In this document: positions 1 through 64,000 of the stretch, one piece after another
How positions within the stretch are numbered: position 1 is the first letter of the stretch
How the letters are laid out: every line of letters begins with the position of its first letter
From: Escherichia coli
GTDB lineage: Bacteria; Pseudomonadota; Gammaproteobacteria; Enterobacterales; Enterobacteriaceae
NCBI RefSeq assembly: GCF_003334355.1
Contig: NZ_QOWP01000001.1
Direction: 5' to 3' (one strand)
Length of the DNA: 64,000 bases
Position numbers and translations under genes: made by a program
The notes under the pieces: model-generated
Database searches by the model: none
Seen by the model: only the letters and a program-made list of their open reading frames with translations
Told to the model about the DNA's origin: nothing

Positions 1-10262: not shown

Positions 10263-11405
10263 TTAAATCTGCTTTTCATACAATCGGTAACGCTTGTACG
10301 GCTCTGCCCCAATGCGTTCCAGCATGTTATTCATGCCTGTATTGGTTTCGAGGATCCATGACATCTCCAGCGCATCGATCTTCCGGCGGGCAAACGGATC
10401 GCGTAAGGCTTCAATCAATAACAGCGCAATCACCGGGCCGATGCGGCTGAACTGATACTCGTCGCGCACGCCCATCAGCGGTACTCGCGCAGTTCGCACA
10501 CCGCTGACTTTCAAACGCCACAGCAATTTTGCCCAGCCGAAGGGAAAGAGCGATCCGTTCAGATCGGCAATCGCCTCGTTGATGTTCGGCAAGCCGACAA
10601 TAAACGCGCAGGGTGCAGAATCAATCTCAGCGATATAGATCATATCGTCCGGCACCAGATATTTAAGTTGATCGCCCATGGTCGCGAATTCATGTTCGGT
10701 AAACGGCACAAATCCCCAGTTGTGCTGCCAGCCAGAGTTGAAAATCTCACGCAGGATCTGCATCTCTTCGGCAAACCGCTGACGATTGATGCAGCGAATG
10801 GTCACCTTTTTGCGCACCTGATCCATCAGTTTTTTTAGCGCCGGAGAGAAAGTGAGATCGGTTCGCTGCATCCACCACGCCAGTAAATCAATGCCTTTGT
10901 GATAACCCAGTTGTTCAATATGCGCGGCATACCACGGTTTGCCGTGTGGCATCATCGCACAGGGTGGTGTGTCAAAACCTTCAATCAGTAATCCGCTTTC
11001 CTGATTGATATTCAGGCTGAAAGGCCCGCTGATCTTACTTGCACCTTGTGACTTCAACCACGCTTCCGCTACGCCAAACAACGCGGCAAAAACCTGCGGA
11101 TCATCAATGGCGTCAATCATGCCGAAATGACCGGTATCTTTGCCGTAACGCTCGCGGTGCAAGGTATCTATTTGCGCGGTAATACGCCCAACTATCTGCC
11201 CCGCTTTTTTTGCCACCCACGCCTGCCAGATGATATGGTCCGTCCCCGGATTTTTCGCAGACAAATGCTCGTTGCGTTCAATGAATAAAGGGGGTATCCA
11301 GTTTGGATCGTCGGGATAAAGTGATGACGGAAAAGCGATAAATGCCTTAAGGTCATTTTTATTAATTACTTTTTCAATTTTAATCATCAGCAGATCGCAT
11401 TCCAT
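10263..11405 (-). CDS. yghO: YghO, GNAT-fold (acyl-CoA N-acyltransferase superfamily) protein; candidate N-acyltransferase of the adjacent lipid island
   Basis: Long minus-strand ORF; the track start at 11483 is a TTG. First ATG at 11403-11405 gives MECDLLMIKIEKV...; a second candidate ATG lies at 11387. Start uncertain. Family assignment is from memory of YghO annotation, not a motif I can prove here. Confidence 0.65.
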   Translation of the reverse strand: MECDLLMIKIEKVINKNDLKAFIAFPSSLYPDDPNWIPPLFIERNEHLSAKNPGTDHIIWQAWVAKKAGQIVGRITAQIDTLHRERYGKDTGHFGMIDAIDDPQVFAALFGVAEAWLKSQGASKISGPFSLNINQESGLLIEGFDTPPCAMMPHGKPWYAAHIEQLGYHKGIDLLAWWMQRTDLTFSPALKKLMDQVRKKVTIRCINRQRFAEEMQILREIFNSGWQHNWGFVPFTEHEFATMGDQLKYLVPDDMIYIAEIDSAPCAFIVGLPNINEAIADLNGSLFPFGWAKLLWRLKVSGVRTARVPLMGVRDEYQFSRIGPVIALLLIEALRDPFARRKIDALEMSWILETNTGMNNMLERIGAEPYKRYRLYEKQI

Positions 11406-11780
11406 AGTTCTGTTCTGTGGGTAACAAATAATTAACGGTGACAAACAGGTTGCAACAGCAACGAACGGCACCTTAATAATCAACCCAATGAATACAAACG
11501 ACGAATAAATAGTATTTATTAATGATTACGATAAGGTCAGAGACTACACAGAAGCGCCACAATGCCTTTTGTCGATTTAAGGCGACCGGACAAGGCTTCT
11601 TCTTAATACATTCATAAATTAAATATCATTCACAATAAAAACAAAAAACTTAAACTCATTATTTAAATCAATGTTCATTTTCACACCGATGAAAATACTA
11701 TCTCATTTATCTTTTATGCCTATATAATCCACCGCATTATTGTCATTTTATTTTTGATATCCAATTTTTTCGTGGTGTAT
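11406..11780. promoter_or_regulatory. AT-rich divergent promoter region between yghO and the acyl-AMP ligase operon
   Basis: Visibly AT-rich spacer (e.g. ttcataaattaaatatcattcacaataaaaacaaaaaacttaaactcattatttaaatcaatg) between divergent starts; typical of H-NS-silenced accessory promoters. Confidence 0.4.
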
Positions 11781-13502
11781 ATGTCTAATAAAATCTTTAC
11801 GCATTCCCTACCTATGCGCTATGCCGATTTTCCAACGCTGGTTGATGCTTTGGACTACGCCGCTCTGAGTAGCGCCGGAATGAATTTTTATGACAGACGT
11901 TGCCAACTTGAAGATCAACTGGAATATCAGACGTTAAAAACGCGTGCCGAAGCTGGTGCGAAGCGGTTGTTATCGCTGAACCTGAAAAAAGGCGAACGCG
12001 TGGCGCTGATTGCCGAAACGAGTAGCGGGTTCGTAGAGGCTTTTTTTGCCTGCCAGTATGCCGGCTTAGTCGCCGTCCCGTTGGCGATTCCAATGGGCGT
12101 TGGTCAGCGGGATTCCTGGAGCGCCAAATTGCAGGGTTTACTGGCAAGTTGCCAGCCCGCAGCCATTATCACTGGTGATGAGTGGTTGCCACTGGTCAAT
12201 GCCGCGACGCATGACAACCCCGAATTACATGTTTTAAGCCACGCCTGGTTTAAGGCATTACCGGAAGCCGATGTTGCGCTCCAGCGTCCAGTTCCGAACG
12301 ATATCGCCGACCTCCAGTACACCTCCGGCAGCACCCGTTTTCCCCGTGGCGTCATTATCACCCATCGCGAAGTGATGGCTAATCTACGTGCTATAAGCCA
12401 CGACGGCATTAAATTACGCCCTGGCGACCGCTGCGTCTCCTGGCTGCCTTTCTACCATGATATGGGACTGGTCGGCTTTCTCCTGACCCCCGTCGCCACG
12501 CAGCTTTCAGTAGATTATTTGCGCACTCAGGATTTTGCCATACGTCCTCTGCAATGGCTTAAATTGATCAGTAAAAATCGCGGCACCGTTTCCGTTGCGC
12601 CGCCGTTTGGCTATGAATTGTGCCAGCGCCGCGTGAATGAAAAAGATCTCGCTGAACTGGATCTTTCCTGCTGGCGCGTCGCTGGTATTGGTGCAGAACC
12701 CATCTCCGCAGAACAACTCCATCAATTCGCTGAATGTTTCCGTCAGGTTAACTTTGACAATAAAACTTTCATGCCGTGCTACGGACTGGCAGAAAATGCG
12801 CTGGCTGTCAGCTTCTCTGATGAAGCCTCCGGGGTTGTGGTTAACGAAGTGGATCGCGACATCCTCGAATATCAGGGTAAAGCCGTCGCGCCGGGTGCAG
12901 AGACACGCGCCGTATCGACTTTCGTCAACTGCGGCAAAGCGTTGCCGGAACATGGTATTGAAATCCGCAATGAAGCAGGTATGCCGGTCGCGGAACGTGT
13001 GGTAGGCCATATTTGCATCTCCGGTCCCAGTCTGATGAGCGGTTACTTTGGCGACCAGGCTTCGCAAGACGAGATTGCCGCGACGGGCTGGTTAGACACC
13101 GGCGACCTCGGTTATCTGCTGGACGGTTATCTGTATGTCACCGGACGCATTAAAGATCTGATTATTATTCGTGGCCGTAATATCTGGCCGCAGGATATTG
13201 AATATATAGCGGAACAGGAACCGGAAATTCATTCTGGCGATGCGATTGCTTTTGTTACCGCCCAGGAAAAAATCATTTTGCAGATCCAGTGTCGGATCAG
13301 CGACGAAGAACGTCGCGGGCAGCTTATCCACGCGCTGGCGGCACGGATCCAAAGCGAATTTGGCGTGACCGCGGCTATCGATCTGTTGCCGCCCCACAGT
13401 ATTCCCCGAACGTCCTCCGGCAAGCCTGCCCGTGCGGAAGCGAAAAAACGTTATCAGAAGGCTTATGCTGCCAGTCTTAATGTGCAGGAATCCCTGGCAT
13501 GA
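11781..13502 (+). CDS. Fatty acyl-AMP ligase / acyl-ACP synthetase (AMP-binding adenylate-forming family)
   Basis: Adenylation motifs YTSGSTRFPRGV, YGLAEN, DTGDLGY and GRIKDLIIIRGRNIWPQDIE; C-terminal SGKPARAE. Track start 11754 is TTG; first ATG is 11781 (MSNKIF), start uncertain. Stop overlaps next gene start (ATGA at 13499-13502). Confidence 0.8.
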   Translation: MSNKIFTHSLPMRYADFPTLVDALDYAALSSAGMNFYDRRCQLEDQLEYQTLKTRAEAGAKRLLSLNLKKGERVALIAETSSGFVEAFFACQYAGLVAVPLAIPMGVGQRDSWSAKLQGLLASCQPAAIITGDEWLPLVNAATHDNPELHVLSHAWFKALPEADVALQRPVPNDIADLQYTSGSTRFPRGVIITHREVMANLRAISHDGIKLRPGDRCVSWLPFYHDMGLVGFLLTPVATQLSVDYLRTQDFAIRPLQWLKLISKNRGTVSVAPPFGYELCQRRVNEKDLAELDLSCWRVAGIGAEPISAEQLHQFAECFRQVNFDNKTFMPCYGLAENALAVSFSDEASGVVVNEVDRDILEYQGKAVAPGAETRAVSTFVNCGKALPEHGIEIRNEAGMPVAERVVGHICISGPSLMSGYFGDQASQDEIAATGWLDTGDLGYLLDGYLYVTGRIKDLIIIRGRNIWPQDIEYIAEQEPEIHSGDAIAFVTAQEKIILQIQCRISDEERRGQLIHALAARIQSEFGVTAAIDLLPPHSIPRTSSGKPARAEAKKRYQKAYAASLNVQESLA

Positions 13503-14413
13503 ATCAAACTGTCGCGGTGACGGGCGCTACCGGGTTTATCGGTAAATATATTATCGATAACCTGCTCGCCCGCGGCTTTCACGTTCGCGCATTGACGCGT
13601 ACTGCCCGCGCTCACGTCAATGATAATCTCACCTGGGTGCGCGGTTCGCTGGAAGATACTCATTCACTTAGCGAGCTGGTTGCCGGAGCCAGCGTAGTGG
13701 TCCATTGCGCCGGGCAAGTGCGCGGGCACAAAGAAGAGATTTTCACCCGCTGTAACGTTGACGGCAGCCTGCGCCTGATGCAAGCAGCAAAAGAGAGCGG
13801 CTTTTGCCAACGTTTTCTGTTTATCTCTTCGCTGGCGGCGCGCCATCCCGAGCTCTCCTGGTATGCAAAATCCAAATACGTCGCCGAGCAACGACTGGCA
13901 GCAATGGCGGACGAAATTACGCTGGGCGTTTTTCGCCCGACAGCCGTGTATGGTCCCGGCGATAAAGAGTTAAAACCGCTGTTTGACTGGATGCTGCGCG
14001 GCCTGCTGCCACGACTTGGTGCGCCAGATACACAGCTCTCTTTTCTGCACGTCACCGATTTCGCGCAAGCAGTGGGTCAGTGGTTAAGCGCCGAAACTAT
14101 ACAGACGCAAACCTATGAATTATGCGATGGCGTCGCCGGCGGCTATGACTGGCAACGCGTACAGCAACTTGCCGCCGACGCCCGTTGCGGTTCCGTGCGA
14201 ATGGTTGGCATTCCTCTGCCGGTACTCACCGGCCTTGCGGATATCAGTACCGCGTTGAGTCGCCTGGCAGGTAAAGAACCTATGCTGACCCGCTCGAAAA
14301 TTCGTGAATTAACCCACGCCGACTGGTCGGCAAGTAATAACCGTATTTCTGAAGATATTAATTGGTTTCCCGGGATTAGCCTGGAACACGCATTACGCAA
14401 CGGGCTATTTTGA
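13499..14413 (+). CDS. NAD(P)-dependent epimerase/dehydratase-family (extended SDR) protein; candidate keto-reductase
   Basis: N-terminal Rossmann motif VAVTGATGFIGKYI and catalytic YAKSK (YxxxK); 304 aa; start overlaps upstream stop. Confidence 0.8.
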   Translation: MNQTVAVTGATGFIGKYIIDNLLARGFHVRALTRTARAHVNDNLTWVRGSLEDTHSLSELVAGASVVVHCAGQVRGHKEEIFTRCNVDGSLRLMQAAKESGFCQRFLFISSLAARHPELSWYAKSKYVAEQRLAAMADEITLGVFRPTAVYGPGDKELKPLFDWMLRGLLPRLGAPDTQLSFLHVTDFAQAVGQWLSAETIQTQTYELCDGVAGGYDWQRVQQLAADARCGSVRMVGIPLPVLTGLADISTALSRLAGKEPMLTRSKIRELTHADWSASNNRISEDINWFPGISLEHALRNGLF

Positions 14414-14444
14414 TTGTCTTGTTTAAAGGTGTGTTAACGTTTCT

Positions 14445-14693
14445 ATGGTAAATCGTGAAATAGTAATGGATTACATCCTTTCCTGTTTACAGGATTTGGT
14501 CGAAAACGGTGTGGAAATTAAGCCCGACAGCGATCTCGTCAACGATCTTGGCCTGGAGTCGATCAAAGTGATGGATCTCTTAATGATGCTGGAAGACAGA
14601 TTCGATATTTCCATTCCTATTAATATTCTGCTGGATGTCAAAACCCCTGCGCAATTAATGGAAACTCTACTTCCATGGCTGGAGAATAAATAA
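14445..14693 (+). CDS. Acyl carrier protein (stand-alone, pathway-dedicated)
   Basis: 82-aa acidic protein with phosphopantetheine-site-like motif DLGLESIKVMDLLMMLEDRF (ACP consensus DLGxDSLxxVEL); stop overlaps next start (TAATG at 14691-14695). Confidence 0.7.
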   Translation: MVNREIVMDYILSCLQDLVENGVEIKPDSDLVNDLGLESIKVMDLLMMLEDRFDISIPINILLDVKTPAQLMETLLPWLENK

Positions 14694-15865
14694 TGGGGCT
14701 ATACGATAAATATGCGCGCCTTGCTGGCGAGCGACTGCAATTTAGTGACAACGGGTTAACACCGTTTGGCACCTGTATTGATGAAGTGTATTCCGCCACC
14801 GAAGGCCGGATCGGCAATAAAAAAGTGATTCTGGCCGGGACCAATAATTATCTCGGTTTAACCTTTAATCATGATGCCATCAGCGAAGGTCAGGCCGCGT
14901 TAGCGGCCCAAGGTACCGGCACCACCGGTTCTCGTATGGCAAACGGCAGTTATGCGCCGCACCTGGCGTTAGAGAAAGAGATTGCCGAGTTTTTCAATCG
15001 CCCTACCGCTATCGTTTTTTCAACCGGTTATACCGCTAATTTAGGCGTCATCAGCGCACTTGCCGACCATAACGCCGTGGTGTTACTGGATGCCGACAGC
15101 CACGCCAGTATTTATGACGCCTGTTCTCTCGGTGGCGCGGAAATTATTCGTTTCCGCCATAACGATGCTAAAGATCTGGAACGGCGCATGGTTCGCCTCG
15201 GTGAACGGGCGAAAGAGGCGATTATCATCGTTGAGGGTATCTACAGCATGCTCGGTGACGTTGCGCCGTTAGCGGAAATTGTTGATATCAAACGTCGTCT
15301 CGGTGGTTATTTGATTGTCGATGAAGCGCATTCGTTTGGCGTGTTAGGCGCAACGGGGCGCGGACTGGCTGAAGCTGTCGGCGTTGAAGATGATGTGGAT
15401 ATTATCGTTGGCACCTTCAGTAAAAGTCTGGCCTCGATTGGCGGTTTTGCTGTCGGTTCGGAAGCGATGGAAGTGCTGCGCTACGGCAGCCGCCCGTATA
15501 TTTTTACCGCCTCTCCTTCTCCGTCCTGCATTGCGACCGTGCGCTCGTCGTTAAGAACTATTGCCACACAACCAGAGCTGCGGCAAAAGCTGATGGATAA
15601 TGCCAACCATCTGTATGACGGTCTGCAAAAACTGGGTTATGAGTTAAGTTCACATATTAGCCCGGTAGTGCCGGTAATAATCGGTTCGAAAGAGGACGGT
15701 TTACGCATCTGGCGCGAGCTTATTTCGCTGGGCGTTTATGTGAATCTTATCCTGCCACCTGCCGCGCCTGCAGGCATCACGCTGCTGCGCTGTAGCGTAA
15801 ACGCTGCTCACAGTCGTGAGCAAATCGATGCCATCATTCAGGCATTTGCTACTCTGAAGCAGTAA
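14693..15865 (+). CDS. PLP-dependent alpha-oxoamine synthase, serine-palmitoyltransferase-like
   Basis: 390 aa; PLP-lysine motif VGTFSKSLASIGGF (GTFSKS...GG is the Spt-type variant; BioF and Kbl have GTLSKA / GTLGKA); also DEAHS and glycine-rich TGTTGSR segments typical of the fold. Confidence 0.85.
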   Translation: MGLYDKYARLAGERLQFSDNGLTPFGTCIDEVYSATEGRIGNKKVILAGTNNYLGLTFNHDAISEGQAALAAQGTGTTGSRMANGSYAPHLALEKEIAEFFNRPTAIVFSTGYTANLGVISALADHNAVVLLDADSHASIYDACSLGGAEIIRFRHNDAKDLERRMVRLGERAKEAIIIVEGIYSMLGDVAPLAEIVDIKRRLGGYLIVDEAHSFGVLGATGRGLAEAVGVEDDVDIIVGTFSKSLASIGGFAVGSEAMEVLRYGSRPYIFTASPSPSCIATVRSSLRTIATQPELRQKLMDNANHLYDGLQKLGYELSSHISPVVPVIIGSKEDGLRIWRELISLGVYVNLILPPAAPAGITLLRCSVNAAHSREQIDAIIQAFATLKQ

Positions 15866-15871
15866 TGTGAG

Positions 15872-15905
15872 CCCGCCGTGGTGTTGCGCCACGGCGGGTT
15901 TAATG
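15872..15905. terminator. Bidirectional intrinsic terminator between convergent operons
   Basis: Stem cccgccgtgg / ccacggcggg (15872-15898) followed by ttt, lying exactly between the stop of the Spt-like gene (15863-15865) and the convergent LptG-like stop (15900-15902). Confidence 0.5.
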
Positions 15906-16979
15906 TTGTCTGTCATACCAATACACCAGGCTCAACGCCACCAGCACAAACGCTATCGGTAAACCGAGCGCGGTAACAGGTGCGCTCAACGCAAATAGCA
16001 ATCCCAGATTGACCATGATTTGATAGCTGATCCAGGTGAGTAAGCCAACGATGACACCTACAGCGAGACGGCTACCCATCCCTGGCGAGCGCGGGGCGCT
16101 AAAGGTAAACGGCACAGCCAGCAAAATCATCGCCAGGGTCAGGATGGGTTGCCCCAGTTTTTCCCACAGTGCAAGGCGGTATTCGCTGCTGGGTTGCCCG
16201 GTTTCCTGCAAATAATGGATGTAATGATTAAGCTAACGGACAGAAAAAGTATTGCCCGGCATTGATAACTCTTCAAGATCCATACTGGTGAAGGCCGATT
16301 GCCAGGCAAGATTATCTAATGTTTCCAGCGTTTCTTTGCCATTCAGCCATTTTTTATGATTCACACCATGCAGGATCCACGTTTTGTCGTCTTCAATGGT
16401 GGCACTGCGTGCATAAATGTAGGATTCGAGCGAGAGATCGTCGCGATAATGAAAAATCTCCACGCCCACCGGCTGGCCCTGCTCGTTCAGCGATTTCACC
16501 GTCACAAATTCATTACCACGCCTGGCCCACAGCATATTGCCGGTAATGTCATCGTCCTCCCCCAACGCGGTGGCGGTCGATTTGATTTGCAACGCCTGTT
16601 GCTGTAATGGCGACGCTACCCACTCATCTATCGCGCCTAACGAAACAGTCCACAATATCCCTGCAACCAGCGCCACCAGTGCAATACGGAAGATAGAAAA
16701 CCCCATGCTGCGAATGGCGGTAAGCTCACTGTTTTTCGATAACTGCCCCAGGCCGACAATCCCTCCCAATAAGGCGATAAATGGCGAAAGTTCGACCAGT
16801 GTGCGCGGTAAGGTCATTAGCACCACCAGCACCGCCTGAGTCCAGCGATAACCGCCCGGGCTGACATCATCCAGTTCGTTAATCAGGTTGAAGGTGGTAA
16901 AAAGCGGCAGCAATAGCCCTGCGGCGGCGGCAAAACCGAGAAAGAGATGACGGATTAAATAGCGGCTGAAAACATTCAT
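15900..16979 (-). pseudogene. LptG-like (YjgP/YjgQ family) permease interrupted by a single in-frame TAG
   Basis: ORFs 16233..17060 (N-part; ATG at 16979, MNVFSRYLIRHLFLGF...) and 15900..16211 (C-part, ...YRLALWEKLGQPILTLAMILLAVPF...) are in the same frame, separated only by TAG at 16233-16235. Together they give a ~360-codon LptG-type reading frame. Confidence 0.65.
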
Positions 16980-18046
16980 CGGGAAAATTTCTGCAGCAAA
17001 GAGAAGTCGCGTGCGACCAGCATCAGCAGGCCCATTAGCATGAGTCCGGGTACTAACCACAAACCAGGAATGAGGGGAATCGCGCCGTTAGCCACCAGCG
17101 TACGGCAGACGTCACCGCCATAAAAAATGGCAATAAACAGCAACGTCAGTGGCAATAACGTTGAAAATCGCCCTTGCCGCGGTTTTACCCGACTTAATGA
17201 AATGGCCAGCAGCGCCATCAACAATGCGGTCAGGCCACGGCTTTGCCGCCATTGCAGTTCGGCATGATCGGCCGGAAAGACGGAGCGCGCCAGCTCCGTG
17301 ACCGATTTTGCTTTGCGTTTGACGTTAGGGCTTTGATCCAGCGGATTCAGATGTAATTGCAGATTACGGTAGATCTGTTCGTTGTCGTCACGCCCCTGAT
17401 GATCGAGAAGATAGGCGGTGCCGTTGTGCAACATAACGGTCGGTTTCTCGGGAGATGGGTCAACCACATCAACCGAACGGGCACGGAAAATGCGGGTTCG
17501 ATTGGCAGTAGAAGTATAAATCAGCGCGTCAGTCAGGCGATTATTATCCTGATCAACCGTCTGCGAAAGGATCATTCGTCCGTTATCGTTAGTGTTAAAT
17601 TTCTTTGCCCGCAACTGGCGAACATCCAGCTCCGACTGCGACTGCTGCTCCAGTTGATAAATCTGCGCATAAGCCCACGGACGACCATACATCGACAGAA
17701 GGGTGACAAAAATACTTAGCGGTATCGCCAGATAAAGAACGGCTTTGTACAAGCGTCCCGGACTGCCCCCCGCCGCAGAGATAGCGGTAATTTCCGAGTC
17801 GGTATACATCTGCCCTAGCGTCACGCCAACTGACACATACAGACCAACAGGTAACAACATCTCCAGTGCAATCAGCACTTTGTAGAAAACGATATCCAGC
17901 ACAACATCAAGAGCTAATGTCCCATTTGCCGCTTCGGTCAGATAACGCTGTGAGGAGTAGCTGGCGAAAATAAAGATCAGAAAACCGACGATAATCAGCA
18001 CCAGACGGCGCGTACCACGCATGATGTAGTGTTCAACCAGCTTCAT
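16976..18046 (-). CDS. LptF-like (YjgP/YjgQ family) permease paralog
   Basis: 356-aa membrane protein; MYTDSEITAISAAGGSPGRLYK and SRVKPRQGRFSTLLP resemble LptF LYTESEIT / NPRQGR motifs; stop overlaps LptG-like start (ATGA at 16976-16979). Confidence 0.8.
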   Translation of the reverse strand: MKLVEHYIMRGTRRLVLIIVGFLIFIFASYSSQRYLTEAANGTLALDVVLDIVFYKVLIALEMLLPVGLYVSVGVTLGQMYTDSEITAISAAGGSPGRLYKAVLYLAIPLSIFVTLLSMYGRPWAYAQIYQLEQQSQSELDVRQLRAKKFNTNDNGRMILSQTVDQDNNRLTDALIYTSTANRTRIFRARSVDVVDPSPEKPTVMLHNGTAYLLDHQGRDDNEQIYRNLQLHLNPLDQSPNVKRKAKSVTELARSVFPADHAELQWRQSRGLTALLMALLAISLSRVKPRQGRFSTLLPLTLLFIAIFYGGDVCRTLVANGAIPLIPGLWLVPGLMLMGLLMLVARDFSLLQKFSR

Positions 18047-18076
18047 CTCACTAACGCCCTCAATCCTTTGAGTTTT

Positions 18077-18640
18077 TTATTCATTGATCAGTTTCTGCGC
18101 CAACGCAATGACATGATCTACCTCTTCCGGCGTCAGGCTGCCGTCCTTTGCCCACTGAATTTGCCCGGCTTTATTCAGCACCAGAATGGTTGAACTCTGC
18201 TCCGGCAAGCGCCAGGCAACGCGTCCCTGTCCATTGCCGTCAATAACGAATTGCGCCCACGGATAGCGGCGTTTATTTTTTTCGATTTTGCCAACAACAA
18301 AATAGCCAGTACCAAAGATGGCATCATCGGTGTTCACAATGGTGGTGGGCTGAAAACGATCCTGCGGAAAGTTTGCCGCTTCAACCGCTTTAATTAACAG
18401 TGAGTTCTTTTTCTTCGCCGACTTACGCCCGGCGATATACTGGATAATGCGGACTTTTCCCGCCAATTGTGTGCTGTTCCACTTTTGGTAGTGAATTTCG
18501 TCGTCACTATTCAGAAGCAGCTCGCCGCCTTCCTGGATATAAACGGGGGTAACCGTTTTGCCAGTGACGAAATTGTGTGCCTGAACACCCGGGGCTAAGA
18601 GCATGATAATCAGCGCAATAATCAAACGAAATGACATCAT
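18077..18640 (-). CDS. Periplasmic YtfJ-family-like protein with signal peptide
   Basis: 187 aa, N-terminal signal peptide MMSFRLIIALIIMLLAPGVQA; central TTIVNTDDAIFGTGYF and C-terminal WAKDGSLTPEEV resemble YtfJ (from memory). Confidence 0.55.
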   Translation of the reverse strand: MMSFRLIIALIIMLLAPGVQAHNFVTGKTVTPVYIQEGGELLLNSDDEIHYQKWNSTQLAGKVRIIQYIAGRKSAKKKNSLLIKAVEAANFPQDRFQPTTIVNTDDAIFGTGYFVVGKIEKNKRRYPWAQFVIDGNGQGRVAWRLPEQSSTILVLNKAGQIQWAKDGSLTPEEVDHVIALAQKLINE

Positions 18641-18648
18641 TGCTCCGG

Positions 18649-28390: not shown

Positions 28391-28732
28391 TTATTCAACT
28401 TCAATACTTTTGACGATCAGCGAATCGCCGGTATCGACACGCAACCGCTCGCCGTGACAGAGCGGACACTGCGCATCGTGCTGATGAATCTCCACCACCT
28501 GGCTGCAATCCCAGCACCAGGCCTGGGCGGGTTTATAGACGATATGTAAATCGCACCCTTGCGCCACCGTTCCGTGGCAGACAATTTCAAAACTAAAACG
28601 GACGGCGCTCTCCTCAACGCAGGAGAGCGCGCCAATTTCCAGCCACACGGCGGTGACGCGCTTAACATCGTGCTGCTCCGCCTGCCGTTGGATAATTTCA
28701 ACGGCGCTCTGGCAAAGAGACAACTCATGCAT
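28391..28732 (-). CDS. hybF: Hydrogenase nickel-insertion protein (HypA paralog)
   Basis: ATG at 28730-28732 gives MHELSLCQSAVEIIQRQAEQH..., 113 aa with CxxC...CxxC zinc motifs. Confidence 0.92.
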   Translation of the reverse strand: MHELSLCQSAVEIIQRQAEQHDVKRVTAVWLEIGALSCVEESAVRFSFEIVCHGTVAQGCDLHIVYKPAQAWCWDCSQVVEIHQHDAQCPLCHGERLRVDTGDSLIVKSIEVE

Positions 28733-29213
28733 TTTCGCCACTCCTGCGACCAAACAGCAGGGCGCGACGCCCTGCGTGTGGTACATCCGGATTCGTGACT
28801 GGCAGCGAAAGGATCATTCGTGCGCAGTCATCCGTCAGGCGTTGGCCCTCTTCAATCGACATGCTGTGCGAAAGCGGCGACATCAGCGAACAGGAGAGAT
28901 ATTGCGAAACACCGTCCAGTTCGCCAACGGTAAAGGTCATAGTGCCATACGGCAGTTGCAGACCAATTTTTTCACTCACTTTGCGCAGCGGCCAGAGTTG
29001 ATCCGGGCCGGGGAAGATAACTGCACTCAGCATCCACGGGGTGATCACACACCCCGTCCACTGACCTTCGAACAGCGTAAAATCAGAAACATACACCGGC
29101 ATTGAAGGATGCAGAAAAGAGAGATCGTGCATCGAACGCCGGGCAATTTCTTCAAACGCTGCCTGTACTTGCGCCTTCGGGGAGGTCTGGAAACCTGCTA
29201 TCTCTTCAGTCAT
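28725..29213 (-). CDS. hybE: Hydrogenase-2 operon chaperone
   Basis: ATG at 29211-29213 gives MTEEIAGFQTSPKAQVQAAFEEIARR..., 162 aa; overlaps hybD 3' end. Confidence 0.92.
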   Translation of the reverse strand: MTEEIAGFQTSPKAQVQAAFEEIARRSMHDLSFLHPSMPVYVSDFTLFEGQWTGCVITPWMLSAVIFPGPDQLWPLRKVSEKIGLQLPYGTMTFTVGELDGVSQYLSCSLMSPLSHSMSIEEGQRLTDDCARMILSLPVTNPDVPHAGRRALLFGRRSGENA

Positions 29214-29700
29214 GAATCGCCTCCCGTGGGATGGCTTCCACGCCAGATTCACGCAGCGCAGCCAGAACCTGCTCAAGCGCAGGTTCAATCATTGCTTCAA
29301 CCGTCGGCGTTAAGCCGATGTGTGGCTCCAGCGATTCCGGGATCACGCCGACCAGGGTCAGCTTTTTCGGAAACTCGCCGGTGAAGCGCAGGGCCGACAA
29401 GACGTCGGCCAGGCCAAGCTGATGCGGAGAGATTTTGTTGGTAAACAACGCCGGAACTTCTTCATCCCGCAGGATCATCATCGTTCCCGGCGCGTTCTTT
29501 TTCGAGACAATGGCATCCGCAATAATCAAATGATCGCGATTTGCCATGTCGCCAAGCAGCTCCATTCCCGCCGTGCCGCCATCGAGGATCTCAACATAAT
29601 CCGGCAGAATGTATCGTTGCTCTAACGCTTCGACAATCCGCACACCGATGGCTTCATCGGTCAGCAAAATATTGCCGACCCCTAAGACTAAAATACGCAT
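29206..29700 (-). CDS. hybD: Hydrogenase-2 maturation endopeptidase
   Basis: 164-aa ORF MRILVLGVGNILLTDEAIGVRIVEALEQRY. Confidence 0.93.
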   Translation of the reverse strand: MRILVLGVGNILLTDEAIGVRIVEALEQRYILPDYVEILDGGTAGMELLGDMANRDHLIIADAIVSKKNAPGTMMILRDEEVPALFTNKISPHQLGLADVLSALRFTGEFPKKLTLVGVIPESLEPHIGLTPTVEAMIEPALEQVLAALRESGVEAIPREAIHD

Positions 29701-31403
29701 TACAGAACCTTCACTGAAACCACTTCGTTGCCGTCAGCATCCACTACGTGTACCGCACAGGCCATGCACGGGTCAAAGGAGTGAATGGTACGCACCACTT
29801 CCAGCGGTTTATTCGGATCGGCAACCGGTGTACCCACCAGCGACTGCTCGTAAGGACCGACGTCATCATTGAAGTTACGCGGACCAGAGTTCCAGGTTGA
29901 TGGAACAACCGCCTGGTAGTTGCTGATGATACCGTCTTTAATAACCATCCAGTGAGAGAGCATACCGCGCGGCGCTTCGAGGAAGCCAACACCTTTGAAT
30001 TCACCCGTTGCCGGAATGTTCGGTTTCACGAAGGTGGTGTGATCGCCTTTGCCGATATTGGTGATCAGTGCACTGTATTGGTTTTGCAGGATATCCTGCA
30101 ATTCGCAGCAGTGAACGGTACGACCAATAATACGGCCCAGCGTAGAGTGCAGTTGCGCCACTTCCAGCGTGTTACCAGTCAGTTTCTGATAAATCGCAAC
30201 GATTTCATTCAGTTTGTTCTGGGTAGATTCGCGACCTGCCGCCAGTTTCACCAGCATATTAGCCAGCGGACCCACTTCTACCGTTTTGCCGTAGAAAGTC
30301 GGTGATTTCACCCAGGAATATTTCCCGTCGTCAGACCAACCATCATAAGCCGGAATGGTGGTGCCTTCCCACGGTGCCTGCGGCGCTTCGTCTTTATACC
30401 AGGAGTGCTTCGCGCTTTCCTGAATGCCTTTGATCAGGTATTCATCGGAATGAGAAGTGATCGGACGATACGAGGACAGATCCGCATTCTCAATGTAGCC
30501 GCCCGGGAACAGGAAGCTGCCGTTTTTACTGTCGGTCGGGAATTCCGGCACGCTCAGGTAGTTCACCGCACCTTTACCGCGTGTCAGCCATTCCGGGTAG
30601 AACGCGGCAATAACTGCGGTATCAACCTTATAAACCTGCTCAACAAAGTCGCTCAGTTTGTCGATGAAAGACTTGATGTACATCAGGCGCTCAAGGTTCA
30701 GCACGCCCAAACCGTCGAGGTTGATCGGGTTCGCGACACCACCTACCGCCAGGTTCTGAATGTGCGGCGTTTTACCGCCCAGCAGCGCCACGACGCGGTT
30801 AGCGTCACGCTGGCACTCCAACGCTTGCAGGTAGTGCGCTACCGCAATCAGGTTTACTTCCGGCGGCAGTTTCATCGCCGGATGACCCCAGTAGCCATTA
30901 GCGAAAATACCCAACTGACCGCTGGCAACCAGATCTTTGATCTTGTTCTGAACTTTGGTGAACTCTTCCGGACTGTTCAGGTGCCAGGTCGAAACGCCTT
31001 TCAGCATTTCGGAGGCTTTGGTTGGGTCAGCTTGCAGTGCAGAAGTGATGTCCACCCAGTCCAGCGCCGAAAGCTGATAGAAATGAACAATATGGTCATG
31101 CGTGGTGTGCGCAGCCAGAATGATGTTACGGATGTATTGCGCGTTAACCGGAACGTCGATATTCAGCGCACTTTCTGCCGCACGAACGGAAGACAGCGCG
31201 TGAGTGGTAGTACATACGCCACAGATACGTTGCACAATCATCCATGCATCGCGCGGATCGCGGTTTTTCACTATCTCTTCCATGCCGCGCCACATGGTAC
31301 CGGAAGCCCATGCTTTCGAAACGACGCCATTTTCGATTTCGCAATCGATGCGTAAATGCCCCTCAATACGGGTTACCGGATCAATAGTAATTCTCTGGCT
31401 CAT
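29700..31403 (-). CDS. hybC: [NiFe] hydrogenase 2 large subunit
   Basis: 567 aa; N-terminal RIEGH and CGVC nickel-ligand motif, C-terminal DPCMACAVH. Confidence 0.96.
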   Translation of the reverse strand: MSQRITIDPVTRIEGHLRIDCEIENGVVSKAWASGTMWRGMEEIVKNRDPRDAWMIVQRICGVCTTTHALSSVRAAESALNIDVPVNAQYIRNIILAAHTTHDHIVHFYQLSALDWVDITSALQADPTKASEMLKGVSTWHLNSPEEFTKVQNKIKDLVASGQLGIFANGYWGHPAMKLPPEVNLIAVAHYLQALECQRDANRVVALLGGKTPHIQNLAVGGVANPINLDGLGVLNLERLMYIKSFIDKLSDFVEQVYKVDTAVIAAFYPEWLTRGKGAVNYLSVPEFPTDSKNGSFLFPGGYIENADLSSYRPITSHSDEYLIKGIQESAKHSWYKDEAPQAPWEGTTIPAYDGWSDDGKYSWVKSPTFYGKTVEVGPLANMLVKLAAGRESTQNKLNEIVAIYQKLTGNTLEVAQLHSTLGRIIGRTVHCCELQDILQNQYSALITNIGKGDHTTFVKPNIPATGEFKGVGFLEAPRGMLSHWMVIKDGIISNYQAVVPSTWNSGPRNFNDDVGPYEQSLVGTPVADPNKPLEVVRTIHSFDPCMACAVHVVDADGNEVVSVKVL

Positions 31404-32578
31404 GCTTTGCTCGCCTCATGACGATTATGATCGTTTTGTTTTAAAGGAGGAAGTATCGGCAGTAGACGAATGAGTACGATGTAAGCGCAAATCTCAATAG
31501 CCACAAAACCAATAGAAATCAACAGTTCTTCCCAGGTCGGGAAGTAGGCGTAACCGCCGCCCGGGTTGAATGCCACCAGCGAATAGGTCAGACGCCAGGT
31601 TGCACAACCTAACAGTGCGCTCAGTGCTGACAGGAACAGCATGCGGGAATCATTACGCAGCTTCGCCACACGCAGAACGACCAGCGGGAAGAGCATCAGC
31701 AGGACTTCAATCCAGAACATCACGGAGTAGAAGTCACCGGCAAACGCTAACGACAGCTTGTCGCGATAGATAAGCTCGCCAAAGCGCAGCACGATGAAAA
31801 TCGCCAGCAACACACTGATGGTGTTGGTCAGCTTAACAAACAGACTCTTTTCATCCGGACCGTTGCCACGCAGACCCGCCTGCACCAGCGAACCTTCAAA
31901 GATGACAATCGAGAAGCCCATGATGAACGCCGTCAGCAGCGAGAACAGCGGCAACATTTCATAGCTCTGCCACAACGGATGCACCTTGTAGCCCGCCGAG
32001 ATCATCAGCGACCCCATTGAAGACTGGTGCATGGTCGGCAGCAGCGCACCGAGCGCGATGATGAAGAACATCACCTTGTTTAGTCGCTGTAGCGACACCT
32101 TCCACCCCAGACGTTCAAACAGTGCCGGAGCAAACTCCAGTGCCATCACGCCGATATAGATGGTCATACAGACCGCCGTCTCGAACAGTACCGAGTTCAC
32201 GTTGAAGTGACCCGGAATGTAGAAGTACGGCAGGTTCCAGTAGCGACCCACGTCGATAGTGATCGACAAGCCACCCAGTGAGTAACCAAACAGACTCGCC
32301 AACAGCGCCGGACGCACCAGCGGATGGTATTGCCCACGGTTAAAGACGTATACCGCCCACGCCAGCGCCCAGCCGCCACAGGCAAAGCCGGTGCCAATCA
32401 GCAGGTCAAACGCGATCCACACGCCCCACGGGAAGCCGCCGTTCAGGTCAGAGACAGAGCCCAGACCGAACACCAGACGCTTCACAATCAGGAGCATACA
32501 GATGACGATTAACGGTCCAAAAATCATGACCGGTTTACTGATGATTTTGCCGCCCAGCGGTTGTGGATCATGACTCAT
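31400..32578 (-). CDS. hybB: Hydrogenase 2 integral membrane subunit
   Basis: 392-aa polytopic membrane ORF, overlapping hybC start and hybA stop. Confidence 0.93.
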
Positions 32579-33554
32579 GATCGTCTCCTCCGTCGTGATG
32601 GTCGTTTTTGGTGTTGCGACGAACCAGCACGGTTAAGCCCGCCAGCACAGCCAGTGGTAGCATCATGCCTTTATACAGGGTGTGTTGAATATTTTCGGAA
32701 CGCGCACCGGTAGAAAGATCGTCCAGTTTCGGCAGGTCGAGATTTTCATAAGGCACACCCGTCAGTACCAGAACCTGAGTACCGCCGCCCTCTTTCTCGC
32801 CGTACAGATGCGGATAATATTTCGGCACCGTATGCAGGTAAGTGTCGCCAGATTTCAGCGTCTGACGCGGATAGTGGTATTCGCTGCCAGGCTTCAGCGC
32901 CAGACGTTTTTTCGCCTCCGCCATCAGCTCTTCACGCGTACCGAAAATCACCGCGCCCGCCGGGCACACTTCTACGCAGCCAGGTAGACCGCCTTTATCG
33001 AGACGTTCCACACCTTTCTGGTTGCACAGCTCGCACTTATGCAGCGCACCAAACGGGTTGTTGTAGTCGTACTTCGGCACGTTGTACGGACAGGCGACCA
33101 TGCAGTAACGGCAGCCGGTGCACACGTCTTTGTCGTAATGGACAATGCCGGTTTTCGGATCTTTTTTCAGTGCAGAGACCGGGCACACAGAGACACAGTT
33201 CGGATCGACGCAGTGCATACACTGTTTCTTAATGTACGCGTAGCCGTTCTCCTCCTGGTCTTTGTTGACCCCTGTGCCGCTGGTCCACACCTGAATGATG
33301 TTATTGGTATACGGCGACAGTTTGTCGTTGTTCGACCAGGTCTGTTCCCCTTGCGGGTTACGTTCAGGGAAGTTGATATCCTGACACTTGGTGACGCAAG
33401 CCTGGCAGCCTACGCACAAGGTCGAGTCGTACAACATCCCCAGCGATCCCGGAATTGGCGGGCGGTTTTCAGCAGCCGCATGACTGACAGACGGCAGCGC
33501 GCCCGTCAGCAATGCCCCGCAGGAGGCTGCTTTAATAAAATTACGTCTGTTCAC
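32568..33554 (-). CDS. hybA: Hydrogenase 2 ferredoxin-type Fe-S subunit
   Basis: 328 aa; Tat-like N-terminus [16 protein letters not shown], multiple CxxCxxCxxxCP clusters. Confidence 0.93.
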
Positions 33555-33556
33555 GG

Positions 33557-34675
33557 TTATTCTCCCCGTGAGTCAGCGTTATCTTTCTTTTGCTGACGAC
33601 CCAGTTCACGCACCGCCATCACGCTGACACCGGCAACGAGCCCAACCACACCGCCGAGCAAACCAATAGCGCCTGCAGAGACGTTGCCGCCCTCTTTAGC
33701 GTTAACATCCGGTTTCTGTGAACGCGGAGTCTGATTTTCGACGTTGGCAAGCTGATGGATGCCTTTATGGAAGCCGATACCTTCTTCGTTACAGCCATAG
33801 CACGGGTGACCAATCGCCACCGGCCACACACCGCCAACATCGCAGAATTGCAGCGTTGAGCAGTTGCCATAAGTTTCTGGCCCTTTACAGCCGAGGTGGT
33901 ACAGGCACCAGCCTTCGCGGTGGCCTTCATCACCGAACTCTTTGGCAAAACGACCAGCATCGAAGTGCGGGCGACGTTCGCAGTGTTCGTGAATCAGACG
34001 GCCATAGGCGAAGGTCGGACGGTTTTTGTCATCCAGTTTCGGCGGTTTGCCGTAAGTGATGATGTGCGCAACGGTCGCGAGGAAGTTGTGCGGGTTCGGC
34101 GGGCAGCCCGGAATATTGATAACGGTTTTGCCTGGCAGAACTTCTTGCAGGCTGACTGCGCCAGTTGGGTTAACTCCAGCTGCGGCAACACCGCCCCACG
34201 CAGAGCAGGAACCGATAGCGATAATCGCTGCTGCGCCTTCTGCCGCTTTGCGGATGTGATCCACAATCGGCTCACCAGCAACCATGCAATAAATACCGTT
34301 ATCTTTTAATGGGATGGAACCATCCACAACCAACACATACTGCCCTTTGTACTTCTCAAGTGCGTTATGTTTGTTCTCTTCGACCTGATGACCGAAGGCG
34401 GCGGAAAGCACTTCGTGATACTCCAGAGAGATAGTCTCCAGCACGAGGTTTTCTACCGTTGGATGCGTTGCACGAAGCAGAGATTCCGTACAACCGGTGC
34501 ACTCCTGCGCGCCAATCCAGATAACTGGCGGACGCTGCGGGTTAGTAACCGATTCGGCCATCTCTGCAGCGGCTTTGCTACTTAACCCCATGGTGGCGGC
34601 TAATGCTGCACAAAGCTTCATGAAATCACGACGGTTAATGCCGTGAGAATGGATGAGGGTGTTATCTCCAGTCAT
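33557..34675 (-). CDS. hybO: [NiFe] hydrogenase 2 small subunit
   Basis: 372 aa; twin-arginine signal [18 protein letters not shown]; Fe-S cysteine motifs. Confidence 0.95.
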
Positions 34676-34863
34676 TTATAGTTATTCCGTTGCGAAGACC
34701 TGGCATATATTTTGCCTCAATCGCAAAATCAATAATGCGATCGATGCGCCATTTACCACACATTTATTATGGTTATCGATATCATGATACTGCGGCGGGG
34801 CGCTAAAACGAAGGGAAGAAGCATTAGTGTAATTAATTAAAGCAAGATAATACGTATGTTTGA
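34676..34863. promoter_or_regulatory. hyb operon promoter region
   Basis: Non-coding spacer upstream of hybO on the minus strand; no individual sites mapped. Confidence 0.35.
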
Positions 34864-35151
34864 TCAATTTTCGAGGCGATAACCGGCCATAAAAAAGCGC
34901 AACGTAGAACAGGAATTATTCTCACGAAAGAAATCCATTACCATCTCTTTATCCAGTCCATAGCGGCGCGTCAGAATACCCGCTTCCCAGGCGCTAAGCT
35001 GGCGATCTCCGGTCTTTTCGTACATCCGGTGTGAGTAGCCTAATACAAAACCGCGTTTATAATCGGCACAGAATTTTGTCACATTAACCGCACTGTCGGC
35101 ATGCGTTGCTTTTAATCCCGCCATTAAGCCTTTACCAAAATGGTTATTCAT
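34864..35151 (-). CDS. yghW: Small conserved protein YghW (DUF2623)
   Basis: 95-aa [38 protein letters not shown]. Confidence 0.85.
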
Positions 35152-35269
35152 CGTTCACCTCATTCGCTATATATCACCATATATAGCGATATTTTAGGCA
35201 AAGAACGACTTTTGCGCACGCTATTTTTTCATGCTTGTTTAAGACGTAATCCAGTAAGAGATAAACCTA

Positions 35270-36157
35270 TCAGGAGAGATATTTATCGAACCATTTCAGT
35301 GTCCTTTGCCAGGCAAGATCGGCGGCAGATTTGTCATAACGGGGCGTGGAATCATTATGGAATCCGTGATTAACCCCCGGATAGATATACGCCTCATAAA
35401 CCTTATTATTGGCTTTCAACGCCGCCTCGTAAGCAGGCCAGCCCTCGTTGATTCGGGTGTCCAGTTCCGCGAAGTGGAGTAGTAAAGGCGCTTCAATCTT
35501 CGCCACATCGGCAGTGGGTGCCTGACGACCATAAAACGGCACCGCGCAGGCCAGTTCCGGATACGCGACAGCCGCCGCGTTCGATACGCCACCGCCATAG
35601 CAAAATCCGGTAATACCCACTTTGCCTGCCGCTTGCGGATAGCGTTGCATAAACTCAATTGCGGCAAAGAAATCATTCATCAGTTTGGTTGGATCAACCT
35701 GCTGTTGCAGCTCACGACCTTTATCATCATTTCCCGGATAACCTCCAACGGAACTTAAGCCGTCAGGTGCCAGGGCGATATACCCCGCCTTCGCCACTCG
35801 CCGTGCCACATCTTCGATATACGGATTCAGTCCACGATTCTCATGCACCACCACCACGGCTGGCGTTTTGCCGCTCATTTTTGCGGGTTTCACCAGATAA
35901 CCCCGTACCTCGCCGTGACCATTTGGCGAAGGATACGTGATGTACTCAGCAACAATCTCCGGGTCGGTAAACTCTACCTGAGTCGCCAGCGCATAATTTG
36001 GCTTGAGCAAATCAAACAACGCTAATGCCGTCATCCCGCCCACCGCATACTTCGCCGCAAGGTTGAGGAACTCACGTTTCGAGATTTTCCCGTGAGCGTA
36101 ATAGTCGTAGTAATCCAACAACTCTTGTGGGAAATCTTTGGCGGTTAAACGCGGCAT
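35270..36157 (-). CDS. yghX: Dienelactone hydrolase family protein (intact reading frame)
   Basis: ATG at 36155-36157 with upstream GAGGAG SD gives MPRLTAKDFPQELLDYYDYY...; ~295 aa uninterrupted; contains GFCYGG nucleophile elbow. Confidence 0.8.
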   Translation of the reverse strand: MPRLTAKDFPQELLDYYDYYAHGKISKREFLNLAAKYAVGGMTALALFDLLKPNYALATQVEFTDPEIVAEYITYPSPNGHGEVRGYLVKPAKMSGKTPAVVVVHENRGLNPYIEDVARRVAKAGYIALAPDGLSSVGGYPGNDDKGRELQQQVDPTKLMNDFFAAIEFMQRYPQAAGKVGITGFCYGGGVSNAAAVAYPELACAVPFYGRQAPTADVAKIEAPLLLHFAELDTRINEGWPAYEAALKANNKVYEAYIYPGVNHGFHNDSTPRYDKSAADLAWQRTLKWFDKYLS

Positions 36158-36313
36158 CGTTGCACTCCTCAACTGGTGTTTTTTTAAGCAAAGCATAAGC
36201 ACGTGTTTTTGCCCAGTTTTTCGTCACTCTGTGAGCCAGACTACGGGATACGCGCTGGCGAATCGCTAAACTAGAAACATTGTTTCGAAATTGAACGGTG
36301 GAAAGGAGAGGTC

Positions 36314-37354
36314 ATGGTCTGGTTAGCGAATCCCGAACGTTACGGGCAGATGCAATACCGCTATTGCGGAAAAAGCGGTTTACGCCTGCCCGCGTTATCG
36401 CTCGGTTTATGGCACAATTTCGGTCACGTTAACGCGCTGGAATCACAGCGTGCGATCCTGCGTAAAGCGTTTGATTTGGGCATTACGCACTTTGATTTAG
36501 CCAACAATTACGGGCCGCCTCCAGGAAGCGCAGAAGAGAACTTTGGTCGCCTGCTGCGGGAGGATTTTGCCGCTTATCGCGATGAACTGATTATCTCTAC
36601 CAAGGCTGGCTACGATATGTGGCCCGGCCCTTACGGCTCTGGCGGTTCACGTAAATACCTGCTCGCCAGCCTCGACCAAAGCCTGAAGCGTATGGGGCTT
36701 GAGTATGTCGATATCTTTTACTCTCATCGCGTCGATGAAAATACGCCGATGGAAGAAACCGCCTCTGCGCTGGCTCATGCGGTACAAAGCGGTAAGGCGC
36801 TGTATGTCGGGATCTCCTCTTACTCGCCAGAGCGGACGCAAAAAATGGTCGAGTTGCTGCACGAGTGGAAAATTCCGCTTTTAATTCATCAACCTTCGTA
36901 CAATTTACTGAACCGCTGGGTGGATAAAAGCGGCCTGCTGGATACCCTGCAAAATAACGGCGTGGGCTGTATTGCCTTTACTCCTCTGGCTCAGGGATTG
37001 CTGACCGGAAAATATCTCAACGGCATTCCTGAAGATTCACGGATGCATCGTGAAGGGAATAAAGTTCGTGGCCTGACGCCGAAAATGCTCACCGAAGCCA
37101 ACCTCAACAGCCTGCGCTTATTGAATGAAATGGCACAGCAGCGTGGACAATCAATGGCGCAAATGGCGTTAAGCTGGTTGCTGAAAGATGATCGCGTGAC
37201 GTCGGTATTGATTGGTGCCAGCCGTGCAGAGCAACTTGAGGAGAACGTGCAGGCGCTGAATAATCTGACATTTAGCACCGAGGAGCTGGCGCAGATTGAT
37301 CAGCATATCGCCGATGGCGAGCTGAATCTGTGGCAGGCGTCTTCCGATAAATGA
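36314..37354 (+). CDS. gpr: L-glyceraldehyde 3-phosphate reductase (aldo-keto reductase)
   Basis: 346-aa ORF MVWLANPERYGQMQYRYCGKSGLRLPALSLGLWHNFG; also known as YghZ. Confidence 0.93.
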   Translation: MVWLANPERYGQMQYRYCGKSGLRLPALSLGLWHNFGHVNALESQRAILRKAFDLGITHFDLANNYGPPPGSAEENFGRLLREDFAAYRDELIISTKAGYDMWPGPYGSGGSRKYLLASLDQSLKRMGLEYVDIFYSHRVDENTPMEETASALAHAVQSGKALYVGISSYSPERTQKMVELLHEWKIPLLIHQPSYNLLNRWVDKSGLLDTLQNNGVGCIAFTPLAQGLLTGKYLNGIPEDSRMHREGNKVRGLTPKMLTEANLNSLRLLNEMAQQRGQSMAQMALSWLLKDDRVTSVLIGASRAEQLEENVQALNNLTFSTEELAQIDQHIADGELNLWQASSDK

Positions 37355-37393
37355 CCTGTTAATAACGGGCGCGAGAACCGCGCCCGAATCAGA

Positions 37394-37957
<564 letters not shown>

Positions 37958-38078
37958 TCAACATATACGTTAAACCTTTGTCGCATAATTCTGAGGTTTA
38001 GGGATCTTCCTGGTTCCCTTATCAACGCATCGAGAACGTCTACCCTTAAAGGACGTTGAACCTGAAGGGAGAAAAACG

Positions 38079-38963
38079 ATGTCTCATTTAAAAGACCCGA
38101 CCACGCAGTATTACACTGGTGAATATCCCAAACAGAAACAACCGACGCCAGGCATCCAGGCGAAGATGACACCGGTACCGGATTGCGGCGAGAAAACCTA
38201 TGTTGGTAGCGGTCGCCTGAAAGATCGTAAAGCACTGGTGACAGGGGGCGATTCCGGAATAGGTCGCGCTGCCGCCATCGCTTACGCGCGTGAAGGGGCT
38301 GACGTGGCGATCAGTTATCTTCCCGTGGAAGAAGAAGACGCTCAGGATGTGAAAAAGATCATTGAAGAATGCGGACGCAAAGCCGTTCTGCTGCCAGGCG
38401 ATTTAAGCGATGAGAAATTTGCCCGTTCGCTGGTTCACGAAGCGCACAAGGCGTTAGGCGGGCTGGATATTATGGCGCTGGTCGCCGGGAAACAGGTTGC
38501 CATTCCGGATATTGCAGACCTCACCAGCGAACAGTTTCAAAAGACCTTTGCCATTAACGTTTTCGCGCTGTTCTGGCTAACCCAGGAAGCGATCCCCCTG
38601 CTACCGAAAGGTGCAAGTATCATCACCACTTCGTCAATCCAGGCATACCAGCCAAGTCCGCATTTACTGGACTATGCGGCTACGAAGGCGGCGATTCTGA
38701 ACTACAGCCGTGGCCTGGCAAAACAGGTCGCGGAGAAAGGTATTCGGGTGAATATTGTCGCGCCAGGCCCGATCTGGACAGCACTGCAAATTTCCGGCGG
38801 ACAAACGCAGGATAAGATCCCGCAGTTTGGTCAGCAAACGCCGATGAAACGTGCGGGGCAACCGGCGGAACTGGCCCCTGTATATGTTTATCTGGCAAGT
38901 CAGGAGTCGAGCTACGTCACCGCAGAAGTGCACGGCGTGTGCGGCGGCGAGCATTTAGGTTAA
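38079..38963 (+). CDS. yghA: NADP-dependent short-chain dehydrogenase/reductase
   Basis: 294-aa ORF; Rossmann motif [12 protein letters not shown]. Confidence 0.93.
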
Positions 38964-39012
38964 AAAAATGCCCGGTTGTGAAAAGCAACCGGGCATCATT
39001 GTGAATTCACTC

Positions 39013-39112
39013 TTACCTGATGTGGCGAAAACGCCTTATCCGCCTACAAACGCATGAAGATTCAACATGTTGCAATAGATTTTGTAGGCCTGATGAGCGT
39101 AGCGCATCAGGC
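39013..39112. repeat. REP/BIME element
   Basis: cgccttatccgcctac and gtaggcctgatgagcgtagcgcatcaggc palindromic REP units between yghA and exbD. Confidence 0.55.
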
Positions 39113-39121
39113 AATTCTACT

Positions 39122-39547
39122 TTACTTCGCTTTGGCGGTTTCTTCGCCGACCAGACCTATCTTCAGGTAACCCGCCTGATGCAGCGTATCCATTACCTTC
39201 ATCAACGTCTCGTAATCGACGGTTTTGTCCGCTCGGAAGAAGATGGTGGTGTCTTTCTTGCCTTCGGTTAACGCATTCAACGCCGTAATCATTGTTTCAT
39301 CGGTGACCGGATCGTTACCGATAAACATCGAGTTGTCTGCCTTCACCGACAAATAAACCGGTTTTTCCGGGCGCGGCTGCGGCGTGCTGGTAGAAGCAGG
39401 CAAATTCACCTTCACATCTACCGTCGCTAACGGTGCCGCCACCATAAAGATAATCAGCAGAACCAACATCACGTCGATAAACGGCGTCACGTTGATGTCA
39501 TGCATTTCGCCGTTATCGTCGAGGTTTTCGTTAAGATGCATTGCCAT
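39122..39547 (-). CDS. exbD: TonB-system biopolymer transport protein ExbD
   Basis: 141-aa ORF MAMHLNENLDDNGEMHDINVTPFIDVMLVLLIIFMVAAP. Confidence 0.95.
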   Translation of the reverse strand: MAMHLNENLDDNGEMHDINVTPFIDVMLVLLIIFMVAAPLATVDVKVNLPASTSTPQPRPEKPVYLSVKADNSMFIGNDPVTDETMITALNALTEGKKDTTIFFRADKTVDYETLMKVMDTLHQAGYLKIGLVGEETAKAK

Positions 39548-39553
39548 CGGATA

Positions 39554-40288
39554 TTATCCTGCGCGTAATTTTTGTGCGACACGAACCGGATGCGCAGCGG
39601 CGCTGGCTTCCAGATCCAGGTCACGGCTTTGCAGCAACAATACCTGCGCTGCAACATCACCCAGCATCGCTTTAAAGCCGCCAATCTGGCGTGCAAATAC
39701 GTTATAGATAACGACCGCAGGAATCGCTGCCACGAGGCCGATTGCCGTTGCTAACAGAGCTTCTGCGATACCCGGCGCAACGACTGCCAGGTTAGTGGTC
39801 TGCGTTTGCGCGATACCAATAAAGCTGTTCATGATGCCCCAGACCGTACCAAACAGACCAACGAACGGAGAAATCGCGCCGATGGTTGCCAGATAGCCGT
39901 TACCGCGGCCCATTTGACGACCCACTGCGGCGACCCGACGCTCCAGACGGAAGCTGGTACGTTCTTTAATACCTTCGTTATCGTCGCTGCCTTCTGACAG
40001 TTCCAGCTCATTCTGCGCTTCATTGAGCAAATGCAGGCTTAAGCTTTTGCTACCAAAATCAGCGGCGATATCGTTGGCCTGGTTTAAGGAACGCGCTTCA
40101 GCCAGCAGTTGCTGCTCGCGCTTAAGGCGACGCTTCTGATTGAAGAACTCTACGCTCTTACTGAAGAAGATTGCCCAGGTGACTACGGAGGCCAAAATAA
40201 GCCCAATCATCACGCACTTAACGACAATATCGGCGTGCTGATACATACCCCAGACGGAAAGGTCCGTCTGCATTAAATTATTACCCAC
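39554..40288 (-). CDS. exbB: TonB-system proton channel ExbB
   Basis: 244-aa ORF MGNNLMQTDLSVWGMYQHADIVVKCVMIGL; start codon is GTG (40286-40288). Confidence 0.95.
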   Translation of the reverse strand: MGNNLMQTDLSVWGMYQHADIVVKCVMIGLILASVVTWAIFFSKSVEFFNQKRRLKREQQLLAEARSLNQANDIAADFGSKSLSLHLLNEAQNELELSEGSDDNEGIKERTSFRLERRVAAVGRQMGRGNGYLATIGAISPFVGLFGTVWGIMNSFIGIAQTQTTNLAVVAPGIAEALLATAIGLVAAIPAVVIYNVFARQIGGFKAMLGDVAAQVLLLQSRDLDLEASAAAHPVRVAQKLRAG

Positions 40289-40321
40289 TGTGTATCTCCA
40301 GGACGCAAGTCACAAAATCTG

Positions 40322-40340
40322 CGCATAATAATATCAAAAC
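40322..40340. promoter_or_regulatory. Candidate Fur box in exbB promoter
   Basis: gcgcataataatatcaaaa (reverse: ttttgatattattatgcgc) resembles GATAAT-type Fur hexamer repeats; exbBD is a known Fur-regulated operon. Exact site not verified. Confidence 0.4.
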
Positions 40341-40505
40341 GACGTCGAATTGATAGTCGTTCTCATTACTATTTGCATACTGCCGTACCTTTGCTTTCTT
40401 TTCCTTGCGTTTACGCAGTAAAAAAGTCACCAGCACGCCATTTGCGAAAATTTTCTGCTTTATGCCAATTCTTCAGGATGCGCCCGCGAATATTCATGCT
40501 AGTTT

Positions 40506-40521
40506 AGACATCCAGACGTAT
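40506..40521. promoter_or_regulatory. Tandem MetJ boxes upstream of metC
   Basis: agacatcc agacgtat, two adjacent 8-bp units close to the AGACGTCT met-box consensus, 19 bp upstream of the metC ATG. Confidence 0.5.
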
Positions 40522-40539
40522 AAAAACAGGAATCCCGAC

Positions 40540-41727
40540 ATGGCGGACAAAAAGCTTGATACTCAACTGGTGAATGCAGGACGCAGCAAAAAATACACTC
40601 TTGGCGCGGTAAATAGCGTGATTCAGCGCGCTTCTTCGCTGGTATTTGAGAGTATGGAAGCCAAAAAGCACGCGACGCGCAATCGCGCCAATGGCGAGTT
40701 GTTCTATGGACGGCGCGGAACGTTAACCCATTTTTCCTTACAACAAGCGATGTGTGAACTGGAAGGTGGCGCAGGCTGCGCGCTATTTCCCTGCGGGGCG
40801 GCAGCGGTTGCTAATTCGATTCTTGCTTTTGTCGAACAGGGCGATCATGTGTTGATGACCAACACCGCCTATGAACCGAGTCAGGATTTCTGTAGCAAAA
40901 TCCTCAGCAAACTGGGCGTAACGACATCGTGGTTTGATCCGCTGATTGGTGCCGATATCGTTAAGCATCTGCAGCCAAACACTAAAATCGTGTTTCTGGA
41001 ATCGCCAGGCTCCATCACCATGGAAGTCCACGACGTTCCGGCGATTGTTGCCGCCGTACGCAGTGTGGTGCCGGATGCCATCATTATGATCGACAACACC
41101 TGGGCAGCCGGTGTGCTGTTTAAGGCGCTGGATTTTGGCATCGATGTTTCTATTCAAGCCGCCACCAAATATCTGGTTGGGCATTCAGATGCGATGATTG
41201 GCACTGCCGTGTGCAATGCCCGTTGCTGGGAGCAGCTACGGGAAAACGCCTATCTGATGGGCCAGATGGTCGATGCCGATACCGCCTATATAACCAGCCG
41301 TGGCCTGCGCACATTAGGTGTGCGTTTGCGTCAACATCATGAAAGCAGTCTGAAAGTGGCTGAATGGCTGGCAGAACATCCGCAAGTTGCGCGAGTTAAC
41401 CACCCTGCTCTGCCTGGCAGTAAAGGACACGAATTCTGGAAACGAGACTTTACAGGTAGCAGCGGGCTATTTTCCTTTGTGCTTAAGAAAAAACTCAGTA
41501 ATGAAGAGCTGGCGAACTATCTGGATAACTTCAGTTTATTCAGCATGGCCTACTCGTGGGGCGGGTATGAATCGTTGATCCTGGCGAATCAACCAGAACA
41601 TATCGCCGCCATTCGCCCACAAGGCGAGATCGATTTTAGCGGGACCTTGATTCGCCTGCATATTGGTCTGGAAGATGTCGACGATCTGATTGCCGATCTG
41701 GACGCCGGTTTTGCGCGAATTGTATAA
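40540..41727 (+). CDS. metC: Cystathionine beta-lyase
   Basis: ATG at 40540 gives [37 protein letters not shown]..., 395 aa; track extension trimmed. Confidence 0.95.
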
Positions 41728-41866
41728 CATTGCCACTTTTGGACAATTTTGCAGACATTTAATTGTGAAAAGTCTTAAATTGTTGCGTCCGGGATCAAGG
41801 CGTCCCGGACGAATCAGGAGTACAATAGGCAGATAAAGGCTTAAACGCTGTTCCACAGGAAAGTCC

Positions 41867-42526
41867 ATGGCTGTTATTCAAGATATCATCGCTGCGCTCT
41901 GGCAACACGACTTTGCCGCGCTGGCGGATCCTCATATTGTTAGCGTTGTTTACTTTGTCATGTTTGCCACGCTGTTTTTAGAAAACGGCCTGCTGCCCGC
42001 CTCATTTTTGCCAGGCGACAGCTTGTTGATACTGGCAGGAGCATTGATTGCCCAGGGGGTTATGGATTTTCTGCCTACGATTGCGATTCTGACCGCCGCA
42101 GCAAGTCTGGGCTGCTGGCTAAGTTATATTCAGGGGCGCTGGTTAGGGAATACCAAAACGGTGAAAGGCTGGCTGGCACAGCTTCCTGCTAAATATCACC
42201 AGCGCGCCACCTGCATGTTTGACCGCCACGGTCTGCTGGCGCTGCTGGCTGGACGTTTTCTTGCATTTGTCCGTACGCTGCTGCCAACCATGGCGGGAAT
42301 TTCCGGTCTGCCAAACCGCCGTTTCCAGTTTTTCAACTGGTTAAGCGGATTGCTGTGGGTCAGCGTGGTAACCAGTTTCGGCTATGCCTTAAGTATGATT
42401 CCGTTCGTTAAACGCCATGAAGATCAGGTAATGACGTTCCTGATGATCCTGCCAATTGCCTTGTTAACCGCTGGCTTGTTAGGCACGCTGTTTGTGGTGA
42501 TTAAAAAAAAATACTGTAACGCCTGA
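41867..42526 (+). CDS. yghB: DedA-family inner membrane protein
   Basis: 219-aa [47 protein letters not shown]. Confidence 0.92.
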
Positions 42527-42565
42527 CGATTTTCCCTGTTCCCGGTTGCTGTACCGGGAACGTAT

Positions 42566-43522
42566 TTAATTCCCCTGCATCGCCCGCATTCTTGCCGCAT
42601 CTTCCCCCGGCGTCACACCGAAGTAACGTTTAAACTCACGGCTAAATTGCGATGCGCTTTCATAGCCGACGCGCATCGCTGCTGCGCTGGCCTTCATGCC
42701 GTCATGGATGATCATCATCCGCGCCTTATGCAGACGGTAATTCTTCAAATACTGCAACGGCGAGGTACTGGTGACAGACTTAAAATTATGGTGGAACGCC
42801 GATACGCTCATGTTGGCTTCTGCCGCCAGTTGCTCGACGCTCAGGTTTTCGGTGTATTTATTCTCAATCCGTTTCAGCACGCGGCTAATCAGACTGAAGT
42901 GAGTCTGGCGACTGACCAGCGCCAGTAACGCGCCGCCGCAAGGTCCGGTCAGCACGTAGTACAGAATTTCGCGGATGATCTGTTTGCCGAGAATACGCGC
43001 ATCCAGTGGTCGCTCCATCACGTCGAGTAACCGCTCCGCCGCGCATAAAATCTCTTCTGATAACGTGGCGGAGTTAATCCCGCTGGCTGCCATCGACGGC
43101 TGGAAATGCTCATCTTCGCCAATGTCCATCAACAGTTCCTGTAACTGCAAAATATCGACATTGAGACGCAACCCTGCCAGCGGCACCTCTGACGTGGCAT
43201 AGGTTTCGCACTCAAACGGCAACGGCACCGTCAGCAGCAGGTATTCATTGGCATCATAACGAAACACGCGTTCATTGATATAACCGATTTTATGCCCGGA
43301 AAAGAGAATTATGATGCCAGGCTCGTACATCACCGGTGTACGTGCGAAAGGCGTCTCGCCATACAACAAACGCACATCGGGCAACAGTTCTGACAAACTA
43401 TTTTCTTTATTTTTCAGTTTATTAACTTTATCCGCCAGCAAGCGGCAAATCTCTTCACGTTTCATATCGCGTAATTTCTTAGGAATAATGCGGCAATTTG
43501 ATTGTGCGCAATTTTGTAGCAT
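42566..43522 (-). CDS. yqhC: AraC-family transcriptional activator of yqhD-dkgA
   Basis: ATG at 43520-43522 gives [25 protein letters not shown]..., 318 aa; C-terminal AraC HTH ([21 protein letters not shown]). Confidence 0.9.
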
Positions 43523-43658
43523 TTCTCCAGCACTCTGGAGAAATAGGCAAGACATTGGCAGAAATGAGCATTGAGAGCCAGGGCGCTGGCGATCACAATG
43601 AAAAACATCAGGCAGATCGTTCTCTGCCCTCATATTGGCCCAGCAAAGGGAGCAAGTA
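43523..43658. promoter_or_regulatory. Divergent yqhC / yqhD promoter region
   Basis: Spacer between divergent starts; AGGGAG SD before the yqhD ATG. Confidence 0.45.
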
Positions 43659-44822
43659 ATGAACAACTTTAATCTGCACACCCCAACCCGCATTCTGTTT
43701 GGTAAAGGCGCAATCGCTGGTTTACGCGAACAAATTCCTCACGATGCTCGCGTATTGATTACCTACGGCGGCGGCAGCGTGAAAAAAACCGGCGTTCTCG
43801 ATCAAGTTCTGGATGCCCTGAAAGGCATGGACGTGCTGGAATTTGGCGGTATTGAGCCAAACCCGGCTTATGAAACGCTGATGAACGCCGTGAAACTGGT
43901 TCGCGAACAGAAAGTGACTTTCCTGCTGGCGGTTGGCGGCGGTTCTGTACTGGACGGCACCAAATTTATCGCCGCAGCGGCTAACTATCCGGAAAATATC
44001 GATCCGTGGCACATTCTGCAAACGGGCGGTAAAGAGATTAAAAGCGCCATCCCGATGGGCTGTGTGCTGACGCTGCCAGCAACCGGTTCAGAATCCAACG
44101 CAGGCGCGGTGATCTCCCGTAAAACCACAGGCGACAAGCAGGCGTTCCATTCTGCCCATGTTCAGCCGGTATTTGCCGTGCTCGATCCGGTTTATACCTA
44201 CACCCTGCCGCCGCGTCAGGTGGCTAACGGCGTAGTGGACGCCTTTGTACACACCGTGGAACAGTATGTTACCAAACCGGTTGATGCCAAAATTCAGGAC
44301 CGTTTCGCAGAAGGCATTTTGCTGACGCTAATCGAAGATGGTCCGAAAGCCCTGAAAGAGCCAGAAAACTACGATGTGCGCGCCAACGTCATGTGGGCGG
44401 CGACTCAGGCGCTGAACGGTTTGATTGGCGCTGGCGTACCGCAGGACTGGGCAACGCATATGCTGGGCCACGAACTGACTGCGATGCACGGTCTGGATCA
44501 CGCGCAAACACTGGCTATCGTCCTGCCTGCACTGTGGAATGAAAAACGCGATACCAAGCGCGCTAAGCTGCTGCAATATGCTGAACGCGTCTGGAACATC
44601 ACTGAAGGTTCCGATGATGAGCGTATTGACGCCGCGATTGCCGCAACCCGCAATTTCTTTGAGCAATTAGGCGTGCCGACCCACCTCTCCGACTACGGTC
44701 TGGACGGCAGCTCCATCCCGGCTTTGCTGAAAAAACTGGAAGAGCACGGCATGACCCAACTGGGCGAAAATCATGACATTACGTTGGATGTCAGCCGCCG
44801 TATATACGAAGCCGCCCGCTAA
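43659..44822 (+). CDS. yqhD: NADPH-dependent aldehyde reductase (iron-containing alcohol dehydrogenase family)
   Basis: ATG at 43659 gives [27 protein letters not shown]..., 387 aa. Confidence 0.95.
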
Positions 44823-44926
44823 GCTTTTTACGCCTCAAACTTTCGTTTTCGGGCATTTCGTCCAGACTTAAGTTCACAACACCTCACCGGAGCCTGCTCC
44901 GGTGAGTTCATATAAAGGAGGAACGT

Positions 44927-45754
44927 ATGGCTAATCCAACCGTTATTAAGCTACAGGATGGCAATGTCATGCCCCAGCTGGGACTGGGCGTCTGGCAAGC
45001 AAGTAATGAGGAAGTAATCACCGCCATTCAAAAAGCGTTAGAAGTGGGTTATCGCTCGATTGATACCGCCGCGGCCTACAAGAACGAAGAAGGTGTCGGC
45101 AAAGCCCTGAAAAATGCCTCAGTCAACAGAGAAGAACTGTTCATCACCACTAAGCTGTGGAACGACGACCACAAGCGCCCCCGCGAAGCCCTGCTCGACA
45201 GCCTGAAAAAACTCCAGCTTGATTATATCGACCTCTACTTAATGCACTGGCCCGTTCCCGCTATCGACCATTATGTCGAAGCATGGAAAGGCATGATCGA
45301 ATTGCAAAAAGAGGGATTAATCAAAAGCATCGGCGTGTGCAACTTCCAGATCCATCACCTGCAACGCCTGATTGATGAAACTGGCGTGACGCCTGTGATA
45401 AACCAGATCGAACTTCATCCGCTGATGCAACAACGCCAGCTACACGCCTGGAACGCGACACACAAAATCCAGACCGAATCCTGGAGCCCATTAGCGCAAG
45501 GAGGGAAAGGCGTTTTCGATCAGAAAGTCATTCGCGATCTGGCAGATAAATACGGCAAAACCCCGGCGCAGATTGTTATCCGCTGGCATCTGGATAGCGG
45601 CCTGGTGGTGATCCCGAAATCGGTCACACCTTCACGTATTGCCGAAAACTTTGATGTCTGGGATTTCCGTCTCGACAAAGACGAACTCGGCGAAATTGCA
45701 AAACTCGATCAGGGCAAGCGTCTCGGTCCCGATCCTGACCAGTTCGGCGGCTAA
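44927..45754 (+). CDS. dkgA: 2,5-diketo-D-gluconate / methylglyoxal reductase A (aldo-keto reductase)
   Basis: 275-aa ORF MANPTVIKLQDGNVMPQLGLGVWQASNEEV. Confidence 0.95.
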   Translation: MANPTVIKLQDGNVMPQLGLGVWQASNEEVITAIQKALEVGYRSIDTAAAYKNEEGVGKALKNASVNREELFITTKLWNDDHKRPREALLDSLKKLQLDYIDLYLMHWPVPAIDHYVEAWKGMIELQKEGLIKSIGVCNFQIHHLQRLIDETGVTPVINQIELHPLMQQRQLHAWNATHKIQTESWSPLAQGGKGVFDQKVIRDLADKYGKTPAQIVIRWHLDSGLVVIPKSVTPSRIAENFDVWDFRLDKDELGEIAKLDQGKRLGPDPDQFGG

Positions 45755-45953
45755 CATGCAAATTCTCCCGGTGGCGGTAATGTTCCGCTACCGGACTTTT
45801 CAGAAATCATTTATTCCCCTCGCGTCCCGCCCGTTGTTACTCTTCCTTGTTCAGGAATGCCAAATATAAGGACATCATCATGCAGAGCCGGAAGCTCTTA
45901 AAAGAACAACTCATCTATATCCGGGATAAACGCAACGGAGAGGTGAAAAACAG

Positions 45954-46880
45954 ATGAAAATAATACTTCTGTTTTTAGCAGCCCTGGCAAGTTTTACCGT
46001 ACACGCACAGCCCCCCTCACAGACCGTAGAACAAACAGTCCGGCATATTTATCAGAACTATAAATCAGATGCCACTGCCCCTTATTTTGGTGAAACCGGA
46101 GAGCGGGCGATAACTTCTGCGCGTATTCAACAGGCGCTTACCCTGAACGACAATCTTACGCTGCCGGGCAATATTGGCTGGCTGGATTATGATCCGGTTT
46201 GTGATTGTCAGGATTTTGGCGATCTGGTGCTAGAAAGCGTTGCGATAACCCAAACTGACGCCGATCATGCCGATGCCGTTGTGCGCTTTCGTATCTTTAA
46301 AGATGATAAAGAAAAGACCACGCAGACACTGAAAATGGTGGCGGAAAATGGTCGTTGGGTCATTGACGATATTGTCAGCAATCATGGCAGCGTCTTACAA
46401 GCAGTTAATAGCGAGAATGAAAAAACGCTGGCCGCTTTAGCTTCGTTGCAAAAAGAACAGCCGGAAGCCTTTGTTGCCGAACTCTTTGAACATATTGCTG
46501 ATTATAGCTGGCCGTGGACGTGGGTGGTTTCCGACTCTTACCGCCAGGCGGTTAATGCCTTCTATAAAACCACCTTCAAGACGGCCAATAATCCCGATGA
46601 AGATATGCAAATAGAACGGCAATTTATTTACGACAATCCGATCTGTTTTGGCGAAGAGTCGCTATTTTCACGCGTTGATGAAATTCGAGTCCTGGAGAAA
46701 ACCGCCGATTCCGCCCGCATTCATGTTCGTTTTACGCTGACCAATGGCAACAACGAAGAGCAAGAACTGGTTTTACAGCGGCGCGAAGGCAAGTGGGAAA
46801 TCGCTGATTTTATCCGCCCGAACAGCGGCAGCCTACTTAAGCAGATTGAGGCAAAAACTGCCGCCAGATTAAAGCAATGA
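45954..46880 (+). CDS. yqhG: Periplasmic protein YqhG (DUF3828)
   Basis: 308-aa ORF with signal peptide MKIILLFLAALASFTVHA. Confidence 0.88.
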   Translation: MKIILLFLAALASFTVHAQPPSQTVEQTVRHIYQNYKSDATAPYFGETGERAITSARIQQALTLNDNLTLPGNIGWLDYDPVCDCQDFGDLVLESVAITQTDADHADAVVRFRIFKDDKEKTTQTLKMVAENGRWVIDDIVSNHGSVLQAVNSENEKTLAALASLQKEQPEAFVAELFEHIADYSWPWTWVVSDSYRQAVNAFYKTTFKTANNPDEDMQIERQFIYDNPICFGEESLFSRVDEIRVLEKTADSARIHVRFTLTNGNNEEQELVLQRREGKWEIADFIRPNSGSLLKQIEAKTAARLKQ

Positions 46881-46930
46881 GCTGAATTAAATAACAATTA
46901 GCCGGAACAATAAATAAAAGGGAACACTAT

Positions 46931-47188
46931 ATGAAAACGATTTTCACCGTGGGAGCTGTTGTTCTGGCAACCTGCTTGCTCAGTGGCTGCGTCAATGAGC
47001 AAAAGGTCAATCAGCTGGCGAGCAATGTGCAAACATTAAATGCCAAAATCGCCCGGCTTGAGCAGGATATGAAAGCACTACGCCCACAAATCTATGCTGC
47101 CAAATCCGAAGCTAACAGAGCCAATACGCGTCTTGATGCTCAGGACTATTTTGATTGCCTGCGCTGCTTGCGTATGTACGCAGAATGA
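46931..47188 (+). CDS. yqhH: Lpp-like outer membrane lipoprotein
   Basis: 85 aa; signal plus lipobox LLSGC; coiled-coil [15 protein letters not shown] resembles Lpp. Confidence 0.85.
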
Positions 47189-47189
47189 T

Positions 47190-47234
47190 AAAAAAATCCC
47201 CGGTAGCGTGTCAGTTGCCGGGGATATTTTTTAA
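47190..47234. terminator. Bidirectional intrinsic terminator between yqhH and ygiQ
   Basis: Stem atccccgg ... ccggggat flanked by A7 upstream and T6 downstream. Confidence 0.6.
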
Positions 47235-49450
47235 CGTCCAACCGCCGCTTTAGGCCGTTTCTTCGCACCAGCATTCACCGGACGAGATTGCGTAGACGAC
47301 GCTTTTTTTGCCGTAGCAGGCGTCTGACGCTGGGTCGCCATCGGCGTATGTTTCGTCAACGCCGGACGGGTATTGCGGTTCTGGCGACGAGCTTCACGCA
47401 TCTCTTCAATGGTTGGCGCAGGCACTAAGCAATCGCGACGGCTACCAATCAGATGCTTTTTACCCATCGCTTCCAGCGCCTGGCGGATTAACGGCCAGTT
47501 TGCCGGATCGTGGTAACGCAACAACGCTTTATGCAAACGACGCTGCTTGTCGCCCTTCGGTACGAAGACGTCTTCACTCTTATAACCAATCTTCGCCAGC
47601 GGGTTTTTCCCGGTGTAATACATGGTGGTTGAGTTCGCCAGCGGCGATGGGTAGAAGTTCTGTACCTGGTCGAGACGGAAACGATGCTTTTTCAGCCACA
47701 GCGCCAGATTCACCATATCTTCATCACGCGTACCGGGGTGCGCGGAGATGAAATAGGGGATCAGATACTGCTCTTTACCTGCCTGTTTTGAGTAAGTATC
47801 GAACAGCTCTTTAAAGCGGTCATAGCTGCCCATGCCCGGCTTCATCATCTTCGATAACGGCCCTTCTTCGGTATGTTCCGGGGCAATCTTCAGATAACCG
47901 CCGACGTGATGGGTCGCCAGCTCTTTGATATAGCGTGGATCTTCCACGGCGATGTCATAACGTACGCCTGAGGCAATCAGGATCTTTTTAATGCCTTTCA
48001 GATCGCGAGCGCGGCGATAGAGGTTGATCGTCGGTTCGTGGTTAGTGTCCATATGCGGACAAATATCCGGGTAAACGCAGGACAAACGGCGACAAGTTTG
48101 CTCTGCGCGTGGCGATTTGCAGCGCAACATATACATGTTGGCAGTTGGCCCACCGAGATCGGAAATCACGCCCGTAAAACCTGGAACGGTGTCGCGGATC
48201 GCTTCAATCTCATTAATGATCGAATCTTCCGAACGGCTCTGAATAATGCGCCCTTCGTGCTCGGTGATAGAACAGAAAGAGCAGCCGCCAAAGCAGCCGC
48301 GCATAATGTTGACCGAGAAACGGATCATTTCGTAAGCCGGAATACGGGCATTGCCATAGGCCGGATGCGGCACGCGCTTGTACGGCAGCGCAAAGACGCT
48401 GTCCATCTCTTCGGTAGAAAGCGGAATAGCAGGCGGGTTGATCCACACATAGCGGTCGCCATGTTTTTGCATCAATGCGCGGGCGCAGCCTGGGTTAGTT
48501 TCGTGGTGCAGAATACGCGAAGCATGGGCGTACAGCACTTTATCGCCCTTCACTTTCTCGAAAGAAGGCAGCAACACGTAGGTTTTTTCCCACGGTTTCG
48601 GGCGCGGCGGCTGCACGGTTACGGCTTTGGCTTCCTGCTTTTTCGGCATCACCGGTTTGTTATCCGCACACGGCAAATCTTCGCCATACGGATGCGGTAT
48701 CGGGTCGATTTTCCCAGGAGTATCAAGACGAGTAGAATCCACGCCGCTCCAGCCTAGCAACGCCTCTTTTACGATAATCGCAGTATTACGCACATCGCGG
48801 ATTTCGCTAATTGGCTCGCCCATCGCCAGACGATGCGCCACTTCCACCAGCGGACGCTCACCGTTACCAAACATCAGCATGTCGGCTTTCGAATCCACCA
48901 GCACGGAACGGCGCACGGTATCGGACCAGTAATCATAATGCGCGGTACGGCGCAGACTAGCCTCAATACCGCCGAGGATCACCGGTACATCTTTCCACGC
49001 CTCTTTACAACGCTGGGTATAAACCAGTGTGGCGCGATCCGGGCGCTTACCCGCGACGTTATCCGGCGTGTAGGCATCGTCATGACGTAAACGGCGATCG
49101 GCGGTATAACGGTTGATCATCGAATCCATGTTGCCAGCAGTAACACCGAAAAACAGATTCGGTTTACCCAGACGCATAAAGTCGTCTTTGCTGCTCCAGT
49201 CCGGCTGGGCGATGATCCCGACGCGAAAGCCCTGCGCTTCCAGCATACGACCGCAAATCGCCATCCCGAAGCTTGGGTGATCGACATACGCGTCGCCAGT
49301 AACCAAAATGATGTCGCAGCTATCCCAGCCAAGTTGATCCATCTCTTCACGAGACATCGGCAAAAACGGTGCCGGTCCAAAACAGGCGGCCCAGTACTGC
49401 GGCCAGGAGAACAGGTCGCGATCCGGTTGGATCAGGGAGATAGAGCTCAT
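47231..49450 (-). CDS. ygiQ: Radical SAM superfamily protein (UPF0313)
   Basis: 739-aa [40 protein letters not shown]; CxxxCxxC in [17 protein letters not shown]. Confidence 0.93.
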
Positions 49451-49560
49451 TTTGCTTCCAGAAATGATAAAAAAATAATCAAAGGCCGGGGATTATAAGC
49501 CGGAACGAAAGAGAAATCGAAAGGTATTCCATACTCGCCCTCCTCGGGCGAGTATGAAGA

Positions 49561-50973
49561 TTACGGTACCGGATTGACCAACAGTTGCCCAATCGAGCCA
49601 CGGTCCGCCATTTCCAGCGTCTGACTGTTGAAGTAGAACGGGAAGTGCGCCCAGGAAGGCTGACCGAAATAAACAAGCAGCTCCACTTGTCCGTCAACCC
49701 AAACGGTATCTTTCCAGCCTCTGTCTTCCGGGAACGGCATCGCGCCATTCACGTTACGGATCTGGAACATTACGCCTTCAATATGGAACGCTTGCGGCTC
49801 GTCCGCGCGTACCGTCCAGCGTTCCCACGTTCCTTGCTGCGCGGTGACATCAATACGGTTGACGTCCCACAGCTGTCCATTAATACCCGGGTCATCACCC
49901 AGACTGATATCGCGACTGCGAATTGGCGAACCAGCCATGATTTCAGTTGGCAGCAAGCGCATCGGAAGACTGTCTGTGACCAGCGGCAGAAGGCCGGTTG
50001 GGCGCAGCGTTAGCACCAGGGTAGAAACCAGAATACTGGATGGCTCAAAGAAGCCACGAATACGATCAACAATGCTCGCCGCTTCGCCACAGGTGATCGA
50101 CACTTCATCGCCGTTGCTCATATCCACCAGAATCTCGCGGCGCTCGCCCGGTGCCAGCGAAAGTTGCTTCACCGATACAGGAGCAGGCAGGAATCCCTGA
50201 TCGCCAGAAATCACATGTAACGGGCGACCATCGTTCATCTGTAGTTGATAGCGACGAGAGTTCGACGCGTTCAGCAGTCGCAAGCGCACCCAGCCACGCG
50301 AGACTTCAACGTACGGGCTTTGTACACCGTTAACCAGCAGCGTATCACCAACAAAGCCGCCGCTTCCCGGTTCGTTGTATTCTGGCGTACCAAAGTTATC
50401 CAGCCGTTTATCCTGGATAATGACCGGAAAATCATCCACACCATAATGGTTGGGGATAGGCAGCGACTTGCTGACTTCATCTTCCACCAGCCACATTCCG
50501 GCAAGGCCGTTATAGACCTGCTGAGCCGTGCGGTTGGGAGTATTGGCGTGATACCACAGAGTAGCTGCGTTCTGGCGAATGGGCAGTACGGGTGCCCAGT
50601 CAGCGTTTGGCGACATCATCCGTGCCGGACCGCCCATCAGCGGGCCTGGTACCTGTAGCCCGGCCACCGTCATTGAGACATTTTCTGTCAGGCGGTTGCT
50701 GTAAATAAGCTTAACATCGTCGCCCTTCCAGACGCGGATAGTCGGCCCCAGGTAACGACCATTGATTCCCCAGACCGACGCGCGTGTCCCTGGCGTAAAT
50801 GACCAGTGCGCACGTTGTACAGTCATAAACAGCGGTTGCCCACGGCGAGATTCAAGTAGCGGCGGAACGGGTAGCGGTTGCTGTTGCCCGGCTGCGCTGG
50901 CCTTCAGGGGAACAGCGCCTGCACAAAGTGCAATCCCCGATGCCTGAATGAACTGACGCCGACTGAGTGACAT
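49561..50973 (-). CDS. ftsP: Cell division protein FtsP (SufI), multicopper-oxidase fold, Tat substrate
   Basis: 470 aa; twin-arginine signal MSLSRRQFIQASGIALCAGAVPLKASA. Confidence 0.95.
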   Translation of the reverse strand: MSLSRRQFIQASGIALCAGAVPLKASAAGQQQPLPVPPLLESRRGQPLFMTVQRAHWSFTPGTRASVWGINGRYLGPTIRVWKGDDVKLIYSNRLTENVSMTVAGLQVPGPLMGGPARMMSPNADWAPVLPIRQNAATLWYHANTPNRTAQQVYNGLAGMWLVEDEVSKSLPIPNHYGVDDFPVIIQDKRLDNFGTPEYNEPGSGGFVGDTLLVNGVQSPYVEVSRGWVRLRLLNASNSRRYQLQMNDGRPLHVISGDQGFLPAPVSVKQLSLAPGERREILVDMSNGDEVSITCGEAASIVDRIRGFFEPSSILVSTLVLTLRPTGLLPLVTDSLPMRLLPTEIMAGSPIRSRDISLGDDPGINGQLWDVNRIDVTAQQGTWERWTVRADEPQAFHIEGVMFQIRNVNGAMPFPEDRGWKDTVWVDGQVELLVYFGQPSWAHFPFYFNSQTLEMADRGSIGQLLVNPVP

Positions 50974-51047
50974 ATTTGCTCCATGTAAAACTGGCTAAAG
51001 TAATACCGTGCAGGAAAGTGTTCCCCGCAAAAATACAGATTGCCGAC

Positions 51048-51785
51048 TTAAACTTTTCCGGCGGCTTCGCGTTCTGCGACTTCTTTATCGAGCTCGGCGA
51101 TTTTTTGTTCCATTATCGAACGACAATGGGCAGCCAGCTCACGAACCTGATCTTTGCCATACTGACTGACGTCAATTGGCGGCAGCATTTCGACAATCAC
51201 CAGACCGTTGTGCAGTCGATTAAGATTAATCTTATTCGAAGTTGTAGAGACGCACACGGGAATAATCGGGACGCCCGCCGCAATTGCCGCGTGAAATGCT
51301 CCAGTCTTGAACGGTAGCAGGCCGCGACCACGGCTGCGGGTTCCTTCCGGGAACATCCAGATGGAAATACGGCGTTTTTTGAAATGATTCACGACTTCCG
51401 CAATGGTGCCGTGAGCTTTAGTGCGATTGTTTCTGTCGATCAATAAGTTGCCGGTTAACCAGTACAACTGCCCGAAGAAGGGGATCCACAGCAAGCTCTT
51501 TTTACCTACCGTCACCGTCGGCGGTTGCACAATGTTCGATGCTGTCACCATGTCATAGTTGTTCTGGTGGTTAGCGATATAGATAGCATTGCCGTAGCTT
51601 TCAGCATCTGCAGGTTTGCGGCACTCAACTTTCAGGCCGAACAGCGGCGCAAGACGGCCAAACATATGCCCAAAGGTGGCCACATGTTTCGGGTTACGCG
51701 GGCTGAAAAGGCAGTAAATGGAGCCGAATACACAGACTAAGATGCTGTAAATCACGGTAATAATAAGACGAAAGATATATAGCAT
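51048..51785 (-). CDS. plsC: 1-acyl-sn-glycerol-3-phosphate acyltransferase
   Basis: 245 aa; HxxxxD acyltransferase motif in IYIANHQNNYDMV; FPEGTRS motif. Confidence 0.95.
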   Translation of the reverse strand: MLYIFRLIITVIYSILVCVFGSIYCLFSPRNPKHVATFGHMFGRLAPLFGLKVECRKPADAESYGNAIYIANHQNNYDMVTASNIVQPPTVTVGKKSLLWIPFFGQLYWLTGNLLIDRNNRTKAHGTIAEVVNHFKKRRISIWMFPEGTRSRGRGLLPFKTGAFHAAIAAGVPIIPVCVSTTSNKINLNRLHNGLVIVEMLPPIDVSQYGKDQVRELAAHCRSIMEQKIAELDKEVAEREAAGKV

Positions 51786-52018
51786 AACACCCTCTGAAGG
51801 TCTGAGAGACTGGCATTGTACGTCACCTGAAATCAGGTTAGGGCATTGTTAAAAGCCGCTCTCTGGAAAAGCGTATTGTTAATCGCAACGCATGAATAAA
51901 CAACGGTTTCAAGGGAATTTTTATCGTTTCCGGGGGTTGAATACGCTGCCGGATGACGACTTAACGTTTCATCCGGCGTTCCTTGCAAGCGGGAGGAAAC
52001 AGCGCCCTCCCCGGCATA

Positions 52019-64000: not shown

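Follow-up and report, generated by a model that had tools for sequence, protein, structure and literature searches.

YghO of Escherichia coli, a probable orthologue of the bacterial ceramide synthase with two fused GNAT domains

The product of the Escherichia coli yghO gene is very probably orthologous to bCerS, the ceramide synthase of bacteria. It would be a cytoplasmic enzyme, soluble or peripheral, in which two GNAT domains are fused within some 374 residues. This reading is based on homology, fold, synteny, and a comparative placement of the start codon, from which the substrates, the order of steps, and the expression are inferred. The 64-kb stretch of E. coli DNA that was analyzed (the window) is 99.9% identical to E. 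coli strain PSS-12 over the segment from glcC to spt. The assignment of YghO as a ceramide synthase agrees with every computational test applied, represents straightforward orthology, and has been in print as a prediction since 2022, when Padilla-Gomez et al. described yghO (ECD_02850) as the homologue of CC_1154 and a probable dihydroceramide-forming N-acyltransferase, with the entry "aca: CC_1154, yghO ECD_02850" in their list of dihydroceramide genes (PMC9386255). The present analysis adds a corrected start at position 11387 and a tandem-GNAT description of a family that lies outside Pfam and NCBIfam. The features of the locus are listed in Table 1.

Table 1. Features of the yghO locus in the window. 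L002 is a locus of Serratia; L005 and L006 are more distant loci carrying yghO homologues.
Feature	Position	Strand	Basis or remark
yghO coding sequence, 374-aa form	10263..11387	-	ATG 11387 best-supported start; probable bCerS orthologue, predicted tandem GNAT fold
Six additional codons (MECDLL) of the 380-aa RefSeq call	11388..11405	-	E. coli-specific, probably 5' UTR
AT-rich divergent intergenic spacer	11406..11780	.	375 bp, GC 0.32; presumed site of the yghO and aasR operon promoters
aasR, fatty acyl-AMP ligase / specialised acyl-ACP synthetase	11781..13502	+	NCBIfam NF006624, 867 bits
cerR-like NAD-dependent epimerase/dehydratase family reductase, ECD_02852 homologue	13499..14413	+	NCBIfam SDR/epimerase matches, RefSeq name; conserved in L002, L005, L006
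acpR, specialised acyl carrier protein	14445..14693	+	ACP models; PP-binding gene at a like position in L002, L006; PMC9386255
spt, serine palmitoyltransferase	14693..15865	+	NCBIfam NF047599 equivalog, 599 bits against a cut-off of 500; RefSeq name spt
lptG paralogue (LptG2-like), pseudogene here	15900..16979	-	Nonsense codon 16230-16232
lptF paralogue (LptF2-like), candidate sphingolipid exporter subunit	16976..18046	-	TIGR04407, 317 bits

The gene order in the window is glcDEFGBA (minus strand), glcC (9432-10256, plus strand), yghO (minus strand), the spacer, and a plus-strand operon (11781-15865) of aasR, the cerR-like gene, acpR, and spt. Beyond the operon follow the lptG and lptF paralogues, a YtfJ-family gene, an uncharacterized 274-aa gene, yghQ, yghR, and yghS (minus strand), and then yghT, pitB, and gss. 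The first-pass annotation had placed an ORF of about 380 codons at 10263-11405, with a TTG upstream and ATG codons at 11405 and 11387, divergent from the ligase operon across an AT-rich spacer of 375 bp. All of this was borne out: the ORF is intact and on the minus strand, the spacer measures exactly 375 bp, and its GC content of 0.320, compared with 0.515 for the whole window, falls into the lowest 1% of 375-bp windows. The promoter that the first-pass annotation assumed in the spacer did not stand out: a scan of positions 10100-12000 for sigma-70 consensus promoters gave 3 sites versus 3.9 +/- 2.1 in shuffled sequences, and a terminator scan of the same region gave nothing above the shuffles. 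Rfam had no match in the spacer, and the sole repeat detected there was a weak inverted one of 19 nt that overlaps the start of aasR. A second AT-rich stretch resembling this spacer (22350-22650, GC about 0.34) is located in the divergent yghS/yghT intergenic region. Within the operon, the GC content of acpR (0.41) is markedly below that of its neighbors (0.52-0.55).

The complete minus-strand yghO ORF spans 10263..11483 and comprises 406 codons counted from the TTG at 11483; the in-frame ATG codons at 11405 (the RefSeq start) and 11387 would give proteins of 380 and 374 aa, respectively. The ORF is a real gene, since its homologues comprise 6437 cluster representatives at E ≤ 1e-3 and the entire glcC-to-spt segment is present in about 4000 complete E. 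coli genomes. The N-terminus had been left unresolved in the first-pass annotation; its candidate starts stand, and the comparison now favors one of them. All orthologues outside E. coli taken into the comparison (from Serratia, Pantoea, Erwinia, Citrobacter, Pluralibacter, Kosakonia, and Mangrovibacter) are 374-381 aa long and begin with MI+[IV]EKV, which corresponds to the MIKIEKV encoded from ATG 11387; one GenBank entry of E. coli (P0003) starts there as well. Nucleotide similarity between E. coli and Serratia ends exactly at ATG 11387, and in the 380-aa YghO the first residues covered by representatives with 33-50% identity are 7-10. The codons MECDLL had no counterpart in the orthologues of other genera, and a strong Shine-Dalgarno sequence was absent before both ATGs. 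From the orthologue N-termini, the limit of DNA similarity to Serratia, and the onset of the distant alignments, the question appears largely resolved, with the start best placed at ATG 11387 rather than at the RefSeq position 11405. The TTG at 11483 was rejected as a start, because its 32 extra codons are without homologous counterpart and lie in non-conserved AT-rich DNA. A similar comparison bears on the opposite gene. The RefSeq start of aasR is ATG 11814. Initiation at ATG 11781 would lengthen the protein to 573 aa by MSNKIFTHSLP, a stretch with a conserved counterpart in Serratia (MSETSSTHSLP), whose AasR aligns with this longer form from its first residue; the longer form is probably the correct one.

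To retrieve the Caulobacter vibrioides bCerS locus, the gene-specific portion of EK1199, a primer published for cloning bcerS (PMC11087976 supplement), was used. The 384-aa ORF that begins at this primer directly follows LptF- and LptG-like genes, and the published Caulobacter order ccna_01214, 01213, 01212 agrees with the retrieved lptF2-lptG2-bcerS locus. In BLASTP, YghO was 45% identical to bCerS over 365 of 374 residues (E 1e-112), in an end-to-end alignment with 62% positives and 2 gaps; the published Table S2 gives 44% identity, E 1e-107, and 98% coverage for CC_1154 against ECD_02850. These values lie within the thresholds used in the field for bCerS homologues (E ≤ 1e-30 and coverage of at least 50%; PMC11334938), and YghO was the sole bCerS match in the window (tblastn E 4e-102). 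Caulobacter crescentus bCerS (CCNA_01212 / CC_1154, "Aca") and YghO are alike in length (384 and 374 aa), in the C-terminal ...Y(K)xYRxYEKxL motif and the family-invariant residues, and in their neighbors (spt, acpR, cerR, aasR, and an LptF/LptG paralogue pair). The bCerS protein, characterized both by genetics and by biochemistry, has been described as a cytoplasmic peripheral-membrane acyltransferase (PMC11087976). Ten cluster representatives of the family are MAG proteins from Kiloniellales and Deltaproteobacteria. Several members far exceed a length of about 380 aa, namely P0121 (784 aa, two matched stretches), P0132 (630 aa), P0193 (940 aa), and A0A258FMV3 (701 aa), which implies duplicated forms or fusions of a bCerS-like module to other domains.

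The first-pass annotation had given YghO a GNAT superfamily label and proposed HMM and fold searches for a GNAT domain; the label held for the predicted fold, and the profile libraries did not return it. YghO was matched by no Pfam-A model, up to E ≤ 10, nor by any NCBIfam family, and its RefSeq product name is plainly "protein YghO". Among 59 relatives of YghO, PF00583 was matched by 7 at E ≤ 1e-3 and by 19 at E ≤ 0.1. A phmmer search of YghO against PDB sequences yielded chance matches only (e.g., bacterioferritin and FPA), and the family profile retrieved GNATs only, weakly (E 0.06-1.5) and all over residues 308-380. In the structural model, the whole chain is predicted to form two GNAT domains with pLDDT above 87 throughout, the mixed beta-sheet with the beta4/beta5 splay typical of the fold occurring in duplicate, and no membrane segment is predicted. 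The structural neighbors of the model were acyltransferases without exception. Judged from the model, GNAT membership of YghO rests on the fold, and the sequence signature is too diverged for Pfam. At the place of motif A, the C-terminal domain reads MGV-RDEYQFSRIG versus MGV-KKKFQTSQRG in bCerS, and it aligns weakly (E 0.06-0.3) to motif A of 2ge3, 3tt2, and 7q3a; the Q/R-x-x-G-x-G/A loop of GNATs is divergent (QFSRIG) and longer. By reading of the alignment, the position usually held by the catalytic Tyr is Leu356, and for this reason catalytic residues cannot be named from the sequence. The two halves are conserved alike, with mean top-residue frequencies of 0.53 (N-terminal) and 0.50 (C-terminal). 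Among the family-invariant residues are G67/R68, F88/G89, W220/W224, R301, G306, W344, N349, and Y367. A recognizable motif A/B (MGV-RDEYQFSRIG ... SWILETN) is confined to the C-terminal half, which on that account probably binds the thioester donor.

The solved structures nearest to YghO are acetyl- rather than long-chain acyltransferases. The tandem-GNAT acetyltransferases 7q3a (MAB_4324), 5kf1 (the C. acetobutylicum glucosamine N-acetyltransferase), 2wpw (clavulanate ORF14), and 1ozp (MshD) share 13-14% identity with YghO, which exceeds them in length by 30-80 residues; they take acetyl as the donor and act on amino sugars or small molecules, not on a lipid base. The structural match to the eukaryotic N-myristoyltransferase (2p6e) was much weaker; its acceptor is the N-terminal glycine of a protein, and its acyl-CoA site is in the N-terminal half. 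The eukaryotic ceramide synthases (Lag1p/CerS, TLC-domain) have an unrelated polytopic membrane fold, although the reaction they catalyze, in net terms the acylation of a sphingoid-base amine by acyl-CoA, is that of the bCerS family. The title of a 2022 paper by Stankeviciute et al., as given in later papers, reportedly calls the bacterial ceramide pathway convergent. Database names for the YghO/bCerS family are inconsistent (N-acetyltransferase, GNAT family, DNA-binding protein, dATP pyrophosphohydrolase, virulence-associated protein VagC, YghO), and none of the AFDB50/cluster matches listed was named ceramide synthase.

Clustering of the five ceramide genes was reported for Caulobacter and E. 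coli BL21 only (PMC9386255). In E. coli they are compact, with yghO divergent from the aasR operon, whereas the Caulobacter bcerS gene comes after lptF2-lptG2. The Klein laboratory, in a preprint of 2026, depicts the sphingolipid operons of E. coli UTI89 alongside the Caulobacter ones (10.64898/2026.04.12.717747). Linkage to spt and cerR, and in Proteobacteria also to acpR and aasR, is a criterion for the family and was found in the window, in Serratia (L002/L003), and in three more distant loci (L005, L006, and L007). In Serratia liquefaciens, yghO is again divergent from aasR-cerR-acpR-spt, and the outer flank is dgkA and a MATE pump, not glcC. At 44-50% identity to YghO, the homologues in L005, L006, and L007 are likewise divergent from an AMP-ligase gene; L005 and L006 have an epimerase-family gene after the ligase, L006 additionally has ACP and Spt genes, and the contig of L007 ends just inside the ligase. 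LptF/LptG pairs adjoin the yghO homologues in L005-L008, and L005-L007 all carry, besides these pairs, genes with NTP_transf_3, DAGK_cat, Tam41, and Metallophos domains; of these, the cytidylyltransferase and lipid-kinase types have also been reported among the Caulobacter cpg genes. The proposal that YghO is the N-acyltransferase of this lipid island is thus supported by the homology to bCerS, by its being the only such match in the window, and by the divergent linkage kept in differing contexts.

Other parts of the locus differ between the lineages. The E. coli locus is without the NTP_transf_3, DAGK_cat, and Tam41 genes of L005-L007 and, according to the literature, of Caulobacter cpg, and has yghQ/R/S/T instead. 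Window positions 18649-23237 hold the 274-aa gene, the MOP-flippase-like yghQ, and the dTMP-kinase-like P-loop paralogues yghR/yghS/yghT. Serratia keeps the 274-aa gene, yghQ, yghR, yghS, and yghT with the ceramide genes (62-72% identity), while lptF2, lptG2, and ytfJ are absent there. Because the enterobacterial locus lacks the three gene types named above, its 274-aa gene and yghQ/R/S/T may build or flip a head group unlike that of Caulobacter.

In the proposed pathway, AasR would load a fatty acid onto AcpR, and Spt would condense the acyl-AcpR with serine to 3-oxosphinganine. The function of the AasR protein of E. coli B has been shown: it acylates the dedicated AcpR, and Spt prefers acyl-AcpR and makes 3-oxosphinganine (PMC9386255). 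YghO would then attach another fatty acyl chain, supplied as a thioester, to the C2 amine by a direct GNAT-type attack, giving an (oxo)dihydroceramide; by analogy with bCerS the donor would be acyl-CoA, with acyl-AcpR as an alternative. Thioester binding and catalysis probably fall to the C-terminal GNAT domain, and the site for the lipid acceptor is probably shaped by the N-terminal one, which is conserved to an equal degree. Reduction by the CerR-like enzyme would follow the YghO step (Klein model) or precede it (Geiger model), an order disputed between the two laboratories (PMC11087976). Spots migrating like sphinganine and ceramide on TLC of BL21(DE3) were attributed to its intrinsic ECD_02852 and ECD_02850 (PMC9386255). 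The literature searched contained no enzymatic or genetic study of YghO from E. coli.

Two other functions were weighed against that of a ceramide synthase. As a generic N-acetyltransferase of small molecules or proteins, comparable to MshD, glucosamine N-acetyltransferase, or Eis, YghO would use acetyl-CoA and stand beside the lipid operon by chance. This is very improbable, given its 10-17% identity to structures of those enzymes against 45% over the full length to bCerS, and given that homologues at 44-82% identity remain linked to spt, cerR, acpR, and aasR across differing flanks. YghO was also cloned in a published lysine-acetylation screen of 25 E. coli GNATs and was not among the 8 positives, although the K-12 allele is N-terminally disrupted. 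The view of YghO as a DNA-binding transcriptional regulator comes solely from annotation, namely the K-12 MG1655 product "putative DNA-binding transcriptional regulator YghO", several UniProt labels, and the "DNA-binding protein" names in AFDB. YghO had no DNA-binding Pfam domain, and two GNAT domains modeled at high confidence account for the entire chain, with acyltransferases alone as structural neighbors; the predicted fold effectively refutes a regulator, which is hardly conceivable.

Of the 5426 complete E. coli genomes, about 4051 contain at least 80% of the glcC-to-spt segment and 4100 a full-length lptG paralogue. In the window, the LptG2-like gene has an internal stop at codon 250 (16230-16232, minus strand; RefSeq flag "internal stop"). 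The 41-nt context of this codon occurs in one of the 5426 genomes (PSS-12), so that it represents either a private mutation or a sequencing error, and widespread decay of lptG2 in E. coli was rejected. The LptF2/G2 paralogues are needed for sphingolipid transport (preprint 10.64898/2026.04.12.717747). The nonsense codon deserves attention, since loss of these paralogues is lethal in sphingolipid-producing Caulobacter; it suggests that the ceramide pathway may be idle in the present strain. In K-12 MG1655 (3130146-3131340), IS5 (insH9) stands in place of window positions 11366-19753 (8.4 kb). Lost with this segment are the first 7 yghO codons, the spacer, aasR, cerR, acpR, spt, lptG2, lptF2, ytfJ, the 274-aa gene, and the 3' end of yghQ, and the K-12 "YghO" is a 390-aa product that begins inside IS5 and is mislabeled as a DNA-binding regulator.

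These data bear on a further explanation, in which yghO is a bCerS orthologue belonging to a silent or decaying relic pathway, intact by inertia, unexpressed (for example, silenced at the AT-rich spacer), and making no lipid in nature. The low GC content of the spacer is typical of xenogeneically silenced DNA and comes with no convincing sigma-70 promoter; K-12 dropped the IS5-associated segment, including the yghO start, apparently without harm; the present strain carries the lptG2 nonsense codon; and the literature searched contained no report of ceramide made natively by E. coli. However, about 4050-4100 of the 5426 complete genomes keep the whole segment with full-length lptG2, and the nonsense allele is private to one of them. 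The YghO proteins of Serratia, Pantoea, and Erwinia share 80-82% identity with that of E. coli and retain every family-invariant residue, which argues for purifying selection, and BL21(DE3) appeared to take 3-oxosphinganine onward with its own enzymes (PMC9386255). A relic pathway is considered very improbable.

Going further, it is possible, if rather doubtful, that most E. coli strains (about three quarters of those with complete genomes) natively make a ceramide-based outer-membrane lipid under conditions untried so far, with YghO as the ceramide synthase and a head group unlike the ceramide phosphoglycerate of Caulobacter. E. coli is the reference organism of envelope biology, and its textbook lipidome is without sphingolipids; a full set of ceramide genes is nonetheless present in most natural isolates, laboratory K-12 having lost it by the IS5 deletion. 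If YghO is confirmed as the acylating enzyme, the ceramide pathway of E. coli would be complete at its core (AasR, AcpR, Spt, YghO, and CerR), and clean genetic tests would become available of whether commensal and pathogenic E. coli show ceramide lipids to the host.

What the first reader, a model, noticed from the sequence alone, without database searches (positions are those of the whole stretch)
14693..15865. PLP-lysine motif of the alpha-oxoamine synthase is the serine-palmitoyltransferase variant
Seen: the active-site region reads VGTFSKSLASIGGF. From memory of the family, Spt enzymes carry GTF(S/T)KS....GG around the Schiff-base lysine, whereas BioF has GTLSKALG, Kbl GTLGKALGG and ALAS GTLAKAFG. 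The Phe at the third position and Ser after the Lys therefore point to Spt-like rather than biotin or threonine-degradation chemistry. bioF and kbl are not expected at this locus in E. coli.
Basis: partly seen in the sequence, partly recalled or inferred. Interest (0 to 1): 0.7.

Follow-up and report, generated by a model that had tools for sequence, protein, structure and literature searches.

The report
Known E. coli serine palmitoyltransferase gene

Summary
The ORF at 14693-15865 (+) is real: 390 aa with VGTFSKSLASIGGF around the Schiff-base lysine, K244.

It is a serine palmitoyltransferase (Spt).
- It passes NCBIfam's curated Spt equivalog NF047599 (599 bits, cut-off 500). It fails the BioF, Kbl, ALAS and CqsA models.
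- It is 46% identical to the crystallised Sphingomonas paucimobilis SPT and groups with it at 100% bootstrap.
- RefSeq already calls the gene spt.
- The protein is 100% identical to E. coli BL21(DE3) ECD_02854. Padilla-Gómez et al. 2022 showed that this protein makes 3-oxo-sphinganine from L-serine and palmitoyl-AcpR.
- The upstream genes (acyl-AcpR synthetase, reductase-like epi, dedicated ACP) complete the published operon.
- The locus is in 4195 of 5426 complete E. coli genomes. K-12 lost it through an IS5-associated deletion.

The motif argument holds only in part.
- Phe at position 3 also occurs in E. coli's own BioF (VTFGKG).
- Some BioFs read GTFSKA.
- Yeast ALAS has Ser after the Lys.
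- One protein that passes the Spt model has Thr after the Lys.
- The full GTF[ST]KS appeared only in Spt or Spt-like sequences in my sample.

Verdict: correct, already known, low interest. This strain has a private nonsense mutation in the neighbouring lptG2.

The parts
14693..15865 (+). spt: serine palmitoyltransferase, 390 aa, a PLP-dependent alpha-oxoamine synthase
   Evidence: ORF and translation. NCBIfam NF047599, 599 bits against a cut-off of 500. PDB 2jg2 at E = 4e-111. Annotated spt in RefSeq. 100% identical to the assayed BL21(DE3) ECD_02854.
15410..15448 (+). PLP-binding motif GTFSKSLASIGGF, residues 240-252. The Schiff-base Lys244 codon is 15422-15424.
   Evidence: It aligns with K265 of S. 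paucimobilis SPT. The motif GTFSKSXXXXGG is named in PMC5519370.
14445..14693 (+). acpR: dedicated acyl carrier protein, 82 aa, with LGLES around the probable 4'-phosphopantetheine serine. Its stop codon overlaps the spt ATG by 1 nt.
   Evidence: 100% identical to BL21(DE3) ECD_02853, which carries 4'-phosphopantetheine according to PMC9386255.
13499..14413 (+). epi: NAD-dependent epimerase/dehydratase-family protein, the presumptive 3-oxo-sphinganine or oxo-ceramide reductase. Its start overlaps the aasR stop (ATGA).
   Evidence: Identical to ECD_02852. The role is only proposed in PMC9386255.
11814..13502 (+). aasR: fatty acyl-AMP ligase that loads AcpR (acyl-AcpR synthetase)
   Evidence: NCBIfam NF006624, 867 bits against a cut-off of 600. 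It differs at 9 residues from BL21(DE3) ECD_02851. AasREc acylates AcpREc in vivo according to PMC9386255.
10263..11405 (-). yghO (aca): candidate N-acyltransferase (ceramide synthase), divergently transcribed
   Evidence: Annotated YghO. One residue differs from BL21(DE3). It is equated with Caulobacter CC_1154 in PMC9386255. No NCBIfam hit. The function is inferred.
15868..15902 (.). 16-bp GC-rich hairpin between the convergent spt and lptG2 genes; a likely shared terminator
   Evidence: This is a consensus match only.
15900..16979 (-). lptG2: LptG paralogue and putative sphingolipid exporter subunit. In this strain it is broken by an in-frame nonsense codon (Q249*, 16233-16235).
   Evidence: The 81-nt stretch containing the stop codon is 100% identical in only 1 of 3700 matching genomes, strain PSS-12. 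The transport role is inferred from Caulobacter work (bioRxiv 10.64898/2026.04.12.717747).
16976..18046 (-). lptF2: LptF paralogue, partner of lptG2
   Evidence: NCBIfam TIGR04407, 317 bits against a cut-off of 230. Annotation. Context.

Best explanation
The gene encodes the E. coli serine palmitoyltransferase of the alpha/beta/gamma-proteobacterial ('rhodobacterial') type. By homology to solved SPTs it is presumed to act as a PLP-dependent homodimer with PLP held as a Schiff base on Lys244. L-serine displaces the lysine to form the external aldimine. The enzyme then carries out a decarboxylative Claisen condensation with a long-chain acyl thioester and releases 3-oxo-sphinganine and CO2. The preferred acyl donor is not acyl-CoA. 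It is acyl-AcpR, the small carrier protein encoded directly upstream and translationally coupled to spt, which is loaded from free fatty acid by the acyl-AMP ligase AasR at the head of the same operon. The epi product and the divergent yghO product are the presumed reductase and N-acyltransferase that convert the product to dihydroceramide. The adjacent lptF2/lptG2 genes and the flippase-like yghQ are presumed export functions. Shown: the identity of the enzyme, its catalytic residues, the operon layout, and, from the literature, the activity of an identical protein. Inferred: the downstream steps, the export route, and whether and when E. coli makes sphingolipid naturally.
For: Classification. 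NCBIfam equivalog NF047599 'serine palmitoyltransferase' scores 599 bits against a cut-off of 500. BioF (333/426), Kbl (297/460), ALAS (219/339) and CqsA-type (222/428) all fall below their cut-offs.

Similarity. The best solved relatives are S. paucimobilis and S. wittichii SPT at E about 1e-110. Identity is 46% to S. paucimobilis SPT, against 32-33% to E. coli's own BioF and Kbl. An NJ tree puts the protein in a 100%-bootstrap clade with S. paucimobilis SPT and NF047599-positive sequences.

Catalytic residues. H137, D210, H213, K244 and R366 align with H159, D231, H234, K265 and R390 of S. paucimobilis SPT. Ala273 occupies the position that is Lys281 in the cysteate enzyme SulA.

Annotation. 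RefSeq names the gene spt.

Biochemistry. The Spt, AcpR and epi proteins are 100% identical to BL21(DE3) ECD_02854, ECD_02853 and ECD_02852. For these proteins PMC9386255 reports three things: 3-oxo-sphinganine formation from L-[14C]serine; a strong preference for palmitoyl-AcpR over palmitoyl-CoA or palmitoyl-AcpP; and in vivo product formation when AasREc, AcpREc and SPTEc are co-expressed.

Operon. The acpR stop overlaps the spt start, and aasR overlaps epi.
Against: Nothing contradicts the enzyme assignment. Several limits apply. The published assays used cell-free extracts and TLC co-migration, plus an m/z value from earlier work, not purified E. coli enzyme with kinetics. In the papers I read, product formation was shown only after over-expression; I found no report of natural sphingolipid production by E. 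coli. AasR in this strain differs at 9 residues from the assayed BL21 protein. lptG2 is truncated here, so the complete pathway may not work in this isolate.
Confidence: 0.95

Rival explanations
1. The protein is a second BioF or Kbl: an 8-amino-7-oxononanoate synthase or glycine C-acetyltransferase serving biotin synthesis or threonine breakdown. Older database names for the same protein say this.
For: Some database members of the same 90% cluster are still named '8-amino-7-oxononanoate synthase'. The overall fold and catalytic residues are shared with BioF and Kbl.
Against: The protein scores below the curated cut-offs of the BioF and Kbl models and above that of the Spt model. It is only 32-33% identical to E. 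coli BioF and Kbl. It sits in a separate clade. There are no bio or tdh neighbours, and genuine bioF and kbl exist elsewhere in the genome. An identical protein uses serine.
Confidence: 0.01
2. The protein is an Spt-like condensing enzyme whose natural substrates in E. coli are not serine plus a C16 chain. It might use cysteate (sulfonolipid type), alanine or glycine (deoxy-sphingoid bases), or an unusual acyl chain chosen by AasR.
For: The Lys motif cannot settle amino-acid specificity. SulA is reported to have an active site identical to that of Spt apart from one residue. Many GTFSKS proteins pass no curated Spt cut-off. PMC9386255 has a section on relaxed substrate specificity of rhodobacterial SPTs. 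The chain-length preference of AasREc was not read here.
Against: Ala273 is the Spt state, not the SulA Lys. L-[14C]serine was incorporated by the identical enzyme, and the product co-migrated with 3-oxo-sphinganine. The protein passes the Spt equivalog model.
Confidence: 0.05
3. The enzyme is intact but the pathway is silent or decaying in this isolate. Spt would then be a competent enzyme with no physiological output here, because the exporter subunit lptG2 carries a premature stop.
For: Q249* in lptG2 is private to one of 3700 genomes. In Caulobacter, the lptF2, lptG2 and lptC2 paralogues were linked to sphingolipid transport. Loss of the transporters was reported to be toxic when sphingolipid is made, and lptC2 could be deleted only in a strain lacking spt. 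Tolerance of the truncation here therefore suggests low flux. K-12 lost the whole locus without obvious cost.
Against: Spt, AcpR and epi are identical to the proteins of other strains, and the locus is kept in 77% of complete genomes. That pattern argues for selection at the species level. A single nonsense mutation may be recent, or even a sequencing error.
Confidence: 0.3

Closest known systems
E. coli BL21(DE3) SPT, ECD_02854 (WP_000524970.1), with AcpR ECD_02853 and AasR ECD_02851 (Padilla-Gómez et al. 2022, PMC9386255)
   Same: The Spt, AcpR and epi proteins are 100% identical. The gene order yghO / aasR-epi-acpR-spt / lptG2-lptF2 is the same.
   Different: AasR differs at 9 residues, YghO at 1 and LptF2 at 2. 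LptG2 has a nonsense codon in the window strain.
Sphingomonas paucimobilis SPT (PDB 2jg2 and related entries) and S. wittichii SPT (2x8u)
   Same: 46% identity over 387 columns to S. paucimobilis SPT. Same clade. Both sphingomonad SPTs read GTFSKSxxxxGGF. The catalytic His, Asp, His, Lys and Arg are conserved with S. paucimobilis SPT.
   Different: E. coli has Leu354 where S. paucimobilis has Arg378, and Asn51 where it has Tyr73. Leu, Val or Ile at that position is the common state among relatives: 87 of 132 representatives, with Arg in only 9.
Caulobacter crescentus Spt CC_1162 and the AcpR/AasR three-protein system
   Same: The same three-component logic and operon neighbourhood, including lptF2/lptG2 paralogues.
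   Different: The E. coli locus has no DAG-kinase-like ceramide kinase CpgB, which carries a GGDG motif. Instead three P-loop ATP-binding paralogues, YghR, YghS and YghT, lie nearby. AasREc does not acylate Caulobacter AcpR.
Bacteroidota SPT (Sphingobacterium multivorum 3a2b) and SulA, the cysteate acyl-ACP transferase (7u7h, 28eh)
   Same: Same fold. S. multivorum SPT reads GTFSKSLASLGGF. A Bacteroides finegoldii homologue has a 13-mer identical to that of E. coli Spt.
   Different: 39% identity to S. multivorum SPT and a separate clade. SulA has Lys281 where Spt, including E. coli Ala273, has Ala.
E. coli BioF and Kbl; ALAS
   Same: Alpha-oxoamine synthase fold with the conserved His, Asp, His, Lys and Arg.
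   Different: 32-33% identity to E. coli BioF and Kbl. The motifs are VTFGKGFG in E. coli BioF and GTLGKALGG in Kbl; ALAS reads GTL(A/G)KA(F/Y)G, or GTLGKSFG in yeast. They use different amino-acid and acyl substrates (established knowledge of these families).

Membership tests
alpha-oxoamine synthase (AOS) family of fold-type I PLP enzymes | Full-length homology to solved AOS enzymes, with the Schiff-base Lys and the conserved His (stacks on PLP), Asp (binds the pyridinium N), His and C-terminal Arg | tested here: met
   Residues 3-385 align with PDB 2jg2 at E = 4e-111. H137, D210, H213, K244 and R366 are present. H137, D210, H213, K244 and R366 are invariant in the alignment with E. coli BioF and Kbl.
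serine palmitoyltransferase (Spt), proteobacterial type | Score above the curated whole-protein cut-off of an Spt equivalog model, and below the cut-offs of sister families | tested here: met
   NF047599 scores 599.2 bits against 500. BioF 333/426, Kbl 297/460, ALAS 219/339 and CqsA-type 222/428 all fail.
serine palmitoyltransferase (Spt), proteobacterial type | Phylogenetic placement with experimentally characterised SPTs | tested here: met
   An NJ tree on 372 columns with 100 bootstraps gives a 100%-support clade containing E. coli Spt, S. paucimobilis SPT and the NF047599-positive representatives. BioF, Kbl and ALAS fall outside it.
serine palmitoyltransferase (Spt) | PLP-binding motif GTF(S/T)KSxxxxGG | tested here: met
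   GTFSKSLASIGGF is present, and the motif is named in PMC5519370. The feature is sensitive, but its specificity is unproven. 77 of 141 nearest cluster representatives carry GTF[ST]KS, and many of them pass no Spt cut-off. One Spt-model-positive sequence has GTFSKT.
serine palmitoyltransferase (Spt) versus cysteate acyltransferase (SulA) | Ala, not Lys, at the position of SulA Lys281 (F-S/T-A-S) | tested here: met
   The sequence reads IFTAS with Ala273. The criterion comes from PMC9304779. SulA's own Lys-motif sequence could not be read with these tools.
rhodobacterial Spt/AcpR/AasR system | A dedicated acp gene immediately upstream of spt, and an acyl-AMP ligase gene nearby | tested here: met
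   acpR lies at 14445-14693 and overlaps the spt start. aasR lies at 11814-13502 in the same orientation. The rule is stated in PMC9386255.
serine palmitoyltransferase (Spt) | Catalysis: L-serine + long-chain acyl thioester -> 3-oxo-sphinganine + CO2 | not testable with these tools
   Not assayed here. The activity is reported for the sequence-identical BL21(DE3) protein in PMC9386255.
BioF (8-amino-7-oxononanoate synthase) | Passes TIGR00858, and has a bio-operon context | tested here: not met
   333.4 bits against a cut-off of 426.45. There are no bio genes nearby. The genuine bioF lies in bioABFCD.
Kbl (glycine C-acetyltransferase) | Passes NF005394 or TIGR01822, and has tdh as a neighbour | tested here: not met
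   296.7 bits against 460, and 248.3 against 493. The genuine kbl-tdh pair lies elsewhere.
ALAS and CqsA-type autoinducer synthase | Passes TIGR01821 or NF005526 | tested here: not met
   218.8 bits against 338.55, and 221.5 against 428. The CqsA Lys motif itself was not examined.

The most novel reading that the evidence does not exclude
Wild E. coli strains that carry this locus may make, under conditions not yet identified, a sphingolipid whose head group differs from the Caulobacter ceramide phosphoglycerates. It might be built by the three P-loop paralogues YghR, YghS and YghT rather than by a DAG-kinase-type ceramide kinase. It would be exported to the outer membrane by LptF2/LptG2 and YghQ. 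K-12 work has missed it because an IS5-associated deletion removed the genes. The enzyme in this finding would be the committed step of that uncharacterised lipid.
Probability: 0.2. Interest if true: 0.55.

Novelty: already known. Interest (0 to 1): 0.1.

Why it matters
E. coli is usually taught as having no sphingolipids because K-12 lacks this locus. In fact about three quarters of complete E. coli genomes carry a full spt operon whose enzymes work when expressed. That is published and annotated, so this finding adds nothing new about the enzyme. Two practical points follow. First, the Lys-motif rule of thumb should be used as a whole hexapeptide, and only as a hint. Second, the open question is physiological: when do natural isolates express the pathway, what is the final lipid, and what does it do? 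The gene's identity is not in doubt.

Tried and rejected
(1) The word-indexed homologue search listed only near-identical enterobacterial proteins (Escherichia, Pseudocitrobacter, Citrobacter amalonaticus, Hafnia). It was useless for the cross-family motif test.

(2) I tried to read the Lys-motif of the cysteate enzyme SulA (PDB 7u7h, 28eh) by querying the PDB with three different 75-90-aa segments and one full-length protein. SulA never reached the five printed alignments, and the paper's held supplement contains no sequence. Whether SulA also reads GTFSKS therefore remains unread. I relied on the paper's statement that the active sites differ only at Lys281.

(3) I considered that Leu354, in place of Arg378 of S. 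paucimobilis SPT, might mark an atypical enzyme. I rejected this: Leu, Val or Ile is the majority state among relatives, and Arg is rare.

(4) I considered YghR, YghS and YghT as homologues of the Caulobacter ceramide kinase CpgB. The paper describes CpgB as DAG-kinase-like with a GGDG motif, whereas YghR/S/T are annotated as P-loop dTMP-kinase-like proteins. No link is established.

(5) The promoter scan gave no more sites than shuffled sequence, so I make no claim about promoters.

(6) I did not run structure prediction. 46% identity to a crystal structure already fixes the fold.

Full report
**Observation.** Window 14693-15865 on the + strand is a single ORF of 390 codons. Its translation contains VGTFSKSLASIGGF at residues 239-252, and the lysine is K244. 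The reverse strand is full of stop codons. The coordinates coincide with the RefSeq CDS for WP_000524970.1.

**What the gene is.**
- A 4.2-kb query spanning the four co-oriented genes matches 4195 of 5426 complete E. coli genomes. RefSeq annotates the genes as fatty acyl-AMP ligase, NAD-dependent epimerase/dehydratase family protein, acyl carrier protein, and 'spt: serine palmitoyltransferase'.
- Against NCBIfam the protein scores 599 bits on the equivalog NF047599 (serine palmitoyltransferase, cut-off 500). It falls below the cut-offs of BioF (333/426), Kbl (297/460), ALAS (219/339) and the CqsA-type synthase (222/428).
- Its best solved relatives are the Sphingomonas paucimobilis and S. wittichii SPTs at E about 1e-110, followed by Sphingobacterium multivorum SPT, and only then Kbl, BioF and ALAS.
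- Identity is 46% to S. paucimobilis SPT, 39% to S. multivorum SPT, and 32-33% to E. coli's own BioF and Kbl.
- In a bootstrapped NJ tree the protein sits in a 100%-support clade with S. paucimobilis SPT and representatives that pass NF047599. BioF, Kbl, ALAS and the Bacteroidota SPT-like group lie outside that clade.
- The catalytic set of S. paucimobilis SPT (H159, D231, H234, K265, R390) aligns with H137, D210, H213, K244 and R366.

**Published experimental status.** The window's Spt, AcpR and epi proteins are 100% identical to BL21(DE3) ECD_02854, ECD_02853 and ECD_02852. YghO differs at 1 residue and AasR at 9. Padilla-Gómez et al. 2022 (PMC9386255) cloned exactly these BL21(DE3) genes. 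They report the following:
- AcpREc carries 4'-phosphopantetheine.
- Extracts containing SPTEc convert L-[14C]serine plus palmitoyl-AcpR into a product that migrates as 3-oxo-sphinganine. Palmitoyl-CoA and palmitoyl-AcpP are poor substrates.
- Co-expressing AasREc, AcpREc and SPTEc yields 3-oxo-sphinganine in vivo.
- ECD_02852 (epi) and yghO (ECD_02850) are proposed as the reductase and the N-acyltransferase.

A 2026 preprint draws the E. coli UTI89 sphingolipid locus beside those of Caulobacter and Sphingomonas. It shows that the Caulobacter lptF2 and lptG2 paralogues are needed for sphingolipid transport. The identity and mechanism of this enzyme are therefore already in the literature and in the annotation.

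**Anatomy of the locus.**
- aasR (11814-13502) overlaps epi (13499-14413) by ATGA.
- acpR (14445-14693) ends in TAA, and its last base is the A of the spt ATG. This indicates translational coupling.
- A 16-bp GC-rich hairpin (15868-15902) separates spt from the convergent lptG2.
- yghO is divergent upstream.
- Downstream on the minus strand lie lptG2, lptF2, a YtfJ-family gene, a hypothetical gene, the flippase-like yghQ, and yghR and yghS. yghT follows on the plus strand.
- In K-12 MG1655 an IS5 element sits between a truncated yghO and a truncated yghQ, and everything from aasR to the hypothetical gene is missing. This explains why the pathway is absent from K-12-based knowledge.

This was the stated refutation criterion, so I tested it directly.

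*Anchors with curated or experimental identity.*

| Family | Source | Motif |
|---|---|---|
| BioF | E. coli | VTFGKGFG |
| BioF | Acinetobacter | GTFGKALASVGGY |
| BioF | Azospirillum | GTFSKALGGFGAY |
| Kbl | E. coli, Ralstonia | GTLGKALGGASGG |
| ALAS | Rhodobacter capsulatus | GTLAKAYG |
| ALAS | PDB 7x98 | GTLAKAFG |
| ALAS | human ALAS2 | GTLGKAFG |
| ALAS | yeast | GTLGKSFG |
| AOS/KBL | Thermus | ATLSKAWAG |
| SPT | S. paucimobilis, S. wittichii | GTFSKSVGTVGGF |
| SPT | S. multivorum | GTFSKSLASLGGF |
| SPT (LCB2a) | Arabidopsis | GTFTKSFG |

*An exhaustive profile-free search.* It found 21,256 relatives among 1.84 billion cluster representatives. Of the best 150, 141 are informative for the motif:
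- 67 read GTFSKS and 10 read GTFTKS.
- 111 have Phe at position 3.
- After the Lys, 100 have Ser, 27 have Ala and 11 have Thr.

*Labelling 30 of these with NCBIfam*:
- Four pass the Spt model: three with GTFSKS and one, P0127, with GTFSKT.
- Five pass the BioF model: GTFSKA once, GTLGKA once, GTLSKA three times.
- Twenty-one pass no curated cut-off, and many of these read GTFSKS.

*Conclusions from the motif test.*
- Phe at position 3 is not diagnostic. It is present in E. coli's own BioF.
- Ser after the Lys is neither exclusive to Spt (yeast ALAS has it) nor universal within Spt.
- The whole hexapeptide GTF[ST]KS was found only in Spt or Spt-like sequences in this sample. This agrees with the published description of GTFSKSXXXXGG as the sphingomonad SPT motif and GTFTKSFG in eukaryotic LCB2.
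- The hexapeptide marks a broad clade whose substrate specificity is mostly untested. The cysteate-using SulA is reported to have an active site identical to that of Spt except for Lys281 in place of an alanine. E. coli Spt has that alanine, Ala273 in IFTAS. I could not read SulA's own motif with the tools available.
The motif is a fair heuristic but not proof.

**A possible oddity that is not one.** S. paucimobilis Arg378 corresponds to Leu354 here. Across 132 representatives this position is Leu, Val or Ile in 87 and Arg in only 9. The E. coli state is therefore the norm.

**Strain-specific note.** lptG2 (15900-16979, minus strand) carries an in-frame stop (Q249*, 16233-16235) relative to BL21(DE3) and 042. 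An 81-nt query centred on the stop is 100% identical in only one of 3700 matching genomes, strain PSS-12. That strain is also the only 100% match for the operon. The window very probably comes from that strain, and the mutation is private. In Caulobacter, loss of these transporters is reported to be toxic when sphingolipid is made, and the related lptC2 could be deleted only in a strain lacking spt. Tolerance of the truncation here therefore hints that flux through the pathway is low under the conditions this strain has experienced. This is inference only.

**Verdict.** The feature is an already annotated and biochemically studied enzyme, so novelty is 'already known' and interest is low. The open part is physiological: whether and when E. 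coli isolates make a sphingolipid, what its head group is, and what the YghR/S/T paralogues and LptF2/G2 do.

Noticed in passing
window 15900-16979 (-), stop codon at 16233-16235: The lptG2 paralogue next to spt has an in-frame nonsense codon (Q249*) relative to BL21(DE3) and 042. The exact 81-nt stretch occurs in only 1 of 3700 matching complete genomes, strain PSS-12. The mutation is therefore private, and the window probably comes from that strain.
   Followed up: partly
L006 (K-12 MG1655 NC_000913.3 3129043-3132408), versus window 10263-20822: In K-12 an IS5 element (insH9) sits between a truncated yghO and a truncated yghQ. aasR, epi, acpR, spt, lptG2, lptF2, the ytfJ-like gene and a hypothetical gene are all absent.
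   Followed up: partly
window 20868-21626 (-), 21658-22371 (-), 22545-23237 (+): Three paralogous P-loop ATP-binding proteins, YghR, YghS and YghT, flank the sphingolipid and flippase genes. PGAP labels two of them 'dTMP kinase'. They are not the DAG-kinase-type ceramide kinase described for Caulobacter. Their role is unknown; they could be lipid head-group kinases.
   Followed up: no
window 18649-19473 (-) and 10263-11483 (-): The 274-aa hypothetical protein between the ytfJ-like gene and yghQ has no NCBIfam match at E <= 0.001. Neither does YghO, although YghO is proposed to be the ceramide-forming N-acyltransferase.
   Followed up: no
P0142 (cluster representative, 427 aa): An Spt-clade relative (39% identity, 411 bits on NF047599) lacks the catalytic residues. 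It reads SSLANA where GTFSKS should be: Asn replaces the Schiff-base Lys, Ser replaces the stacking His, and Asp replaces the second His. It looks like a pseudo-enzyme.
   Followed up: no
P0126 (794 aa), and many representatives of 600-1700 aa: Spt-like domains that carry GTFSKS are often fused to large extra regions. P0126 is 53% identical to E. coli Spt over its C-terminal half and has about 400 extra N-terminal residues. Several proteins of 1000-1500 aa share the variant GTFSKSLASIGGW. Their domain content and substrates were not examined.
   Followed up: no
L009 (Roseomonas mucosa plasmid p1-AD3, NZ_CP034903.1 170835-179977): An acp-spt pair (50% identical to E. coli Spt) lies on a 386-kb plasmid of a human skin commensal. 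It sits among glycosyltransferases, an oligosaccharide flippase, a DAG-kinase-family gene and a CDP-alcohol phosphatidyltransferase gene. This is a plasmid-borne candidate locus for a complex sphingolipid.
   Followed up: no
P0045: A 443-aa entry from a eukaryotic protein set (eukprot) is 99% identical to E. coli Spt and also carries an ACP Pfam domain (PF00550). It looks like an acpR-spt read-through call from bacterial contamination of a eukaryotic assembly.
   Followed up: no

Follow-up and report, generated by a model that had tools for sequence, protein, structure and literature searches.

The pair of LptF/LptG-like permease genes at 15900-18046 of the window (the whole 64,000-nucleotide stretch of Escherichia coli DNA analysed here) probably represents the E. 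coli LptF2/LptG2 of a sphingolipid cluster that comprises yghO, aasR, cerR, acpR, spt, yghQ and yghRST, and would export the lipid product of this cluster via the shared ATPase LptB; in the window itself, to judge from the sequence, this function is switched off. Since lptG2 is truncated at codon 249, the window copy cannot form the permease pair. The preliminary description had proposed that the pair exports the lipid of the island and borrows LptB in order to do so. For the gene family this proposal is well supported by old paralogy, purifying selection, synteny with the lipid genes, conserved coupling-helix glutamates, a changed substrate pocket and data from Caulobacter, but it does not extend to the window copy with its truncated lptG2. 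Export via LptB is not a new idea, as it has already been published for Caulobacter, with the E. coli UTI89 locus drawn beside the Caulobacter locus (Uchendu et al. 2026; preprint 10.64898/2026.04.12.717747). The value of the present analysis lies in its confirmation, in comparative support from the Enterobacterales and in a set of candidate specificity residues of LptG2. The relevant features of the window are the following.

10263-11405, minus strand: yghO, N-acyltransferase ('aca', ceramide-synthase homolog)
11814-13502, plus strand: aasR, specialised acyl-ACP synthetase (fatty acyl-AMP ligase; PGAP name)
13499-14413, plus strand: cerR/epi, reductase (PGAP name)
14445-14693, plus strand: acpR, dedicated ACP (PGAP name)
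14693-15865, plus strand: spt, serine palmitoyltransferase (PGAP name)
15868-15902, unstranded: GC-rich hairpin with a 16-pair stem between the convergent spt and lptG2
15900-16979, minus strand: lptG2, LptG-family permease gene of 359 codons, a pseudogene in the window (TIGR04408, PF03739)
16233-16235, minus strand: in-frame TAG (Q249*), codon 249 of lptG2
16976-18046, minus strand: lptF2, intact LptF-family permease of 356 aa (TIGR04407, PF03739, fold)
18077-18637, minus strand: ytfJ-like gene, secreted YtfJ-family protein of 186 aa (TIGR01626, 211 bits; N-terminal signal-peptide-like sequence)
18649-19473, minus strand: hyp274, conserved 274-aa protein that accompanies the pair in the majority of Enterobacterales loci
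19473-20822, minus strand: yghQ, MOP-family flippase-like membrane protein of 449 aa (weak match to the MOP flippase model NF007773)
20868-22371, minus strand: yghR and yghS, P-loop proteins resembling dTMP kinase (Walker A motifs; PGAP names)
22545-23237, plus strand: yghT, third P-loop paralog, divergent from yghS

On the minus strand, yghS, yghR, yghQ, hyp274, the ytfJ-like gene, lptF2 and lptG2 form a tightly packed run, and the gene map agrees with the earlier placement of the pair downstream of yghQ and convergent on aasR-cerR-acpR-spt. The hairpin at 15868-15902 folds with -22.7 kcal/mol (z -3.8; none of 200 shuffled sequences folds as well), and it is likely to serve as a two-way terminator. 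A promoter scan returned 15 sites against 15.8 expected from shuffled sequence; as the sites do not exceed the shuffled level, no promoter is claimed. In 45 of 46 Enterobacterales loci the ytfJ-like gene accompanies the pair, and hyp274 gave no match in Pfam and NCBIfam. PGAP names yghQ a 'lipopolysaccharide biosynthesis protein', and this gene is linked to the pair in other genera as well; YghR matches TIGR00041 weakly. The acyltransferase gene yghO (ECD_02850) has been equated with aca (PMC9386255), and at the distant loci L049 and L051-L054, too, it has lptF2G2-like genes as neighbours. When overexpressed, AasR, AcpR and SPT of E. coli BL21 are active and make 3-oxo-sphinganine (PMC9386255).

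Membership of both genes in the YjgP/YjgQ (LptF/LptG) family, as suggested by the preliminary description, is borne out by profile searches with TIGR04407, TIGR04408 and PF03739. LptF2 scores 317 bits against NCBIfam TIGR04407 (cut-off 230), and PF03739 is also precomputed for it. LptG2, with its stop codon repaired, reaches 308 bits against TIGR04408 (cut-off 240), and it spans positions 1-352 of the 353 of the PF03739 model, i.e., its full length (E 1e-69). The AF2 model of LptF2 (pLDDT 70, pTM 0.62) was compared with the family architecture of six membrane helices and a periplasmic beta-jellyroll between helices 3 and 4. Its helices are confident, and four beta strands are found at residues 157-215, the beta-jellyroll part having a pLDDT of 35-60. 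Its top 33 PDB matches in Foldseek consist of LptF/LptG chains only (TM about 0.63-0.67). The two neighbouring minus-strand ORFs lie exactly where they had been described, and their 4-nt ATGA stop/start overlap was found at 16976-16979 on the minus strand, where lptF2 ends in CGA TGA and lptG2 starts with ATG AAT. The annotations of IHE3034, strain 10159, 55989 and strain 81 show an identical overlap, and this arrangement suggests translational coupling of lptF2 and lptG2.

What had been overlooked is that lptG2 is broken. The genes, their coordinates and their family stand, but the in-frame TAG at 16233-16235 removes the C-terminal 110 residues of LptG2, which align to the last three membrane helices of LptG. 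Owing to this stop codon, the ORF list shows lptG2 as two pieces (16233-17060 and 15900-16211). Codon 249 is TAG in the window as opposed to CAG in the related loci L039, L005 and L006, and between the window and strain 81 this single C-to-T change is the sole difference across cerR-acpR-spt-lptG2. A search of 5,426 complete E. coli genomes for a 57-mer containing this codon gave one genome with an exact match to the TAG form and 885 with an exact match to the CAG form. PGAP annotates lptG2 of the near-identical strain PSS-12 as 'pseudo, internal stop', and that copy has an additional missense change, E266A, 3' of the stop. We considered whether the window might be PSS-12 itself, given a '100%' match, and rejected this identity: the two differ by 12 substitutions in 33.4 kb, by their left end and by an indel, which makes PSS-12 a sister strain.

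A further lesion affects the enzyme that opens the pathway. AasR carries Y166D (codon 12309-12311) at an adenylation-motif tyrosine that is invariant in 44 of 44 orthologs. The Asp allele was found in one of the 5,426 genomes, the Tyr allele exactly in 2,953. Both Q249* and Y166D are common to the window and PSS-12, and the lineage therefore appears to have switched the pathway off; the sphingolipid pathway seems to be decaying in it.

Beyond this lineage the pair is old and constrained. LptF2 is 30% identical to K-12 LptF and LptG2 28% identical to K-12 LptG. A recent duplication of the core lptFG, the outcome that would have undermined the earlier proposal, is excluded by these values. The canonical genes do lie elsewhere in E. 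coli, as had been stated, and adjoin pepA in K-12. The similarity of the pair to E. coli LptF/LptG does not exceed its similarity to the Pseudomonas or Vibrio counterparts, and distant LptF-like proteins that are linked to spt in other phyla reach 171-197 bits with E. coli LptF2 as opposed to 70-74 bits with E. coli LptF. We conclude from these comparisons that the two are old paralogs of LptF and LptG. For the G subunit, the similarity scores of distant members do not part LptG2 from LptG, and thus no LptG2 clade is claimed. A database search with the distant spt-linked LptF-like protein of L052 returned unnamed environmental proteins only.

Both genes show dN/dS values of 0.04-0.12 within Escherichia and across genera, i.e., strong purifying selection, and in the loci of other species lptG2 is intact in 51 of 51 and lptF2 in 51 of 52. 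The co-occurrence with the Spt-like operon, which the preliminary description had named as a check, is complete where it could be scored: the 40 Enterobacterales loci whose flanks reach far enough all have aasR-cerR-acpR-spt beside the pair, and four or more gene orders occur among them. Of the six distant loci, five have yghO, aasR or both, in some cases together with spt, and the pair adjoins lipid genes also in Desulfuromonadales and Verrucomicrobiota. Among the complete E. coli genomes, 4,106 of 5,426 have the pair and 1,294 (about 24%), including the K-12 lineage, lack it.

The absence of an ABC ATPase gene from the window was likewise corroborated, since no ORF of the 64 kb combines Walker A with an LSGGQ-type signature and the PSS-12 annotation lists no ABC ATPase across the region. 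An LptB-type gene was found beside the pair in none of 52 loci. ABC-ATPase-like ORFs in nine loci were examined as candidates and rejected as peripheral or of other types, none being LptB-like; the one in L054 is an MsbA/PglK-like fused exporter, and those in L048 are MacB/LolD-like and ABC-F proteins. The coupling-helix glutamates LptF E84 and LptG E88 engage LptB. They correspond to E85 of LptF2 and E85 of LptG2, which are kept in 45 of 45 and 44 of 45 Enterobacterales sequences, respectively, as well as in all distant orthologs.

The substrate pocket, compared by means of the LptF/LptG contact residues given in PMC6744409, differs from that for LPS. In LptG, K34, K40 and K41 of TM1 contact the phosphates of lipid A and the inner core, and K34E is lethal (PMC6744409). 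The window LptG2 has N31, D37 and D38 at these positions, and its orthologs have N/D/T, D/E and D; more distant members have E where LptG has K34. Basic character is kept at LptG K62 and R136 (LptG2 R59 and K133) and at LptF R33 and K317 (LptF2 R34 and R315), and LptF K322 and R263 are not conserved in LptF2. The N31/D37/D38 region thus offers a set of candidate specificity residues.

Related systems are already known. LptC2, LptF2 and LptG2 were named as candidate sphingolipid transporters in 2024 (Olea-Ozuna et al. 2024; PMC11324152). In Caulobacter, LptF2 and LptG2 form a complex and co-purify with the single LptB, and deletion of their genes succeeds only if sphingolipid synthesis has been disabled, as in spt or cpgB mutants (preprint 10.64898/2026.04.12.717747). 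The Caulobacter crescentus proteins (CCNA_01214/CCNA_01213; CC_1156/CC_1155) likewise belong to a sphingolipid locus that holds no lptB copy; the likeness is one of family and gene context, and the biosynthetic neighbours aasR, acpR, spt, epi/cerR and aca/yghO are common to both loci. E. coli lacks LptC2; lptC2 is stated to be restricted to Caulobacter (preprint 10.64898/2026.04.12.717747). A further difference is that the YtfJ-like secreted protein and hyp274 accompany the pair in Enterobacterales. The head-group genes differ as well, with the P-loop proteins YghR/S/T in E. coli and CpgB in Caulobacter. A homology of YghR/S/T to this ceramide kinase was considered and dismissed, because CpgB is DAG-kinase-like with a GGDG motif and YghR/S/T are dTMP kinase-like P-loop proteins.

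With the canonical E. coli LptB2FGC (LptF b4261, LptG b4262) the pair shares full-length membership in the same Pfam and NCBIfam families, the fold as predicted for LptF2, the coupling-helix glutamates and the adjacent F-then-G order with overlapping stop and start. It is set apart from canonical LptFG by the low identity, by being non-essential and by its position in a lipid-synthesis island instead of the pepA neighbourhood. In Sphingomonas wittichii an LptFG pair by sphingolipid genes has also been proposed to move sphingolipids (preprint 10.64898/2026.04.12.717747); there, however, it is the sole LptFG copy, located in the spt region of an organism without LPS, while the E. coli pair coexists with the LPS system and would share LptB with it.

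Taken together, we envisage that a ceramide-type lipid would be made on the cytoplasmic side and flipped across the inner membrane, with YghQ as a candidate flippase. An LptF2-LptG2 heterodimer would then lift the lipid out of the periplasm-facing leaflet of the inner membrane. The energy would come from the LptB ATPase dimer, presumably the only one in the cell, which would dock on the conserved coupling helices. Onward transfer toward the outer membrane would probably follow the Lpt bridge that also serves LPS. For E. coli, we infer complex formation of LptF2 and LptG2, binding of LptB and a sphingolipid-dependent essentiality. Outside K-12, most E. coli have the complete sphingolipid cluster, including a dedicated extractor of LptFG type. 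Provided that the cluster is active, these bacteria would have a second outer-membrane lipid, and its competition with LPS for LptB as the motor would matter for envelope biology and for Lpt-directed drugs.

It is very unlikely that the pair is instead a second exporter of LPS or of another envelope glycolipid (modified lipid A, an ECA-type lipid) that lies beside spt by chance. Such a role would fit the passing of the NCBIfam 'equivalog' models for LptF and LptG, the PGAP names, which are those of LPS export permeases, and the retained basic residues R34 and R315 of LptF2 and R59 and K133 of LptG2. Hallmarks of an LPS exporter are nevertheless missing: the lysines for the lipid A phosphates are gone, with natural N/D/T/E at the position where K34E kills and acidic residues in place of K40 and K41, and the pair is far from present in every E. 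coli, the quarter or so without it, K-12 included, having no LPS defect. Moreover, the linkage to aasR-cerR-acpR-spt outlasts at least four rearrangements and crosses phyla. Automated annotation that calls these paralogs the LPS exporter should be read with caution. A pair that works without LptB, either without ATP or with another NTPase such as the P-loop proteins YghR, YghS or YghT, is quite unlikely too. The locus does lack an ABC ATPase, and three P-loop genes accompany the pair in most Enterobacterales loci. However, YghR/S/T have no ABC signature motif, resemble small-molecule kinases and are missing from the examined flanks of Sodalis/Rosenbergiella-type loci, whereas Caulobacter LptF2/G2 pull down LptB (preprint 10.64898/2026.04.12.717747). 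The nearly invariant coupling-helix glutamates of both subunits likewise speak against the earlier alternative that the pair acts without an ATPase.

Export through LptB also has to be weighed against the view that the island is a silent relic in E. coli, in which the pair has no present function and the window displays one step of decay. BL21(DE3), which carries the locus, gave no 3-oxo-sphinganine-like lipid with empty vectors and thus showed no native sphingolipid (PMC9386255), IS-mediated deletions have struck the island in the K-12-like lineage and in 55989, and the present lineage has both a nonsense codon and a change at an invariant site. We regard a relic as unlikely, as the low dN/dS of the pair holds within Escherichia and across genera, the 13-kb island is whole in 4,052 of 5,426 genomes and IHE3034, strain 10159 and strain 81 have retained all 13 of its genes in intact form. 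An assembly error behind the TAG of lptG2, or a readthrough of this codon that would leave the pair functional, is highly improbable. In favour of it, a lone C-to-T exchange interrupts an otherwise unchanged sequence, and a glutamine-inserting amber suppressor would restore the wild-type residue at UAG. Yet the independent assembly of PSS-12, with its substitutions and structural differences, has the same TAG and has gained E266A 3' of it, and natural isolates rarely carry amber suppressors.

Under the favoured reading of the pair as LptF2/LptG2, the lesions of this lineage are the new, if minor, part of the present analysis. A doubtful but conceivable interpretation is that Q249* and Y166D form a natural suppressor pair, in which the lipid, once deprived of its exporter, would have turned toxic in the inner membrane as it does in Caulobacter, so that a block of the first step of synthesis would have been selected, or the two events followed in the reverse order; the case consists of one lineage. 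Should this hold, the island would be expressed in nature, and LptF2G2 would be an obligatory export route that shares LptB with LPS transport.

Two minus-strand reading frames of the LptF/LptG type occupy 15900-18046 of the window and meet in an ATGA overlap, and both the ORFs and the underlying sequence bear out the placement given in the preliminary description:

16976-18046, minus strand: lptF2, the upstream member of the pair, 356 aa, uninterrupted
15900 to a start within the ATGA at 16976-16979, minus strand: lptG2, with an in-frame TAG at 16233-16235 (codon 249)

Among the listed ORFs the lptG2 frame is broken into two pieces, 16233-17060 and 15900-16211, which share one frame, and the overlap at 16976-16979 supplies its ATG start. 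The copy of lptG2 in the window is a pseudogene, which the first description of a permease pair had overlooked; lptF2 is intact. The surrounding order is glcC; yghO (-); aasR, cerR, acpR and spt (+); the convergent lptG2, lptF2, ytfJ-like, hyp274, yghQ, yghR and yghS (-); and yghT (+) and pitB, in agreement with the position downstream of yghQ and facing the spt operon that had been described. A 16-pair GC-rich hairpin (15868-15902; -22.7 kcal/mol, z -3.8) occupies the 34 nt that separate spt from lptG2 and is probably a terminator acting in two directions, for spt and for lptG2.

Profile searches confirm the proposed membership of the YjgP/YjgQ family. LptF2 scores 317 bits on the NCBIfam LptF model TIGR04407 (cut-off 230) and LptG2, when repaired by reading codon 249 as Gln, 308 bits on the LptG model TIGR04408 (cut-off 240), while Pfam PF03739 spans both proteins. 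Solved-structure searches with LptF2 and LptG2 returned LptF and LptG chains only, and an AF2 model of LptF2 (pLDDT 70, pTM 0.62), in which the periplasmic beta domain has low confidence, found LptF/LptG chains in all of its top 33 matches and no other fold. Because both equivalog cut-offs are passed, PGAP labels these paralogs in public genomes 'LPS export ABC transporter permease LptF/LptG', and island-bearing genomes therefore look as if they held two LPS exporters; the name is likely an over-annotation.

A role of LptF2/LptG2 as the lipid exporter of the island is well supported by sequence and by analogy with Caulobacter, and the idea is already in the literature. The AasR, AcpR and SPT of BL21(DE3), when co-overexpressed, yield 3-oxo-sphinganine, and BL21(DE3) with empty vectors contains no 3-oxo-sphinganine-like lipid; yghO encodes the N-acyltransferase homolog, and in E. 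coli the five genes for dihydroceramide form a cluster (PMC9386255). CC_1168, CC_1156 and CC_1155 were named LptC2, LptF2 and LptG2 in 2024, as probable sphingolipid transporters (PMC11324152). According to a preprint of April 2026, Caulobacter tolerates deletion of lptF2, lptG2 and lptC2 only in strains that lack spt or cpgB, and LptF2 and LptG2 co-purify with each other and with the single LptB; the same work includes a drawing of the UTI89 locus of E. coli and reports lptF2/G2 from many sphingolipid loci of alpha- and gammaproteobacteria (10.64898/2026.04.12.717747). Export of the island lipid by borrowing LptB, as proposed in the preliminary description, is thus the published model (PMC11324152; 10.64898/2026.04.12.717747).

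The pair is also linked to the lipid genes across species. Aligned LptF2 orthologs served as query in a survey that took one genome for each species and gave 52 loci, which were compared with all island proteins in a tblastn matrix. The genes aasR-cerR-acpR-spt are present in 40/40 Enterobacterales loci with DNA reaching far enough (the remaining six stop within the island and lie outside this count), and they occur in at least four gene arrangements, those of the E. coli type, the Serratia/Mangrovibacter/Pantoea type, the Sodalis/Rosenbergiella type and Rahnella. Distant loci repeat the association:

L049, Verrucomicrobiota MAG: yghO, aasR, cerR and acpR directly upstream of an lptF2-like gene, then an lptG2-like gene
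L051, Deltaproteobacteria MAG: yghO, aasR, cerR and acpR directly upstream of an lptF2-like gene; spt also present
L052, Desulfuromonadales MAG: yghO, aasR, cerR and acpR directly upstream of an lptF2-like gene, then an lptG2-like gene; spt also present
L053, distant locus: yghO directly upstream of lptF2-like and lptG2-like genes
L054, distant MAG: yghO and aasR directly upstream of lptF2-like and lptG2-like genes

Only one such distant locus, that of Geobacter (L048), lacked sphingolipid genes by tblastn with the island proteins. Against E. coli LptF2, the LptF-like proteins of the distant loci reach 171-197 bits, versus 70-74 bits against E. coli LptF; for the G subunit of these loci, similarity scores fail to separate LptG2 from LptG. 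Since the linkage outlasts rearrangement and spans phyla, it provides good evidence that the pair and the lipid genes share a function.

Contact residues for LPS were taken from the Shigella LptB2FG-LPS structure (PMC6744409) and mapped by alignment. At the positions of LptG K34, K40 and K41, the LptG2 of the window has N31, D37 and D38 and LptG2 orthologs carry N/D/T, D/E and D, with E at the K34 position in distant members; the K34E change is lethal in LptG (PMC6744409). Basic character is kept at the positions of LptG K62 and R136 and of LptF R33 and K317, and that of LptG R133 is not conserved, being Leu in the window. Because the lysines of the transmembrane pocket are replaced while other basic positions stay, we infer a cavity that would still be lipid-like and retain some positive charge, and would be unsuited to bis-phosphorylated lipid A.

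The canonical lptF-lptG pair maps elsewhere in E. coli, as had been noted, and adjoins pepA in K-12. LptF2 and LptG2 are 30% and 28% identical to K-12 LptF and LptG, and their scores against the E. coli/Shigella proteins are not above those against Pseudomonas or Vibrio proteins. Both genes have dN/dS of 0.04-0.12 against other Escherichia, Pseudocitrobacter, Citrobacter and Pluralibacter, and in the surveyed loci of other species the frame is uninterrupted in 51/51 cases for LptG2 and 51/52 for LptF2. Judged by these measures, the pair is no recent duplicate of the core pair and the family is not decaying; the alternative of a recent lptFG duplicate that does not co-occur with the lipid genes is contradicted by the 28-30% identity and the retained linkage. 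Among 5,426 complete E. coli genomes, 4,106 hold the pair and 4,052 the entire 13-kb island; lineages without it show deletions mediated by IS elements. Two such deletions are independent events: in the K-12-like lineage (strain CAR, L059, 1672-3866) IS5 stands in place of the stretch from aasR to the 3' part of yghQ, and in 55989 (L058, 1658-3079) IS1 has removed the DNA from the 3' end of glcC into acpR, most of which is lost, so that spt and lptF2G2 remain without the upstream biosynthetic genes. For lptF2/lptG2, the dS that separates the window from another 'E. coli' (L039) is 0.24-0.49, and from Escherichia sp. E1V33 (L010) it is 0.53-0.67; these high values suggest that the island alleles are deeply diverged or that the locus has recombined.

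As to an ATPase partner, no ORF of the 64-kb window has a Walker A motif together with an ABC signature, and the annotation of strain PSS-12 over the region likewise contains no ABC ATPase (ygiS is a lone binding protein), in line with what had been observed from the sequence. An LptB-type gene is found in 0/52 loci; the ABC-like ORFs of the surveyed loci were rejected as LptB counterparts, being peripheral or of other types. In L054 a fused MsbA/PglK-type ABC exporter (12008-13768) directly follows the lptG2-like gene and may be an alternative flippase, the Enterobacterales having the MOP-type YghQ nearby; in the Geobacter locus, MacB/LolD-like and ABC-F ATPases lie upstream (L048, 6968-9623). 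The preliminary description had also considered action without an ATPase. A coupling-helix glutamate of the LPS system engages LptB. This residue is kept in both subunits, as E85 of LptF2 (TDSEIT), invariant among orthologs, and as E85 of LptG2 (NSELT), present in 44/45; its retention speaks for an ABC partner rather than for action without an ATPase.

The window comes from the chromosome of E. coli. Among complete genomes the closest is that of the sister strain PSS-12, which differs by 12 substitutions over 33.4 kb, so that the two sequences are not identical. Because these separate sequences both carry the TAG of lptG2, it is a real mutation of the lineage. The exact 57-mer with TAG occurs in one complete genome (PSS-12) and its CAG version in 885, and none of the relatives examined other than PSS-12 has the stop; over cerR, acpR, spt and lptG2, the single difference from strain 81, which has the next-nearest island, is the stop-making C-to-T. 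Common to the window and PSS-12 is also Y166D (codon 12309-12311) in the adenylation motif (DIA-Y-LQYTSGST) of AasR, which acts first in the pathway. Tyr is found here in 44/44 orthologs, and the 5,426 complete E. coli genomes include Asp in 1 (PSS-12) and exact Tyr in 2,953. Since the split of the window and PSS-12, 8/12 differences fell inside the 13-kb island at 10263-23237 (Fisher p = 0.07), and 5/7 island coding differences are non-synonymous, compared with about 23% of those that separate the window from strain 81 in coding sequence:

PSS-12 side: YghO S187F; LptG2 E266A (downstream of the stop); YghR R54C
Window side: AasR M243I; YtfJ-like S3F

Very recent polymorphisms are themselves often rich in non-synonymous changes, so these counts do no more than hint that selection on the island as a whole has relaxed in this lineage. 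On the basis of this one lineage, the pathway seems to have been turned off and to be drifting there, and the LptG2 stop together with AasR Y166D agrees with the rule from Caulobacter that loss of the exporter is possible only with synthesis off.

Between yghQ and lptF2 (18077-19473) lie the ytfJ-like gene, of the secreted YtfJ family, and hyp274 (274 aa, no known family); the former accompanies the pair in 45/46 Enterobacterales loci and the latter in most. The YtfJ-like protein may stand in, as a periplasmic partner, for the Caulobacter-only LptC2. The genes yghR, yghS and yghT (20868-23237) encode three paralogous dTMP-kinase-like P-loop proteins and occur with the cluster in most genera. 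As they are unrelated to the DAG-kinase-like Caulobacter ceramide kinase CpgB, the presumed sphingolipid of E. coli probably carries a head group different from that of Caulobacter. Outside the island, positions 1-614 do not match PSS-12, which has IS1 there, and a short structural difference between the two sequences lies near 39.1 kb (about 39030-39113).

Follow-up and report, generated by a model that had tools for sequence, protein, structure and literature searches.

An inherited amber codon in an LptG2-type permease gene of the accessory sphingolipid locus of Escherichia coli

Results

Organization of the sphingolipid locus

The window, that is, the whole 64-kb stretch of E. coli DNA analysed here, contains a sphingolipid locus situated between glcC and pitB, which was found in ~4100 of 5426 complete E. 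coli genomes. Its synthesis genes are yghO (10263-11405, minus strand), aasR (11814..13502, plus strand), epi (13499-14413), acpR (14445-14693) and spt (14693..15865, plus strand), where yghO, epi, acpR and the intact serine palmitoyltransferase gene spt make up the ceramide-synthesis arm, and aasR encodes a fatty acyl-AMP ligase / acyl-AcpR synthetase 99% identical to EcFAAL (PDB 3PBK). These five genes correspond to the dihydroceramide set published for E. coli BL21(DE3), and biochemical characterisation is available for AasR, AcpR and Spt (PMC9386255).

A divergent operon, yghS-yghR-(yghQ-type flippase)-hyp-ytfJ-like-lptF2-lptG2, completes the locus. The lptF2-type gene (16976..18046, minus strand) is intact, scores 317 bits against TIGR04407 (curated cutoff, 230 bits) and is translationally coupled to lptG2 (15900..16979, minus strand), whose ATG start at 16979 overlaps the lptF2 stop codon as ATGA. 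The spt and lptG2 genes converge on a GC-rich hairpin (15868..15902). The locus also bears three paralogous P-loop proteins, yghR, yghS and yghT (20868-23237), annotated as 'dTMP kinase / ATP-binding', and an LptB-type ABC ATPase is absent from it.

A single internal stop in a 359-codon LptG-type frame

Translation of the minus-strand frame 15900-16979 gave 359 codons ending with TAA and exactly one internal stop, an amber codon TAG at codon 249 (16233..16235, minus strand, with T, A and G at 16235, 16234 and 16233, respectively). When Gln was restored at codon 249, the protein matched NCBIfam TIGR04408 (LptG) over residues 4-354 with 308.3 bits, well above the curated cutoff of 240 bits, and aligned over its full length with the solved LptG chains 6MJP, 5X5Y and 6MHU. 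PF03739 (LptF/LptG permease family) matched both fragments, and the two halves aligned end to end with intact 359-aa orthologues as well as with the solved LptG structures. A score of this height excludes a chance pattern, and the fit of the restored frame to the family model and to the structures over the full length indicates that lptG2 is one gene interrupted once, not two genes. The first-pass annotation, which had described an LptG-like gene split by a single in-frame TAG and a read-through product of ~360 codons, was therefore borne out, with the coordinates of the stop exact. Its upstream reading frame (16233..17060) ends correctly at the TAG; however, the 5′ end belongs to a mechanical ORF opened by an upstream GTG, the actual start being the ATG at 16979.

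The interruption leaves an N-terminal stretch of 248 codons (16236..16979, minus strand) that can still be made into a product comprising TM1-3 and most of the periplasmic domain, as judged from hydropathy, and an untranslated C-terminal remnant (codons 250-359; 15900..16232, minus strand) that encodes TM4-6 and encloses a mechanical ORF opened by TTG (15900-16211).

lptG2 is distinct from the gene of the essential LPS exporter

In order to assign the gene, we considered its similarity to the canonical permease, its neighbours and its partner. Canonical E. coli LptG (YjgQ, b4262) and LptG2 share family, length and topology, and the PDB entries 6MHU, 6MIT and 6S8G align with restored LptG2 over the full length; the two differ, however, in sequence (28% identity between canonical LptG and the restored protein), in chromosomal site and in neighbours. 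In the closed genome of strain PSS-12, which carries the same amber allele, the canonical lptF and lptG genes are intact beside pepA, a pair that lies outside the 64-kb window. On the other hand, the gene under study shares its locus with spt, acpR, aasR, epi and a yghO-type acyltransferase gene (identities from PMC9386255) and its operon with an LptF paralog. By family match, neighbours and partner it is thus placed as an accessory LptG2-type paralog of the sphingolipid locus and not as the essential LPS permease. Consequently, the RefSeq name 'LPS export ABC transporter permease LptG' is probably misleading for this paralog, concealing a distinct gene of the sphingolipid locus.

This assignment also bears on the suggestion of the first-pass annotation that a pathway is decaying in the lineage: the decay was supported, whereas the pathway concerned is the accessory sphingolipid locus and not LPS export.

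Codon 249 is ancestrally CAG and the amber allele is rare

The intact orthologue YPE10 (WP_001318997.1) has CAG (Gln) at the position aligned with codon 249, so that the amber codon corresponds to a C-to-T transition on the coding strand (Q249*). We then estimated the frequency of both alleles among 5426 complete E. coli genomes by use of a 31-mer centred on the TAG, which seeds a megablast match solely when the T is present. The TAG 31-mer occurred in only one genome, that of PSS-12, and the same 31-mer with CAG in 3337; with 61-mers, an exact TAG match was again confined to PSS-12, and the exact CAG version was present in 883 genomes. The comparison of the orthologous codon proposed by the first-pass annotation thus yielded CAG in thousands of genomes. 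The PSS-12 copy (AABK13_RS18195, NZ_AP027697.1) had already been labelled by RefSeq/PGAP as lptG, 'pseudogene, internal stop'.

Outside E. coli, each orthologue is encoded by one uninterrupted ORF of 355-360 aa, both in E. albertii (89% identity) and, at 65-75% identity, in Citrobacter, Hafnia, Shimwellia, Serratia, Pantoea, Erwinia and Sodalis. Other truncated lptG2 products in the protein collection were anecdotal cases only.

Readthrough of the stop and a split permease

Two readings in which LptG2 function would persist were weighed. In the first, functional full-length LptG2 is still made because a suppressor tRNA or efficient natural readthrough lets ribosomes pass the TAG. A C after UAG makes for a relatively weak stop in E. 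coli, and Gln is often inserted when UAG is decoded by near-cognate tRNAs; at this UAG-C, tRNA-Gln would bring back the ancestral residue. Nevertheless, the 64-kb window contains no tRNA gene, and the anticodons inspected in the sister genome PSS-12 were all wild type (CTG for glnV/glnX, TTG for glnU/glnW, CAA for leuX and TTT for the lysT cluster), indicating that none of the supE, supP, supB and supG/L alleles is present at those loci. The search for amber suppressors suggested in the first-pass annotation was thus negative for these loci of PSS-12, which are a part of the possible suppressor loci. Programmed recoding is contradicted by the absence of a conserved in-frame stop among the orthologues, since the TAG is confined to one complete E. 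coli genome and the frame is uninterrupted in the other genera. In addition, the PSS-12 copy has acquired a missense change downstream of the stop (E266A), which is a single event and weakly suggestive. We therefore consider it very unlikely that readthrough maintains LptG2 function, although basal UAG readthrough could possibly yield traces of the full-length protein, not normal levels.

The second reading holds that lptG2 now yields a split permease assembled from two polypeptides, residues 1-248 and 257-359. An in-frame TTG at codon 257, eight codons past the stop, indeed opens a 103-codon ORF (15900..16211) that covers TM4-6 and is called by gene callers; however, we read no Shine-Dalgarno-like purine-rich stretch ahead of this TTG, and only one recent lineage has the split, which no orthologue of any genus shares. 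The two-gene arrangement in orthologues that the first-pass annotation had named as refuting its reading was likewise contradicted by the single ORFs of other strains and genera, and a split permease appears highly improbable.

The amber allele is inherited within one lineage

The allele was then traced through other isolates. The window and PSS-12, which bear the identical Q249* allele, are 99.97% identical over ~63.4 kb and differ by ~18 SNPs, by a REP copy-number difference and over the first 614 bases, showing that they are distinct isolates. The TAG was also present on contigs of ERR4578542 and SRR3823860, which matched the window without a difference over 14.7 and 11.5 kb, respectively, and, along with a few other differences, on contigs of ERR10677920 and SRR24680064 and in the assembly GCA_003293365.1. 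Four NCBI accessions and Logan assemblies contain the exact 248-aa truncated product. Six further contigs (L015-L020) that encode exactly this product were not TAG carriers; they are CAG contigs that end at that base, and they were left out of the count of the TAG allele.

A substitution common to many independent datasets by descent must be a real inherited allele. The remaining explanation, that a true CAG was misread or misassembled as TAG, has in its favour that one base separates the two alleles, and it is practically eliminated by the recurrence of the same base in PSS-12 and in contigs of five or more additional datasets and by its nature as a substitution outside any homopolymer run. 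Among the three options left by the first-pass annotation, sequencing error is thus discarded, and the nonsense mutation in a decaying pathway is the one supported by the ancestral CAG and by the repeated appearance of the TAG in one lineage, across assemblies and sequencing runs that are independent of each other. Since the orthologues have a sense codon at position 249 and the allele is inherited and not an artefact, lptG2 of this lineage belongs to the pseudogenes made by point mutation.

Predicted consequence of the truncation

Hydropathy of the restored protein indicated hydrophobic segments at residues 8-33, 50-78 and 87-119 and then at 275-297, 305-331 and 324-356, a 3+3 arrangement on either side of a hydrophilic domain (residues 120-274). 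The uninterrupted six-TM polypeptide characteristic of the LptF/LptG family is therefore not encoded by this allele, as segments 4-6 lie beyond the stop at codon 249. Because half of the membrane domain is missing, the 248-residue product should be inactive. No polar effect is expected, since lptG2 is the last gene of the operon and the GC-rich hairpin follows it.

We consider it very probable that this is a genuine inherited nonsense mutation and that lptG2 is a pseudogene in a decaying accessory sphingolipid locus. The course of events would be as follows: a point mutation turned CAG into TAG (Gln249 to amber) and was passed on by vertical descent; translation would end after residue 248, keeping TM1-3 and most of the periplasmic domain and losing TM4-6; and the truncated LptG2 would be unable to form the LptF2-LptG2 permease dimer, from which we infer loss of function. 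The essential LPS exporter LptFG, encoded elsewhere, would be unaffected. Q249* would then be one of several signs that the accessory sphingolipid locus is being lost in the lineage. For annotation, such a gene would count as a true pseudogene of an accessory paralog, pointing neither to a defect in essential LPS export nor to recoding.

Further changes in the synthesis genes of the same lineage

Differences between the lineage and its relatives were polarised by means of two close outgroups, CP131_Sichuan and AR_0369. In this comparison, the window and PSS-12 shared Q249* together with several changes in aasR, one of which, Y166D (GAC at 12309-12311), falls in the adenylation motif DIA-Y-LQYTSGST; the close relative CP131_Sichuan retains CAG and Y166. 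The 31-mer bearing Y166D was found in PSS-12 only, whereas the ancestral 31-mer was present in 4006 genomes. We also collected 300 instances of the motif from 145 diverse homologs (representatives of 50%-identity clusters), in which position 166 was occupied by Y (167), F (93), L, H, C, M, N or S, and by D or E in none of the 300. As the position is never acidic in these homologous motifs, Y166D is probably damaging to AasR. D166 and the split lptG2 were completely linked, occurring together in every available contig, and exact-protein look-up gave no intermediate with only Q249* or only Y166D. In one member of the TAG lineage, GCA_003293365.1, an IS1 has entered acpR near codon 65, corresponding to ~14639 in the window (L014, 9342-9836), and the left end of this IS1 reads GGTGATGCTGCCAACTTACTGAT.

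These observations raise the idea that Q249* and Y166D are functionally coupled, in the sense that blocked formation of acyl-AcpR allowed or compensated the loss of the exporter, an analogy drawn from Caulobacter, in which lptG2 can be lost only with sphingolipid synthesis off. The linkage of the two changes, the never-acidic Y166 and the IS1 in acpR of one lineage member speak for such a coupling, and strain E8, which is without the whole transporter operon and has all five synthesis genes annotated as intact, speaks against it. The E8 genome in particular argues against an obligatory coupling of synthesis and export, and we regard the coupling as rather unlikely. If it were true, however, the lineage would provide natural genetic evidence of an active sphingolipid pathway in E. 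coli, whose product is toxic when not exported.

Losses of lptG2 in other lineages

E. coli lineages have lost the sphingolipid locus repeatedly. In strain E8 (NZ_CM180514.1; L021, 5289-6340), an IS1 is located at the same spot of lptG2, with the junction IS1|CGTCAGCTT, and the genes from yghS through codon ~247 of lptG2 are deleted, while the five synthesis genes are annotated as intact. Five of the six CAG contigs described above (L015-L020) belonged to one lineage, and the two that were long enough to compare matched E8 in the pitB-yghT flank. In K-12 MG1655 (L009, 3130146-3131340), an IS5 (insH9) stands in place of the region from the 5′ end of yghO to the 5′ part of yghQ, and this IS5-associated replacement accounts for the lack of spt, lptF2 and lptG2 in K-12. 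K-12 and E8 thus resemble the lineage of the window in having lost lptG2 from the same accessory locus; however, their losses are IS-associated deletions of many genes and not a point nonsense mutation. We also observed a 456-aa E. coli product (P0019) in which a GspC domain (PF11356) is joined to a stretch that matches 72% of LptG2 at 100% identity, which suggests a deletion fusing gspC to lptG2 in some strain.

Discussion

Relation to the Caulobacter LptF2-LptG2 transporter

In Caulobacter, LptF2 and LptG2 of the sphingolipid locus assemble with each other and with the housekeeping LptB, their genes tolerate deletion only in strains that also lack spt or cpgB, and homologs of this LptF2G2 type export sphingolipid (bioRxiv 10.64898/2026.04.12.717747; see also PMC11324152). 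The E. coli UTI89 locus has been drawn as homologous (Figure 2B in bioRxiv 10.64898/2026.04.12.717747). Caulobacter crescentus LptG2 (CCNA_01213 / CC_1155) is, like E. coli LptG2, an LptG-family permease that is encoded in a sphingolipid locus and adjoins an LptF paralog, and neither locus has an LptB homolog. On these grounds, the product of E. coli lptG2 is presumed to be a subunit of a sphingolipid exporter. The transport role, however, has been shown for Caulobacter, whereas for E. coli, whose lptG2 is truncated here, it would follow by homology from Caulobacter LptF2G2. We found no public evidence of expression of the sphingolipid locus or of sphingolipid production in vivo in E. coli.

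The two systems also differ in the cost of losing the permease: loss of lptG2 is lethal in Caulobacter unless spt or cpgB is removed, whereas it is tolerated in E. coli lineages. The Q249* lineage, the IS1 lineage related to E8 and K-12 are natural lptG2 knock-outs, and their existence implies that the putative sphingolipid exporter is dispensable in E. coli. Those strains provide ready material for probing the activity of the E. coli locus.

Remaining differences between the window and PSS-12

Of 19 SNPs between the window and PSS-12, 8 fell in the sphingolipid locus (10263-23237), a density ~2.8-fold that of the remaining sequence (binomial P ~0.03). Nonsynonymous and synonymous changes stood at 5:2 both within the locus and beyond it, so that relaxed selection after the stop gains no support. 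At window positions 1-614, the minus strand carries what we take to be the 5′ end of the sslE/yghJ lipoprotein gene, in place of which PSS-12 has an IS1 followed by gspC. A REP-like palindromic unit (39030-39113) differs in copy number between the two. The nonsynonymous differences outside the locus were at 50792 (ftsP P61L), 53646 (parC L211Q), 56830 (mqsR Y7H), 58526 (qseB V132A) and 59412 (qseC A209T).

Follow-up and report, generated by a model that had tools for sequence, protein, structure and literature searches.

The yghX gene of Escherichia coli, the family of its product, a crystal structure, the pseudogene status of the gene in K-12 and the peptide YqhI are all already on record. 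The K-12 CDS carries the flag 'frameshifted' in RefSeq, that of MG1655 is flagged 'pseudogene', and the 'pseudogene yghX locus' of W3110 has served as an integration site in metabolic engineering (PMC7677707). YqhI, a small protein of 47 aa, has been detected in K-12 (PMC6001520), and the crystal structure, PDB 4ZV9, belongs to a protein of E. coli O157:H7 Sakai described as uncharacterised (PMC8533429). The purified O157 protein, called 'EcoDLH', had no phosphotriesterase activity (bioRxiv 10.1101/2025.10.30.685675), which for this protein is a promiscuous and not a native activity. According to an old proposal based on the GXCXG motif, yghX encodes a cPHB polymerase (PMC3709699); no report of a native YghX activity was found in the searchable literature. 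The 'yghX/modA overlapping gene' of two papers cannot be the yghX locus.

In the window (the whole stretch of 64,000 nucleotides analysed here), the region under study is, with very high probability, an intact allele of chromosomal yghX, predicted to encode a hydrolase of 295 residues with the dienelactone hydrolase (DLH) fold and DLH-type catalysis, and lost in K-12 and about 23% of other complete E. coli genomes by one or two small deletions. Reading the sequence directly, together with the ORF list, gave an uninterrupted frame of 295 codons and a TGA stop on the minus strand (35270-36157), running from the ATG at 36157 to the TGA at 35272-35270, and the GFCYGG nucleophile motif falls on residues 184-189. 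The preliminary description, which had reported a continuous ORF of ~295 codons with this ATG, a GAGGAG Shine-Dalgarno sequence and the GFCYGG motif, was exact in its coordinates and features (Table 1). A longer frame from a GTG at 36202 (310 aa, from the mechanical ORF list) was rejected because RefSeq, the NF041440 profile and all homologues begin at the ATG.

Against the NCBIfam profile NF041440 'YghX family hydrolase', for which the curated cut-off is 460 bits, the protein scored 585.3 bits (E=1.8e-176), with residues 3-294 aligned to positions 1-292 of 292. Pfam DLH PF01738 (alpha/beta-hydrolase fold) matched residues 84-294 over the entire model (1-217 of 217; E=6e-48), the Pfam 'YqhI-like' segment matched residues 1-36 (E=8e-20), and PDB 4ZV9 was ~99% identical to residues 59-294 (E=1.2e-160). 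On the E-values of NF041440, Pfam DLH and 4ZV9 a chance ORF was rejected, and all three agree that the gene is yghX, encoding a protein of the dienelactone hydrolase family, as had been claimed from the sequence. The yghX DNA of strain AMSHJX01 (WP_001297303.1, named 'YghX family hydrolase' in RefSeq) is 100% identical to that of the window.

Table 1. Features of yghX and its product in the window
Feature	Position	Strand	Basis
yghX CDS, YghX family hydrolase (DLH fold)	35270..36157	-	Frame, profiles, structure match
GAGGAG Shine-Dalgarno, 7-nt spacer to yghX ATG	36165..36170	-	Sequence read directly
Codons 1-58, conserved N-terminal extension, candidate Tat-type signal peptide	35984..36157	-	Homologue conservation, motif and 4ZV9 alignment; inference
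Codons 26-31, S-K-R-E-F-L, twin-arginine-like with K-R	36065..36082	-	Alignment of 34 relatives
TA dinucleotide, codon 37, deleted in K-12-type alleles (first frameshift)	36048..36049	-	Alignment
C, codon 157, deleted in K-12-type alleles (second frameshift)	35688..35688	-	Alignment
Cys186 codon (TGC), nucleophile in G-F-C-Y-G-G	35600..35602	-	Aligned with ClcD 123 (Cys in wild type); Cys in 31/34
Asp233 codon, triad acid	35459..35461	-	Aligned with ClcD Asp171; invariant, 34/34
His264 codon, triad base	35366..35368	-	Aligned with ClcD His202; His in 31/34
Glu106			Aligned with ClcD Glu36
Arg148			Aligned with ClcD Arg81
Asn268			Aligned with ClcD Arg206; Asn in 28/34 relatives

The gene lies at its usual chromosomal site in E. 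coli, between the divergent gpr and yghW-hybOABC, with hybA, hybO and yghW downstream and gpr, yqhA and yghA upstream. A promoter scan of the 156-bp gpr-yghX spacer detected no consensus sigma-70 site for yghX. Just before the Shine-Dalgarno sequence (36171-36173, minus strand; -14/-15 from the ATG), two adjacent substitutions give GT in the window and AC in K-12. The yghX-yghW spacer contains a perfect 11-bp inverted repeat, TCGCTATATAT-CACC-ATATATAGCGA (35164-35189), which ends 13 nt before the start codon of yghW. This repeat was flagged as terminator-like on the plus strand only, that is, antisense to yghX and yghW, and it may serve as an operator or form a structure that influences yghW translation.

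Over a region of 1,061 nt, alignment of the window with K-12 revealed 13 substitutions and, in K-12, two deletions, one of 2 bp (codon 37) and one of 1 bp (codon 157). The K-12 pseudogene (b4658) is thus an orthologous locus with 98.5% DNA identity and the same first 36 codons, but its frame ends after 47 residues, whereas the window allele encodes the full 295. Because the window keeps the bases at both deletion sites, its allele is not of the K-12 type. The preliminary description had taken yghX for a frameshifted pseudogene in K-12 and had proposed a pairwise alignment as a check; this status is borne out by the RefSeq flags and the two deletions, and the alignment located the frameshifts and found the K-12 allele not to be identical to the window. 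The further claim that the sequence is not K-12 also holds, given 13 substitutions and 3 deleted bases within 1,061 nt and the fact that the closest 24-kb matches of the window are wild isolates (99.9-100%); the window comes from an ordinary non-K-12 E. coli. The finding marks the window as non-K-12 and shows that the strain keeps a gene lost by K-12, but in itself it matters little, since the gene, its structure and its pseudogene status in K-12 can all be found in public databases.

The K-12 frame reads MPRLTAKDFPQELLDYYDYYAHGKISKREFLNLAAK, then CGRRDDGISVV, then a stop, and this 47-residue frame-0 product is YqhI letter for letter (window 36017-36157, minus strand; 3104-3247 of the retrieved K-12 locus). 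Judged by its sequence, YqhI is the translated stump of the broken yghX. Since the stump is translated in K-12, the translation start of yghX is active, and since YqhI is the frame-0 product of the frameshifted gene, the Pfam family 'YqhI-like' (PF23678) describes the N-terminus of the YghX hydrolase and not an independent small protein. The origin of YqhI as a pseudogene stump is a caution against reading function into YqhI or the Pfam family 'YqhI-like'.

The two deletion sites were surveyed in 5,426 complete E. coli genomes, all of which matched the 1,061-nt yghX query. Alleles were counted with short queries centred on each site, so that the other allele remained unmatched under the 28-base word requirement of megablast. 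At the 2-bp site in codon 37, the K-12-type (deleted) allele was recognized in 1,248 of the 5,426 genomes and the window-type allele in 2,785, and the genomes left unclassified there presumably carry mostly divergent alleles; one B2-type allele that was read keeps the TA, but two substitutions close by prevent the short query from matching it. At the 1-bp site in codon 157, the counts were 1,198 (K-12-type, deleted) and 4,222 (window-type), together accounting for 5,420 of the 5,426 genomes. About 77% of the genomes are free of both K-12 deletions, including some with an allele identical to that of the window. Intact yghX, in at most ~77% of genomes, is the majority state of E. coli, and the K-12-type pseudogene is common to ~23% of the complete genomes; the rarity implied by the preliminary description, in which intact yghX was treated as a distinguishing trait, must be abandoned in view of these counts.

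K-12 and ~23% of the other complete genomes have lost yghX through the 2-bp deletion (codon 37), to which most of them have added the 1-bp deletion in codon 157. The 2-bp deletion occurs alone in ~50 genomes, and one of them, Ecol_448, has an allele that is otherwise identical to that of K-12 and flagged frameshifted, which indicates that the 2-bp deletion preceded the 1-bp deletion. The intact state seen in the window is probably ancestral. When the three missing bases are restored, the K-12 allele differs from the window by eight synonymous changes and a single non-synonymous one (A177T, Thr being the commoner state), and the pseudogene is thus young. Carriers of the K-12-type allele were isolated from humans, pigs, chickens, a duck and seawater, which marks the lesion of K-12 as a naturally occurring lineage allele, present in ~23% of complete genomes, and not a laboratory artefact; specificity to laboratory strains was ruled out by the allele counts. 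With ~23% of E. coli genomes lacking a working copy, there must be at least some niches in which the gene can be dispensed with.

Other lesions were also encountered in the survey. In NCTC9041 (NZ_LR134296.1, 2248-3097 of the retrieved locus), all that is left of the yghX CDS is its last ~96 nt, which adjoin IS1F upstream of mdtM, far from hyb; this loss is an IS-associated rearrangement or deletion. The frameshifted allele of LR-50 is one base shorter than that of K-12 and probably carries a further deletion beyond the K-12 pair. The notion that all indel-bearing alleles are frameshifts was rejected, as two records with odd match lengths are annotated as intact and have their indels outside the CDS.

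In ClcD, the DLH of Pseudomonas, Cys123 is the nucleophile, Asp171 the acid and His202 the base of the catalytic triad, Glu36 restrains the resting cysteine, and Arg81 and Arg206 bind the carboxylate of the substrate. Residue correspondences were taken from an alignment with the Pseudomonas DLH chain 4u2c_A (ClcD numbering, positions counted by hand), and conservation was assessed in 34 representative relatives with at least 36% identity. The Cys-His-Asp triad is present in YghX at the positions of ClcD 123/202/171 (Table 1). A Ser-Asp-His triad, as expected in the preliminary description, is wrong for this family, but a triad does exist, as Cys186-Asp233-His264, and its cysteine lies inside the GFCYGG motif that had been pointed out there. 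By analogy with the DLH scheme, we infer that Cys186, activated by His264 and Asp233, would attack the carbonyl of an ester, lactone or thioester, and that the resulting acyl-thioester intermediate would be hydrolysed by water, as in the chemistry of ClcD. Glu106, at the position of Glu36, would restrain the cysteine in the resting enzyme.

That YghX is a true carboxymethylenebutenolidase (EC 3.1.1.45), acting on dienelactones from chlorocatechol breakdown, is very unlikely, although some sources give this label to relatives, the Pfam DLH model matches, and the triad and the equivalents of Glu36 and Arg81 (Arg148) can all be aligned. The match to ClcD is distant (E ~1e-14), and the arginine pair of the ClcD-like enzymes is incomplete, Arg148 corresponding to Arg81 and Asn268 standing in place of Arg206, as Asn does in 28 of the 34 relatives. 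Around yghX lie genes for hydrogenase-2 and aldehyde reductase and none of the catechol pathway, and neither a conserved operon nor an aromatic-degradation context was seen at the two distant-relative loci examined. Since one of the two carboxylate-binding arginines is lost and the catechol-pathway context is missing, 'dienelactone hydrolase' appears to name the fold of YghX and not its substrate, and the natural substrate is probably not a dienelactone. Very unlikely, too, is the idea that yghX is on its way out, either not expressed or decayed in function here as well, with a frame that simply has yet to break. Its loss is tolerated, as the 1,248 frameshifted genomes, the strain that lost most of the gene in association with IS1 and the shortened LR-50 allele all attest. 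However, 37 synonymous but only six non-synonymous changes separate the window from the B2-type allele (95.6% DNA identity; dN/dS 0.044), and strong purifying selection acts on intact yghX. Across genera of Enterobacteriaceae, conservation extends over the whole length of the protein, including the triad and even residues 1-58, orthologues with 85-92% identity being found in Citrobacter, Pseudescherichia, Enterobacter, Kosakonia, Leclercia and others, and translation in K-12 still begins from this start region. Selection and the conservation of residues give good support to the earlier proposal that this strain would encode a functional enzyme, its activity being a prediction.

The N-terminal 58 residues read MPRLTAKDFPQELLDYYDYYAHGKI-SKREFL-NLAAKYAVGGMTALALFDLLKPNY-ALA|TQ. 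The chain of 4ZV9 aligns from residue 59 (A for the T of the window) and matches from Q60, leaving residues 1-58 outside the aligned part. Compared with the Tat motif S/T-R-R-x-F-L-K, the window protein has S-K-R-E-F-L-N, followed by A-L-A at residues 56-58. In the 34 distant relatives, the positions of K27-R28 are occupied by RR in 27 and KR in three, F30 is conserved in 29, and the mature domain is preceded by an A-x-A-like site (A58 in 25). A change of K for R in a twin-arginine signal can still support export in known cases. The TIGR01409 and Pfam TAT_signal profiles had no significant match to the window protein, and thus it is the motif that carries the Tat reading.

We put the chance that YghX is exported by Tat, with SKREFL as a twin-arginine motif bearing a conservative K-for-R change, at about even to somewhat better. 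A fuller version, in which YghX is a Tat-exported periplasmic cysteine hydrolase and its long signal, with the conserved n-region (…DFPQELLDYYDYYAHGK-I-S-K-R-E-F-L…), fulfils a separate function such as binding a chaperone or partner, is put forward tentatively, at slightly under even chances. The competing view, that YghX is cytoplasmic or membrane-tethered and that residues 1-58 form a functional N-terminal domain or an anchor instead of a cleaved Tat signal, is a serious though lesser possibility. It would accord with an n-region that is unusually long, its 25 residues being almost invariant across enterobacterial genera and far more conserved than usual in signals (TAKDFPQELLDYYDYYAHGK does not vary among 11 genera-level orthologues), with the window protein having KR and not RR, and with the profile scores, the best relative reaching 16.4 bits against a TAT_signal cut-off of 16.7. 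The hydrophobic stretch is weak (maximum Kyte-Doolittle mean of 1.55 over 15 residues) and contains Asp49, which has been counted for this view; a weak stretch followed by a conserved P-x-x-A-x-A is, however, typical of Tat signals. RR-x-F-L is moreover the family consensus (27 of 34), and the crystal chain aligns only from just past A-L-A, both of which argue for export and against a cytoplasmic or anchored protein.

The signal-peptide reading is the sole part of these results that is absent from public databases and papers. If it is true, YqhI and its Pfam family would represent the orphaned first two thirds of the YghX signal peptide. To our knowledge, YghX is missing from the lists of Tat substrates, which were compiled for K-12 with its broken copy of yghX, and it may be an unrecognised Tat substrate.

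In short, the protein encoded in the window shows no difference of substance from the known YghX of E. coli (WP_001297303.1, NF041440, 4ZV9), being the product of the same gene at the same locus. Residue 177 is Ala in the window allele and Thr in the K-12, B2 and O157 alleles, and V69 and S135 of the window are F and N in 4ZV9. The next closest solved structure, the putative DLH of Klebsiella pneumoniae (PDB 3F67; E=6.8e-24), has the nucleophile motif GFCWGG and belongs to a paralogous branch. Pseudomonas ClcD (PDB 1DIN, 4U2C and others), a distant match in sequence, shares with YghX the DLH fold family, the Cys-His-Asp triad and the equivalents of Glu36 and Arg81, whereas it is without the 58-residue N-terminal extension, and its chlorocatechol pathway context is absent around yghX.

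Follow-up and report, generated by a model that had tools for sequence, protein, structure and literature searches.

The exbB/metC locus

The 64-kb stretch of DNA analysed here (the window) comes from Escherichia coli and carries, back to back, exbB, the first gene of exbBD, and metC, which codes for cystathionine beta-lyase. Between the GTG start codon of exbB on the minus strand and the ATG of metC on the plus strand lies a divergent spacer of 251 bp (positions 40289-40539), whose limits and letters had been given correctly in an original prediction made for this DNA. The two genes and the features assigned to the spacer are collected in Table 1.

Table 1 Features of the exbB/metC control region, in window coordinates. 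The strand is left empty for features without a direction.
Feature	Positions	Strand	Basis
exbB coding sequence, first gene of exbBD	39554-40288	-	ORF list; GTG start at 40288
exbB ribosome-binding site GGAGA (TCTCC on the plus strand)	40295-40299	-	Read from the sequence; putative function
Predicted exbB transcription start	40320-40322	-	Predicted, 6-8 nt downstream of the conserved -10 hexamer
Putative exbB extended -10 element TGaTATTAT	40328-40336	-	TGnTATnAT invariant in 34/34 aligned spacers
Fur box ATTGATAGTCGTTCTCATT (9-1-9 dyad)	40349-40367		Our matrix, published site, conservation
Weak second Fur "walker"	40361-40379		2.1 bits; 12 bp from the main site
Published MG1655 Fur ChIP-exo interval	40373-40395		Gao et al. 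2023, supplementary table; NC_000913.2 3150091-3150113
Conserved block TTTCCTTGCGtTTACGCAGTAAAAAA (minus strand GTAAAcgcaaGGAAA, CpxR-box-like)	40400-40425		Conservation, phasing
A/T-rich tract AATTTTCTGCTTTAT	40449-40463	+	Moderately conserved, identity 0.70 versus ~0.40 in the flanks
Predicted metC extended -10 element TGcTAGTTT	40497-40505	+	Predicted from conservation
Metbox 1, AGACATCC	40506-40513		8.96 bits; first half of the published metC operator
Metbox 2, AGACGTAT	40514-40521		9.51 bits; completes the published metC operator, with 18 nt between its end and the ATG
metC ribosome-binding site AGGA	40528-40531	+	Read from the sequence, 8 nt before the ATG; putative
metC coding sequence (cystathionine beta-lyase)	40540-41727	+	ORF list, MG1655 annotation of b3008; ATG at 40540

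Over the spacer and its edges the sequence matches K-12 MG1655 at 100% identity, and the aligned 5' end of exbB is identical to that of MG1655 b3006. Of 5426 complete E. coli genomes, 5423 matched a 451-bp query around the spacer, with flanking genes named exbB and metC in each case. Window positions are converted to NC_000913.3 by adding 3111696 and to NC_000913.2 by adding 3109718; both offsets were verified against the gene starts and against the position, "-70", published for the Fur site of exbB.

An Rfam scan of positions 39000-42000 at E ≤ 1 gave no match and hence no known RNA element in the spacer, and a simple scan for -35/-10 consensus promoters and terminators also gave none. Literal searches of literature text for the sequences of the Fur box, the metboxes and the 26-bp block of Table 1 yielded no match. 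Two short ORFs, at 40281-40436 (minus strand, 51 aa) and 40373-40507 (plus strand, 44 aa), were considered as genes. Indels or variable stretches of the spacer alignment cross both, and it is very unlikely from this pattern that either is a real gene; in MG1655 there is no gene numbered b3007 between b3006 and b3008. As to annotation, the exbB product is called "tol-pal system-associated acyl-CoA thioesterase" in 12 of the 12 RefSeq E. coli records listed, a name that belongs to YbgC. The MG1655 record has the correct "Ton complex subunit ExbB", and the thioesterase name looks like a naming error that has been propagated.

Relatives of ExbB were scanned using one genome per species. Across 55 loci, from Escherichia to Photorhabdus, metC lies divergently upstream of exbB, and these include most of the Enterobacterales loci returned. 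The conservation figures given below are column identities from a 34-sequence alignment of spacers. A different arrangement was found in "Escherichia sp. ESNIH1" (L021, positions 1-1460). There metC is not beside exbB and a 410-aa ORF runs towards the upstream region of exbB, ending ~30 bp beyond the conserved block, with the exbB promoter, the Fur box and the block itself intact.

The metC promoter and its MetJ operator

We scored the window with an 8-bp metbox matrix, for which we used the 27 boxes that Augustus & Spicer 2011 give for E. coli operators other than metC. The tandem AGACATCC-AGACGTAT at 40506-40521 scored 18.47 bits and ranked first of 63,985 positions, with the runner-up at 13.99 bits, and 0 of 200 Markov-1 simulations of the 64-kb window attained this score. 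Since the 8-mers flanking the pair are strongly negative (-5.5 and -7.5 bits), the metC operator consists of exactly two metboxes. The supplement of Augustus & Spicer 2011 gives the same 16-mer for b3008 metC, also with two boxes and at 18 nt from the start codon. MetJ boxes had originally been predicted at these very positions before metC, with weight-matrix scoring proposed as the check, and both the top-ranking score and the published operator place them exactly there.

In the literature, metC is counted among the known MetJ-regulated genes of E. coli, and an 18-bp metC duplex, to which two MetJ dimers bind, serves as the shortest natural MetJ operator. The EC50 of MetJ on this duplex is 96 nM with S-adenosylmethionine (SAM) versus 2900 nM without it, a ~30-fold difference.

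The metboxes are well conserved within the Enterobacteriaceae (identity of 0.92), where their distance to the ATG is 13-22 nt, with Shimwellia (43 nt) as the one exception. Our scan of related spacers found none in those of Erwiniaceae, Dickeya, Yersinia, Xenorhabdus and Photorhabdus, in agreement with the published statement that only about half of the Enterobacterales have metboxes at metC. In three Serratia loci (L061, L063 and L064), no E. coli-type metboxes adjoin the start codon, and another tandem pair, AAACGTCTGGATGGCT (16.4 bits), is found 60-73 nt upstream of metC. Judged by this match, the MetJ operator of metC seems to be placed differently in Serratia.

The predicted -10 element of metC is of the extended type. 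Its TG is present in 33 of the 34 aligned spacers, as are T1 and A2 of its hexamer, and T6 is present in 29. The metC transcript would then start near 40510-40514 on the plus strand (NC_000913.3 3152206-3152210), and the metboxes would cover ~-6 to +10. Farther upstream, the A/T-rich tract falls at ~-49 to -63 of this predicted promoter and may possibly, if speculatively, be a UP-like element.

The exbB promoter and the position of its Fur box

On the minus strand of the spacer, all 34 aligned sequences share TG (40336-40335), T-A-T (40333-40331) and A-T (40329-40328), and the two degenerate positions alone vary. This pattern points to an exbB promoter of the extended -10 type (TGnTATAAT), with a predicted start at ~40320-40322 (NC_000913.3 3152016-3152018). 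That the simple scan returned no canonical promoter would be due to such an extended -10 promoter having a poor -35 element. The columns of the exbB ribosome-binding site are nearly invariant as well. For both genes, the exact -10 elements, the start sites and hence the operator positions relative to +1 are predictions drawn from conservation and spacing.

We then located Fur sites with a symmetrised 19-bp matrix of 12 experimentally verified E. coli sites, taken at the centres of Chen et al. 2007 and with exbB left out. Its consensus, AATGATAATAATTATCATT, agrees with the 9-1-9 dyad AATGATAATnATTATCATT described by Chen et al. 2007. The best match in the 64-kb window was the 19-mer at 40349-40367, with 18.86 bits and a runner-up of 12.5 bits. 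The verified training sites score 20.9-29.4 bits, and we count the box as comparable to verified sites in score. While only 3 of 5000 random spacer-like 251-mers equalled the observed score, the matrix comprises 12 sites only and the score was also attained in 5 of 200 random 64-kb sequences. Only two 19-mers in the spacer scored positive, this one and the weak second walker (joint span of 31 bp), and the latter is poorly kept as a Fur match among relatives.

The centre of the Fur box, at 40358, is 70 bp from the exbB start (-70). Chen et al. 2007 reported an exbB Fur site of 19.1 bits with its centre at -70, in a 31-bp cluster of three walkers, and observed a gel shift of an exbB promoter oligonucleotide with 150 nM Fur. 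The sequence at 40349-40367 is identical to this gel-shift-confirmed site. Column identity over the Fur box is 0.97 in Enterobacteriaceae and 0.91 in Erwiniaceae, compared with 0.70 and 0.44 for the whole spacer, and the best Fur match was the same box (ATTGATAGTnGTTmTCATT) in 55 of 55 related spacers, from Escherichia to Photorhabdus. In addition, exbB and exbD belong to the core Fur regulon that Gao et al. 2023 reported for nine E. coli strains, and in nine strains they were derepressed. The true exbB Fur operator is thus at 40349-40367. With the -10 element at 40328-40336 and the predicted start at 40320-40322, it would span ~-28 to -46 of the exbB promoter, including a weak -35 hexamer, CTATCA.

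The distance of the box from exbB is ~70-80 bp wherever the N-terminus of ExbB is of the short E. coli type. In Dickeya, Acerihabitans, Serratia, Rouxiella, Yersinia, Providencia, Xenorhabdus and Photorhabdus, the box was found 280-560 bp from the start of the region that aligns with E. coli ExbB. The published N-terminal extension of Serratia ExbB fits the long distance in that genus, and the other genera in this list probably have the same long form of ExbB.

The operator lies ~27 bp farther from exbB than had been thought. The original prediction was right that the spacer holds control elements for both iron and methionine, and right in its placement of the MetJ boxes, but it put the Fur box at a GATAAT-like repeat near 40322-40340 (CGCATAATAATATCAAAAC). 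All 19-mers overlapping this stretch are negative with the Fur matrix. The best of them scores -2.38 bits, a value reached by 4616 of 5000 random spacer-like 251-mers (92%), so that by the prediction's own terms, under which low matrix scores or binding sites mapped elsewhere in the spacer would refute it, the Fur half falls. The classical 19-bp Fur consensus has its six best matches in the spacer (the sixth at 9/19) outside 40322-40340. What speaks for Fur sitting there to repress exbB is that the stretch contains CATAAT and AATATC, each matching a Fur hexamer at 5/6 positions, that it is conserved (0.84 in Enterobacteriaceae), and that at high concentrations of Fur its footprints are reported to extend outward from a primary site. 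Yet the two hexamers abut without a central base, unlike those of 6-1-6, 7-1-7 or 9-1-9 dyads, and the published 31-bp Fur cluster, with its strongest site at 40358, is placed by the only positive scores of our scan at 40349-40379, short of this stretch. Furthermore, base 40325, which is required for the first GATAAT-like hexamer, varies (A in only 9 of 34 aligned sequences), whereas TGnTATnAT does not. This is the signature of an extended -10 element and not of a Fur dyad. On the exbB strand the repeat reads TGaTATTAT, and by its conservation it is the putative extended -10 element of exbB rather than a Fur operator; we consider a Fur operator at this position very unlikely. GATAAT and TATAAT are one base apart and hence easily mistaken for each other, which is a caution that scanning for "GATAAT-like" sequences by eye picks up sigma-70 promoters. 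A weight matrix together with conservation across genera, by comparison, places the exbB Fur site unambiguously.

Elsewhere in the window, the best match to the classical 19-bp Fur consensus (15/19) is GATTATGTTAATCATCATG at 59303-59321, which is not among the top 25 matches of the 9-1-9 Fur matrix.

The published Fur ChIP-exo interval

Gao et al. 2023 assigned to exbB a Fur ChIP-exo peak in the exbB/metC spacer; their MG1655 peak list is a reprint of that of Seo 2014. In window coordinates the interval begins 6 bp beyond the Fur dyad, at a displacement of ~26 bp from the dyad centre, and the weak second walker is the only Fur match that it overlaps. For W3110 the interval maps alike, provided that the coordinates there are shifted by 634 bp as at hybO. 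Two ChIP-exo data sets would then put the interval at 40373-40395, and one could argue that this is where Fur makes contact in vivo, leaving the dyad at 40349-40367 as a site of in vitro binding only. However, the matrix detected no Fur-like sequence within the interval: the 19-mers starting at 40362-40385 all score -13 bits or less, and only the walker at 40361-40379 reaches into it. Conservation over most of the interval (40376-40399) is also among the lowest in the spacer (0.55), whereas the adjoining dyad is invariant. A similar displacement is seen at hybO, the only other Fur ChIP-exo interval within the window, where the interval (34790-34802) is +25 bp from the best matrix match (34762-34780), which suggests loose boundaries. 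On these findings, the displacement at exbB probably reflects loose or offset interval boundaries and not a different site. A Fur contact confined to 40373-40395 appears to us even less likely than one at the GATAAT-like repeat, and we retain the dyad at 40349-40367 as the operator.

A conserved block on the exbB side

Between the two operators, a block of 26 bp stands out with an identity of 0.83 in Enterobacteriaceae, versus 0.40-0.55 on both sides. In 24 of 24 Enterobacteriaceae loci, exactly 56 bp separate its start from that of the Fur box. The spacing between the block and the metC ATG is not fixed and ranges from 123 to 168 bp. The block is also kept in L021, where metC has gone from beside exbB. 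Its fixed phasing with the Fur box and its retention without metC indicate that it belongs to the exbB side, where it is centred ~90 bp upstream of the predicted exbB start. It is unique in the window, absent from Erwiniaceae, and missing from the aligned spacer of Pluralibacter gergoviae (L038), which is only 190 bp long.

We rejected several roles for the block. An RNA hairpin (TGCG-TTTA-CGCA) would have its right arm broken by the variants found in relatives (CTCAG, AACAG) with no compensation. As a promoter, the block has no conserved partner hexamer at promoter spacing, and as a terminator it has its T-run before the short dyad and not after it. A search upstream of tonB and the other Fur-regulated genes that we fetched found no copy of the block with 4 or fewer mismatches.

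On the minus strand, 40400-40414 has the sequence GTAAA-CGCAA-GGAAA, which differs at one position from the CpxR consensus GTAAA-N5-GTAAA; this pattern is unique in the window. The form in E. coli is GTAAA-N5-GGAAA and that in most relatives GTAAG-N5-GGAAA, with the spacer between the repeats as conserved as the repeats themselves. The block differs from a plain CpxR box in this respect, in a further 11 bp that are likewise as conserved as the pentamers, and in the GTAAG of most relatives. A CpxR-type site is possibly what the block contains, this being one candidate. An unidentified upstream factor is thought to add to the anaerobic repression of Ton-system genes. We tentatively suggest, from conservation and phasing, that the block could be the binding site of an uncharacterised regulator of exbBD, although we think this less probable than not; CpxR or the factor of anaerobic repression might be that regulator. 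In Zhao et al. 2022, exbB and metC are both among 97 matrix-predicted CpxR targets, and the qRT-PCR results are ambiguous, with metC still low when cpxR is deleted and values of 0.70 and 0.20 for exbB. The expression changes given there for the two genes are small or persist without cpxR. If the suggestion is true, the exbB promoter would integrate a second signal besides iron, and CpxR would link envelope stress to the Ton motor.

Two independent controls in one spacer

The centres of the Fur and MetJ operators are 155 bp apart. The original prediction had noted that iron and methionine control elements lie within ~200 bp of each other, and this holds with the true Fur box; its remark that both regulons are known holds too, as both the operators and their proximity were already in the literature.

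Such proximity in a single divergent spacer, in an arrangement of metC and exbB that is kept across most Enterobacterales, could mean that the operators are functionally coupled, with iron and methionine cross-regulating both genes through the spacer. Findings from both sides speak against this. Augustus & Spicer found that the shared exbB/metC fragment is shifted by MetJ in vitro, but that an exbB reporter with the shared region is not repressed by MetJ in vivo. Conversely, metC is absent from the Fur regulon tables of Gao et al. 2023. The operators are also separable over evolution: spacers of Erwiniaceae, Dickeya, Yersinia and Photorhabdus keep the Fur box and lack metboxes, and in L021 the Fur box persists though metC is no longer adjacent. 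We consider coupling the least likely of all the alternatives. Control by Fur and iron and control by MetJ and methionine are independent, with no sign of coupling between them.

Our combined findings are best explained by two independent promoters, with Fur acting at 40349-40367, MetJ at 40506-40521, and 40322-40340 being a -10 region, and we hold this explanation as a whole with high confidence. What the Fur box and the metboxes are, and where they lie, is established by the data given here or by the cited experiments, and it is from cited experiments that the in vitro binding of Fur and MetJ, the control of exbBD by iron and Fur, and the lack of MetJ control of exbB are known. The spacer would hold two sigma-70 promoters of the extended -10 type that face away from each other, each repressed independently of the other, and their predicted starts are ~190 bp apart. 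For exbBD, RNA polymerase would use TGaTATTAT (40336 to 40328, minus strand). Under iron-replete conditions, Fe2+-Fur dimers would bind the 19-bp dyad at 40349-40367, with a weak extension to ~40379, and the bound Fur would cover the -35 region (~-28 to -46) and exclude polymerase by ordinary occlusion. For metC, polymerase would use TGcTAGTTT (40497-40505). At high S-adenosylmethionine, two MetJ dimers would bind the two tandem 8-bp metboxes at 40506-40521 cooperatively, and MetJ positioned at ~-6 to +10 would block initiation.

The exbB/metC control region is thus an ordinary one that has already been described: both operators, both regulators and the lack of cross-talk are published. The one mildly new item is the exbB-phased conserved block at 40400-40425, a small but concrete lead on regulation of the Ton system beyond iron.

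Comparison with known Fur and MetJ systems

The exbB operator shares with those of the Fur-repressed tonB, fhuA, fepA-fes, entC, sodA and ryhB a 19-bp 9-1-9 dyad resembling AATGATAATnATTATCATT, which at exbB would likewise lie over the core promoter. It is closest in sequence to the sites of sodA (ATTGATAATCATTTTCAAT) and ryhB (…ATTCTCATT). It differs in extent from several footprinted Fur sites, which have 3-13 overlapping walkers, whereas exbB has essentially one strong Fur dimer site and a very weak neighbour.

Similarly, the metC operator has the tandem, in-register 8-bp repeats of the AGACGTCT type that are found by the promoters of metA, metB/J, metE/R, metF, metK and metN, and its two boxes, at 9.0 and 9.5 bits, score in the upper range of known metboxes. 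In contrast to most other listed E. coli MetJ operators, which have 3-4 boxes, it has only two (as does that of ybdH/mtnE), and it is present in only part of the Enterobacterales.

As a divergent control region, exbB/metC resembles metJ/metB, metE/metR and fepA/fes, each of which likewise has two outward-facing genes and a spacer of a few hundred bp that contains repressor sites. In those three systems, however, one operator serves both promoters, whereas exbB and metC each have their own regulator and no cross-control is seen between them.

Follow-up and report, generated by a model that had tools for sequence, protein, structure and literature searches.

What is the function of the short, GC-rich inverted repeat that separates metC from yghB in Escherichia coli? 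The repeat was noticed in a 64-kb stretch of E. coli DNA (64,000 nucleotides, here called the window, to which all positions refer unless K-12 coordinates are given), and a preliminary description made from the sequence had left three roles side by side: a weak terminator, an RNA stability element or a protein-binding palindrome. The upstream gene metC belongs to the MetJ regulon and is repressed by methionine; the product of the downstream gene yghB is involved in undecaprenyl-phosphate recycling and solvent tolerance. On the E. coli chromosome the genes around the repeat are exbB (minus strand), metC, yghB and yqhC (minus strand), and RefSeq has no annotated feature under the repeat itself. 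The reading preferred here, to which we assign a probability of roughly 0.7, is that the inverted repeat forms the 3'-terminal stem-loop of the monocistronic metC mRNA, serving as a leaky terminator that lacks a U-tract, as a barrier to exonucleases, or as both. The stem-loop and its two neighboring genes are located as follows.

40540 to 41727, plus strand: coding sequence of metC (cystathionine beta-lyase), from the open reading frame list and the RefSeq annotation; stop codon at 41725-41727.
41786 to 41811, plus strand: stem-loop, consisting of the 5' arm CGTCCGGGA (41786-41794), the loop (41795-41802) and the 3' arm TCCCGGACG (41803-41811).
41867 to 42526, plus strand: coding sequence of yghB (DedA-family membrane protein), with its ATG at 41867.

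The arms constitute a perfect Watson-Crick inverted repeat of 9 bp (cgtccggga/tcccggacg; 41786-41794 with 41803-41811), in which seven of the nine pairs are G-C. The preliminary description had reported a perfect 8-bp stem at 41787-41810; the sequence is exactly as it stated, and the repeat is one pair longer. The hairpin starts 59 nt past the metC stop codon and ends 55 nt ahead of the yghB ATG, which agrees with the distances of about 60 and 55 nt given earlier. The absence of a T-tract, likewise claimed there, is borne out, as the tail behind the stem reads AAUCAGGA in the window and AUUCAGGA in K-12, without a U-run and with only one or two U among the first 8 nt. A promoter and terminator scan that required at least five T in eight positions called neither the hairpin nor the yghB promoter, and a permissive Rfam scan of positions 41300-42300 on both strands, up to E = 10, yielded no match.

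As RNA, the stem is extended to 10 bp by a wobble pair (U41795-G41802), leaving a loop of 6 nt. The fold-energy calculation that the preliminary description had proposed as a check gave a stable structure of -20.2 kcal/mol (RNAfold, 39-nt context), compared with -10.3 +/- 2.5 kcal/mol for 200 dinucleotide shuffles, none of which folded equally well (z = -3.95). The reverse strand folds more weakly (-16.9 kcal/mol), and the hairpin is retained in the minimum free energy (MFE) fold of the entire metC-yghB intergenic region. Two other arrangements were considered and rejected. Pairing of an upstream UUGGAC with the 5' arm, as in an antiterminator, would involve just six pairs, two of them wobbles, across a 40-nt loop, and the MFE fold keeps the hairpin; a terminator on the minus strand has no converging gene at the hairpin and no T-run past the stem on that strand. 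Another perfect, GC-rich hairpin with a 9-bp stem, GTTCCCGGT tgctgt ACCGGGAAC, is found at 42538-42561 in the 39-nt gap separating the convergent stop codons of yghB and yqhC, and is probably a shared bidirectional 3' stem-loop of these two genes. Perfect hairpins with stems of 9 bp or more and loops of 3-10 nt number 12 in the window, compared with 2.4 +/- 1.6 in dinucleotide shuffles. One such hairpin alone is not beyond chance, and the palindrome by itself is suggestive, not decisive.

Published transcript ends bear directly on the question. Coordinates of the K-12 sequence NC_000913.3 are converted to window positions by subtracting 3,111,696. In the SMRT-Cappable-seq data of Yan et al. 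2018 (PMC6131387, Supplementary Data 1, M9_TTS sheet) a forward metC (b3008) transcript extends from 3152209 to 3153511, where its end is labelled 'novelTTS'.

41815 (K-12 3153511), plus strand: 3' end of the monocistronic metC transcript (Yan et al. 2018, PMC6131387), 4 nt past the stem.

A total of 121 reads start at the metC transcription start site (TSS) 3152209; at 3153511, 30 of them end, 49 pass and 2 end no more than 50 bp downstream, and the median read-through past this position is 436 nt (PMC6131387). These counts, obtained in M9 medium, imply that about 37% of the reads that reach the hairpin stop, and that about 60% continue into yghB. The operon table of the same study lists metC alone, metC-yghB (b3008|b3009 from TSS 3152209, 'novel') and yghB alone from TSS 3153528. 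The row with the metC 3' end is found in the M9 sheet only, with no counterpart in the Rich sheet, which fits the repression of metC by methionine. The authors concede that processing may account for some ends, and their capture of 5'-triphosphates enriches unprocessed RNAs (PMC6131387).

The preliminary description had named a lack of transcript 3' ends or processing sites at this position as the observation that would speak against it. An end is present at 41815, documented by 30 long reads of one dataset, although the Term-seq data of Adams et al. 2021 (PMC7815308), which cover LB at OD 0.4, LB at OD 2.0 and M63, list none at the hairpin; the element is thus weak, or its 3' end of low abundance. 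The Rho-termination table of Adams et al. contains no coordinate within 3153400-3153599, and the TERMITe supplements hold no entry at the metC-yghB locus. The nearest 3' end of Adams et al. (3153564, window position 41868) coincides with the T of the yghB ATG; it is low-scoring, was called not Rho-dependent and is present twice in the three-condition table. It follows a small hairpin predicted within the yghB leader, a nearly invariant sequence (GCTGTTCCACAGGAAAGTCC), and could represent a short leader RNA or a processing site.

Among complete E. coli genomes, 5,422 of 5,426 contain the 401-nt region around the hairpin, and K-12, O157, an O2:H6 strain and the window do not differ in the hairpin. 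The sole common polymorphism lies directly past the stem, where about 1,500 genomes (including the window) have GAATC and about 3,900 (including K-12) have GATTC. The hairpin carries a short direct repeat.

41785 to 41790 and 41800 to 41805, plus strand: two direct repeats GCGTCC of 6 bp, exactly 15 bp apart.

Slippage between these copies would remove the 5' arm and most of the loop, and any 15-bp deletion that starts at 41785-41791 leads to one identical product. This slippage-prone deletion was found in none of the 5,424 natural genomes carrying the locus, which argues that the intact arrangement is maintained. A different interruption is present in one complete genome, that of E. coli isolate 624 (NZ_OW967003; L004 3215-3982), where an IS1 element with a 9-bp target duplication (ggcgtcccg) has been inserted inside the 3' arm, at about window position 41800-41808, splitting metC from the yghB promoter.

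Species-representative genomes scanned with YghB yielded 80 loci from Enterobacteriaceae, in all of which metC lies upstream of yghB, with an intergenic spacer of 124-326 nt. A fold of -10 kcal/mol or better is formed by 38 of 61 distinct sequences, and about a third of the distinct sequences have no hairpin. The stems differ across genera (e.g., CGTCCGGG/CCCGGACG, CGCCTGCG/CGCAGGCG and CGCCCG/CGGGCG): Citrobacter has the arms CGTCCGGGAU/AUCCCGGACG, Leclercia and Silvania have CGCCUGCG/CGCAGGCG, and many Enterobacter have CGCCCG/CGGGCG. When RNAalifold was applied to a plain MAFFT alignment of 66 distinct sequences, it returned no consensus structure, owing to a one-position shift of register in Leclercia and Enterobacter and to the lack of a stem in several genera. 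When the E. coli register is imposed on the alignment, 62% of the cells pair. In an alignment fitted with a covariance model, which itself leans to the structure, 77% of the cells pair, as against 35-59% for slid partners. Four of the nine pairs of the fitted alignment have changed on both sides (31 cells), a number of covarying pairs that is not above that of shuffles (4 vs 3.9); the covariation score of this structure-fitted alignment (0.237 vs 0.164 +/- 0.010) exceeds all 500 shuffles and all slid controls. These results are mixed, and we take them as moderate support for selection on pairing.

The stem is absent without an evident substitute in Pseudescherichia vulneris, some Enterobacter, Lelliottia and Trabulsiella. 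Several further features of the spacer were observed in the same set of loci. In Pluralibacter gergoviae and Entomohabitans (L084 1227-1274 and L078 1302-1349) the hairpin and a -10-like box adjoin metC and are parted from yghB by an insertion of 120-200 nt. Most genera other than Escherichia have a second inverted repeat, TGCAGAC-N15-17-GTCTGCA, about 25-55 nt past the metC stop codon and upstream of the hairpin; it is conserved in sequence (L019 and other Citrobacter, Salmonella, Enterobacter), and the E. coli form (GCAGAC...GTCTTA, window 41750-41776) is degenerate. Sequence CACSKA010000008.1 (L041), labelled Chryseobacterium sp. 18061, contains a typical Enterobacteriaceae metC-yghB locus whose YghB is 89% identical to that of E. 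coli, and probably represents a mislabelled or contaminated assembly.

The element can be compared with four known classes. With canonical intrinsic terminators it shares a GC-rich hairpin of typical size and energy (10-bp stem, -20.2 kcal/mol), located past a stop codon and tied to an RNA 3' end; it differs in that the hairpin has no U-tract of 7-8 nt (1-2 U in the first 8 nt), that the end lies at +4 instead of about +7 to +9, and that only about 37% of the reads stop. No T-run follows the stem in any genus among the 66 distinct Enterobacteriaceae sequences aligned. Because the U-tract is missing, the stem is not a canonical intrinsic terminator. Stem-loops poor in U that set stable mRNA 3' ends in E. 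coli were described by Dar & Sorek 2018 (PMC6061677). The metC hairpin resembles them as a stable GC-rich stem-loop of the 3' UTR with no uridine run after it and no A-tract before it, with a steady-state 3' end directly past the stem and a low U content. The class of Dar & Sorek was established with Rho-dependent transcripts, in which C mildly exceeds G downstream, whereas for the metC hairpin neither the literature nor the base composition indicates Rho dependence or a C-rich, G-poor rut site: no Rho-termination coordinate is reported nearby, the downstream 55 nt contain 11 C and 13 G, a translated gene begins 55 nt downstream, and most transcripts go on as bicistronic RNA. Among the leaky intergenic terminators of Yan et al. 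2018 (PMC6131387) the site is a listed member, one of 310 'novel TTS', and shows no difference from them; the read-through lengthens the RegulonDB operon from metC to metC-yghB, and the paper contains no individual discussion of the site. REP/BIME palindromes are likewise intergenic, GC-rich and able to stabilise upstream mRNA. They occur in many dispersed copies with a common consensus, whereas the metC hairpin is single-copy and stands outside any repeat family (a median of one place per genome among complete E. coli genomes, and one covariance-model match in the window).

Of the three roles proposed in the preliminary description, the first two fit the 3' end at 41815, whereas protein binding is disfavoured, as the arms differ between genera. 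A weak terminator and a 3'-end-stabilising stem-loop both fit the end of Yan et al. and are inseparable on those data. Under the preferred reading, when metC is transcribed in a methionine-poor medium, about one third of the transcripts reaching the site would end 4 nt past the stem, and about 60% would run on as bicistronic metC-yghB RNA. The 3' end would most likely be the outcome of hairpin-dependent termination of low efficiency, of exonucleases that trim 3'-to-5' up to the stem, or of the two combined, and the stem, once the end has been formed by either route, would shield the metC message.

It may instead be that no termination takes place at all, that every polymerase enters yghB, and that PNPase or RNase II trims RNAs ended or cleaved downstream back to the stem, which would then be a pure stability element of metC. 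We consider this somewhat unlikely, though it has several observations on its side: the missing U-tract, an end only 4 nt from the stem base (nearer to the stem than in canonical intrinsic release, a point that also counts against the preferred reading), a median read-through of 436 nt, so that many transcripts end within yghB, the precedent of such a class (PMC6061677), and the admission of the long-read authors that some ends may be made by processing (PMC6131387). The precedent is weakened by its definition on Rho-dependent transcripts, given that Adams et al. report no Rho-termination coordinate in 3153400-3153599; the 55 nt past the stem are A-rich, with no C-over-G excess, and translation of yghB begins so close behind the stem that little room is left for the loading of Rho. 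The capture of 5'-triphosphates moreover favours unprocessed RNAs (PMC6131387). That the repeat is a GC-rich palindrome without function, arisen by chance, appears extremely improbable to us. By chance alone, a 64-kb window of such composition should contain about 2.4 perfect hairpins with stems of 9 bp or more, and the Term-seq data contain no end at the site, but the hairpin is invariant in E. coli although its 6-bp direct repeats favour deletion, and pairing is kept with differing sequences in Escherichia, Salmonella, Citrobacter, Leclercia, Silvania, Superficieibacter, Pluralibacter and many Enterobacter. It is conserved and has a mapped RNA 3' end 4 nt past the stem, and is therefore not a chance palindrome.

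The hairpin also overlaps the promoter of yghB, for which the following features were located.

41780 to 41798, plus strand: conserved blocks TTGTTGCG (41780-41787) and GATCAA (41793-41798), from 66 distinct Enterobacteriaceae sequences.
41821 to 41826, plus strand: TACAAT, the -10 hexamer of yghB, 6 nt upstream of the TSS and near-invariant in the 66 sequences.
41832 (K-12 3153528), plus strand: TSS of yghB (b3009; Yan et al. 2018, PMC6131387, Supplementary Data 2), 21 nt past the stem.

Counted from this TSS, the -35 position is taken up by part of the hairpin, namely loop and 3' arm (about 41797-41803), and the 26 bp of the hairpin span approximately -46 to -21 of the promoter. The hexamers at a spacing of 16-18 bp from TACAAT match TTGACA at 0-2 of 6 positions. 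Block TTGTTGCG is situated just 5' of the stem, overlapping its first bases, 32 bp upstream of the -10 hexamer. Together with GATCAA, which contains a Dam GATC site, it is invariant or nearly so even in stemless genera; within GATCAA, no variation is seen at ATC and the second A (41798), whereas the G and the first A are near-invariant. The spacing from TTGCG to TACAAT is constant at 32 bp in the 66 distinct sequences. With TTGCG at 32 bp instead of 17 bp from the -10 hexamer, yghB would have a weak promoter lacking a -35 element. Further conserved blocks of the spacer are (A/G)GGAGTACAAT and, in the yghB leader, GCTGTTCCACAGGAAAGTCCATG. The conservation of the 5' arm and loop beyond the needs of pairing points to an additional constraint acting at the DNA level.

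Kluyvera and Pseudocitrobacter carry an insertion of about 110 nt right after metC with strong GC-rich hairpins, some of them followed by T-runs in Pseudocitrobacter. Decay of the ancestral 3' arm is seen in each of the two genera, and TTGCG, GATCAA and TACAAT persist. The pattern of these two lineages would fit a role of the stem at the metC 3' end and a separate, DNA-level role of the conserved blocks.

Earlier promoter and regulator assignments in the spacer were compared with these positions. By genomic SELEX, Shimada et al. 2014 placed a 'constitutive' RpoD holoenzyme site in the metC-yghB spacer (TGGACA-15-TATTGT, window 41740-41766), that is, upstream of the hairpin, which would put the hairpin into the 5' UTR of yghB. 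This promoter was rejected, as the sole long-read TSS of yghB (3153528) lies downstream of the hairpin and other genera do not share the predicted -10; TGGACA of the site is conserved across genera, and the window strain has AATTGT at the predicted -10. Sites for sigma-E, sigma-54, FNR (TTGAT-N4-ATCAA) and MetJ (MetJ box) and a marbox were compared by eye, as consensus sequences, with TTGTTGCG...GATCAA; no candidate agrees in sequence as well as in spacing, the marbox being closest. A literature search revealed no link of yghB to MarA, SoxS or Rob beyond Babel & Krömer 2020 (PMC7653855). Grainger et al. 2007 assigned an FNR ChIP-chip peak to yghB (3,151,520 in older K-12 coordinates), which converts to about window position 41809, in the hairpin region; the site that they predicted is at the yghB ATG.

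The inverted repeat had been noticed before in an evolution experiment. In the work of Babel & Krömer 2020 (PMC7653855), evolution of MG1655 with isoprenol in M9 yielded a 15-bp deletion which removes one 9-bp arm and raises yghB mRNA 14-fold; a repressor site or a cruciform was proposed. In the common product of the 15-bp deletions that start at 41785-41791 the hairpin is lost (from -20.2 to -6.0 kcal/mol) and TTGCGT-17-TACAAT is gained. At 17 bp from TACAAT, TTGCGT matches the -35 consensus at three of six positions, including TTG, as against one of six in the wild type. From the sequence of the product we infer that the evolved deletion arose by slippage between the GCGTCC repeats and created a TTGCGT-17-TACAAT promoter. 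Removal of a terminator that stops about 32 of 81 transcripts can raise read-through at most about 81/49 = 1.65-fold; the 14-fold rise of yghB therefore probably acts on initiation. The newly spaced -35 would suffice to explain this rise, with no repressor needed.

Following Babel & Krömer (PMC7653855), the palindrome may also be seen as a device of promoter control at the DNA level, either an operator for a dimeric repressor of yghB or a cruciform that keeps sigma-70 from the -35 region. Such control is compatible with a terminator role and does not exclude it, but we judge it unlikely. The 14-fold effect of losing one arm lies beyond the ceiling for a terminator and would have to be exerted on initiation, the -35 position counted from the TSS at 41832 is covered by the palindrome, the sequence of the 5' arm and loop is kept even where the stem is lost, and the FNR peak is reported at yghB; each of these agrees with an operator or a cruciform. 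The deletion has a simpler account in the movement of TTGCGT to 17 bp from TACAAT, and the full FNR consensus is absent at the hairpin, where its left half is lacking. No regulator is known, nor did the literature connect yghB directly to MarA, SoxS or Rob. A palindromic operator would be expected to have both half-sites conserved, whereas the 3' arm is highly variable and has disappeared from several genera, which retain the 5' arm only and hence no symmetric site; the 5' arm itself varies at 3-4 positions, and only the loop and the TTGCG flank are invariant. Arms that differ between genera and are often still complementary correspond to the pattern of a nucleic-acid structure and not to that of a half-site recognised by a protein. 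A more speculative proposal, which we rate as very unlikely, is that the palindrome is a 'spacer lock', conserved throughout Enterobacteriaceae, that would keep TTGCG, a good -35-like sequence, 15 bp out of register with the yghB -10 hexamer as a switch operated by one slip, or that an unknown regulator or a supercoiling-dependent cruciform acts at TTGCG...GATCAA. If the spacer lock were real, a single replication slip would delete 15 bp, destroy the terminator and make a strong yghB promoter, and would thus represent a latent one-step switch for tolerance to solvents and envelope stress.

In the preferred reading, as 3'-terminal stem-loop of the metC mRNA, the hairpin is a known kind of element that had already been mapped, as a 'novelTTS' by Yan et al. 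2018 and as a repeat by Babel & Krömer 2020. Modestly new are the link between these two reports and the interpretation of the 15-bp deletion as a product of slippage by which a -35 element is made. The significance is mostly one of annotation, in that the hairpin sets the 3' boundary of the metC transcript, and it adds one further case of a terminator that overlaps the promoter of the next gene. The deletion of a supposed repressor site that gave 14-fold yghB and isoprenol tolerance probably creates a properly spaced -35, which is the simpler reading and is useful for the engineering of yghB. Since yghB is partly co-transcribed with a methionine-regulated gene, its dosage may rise under methionine scarcity.
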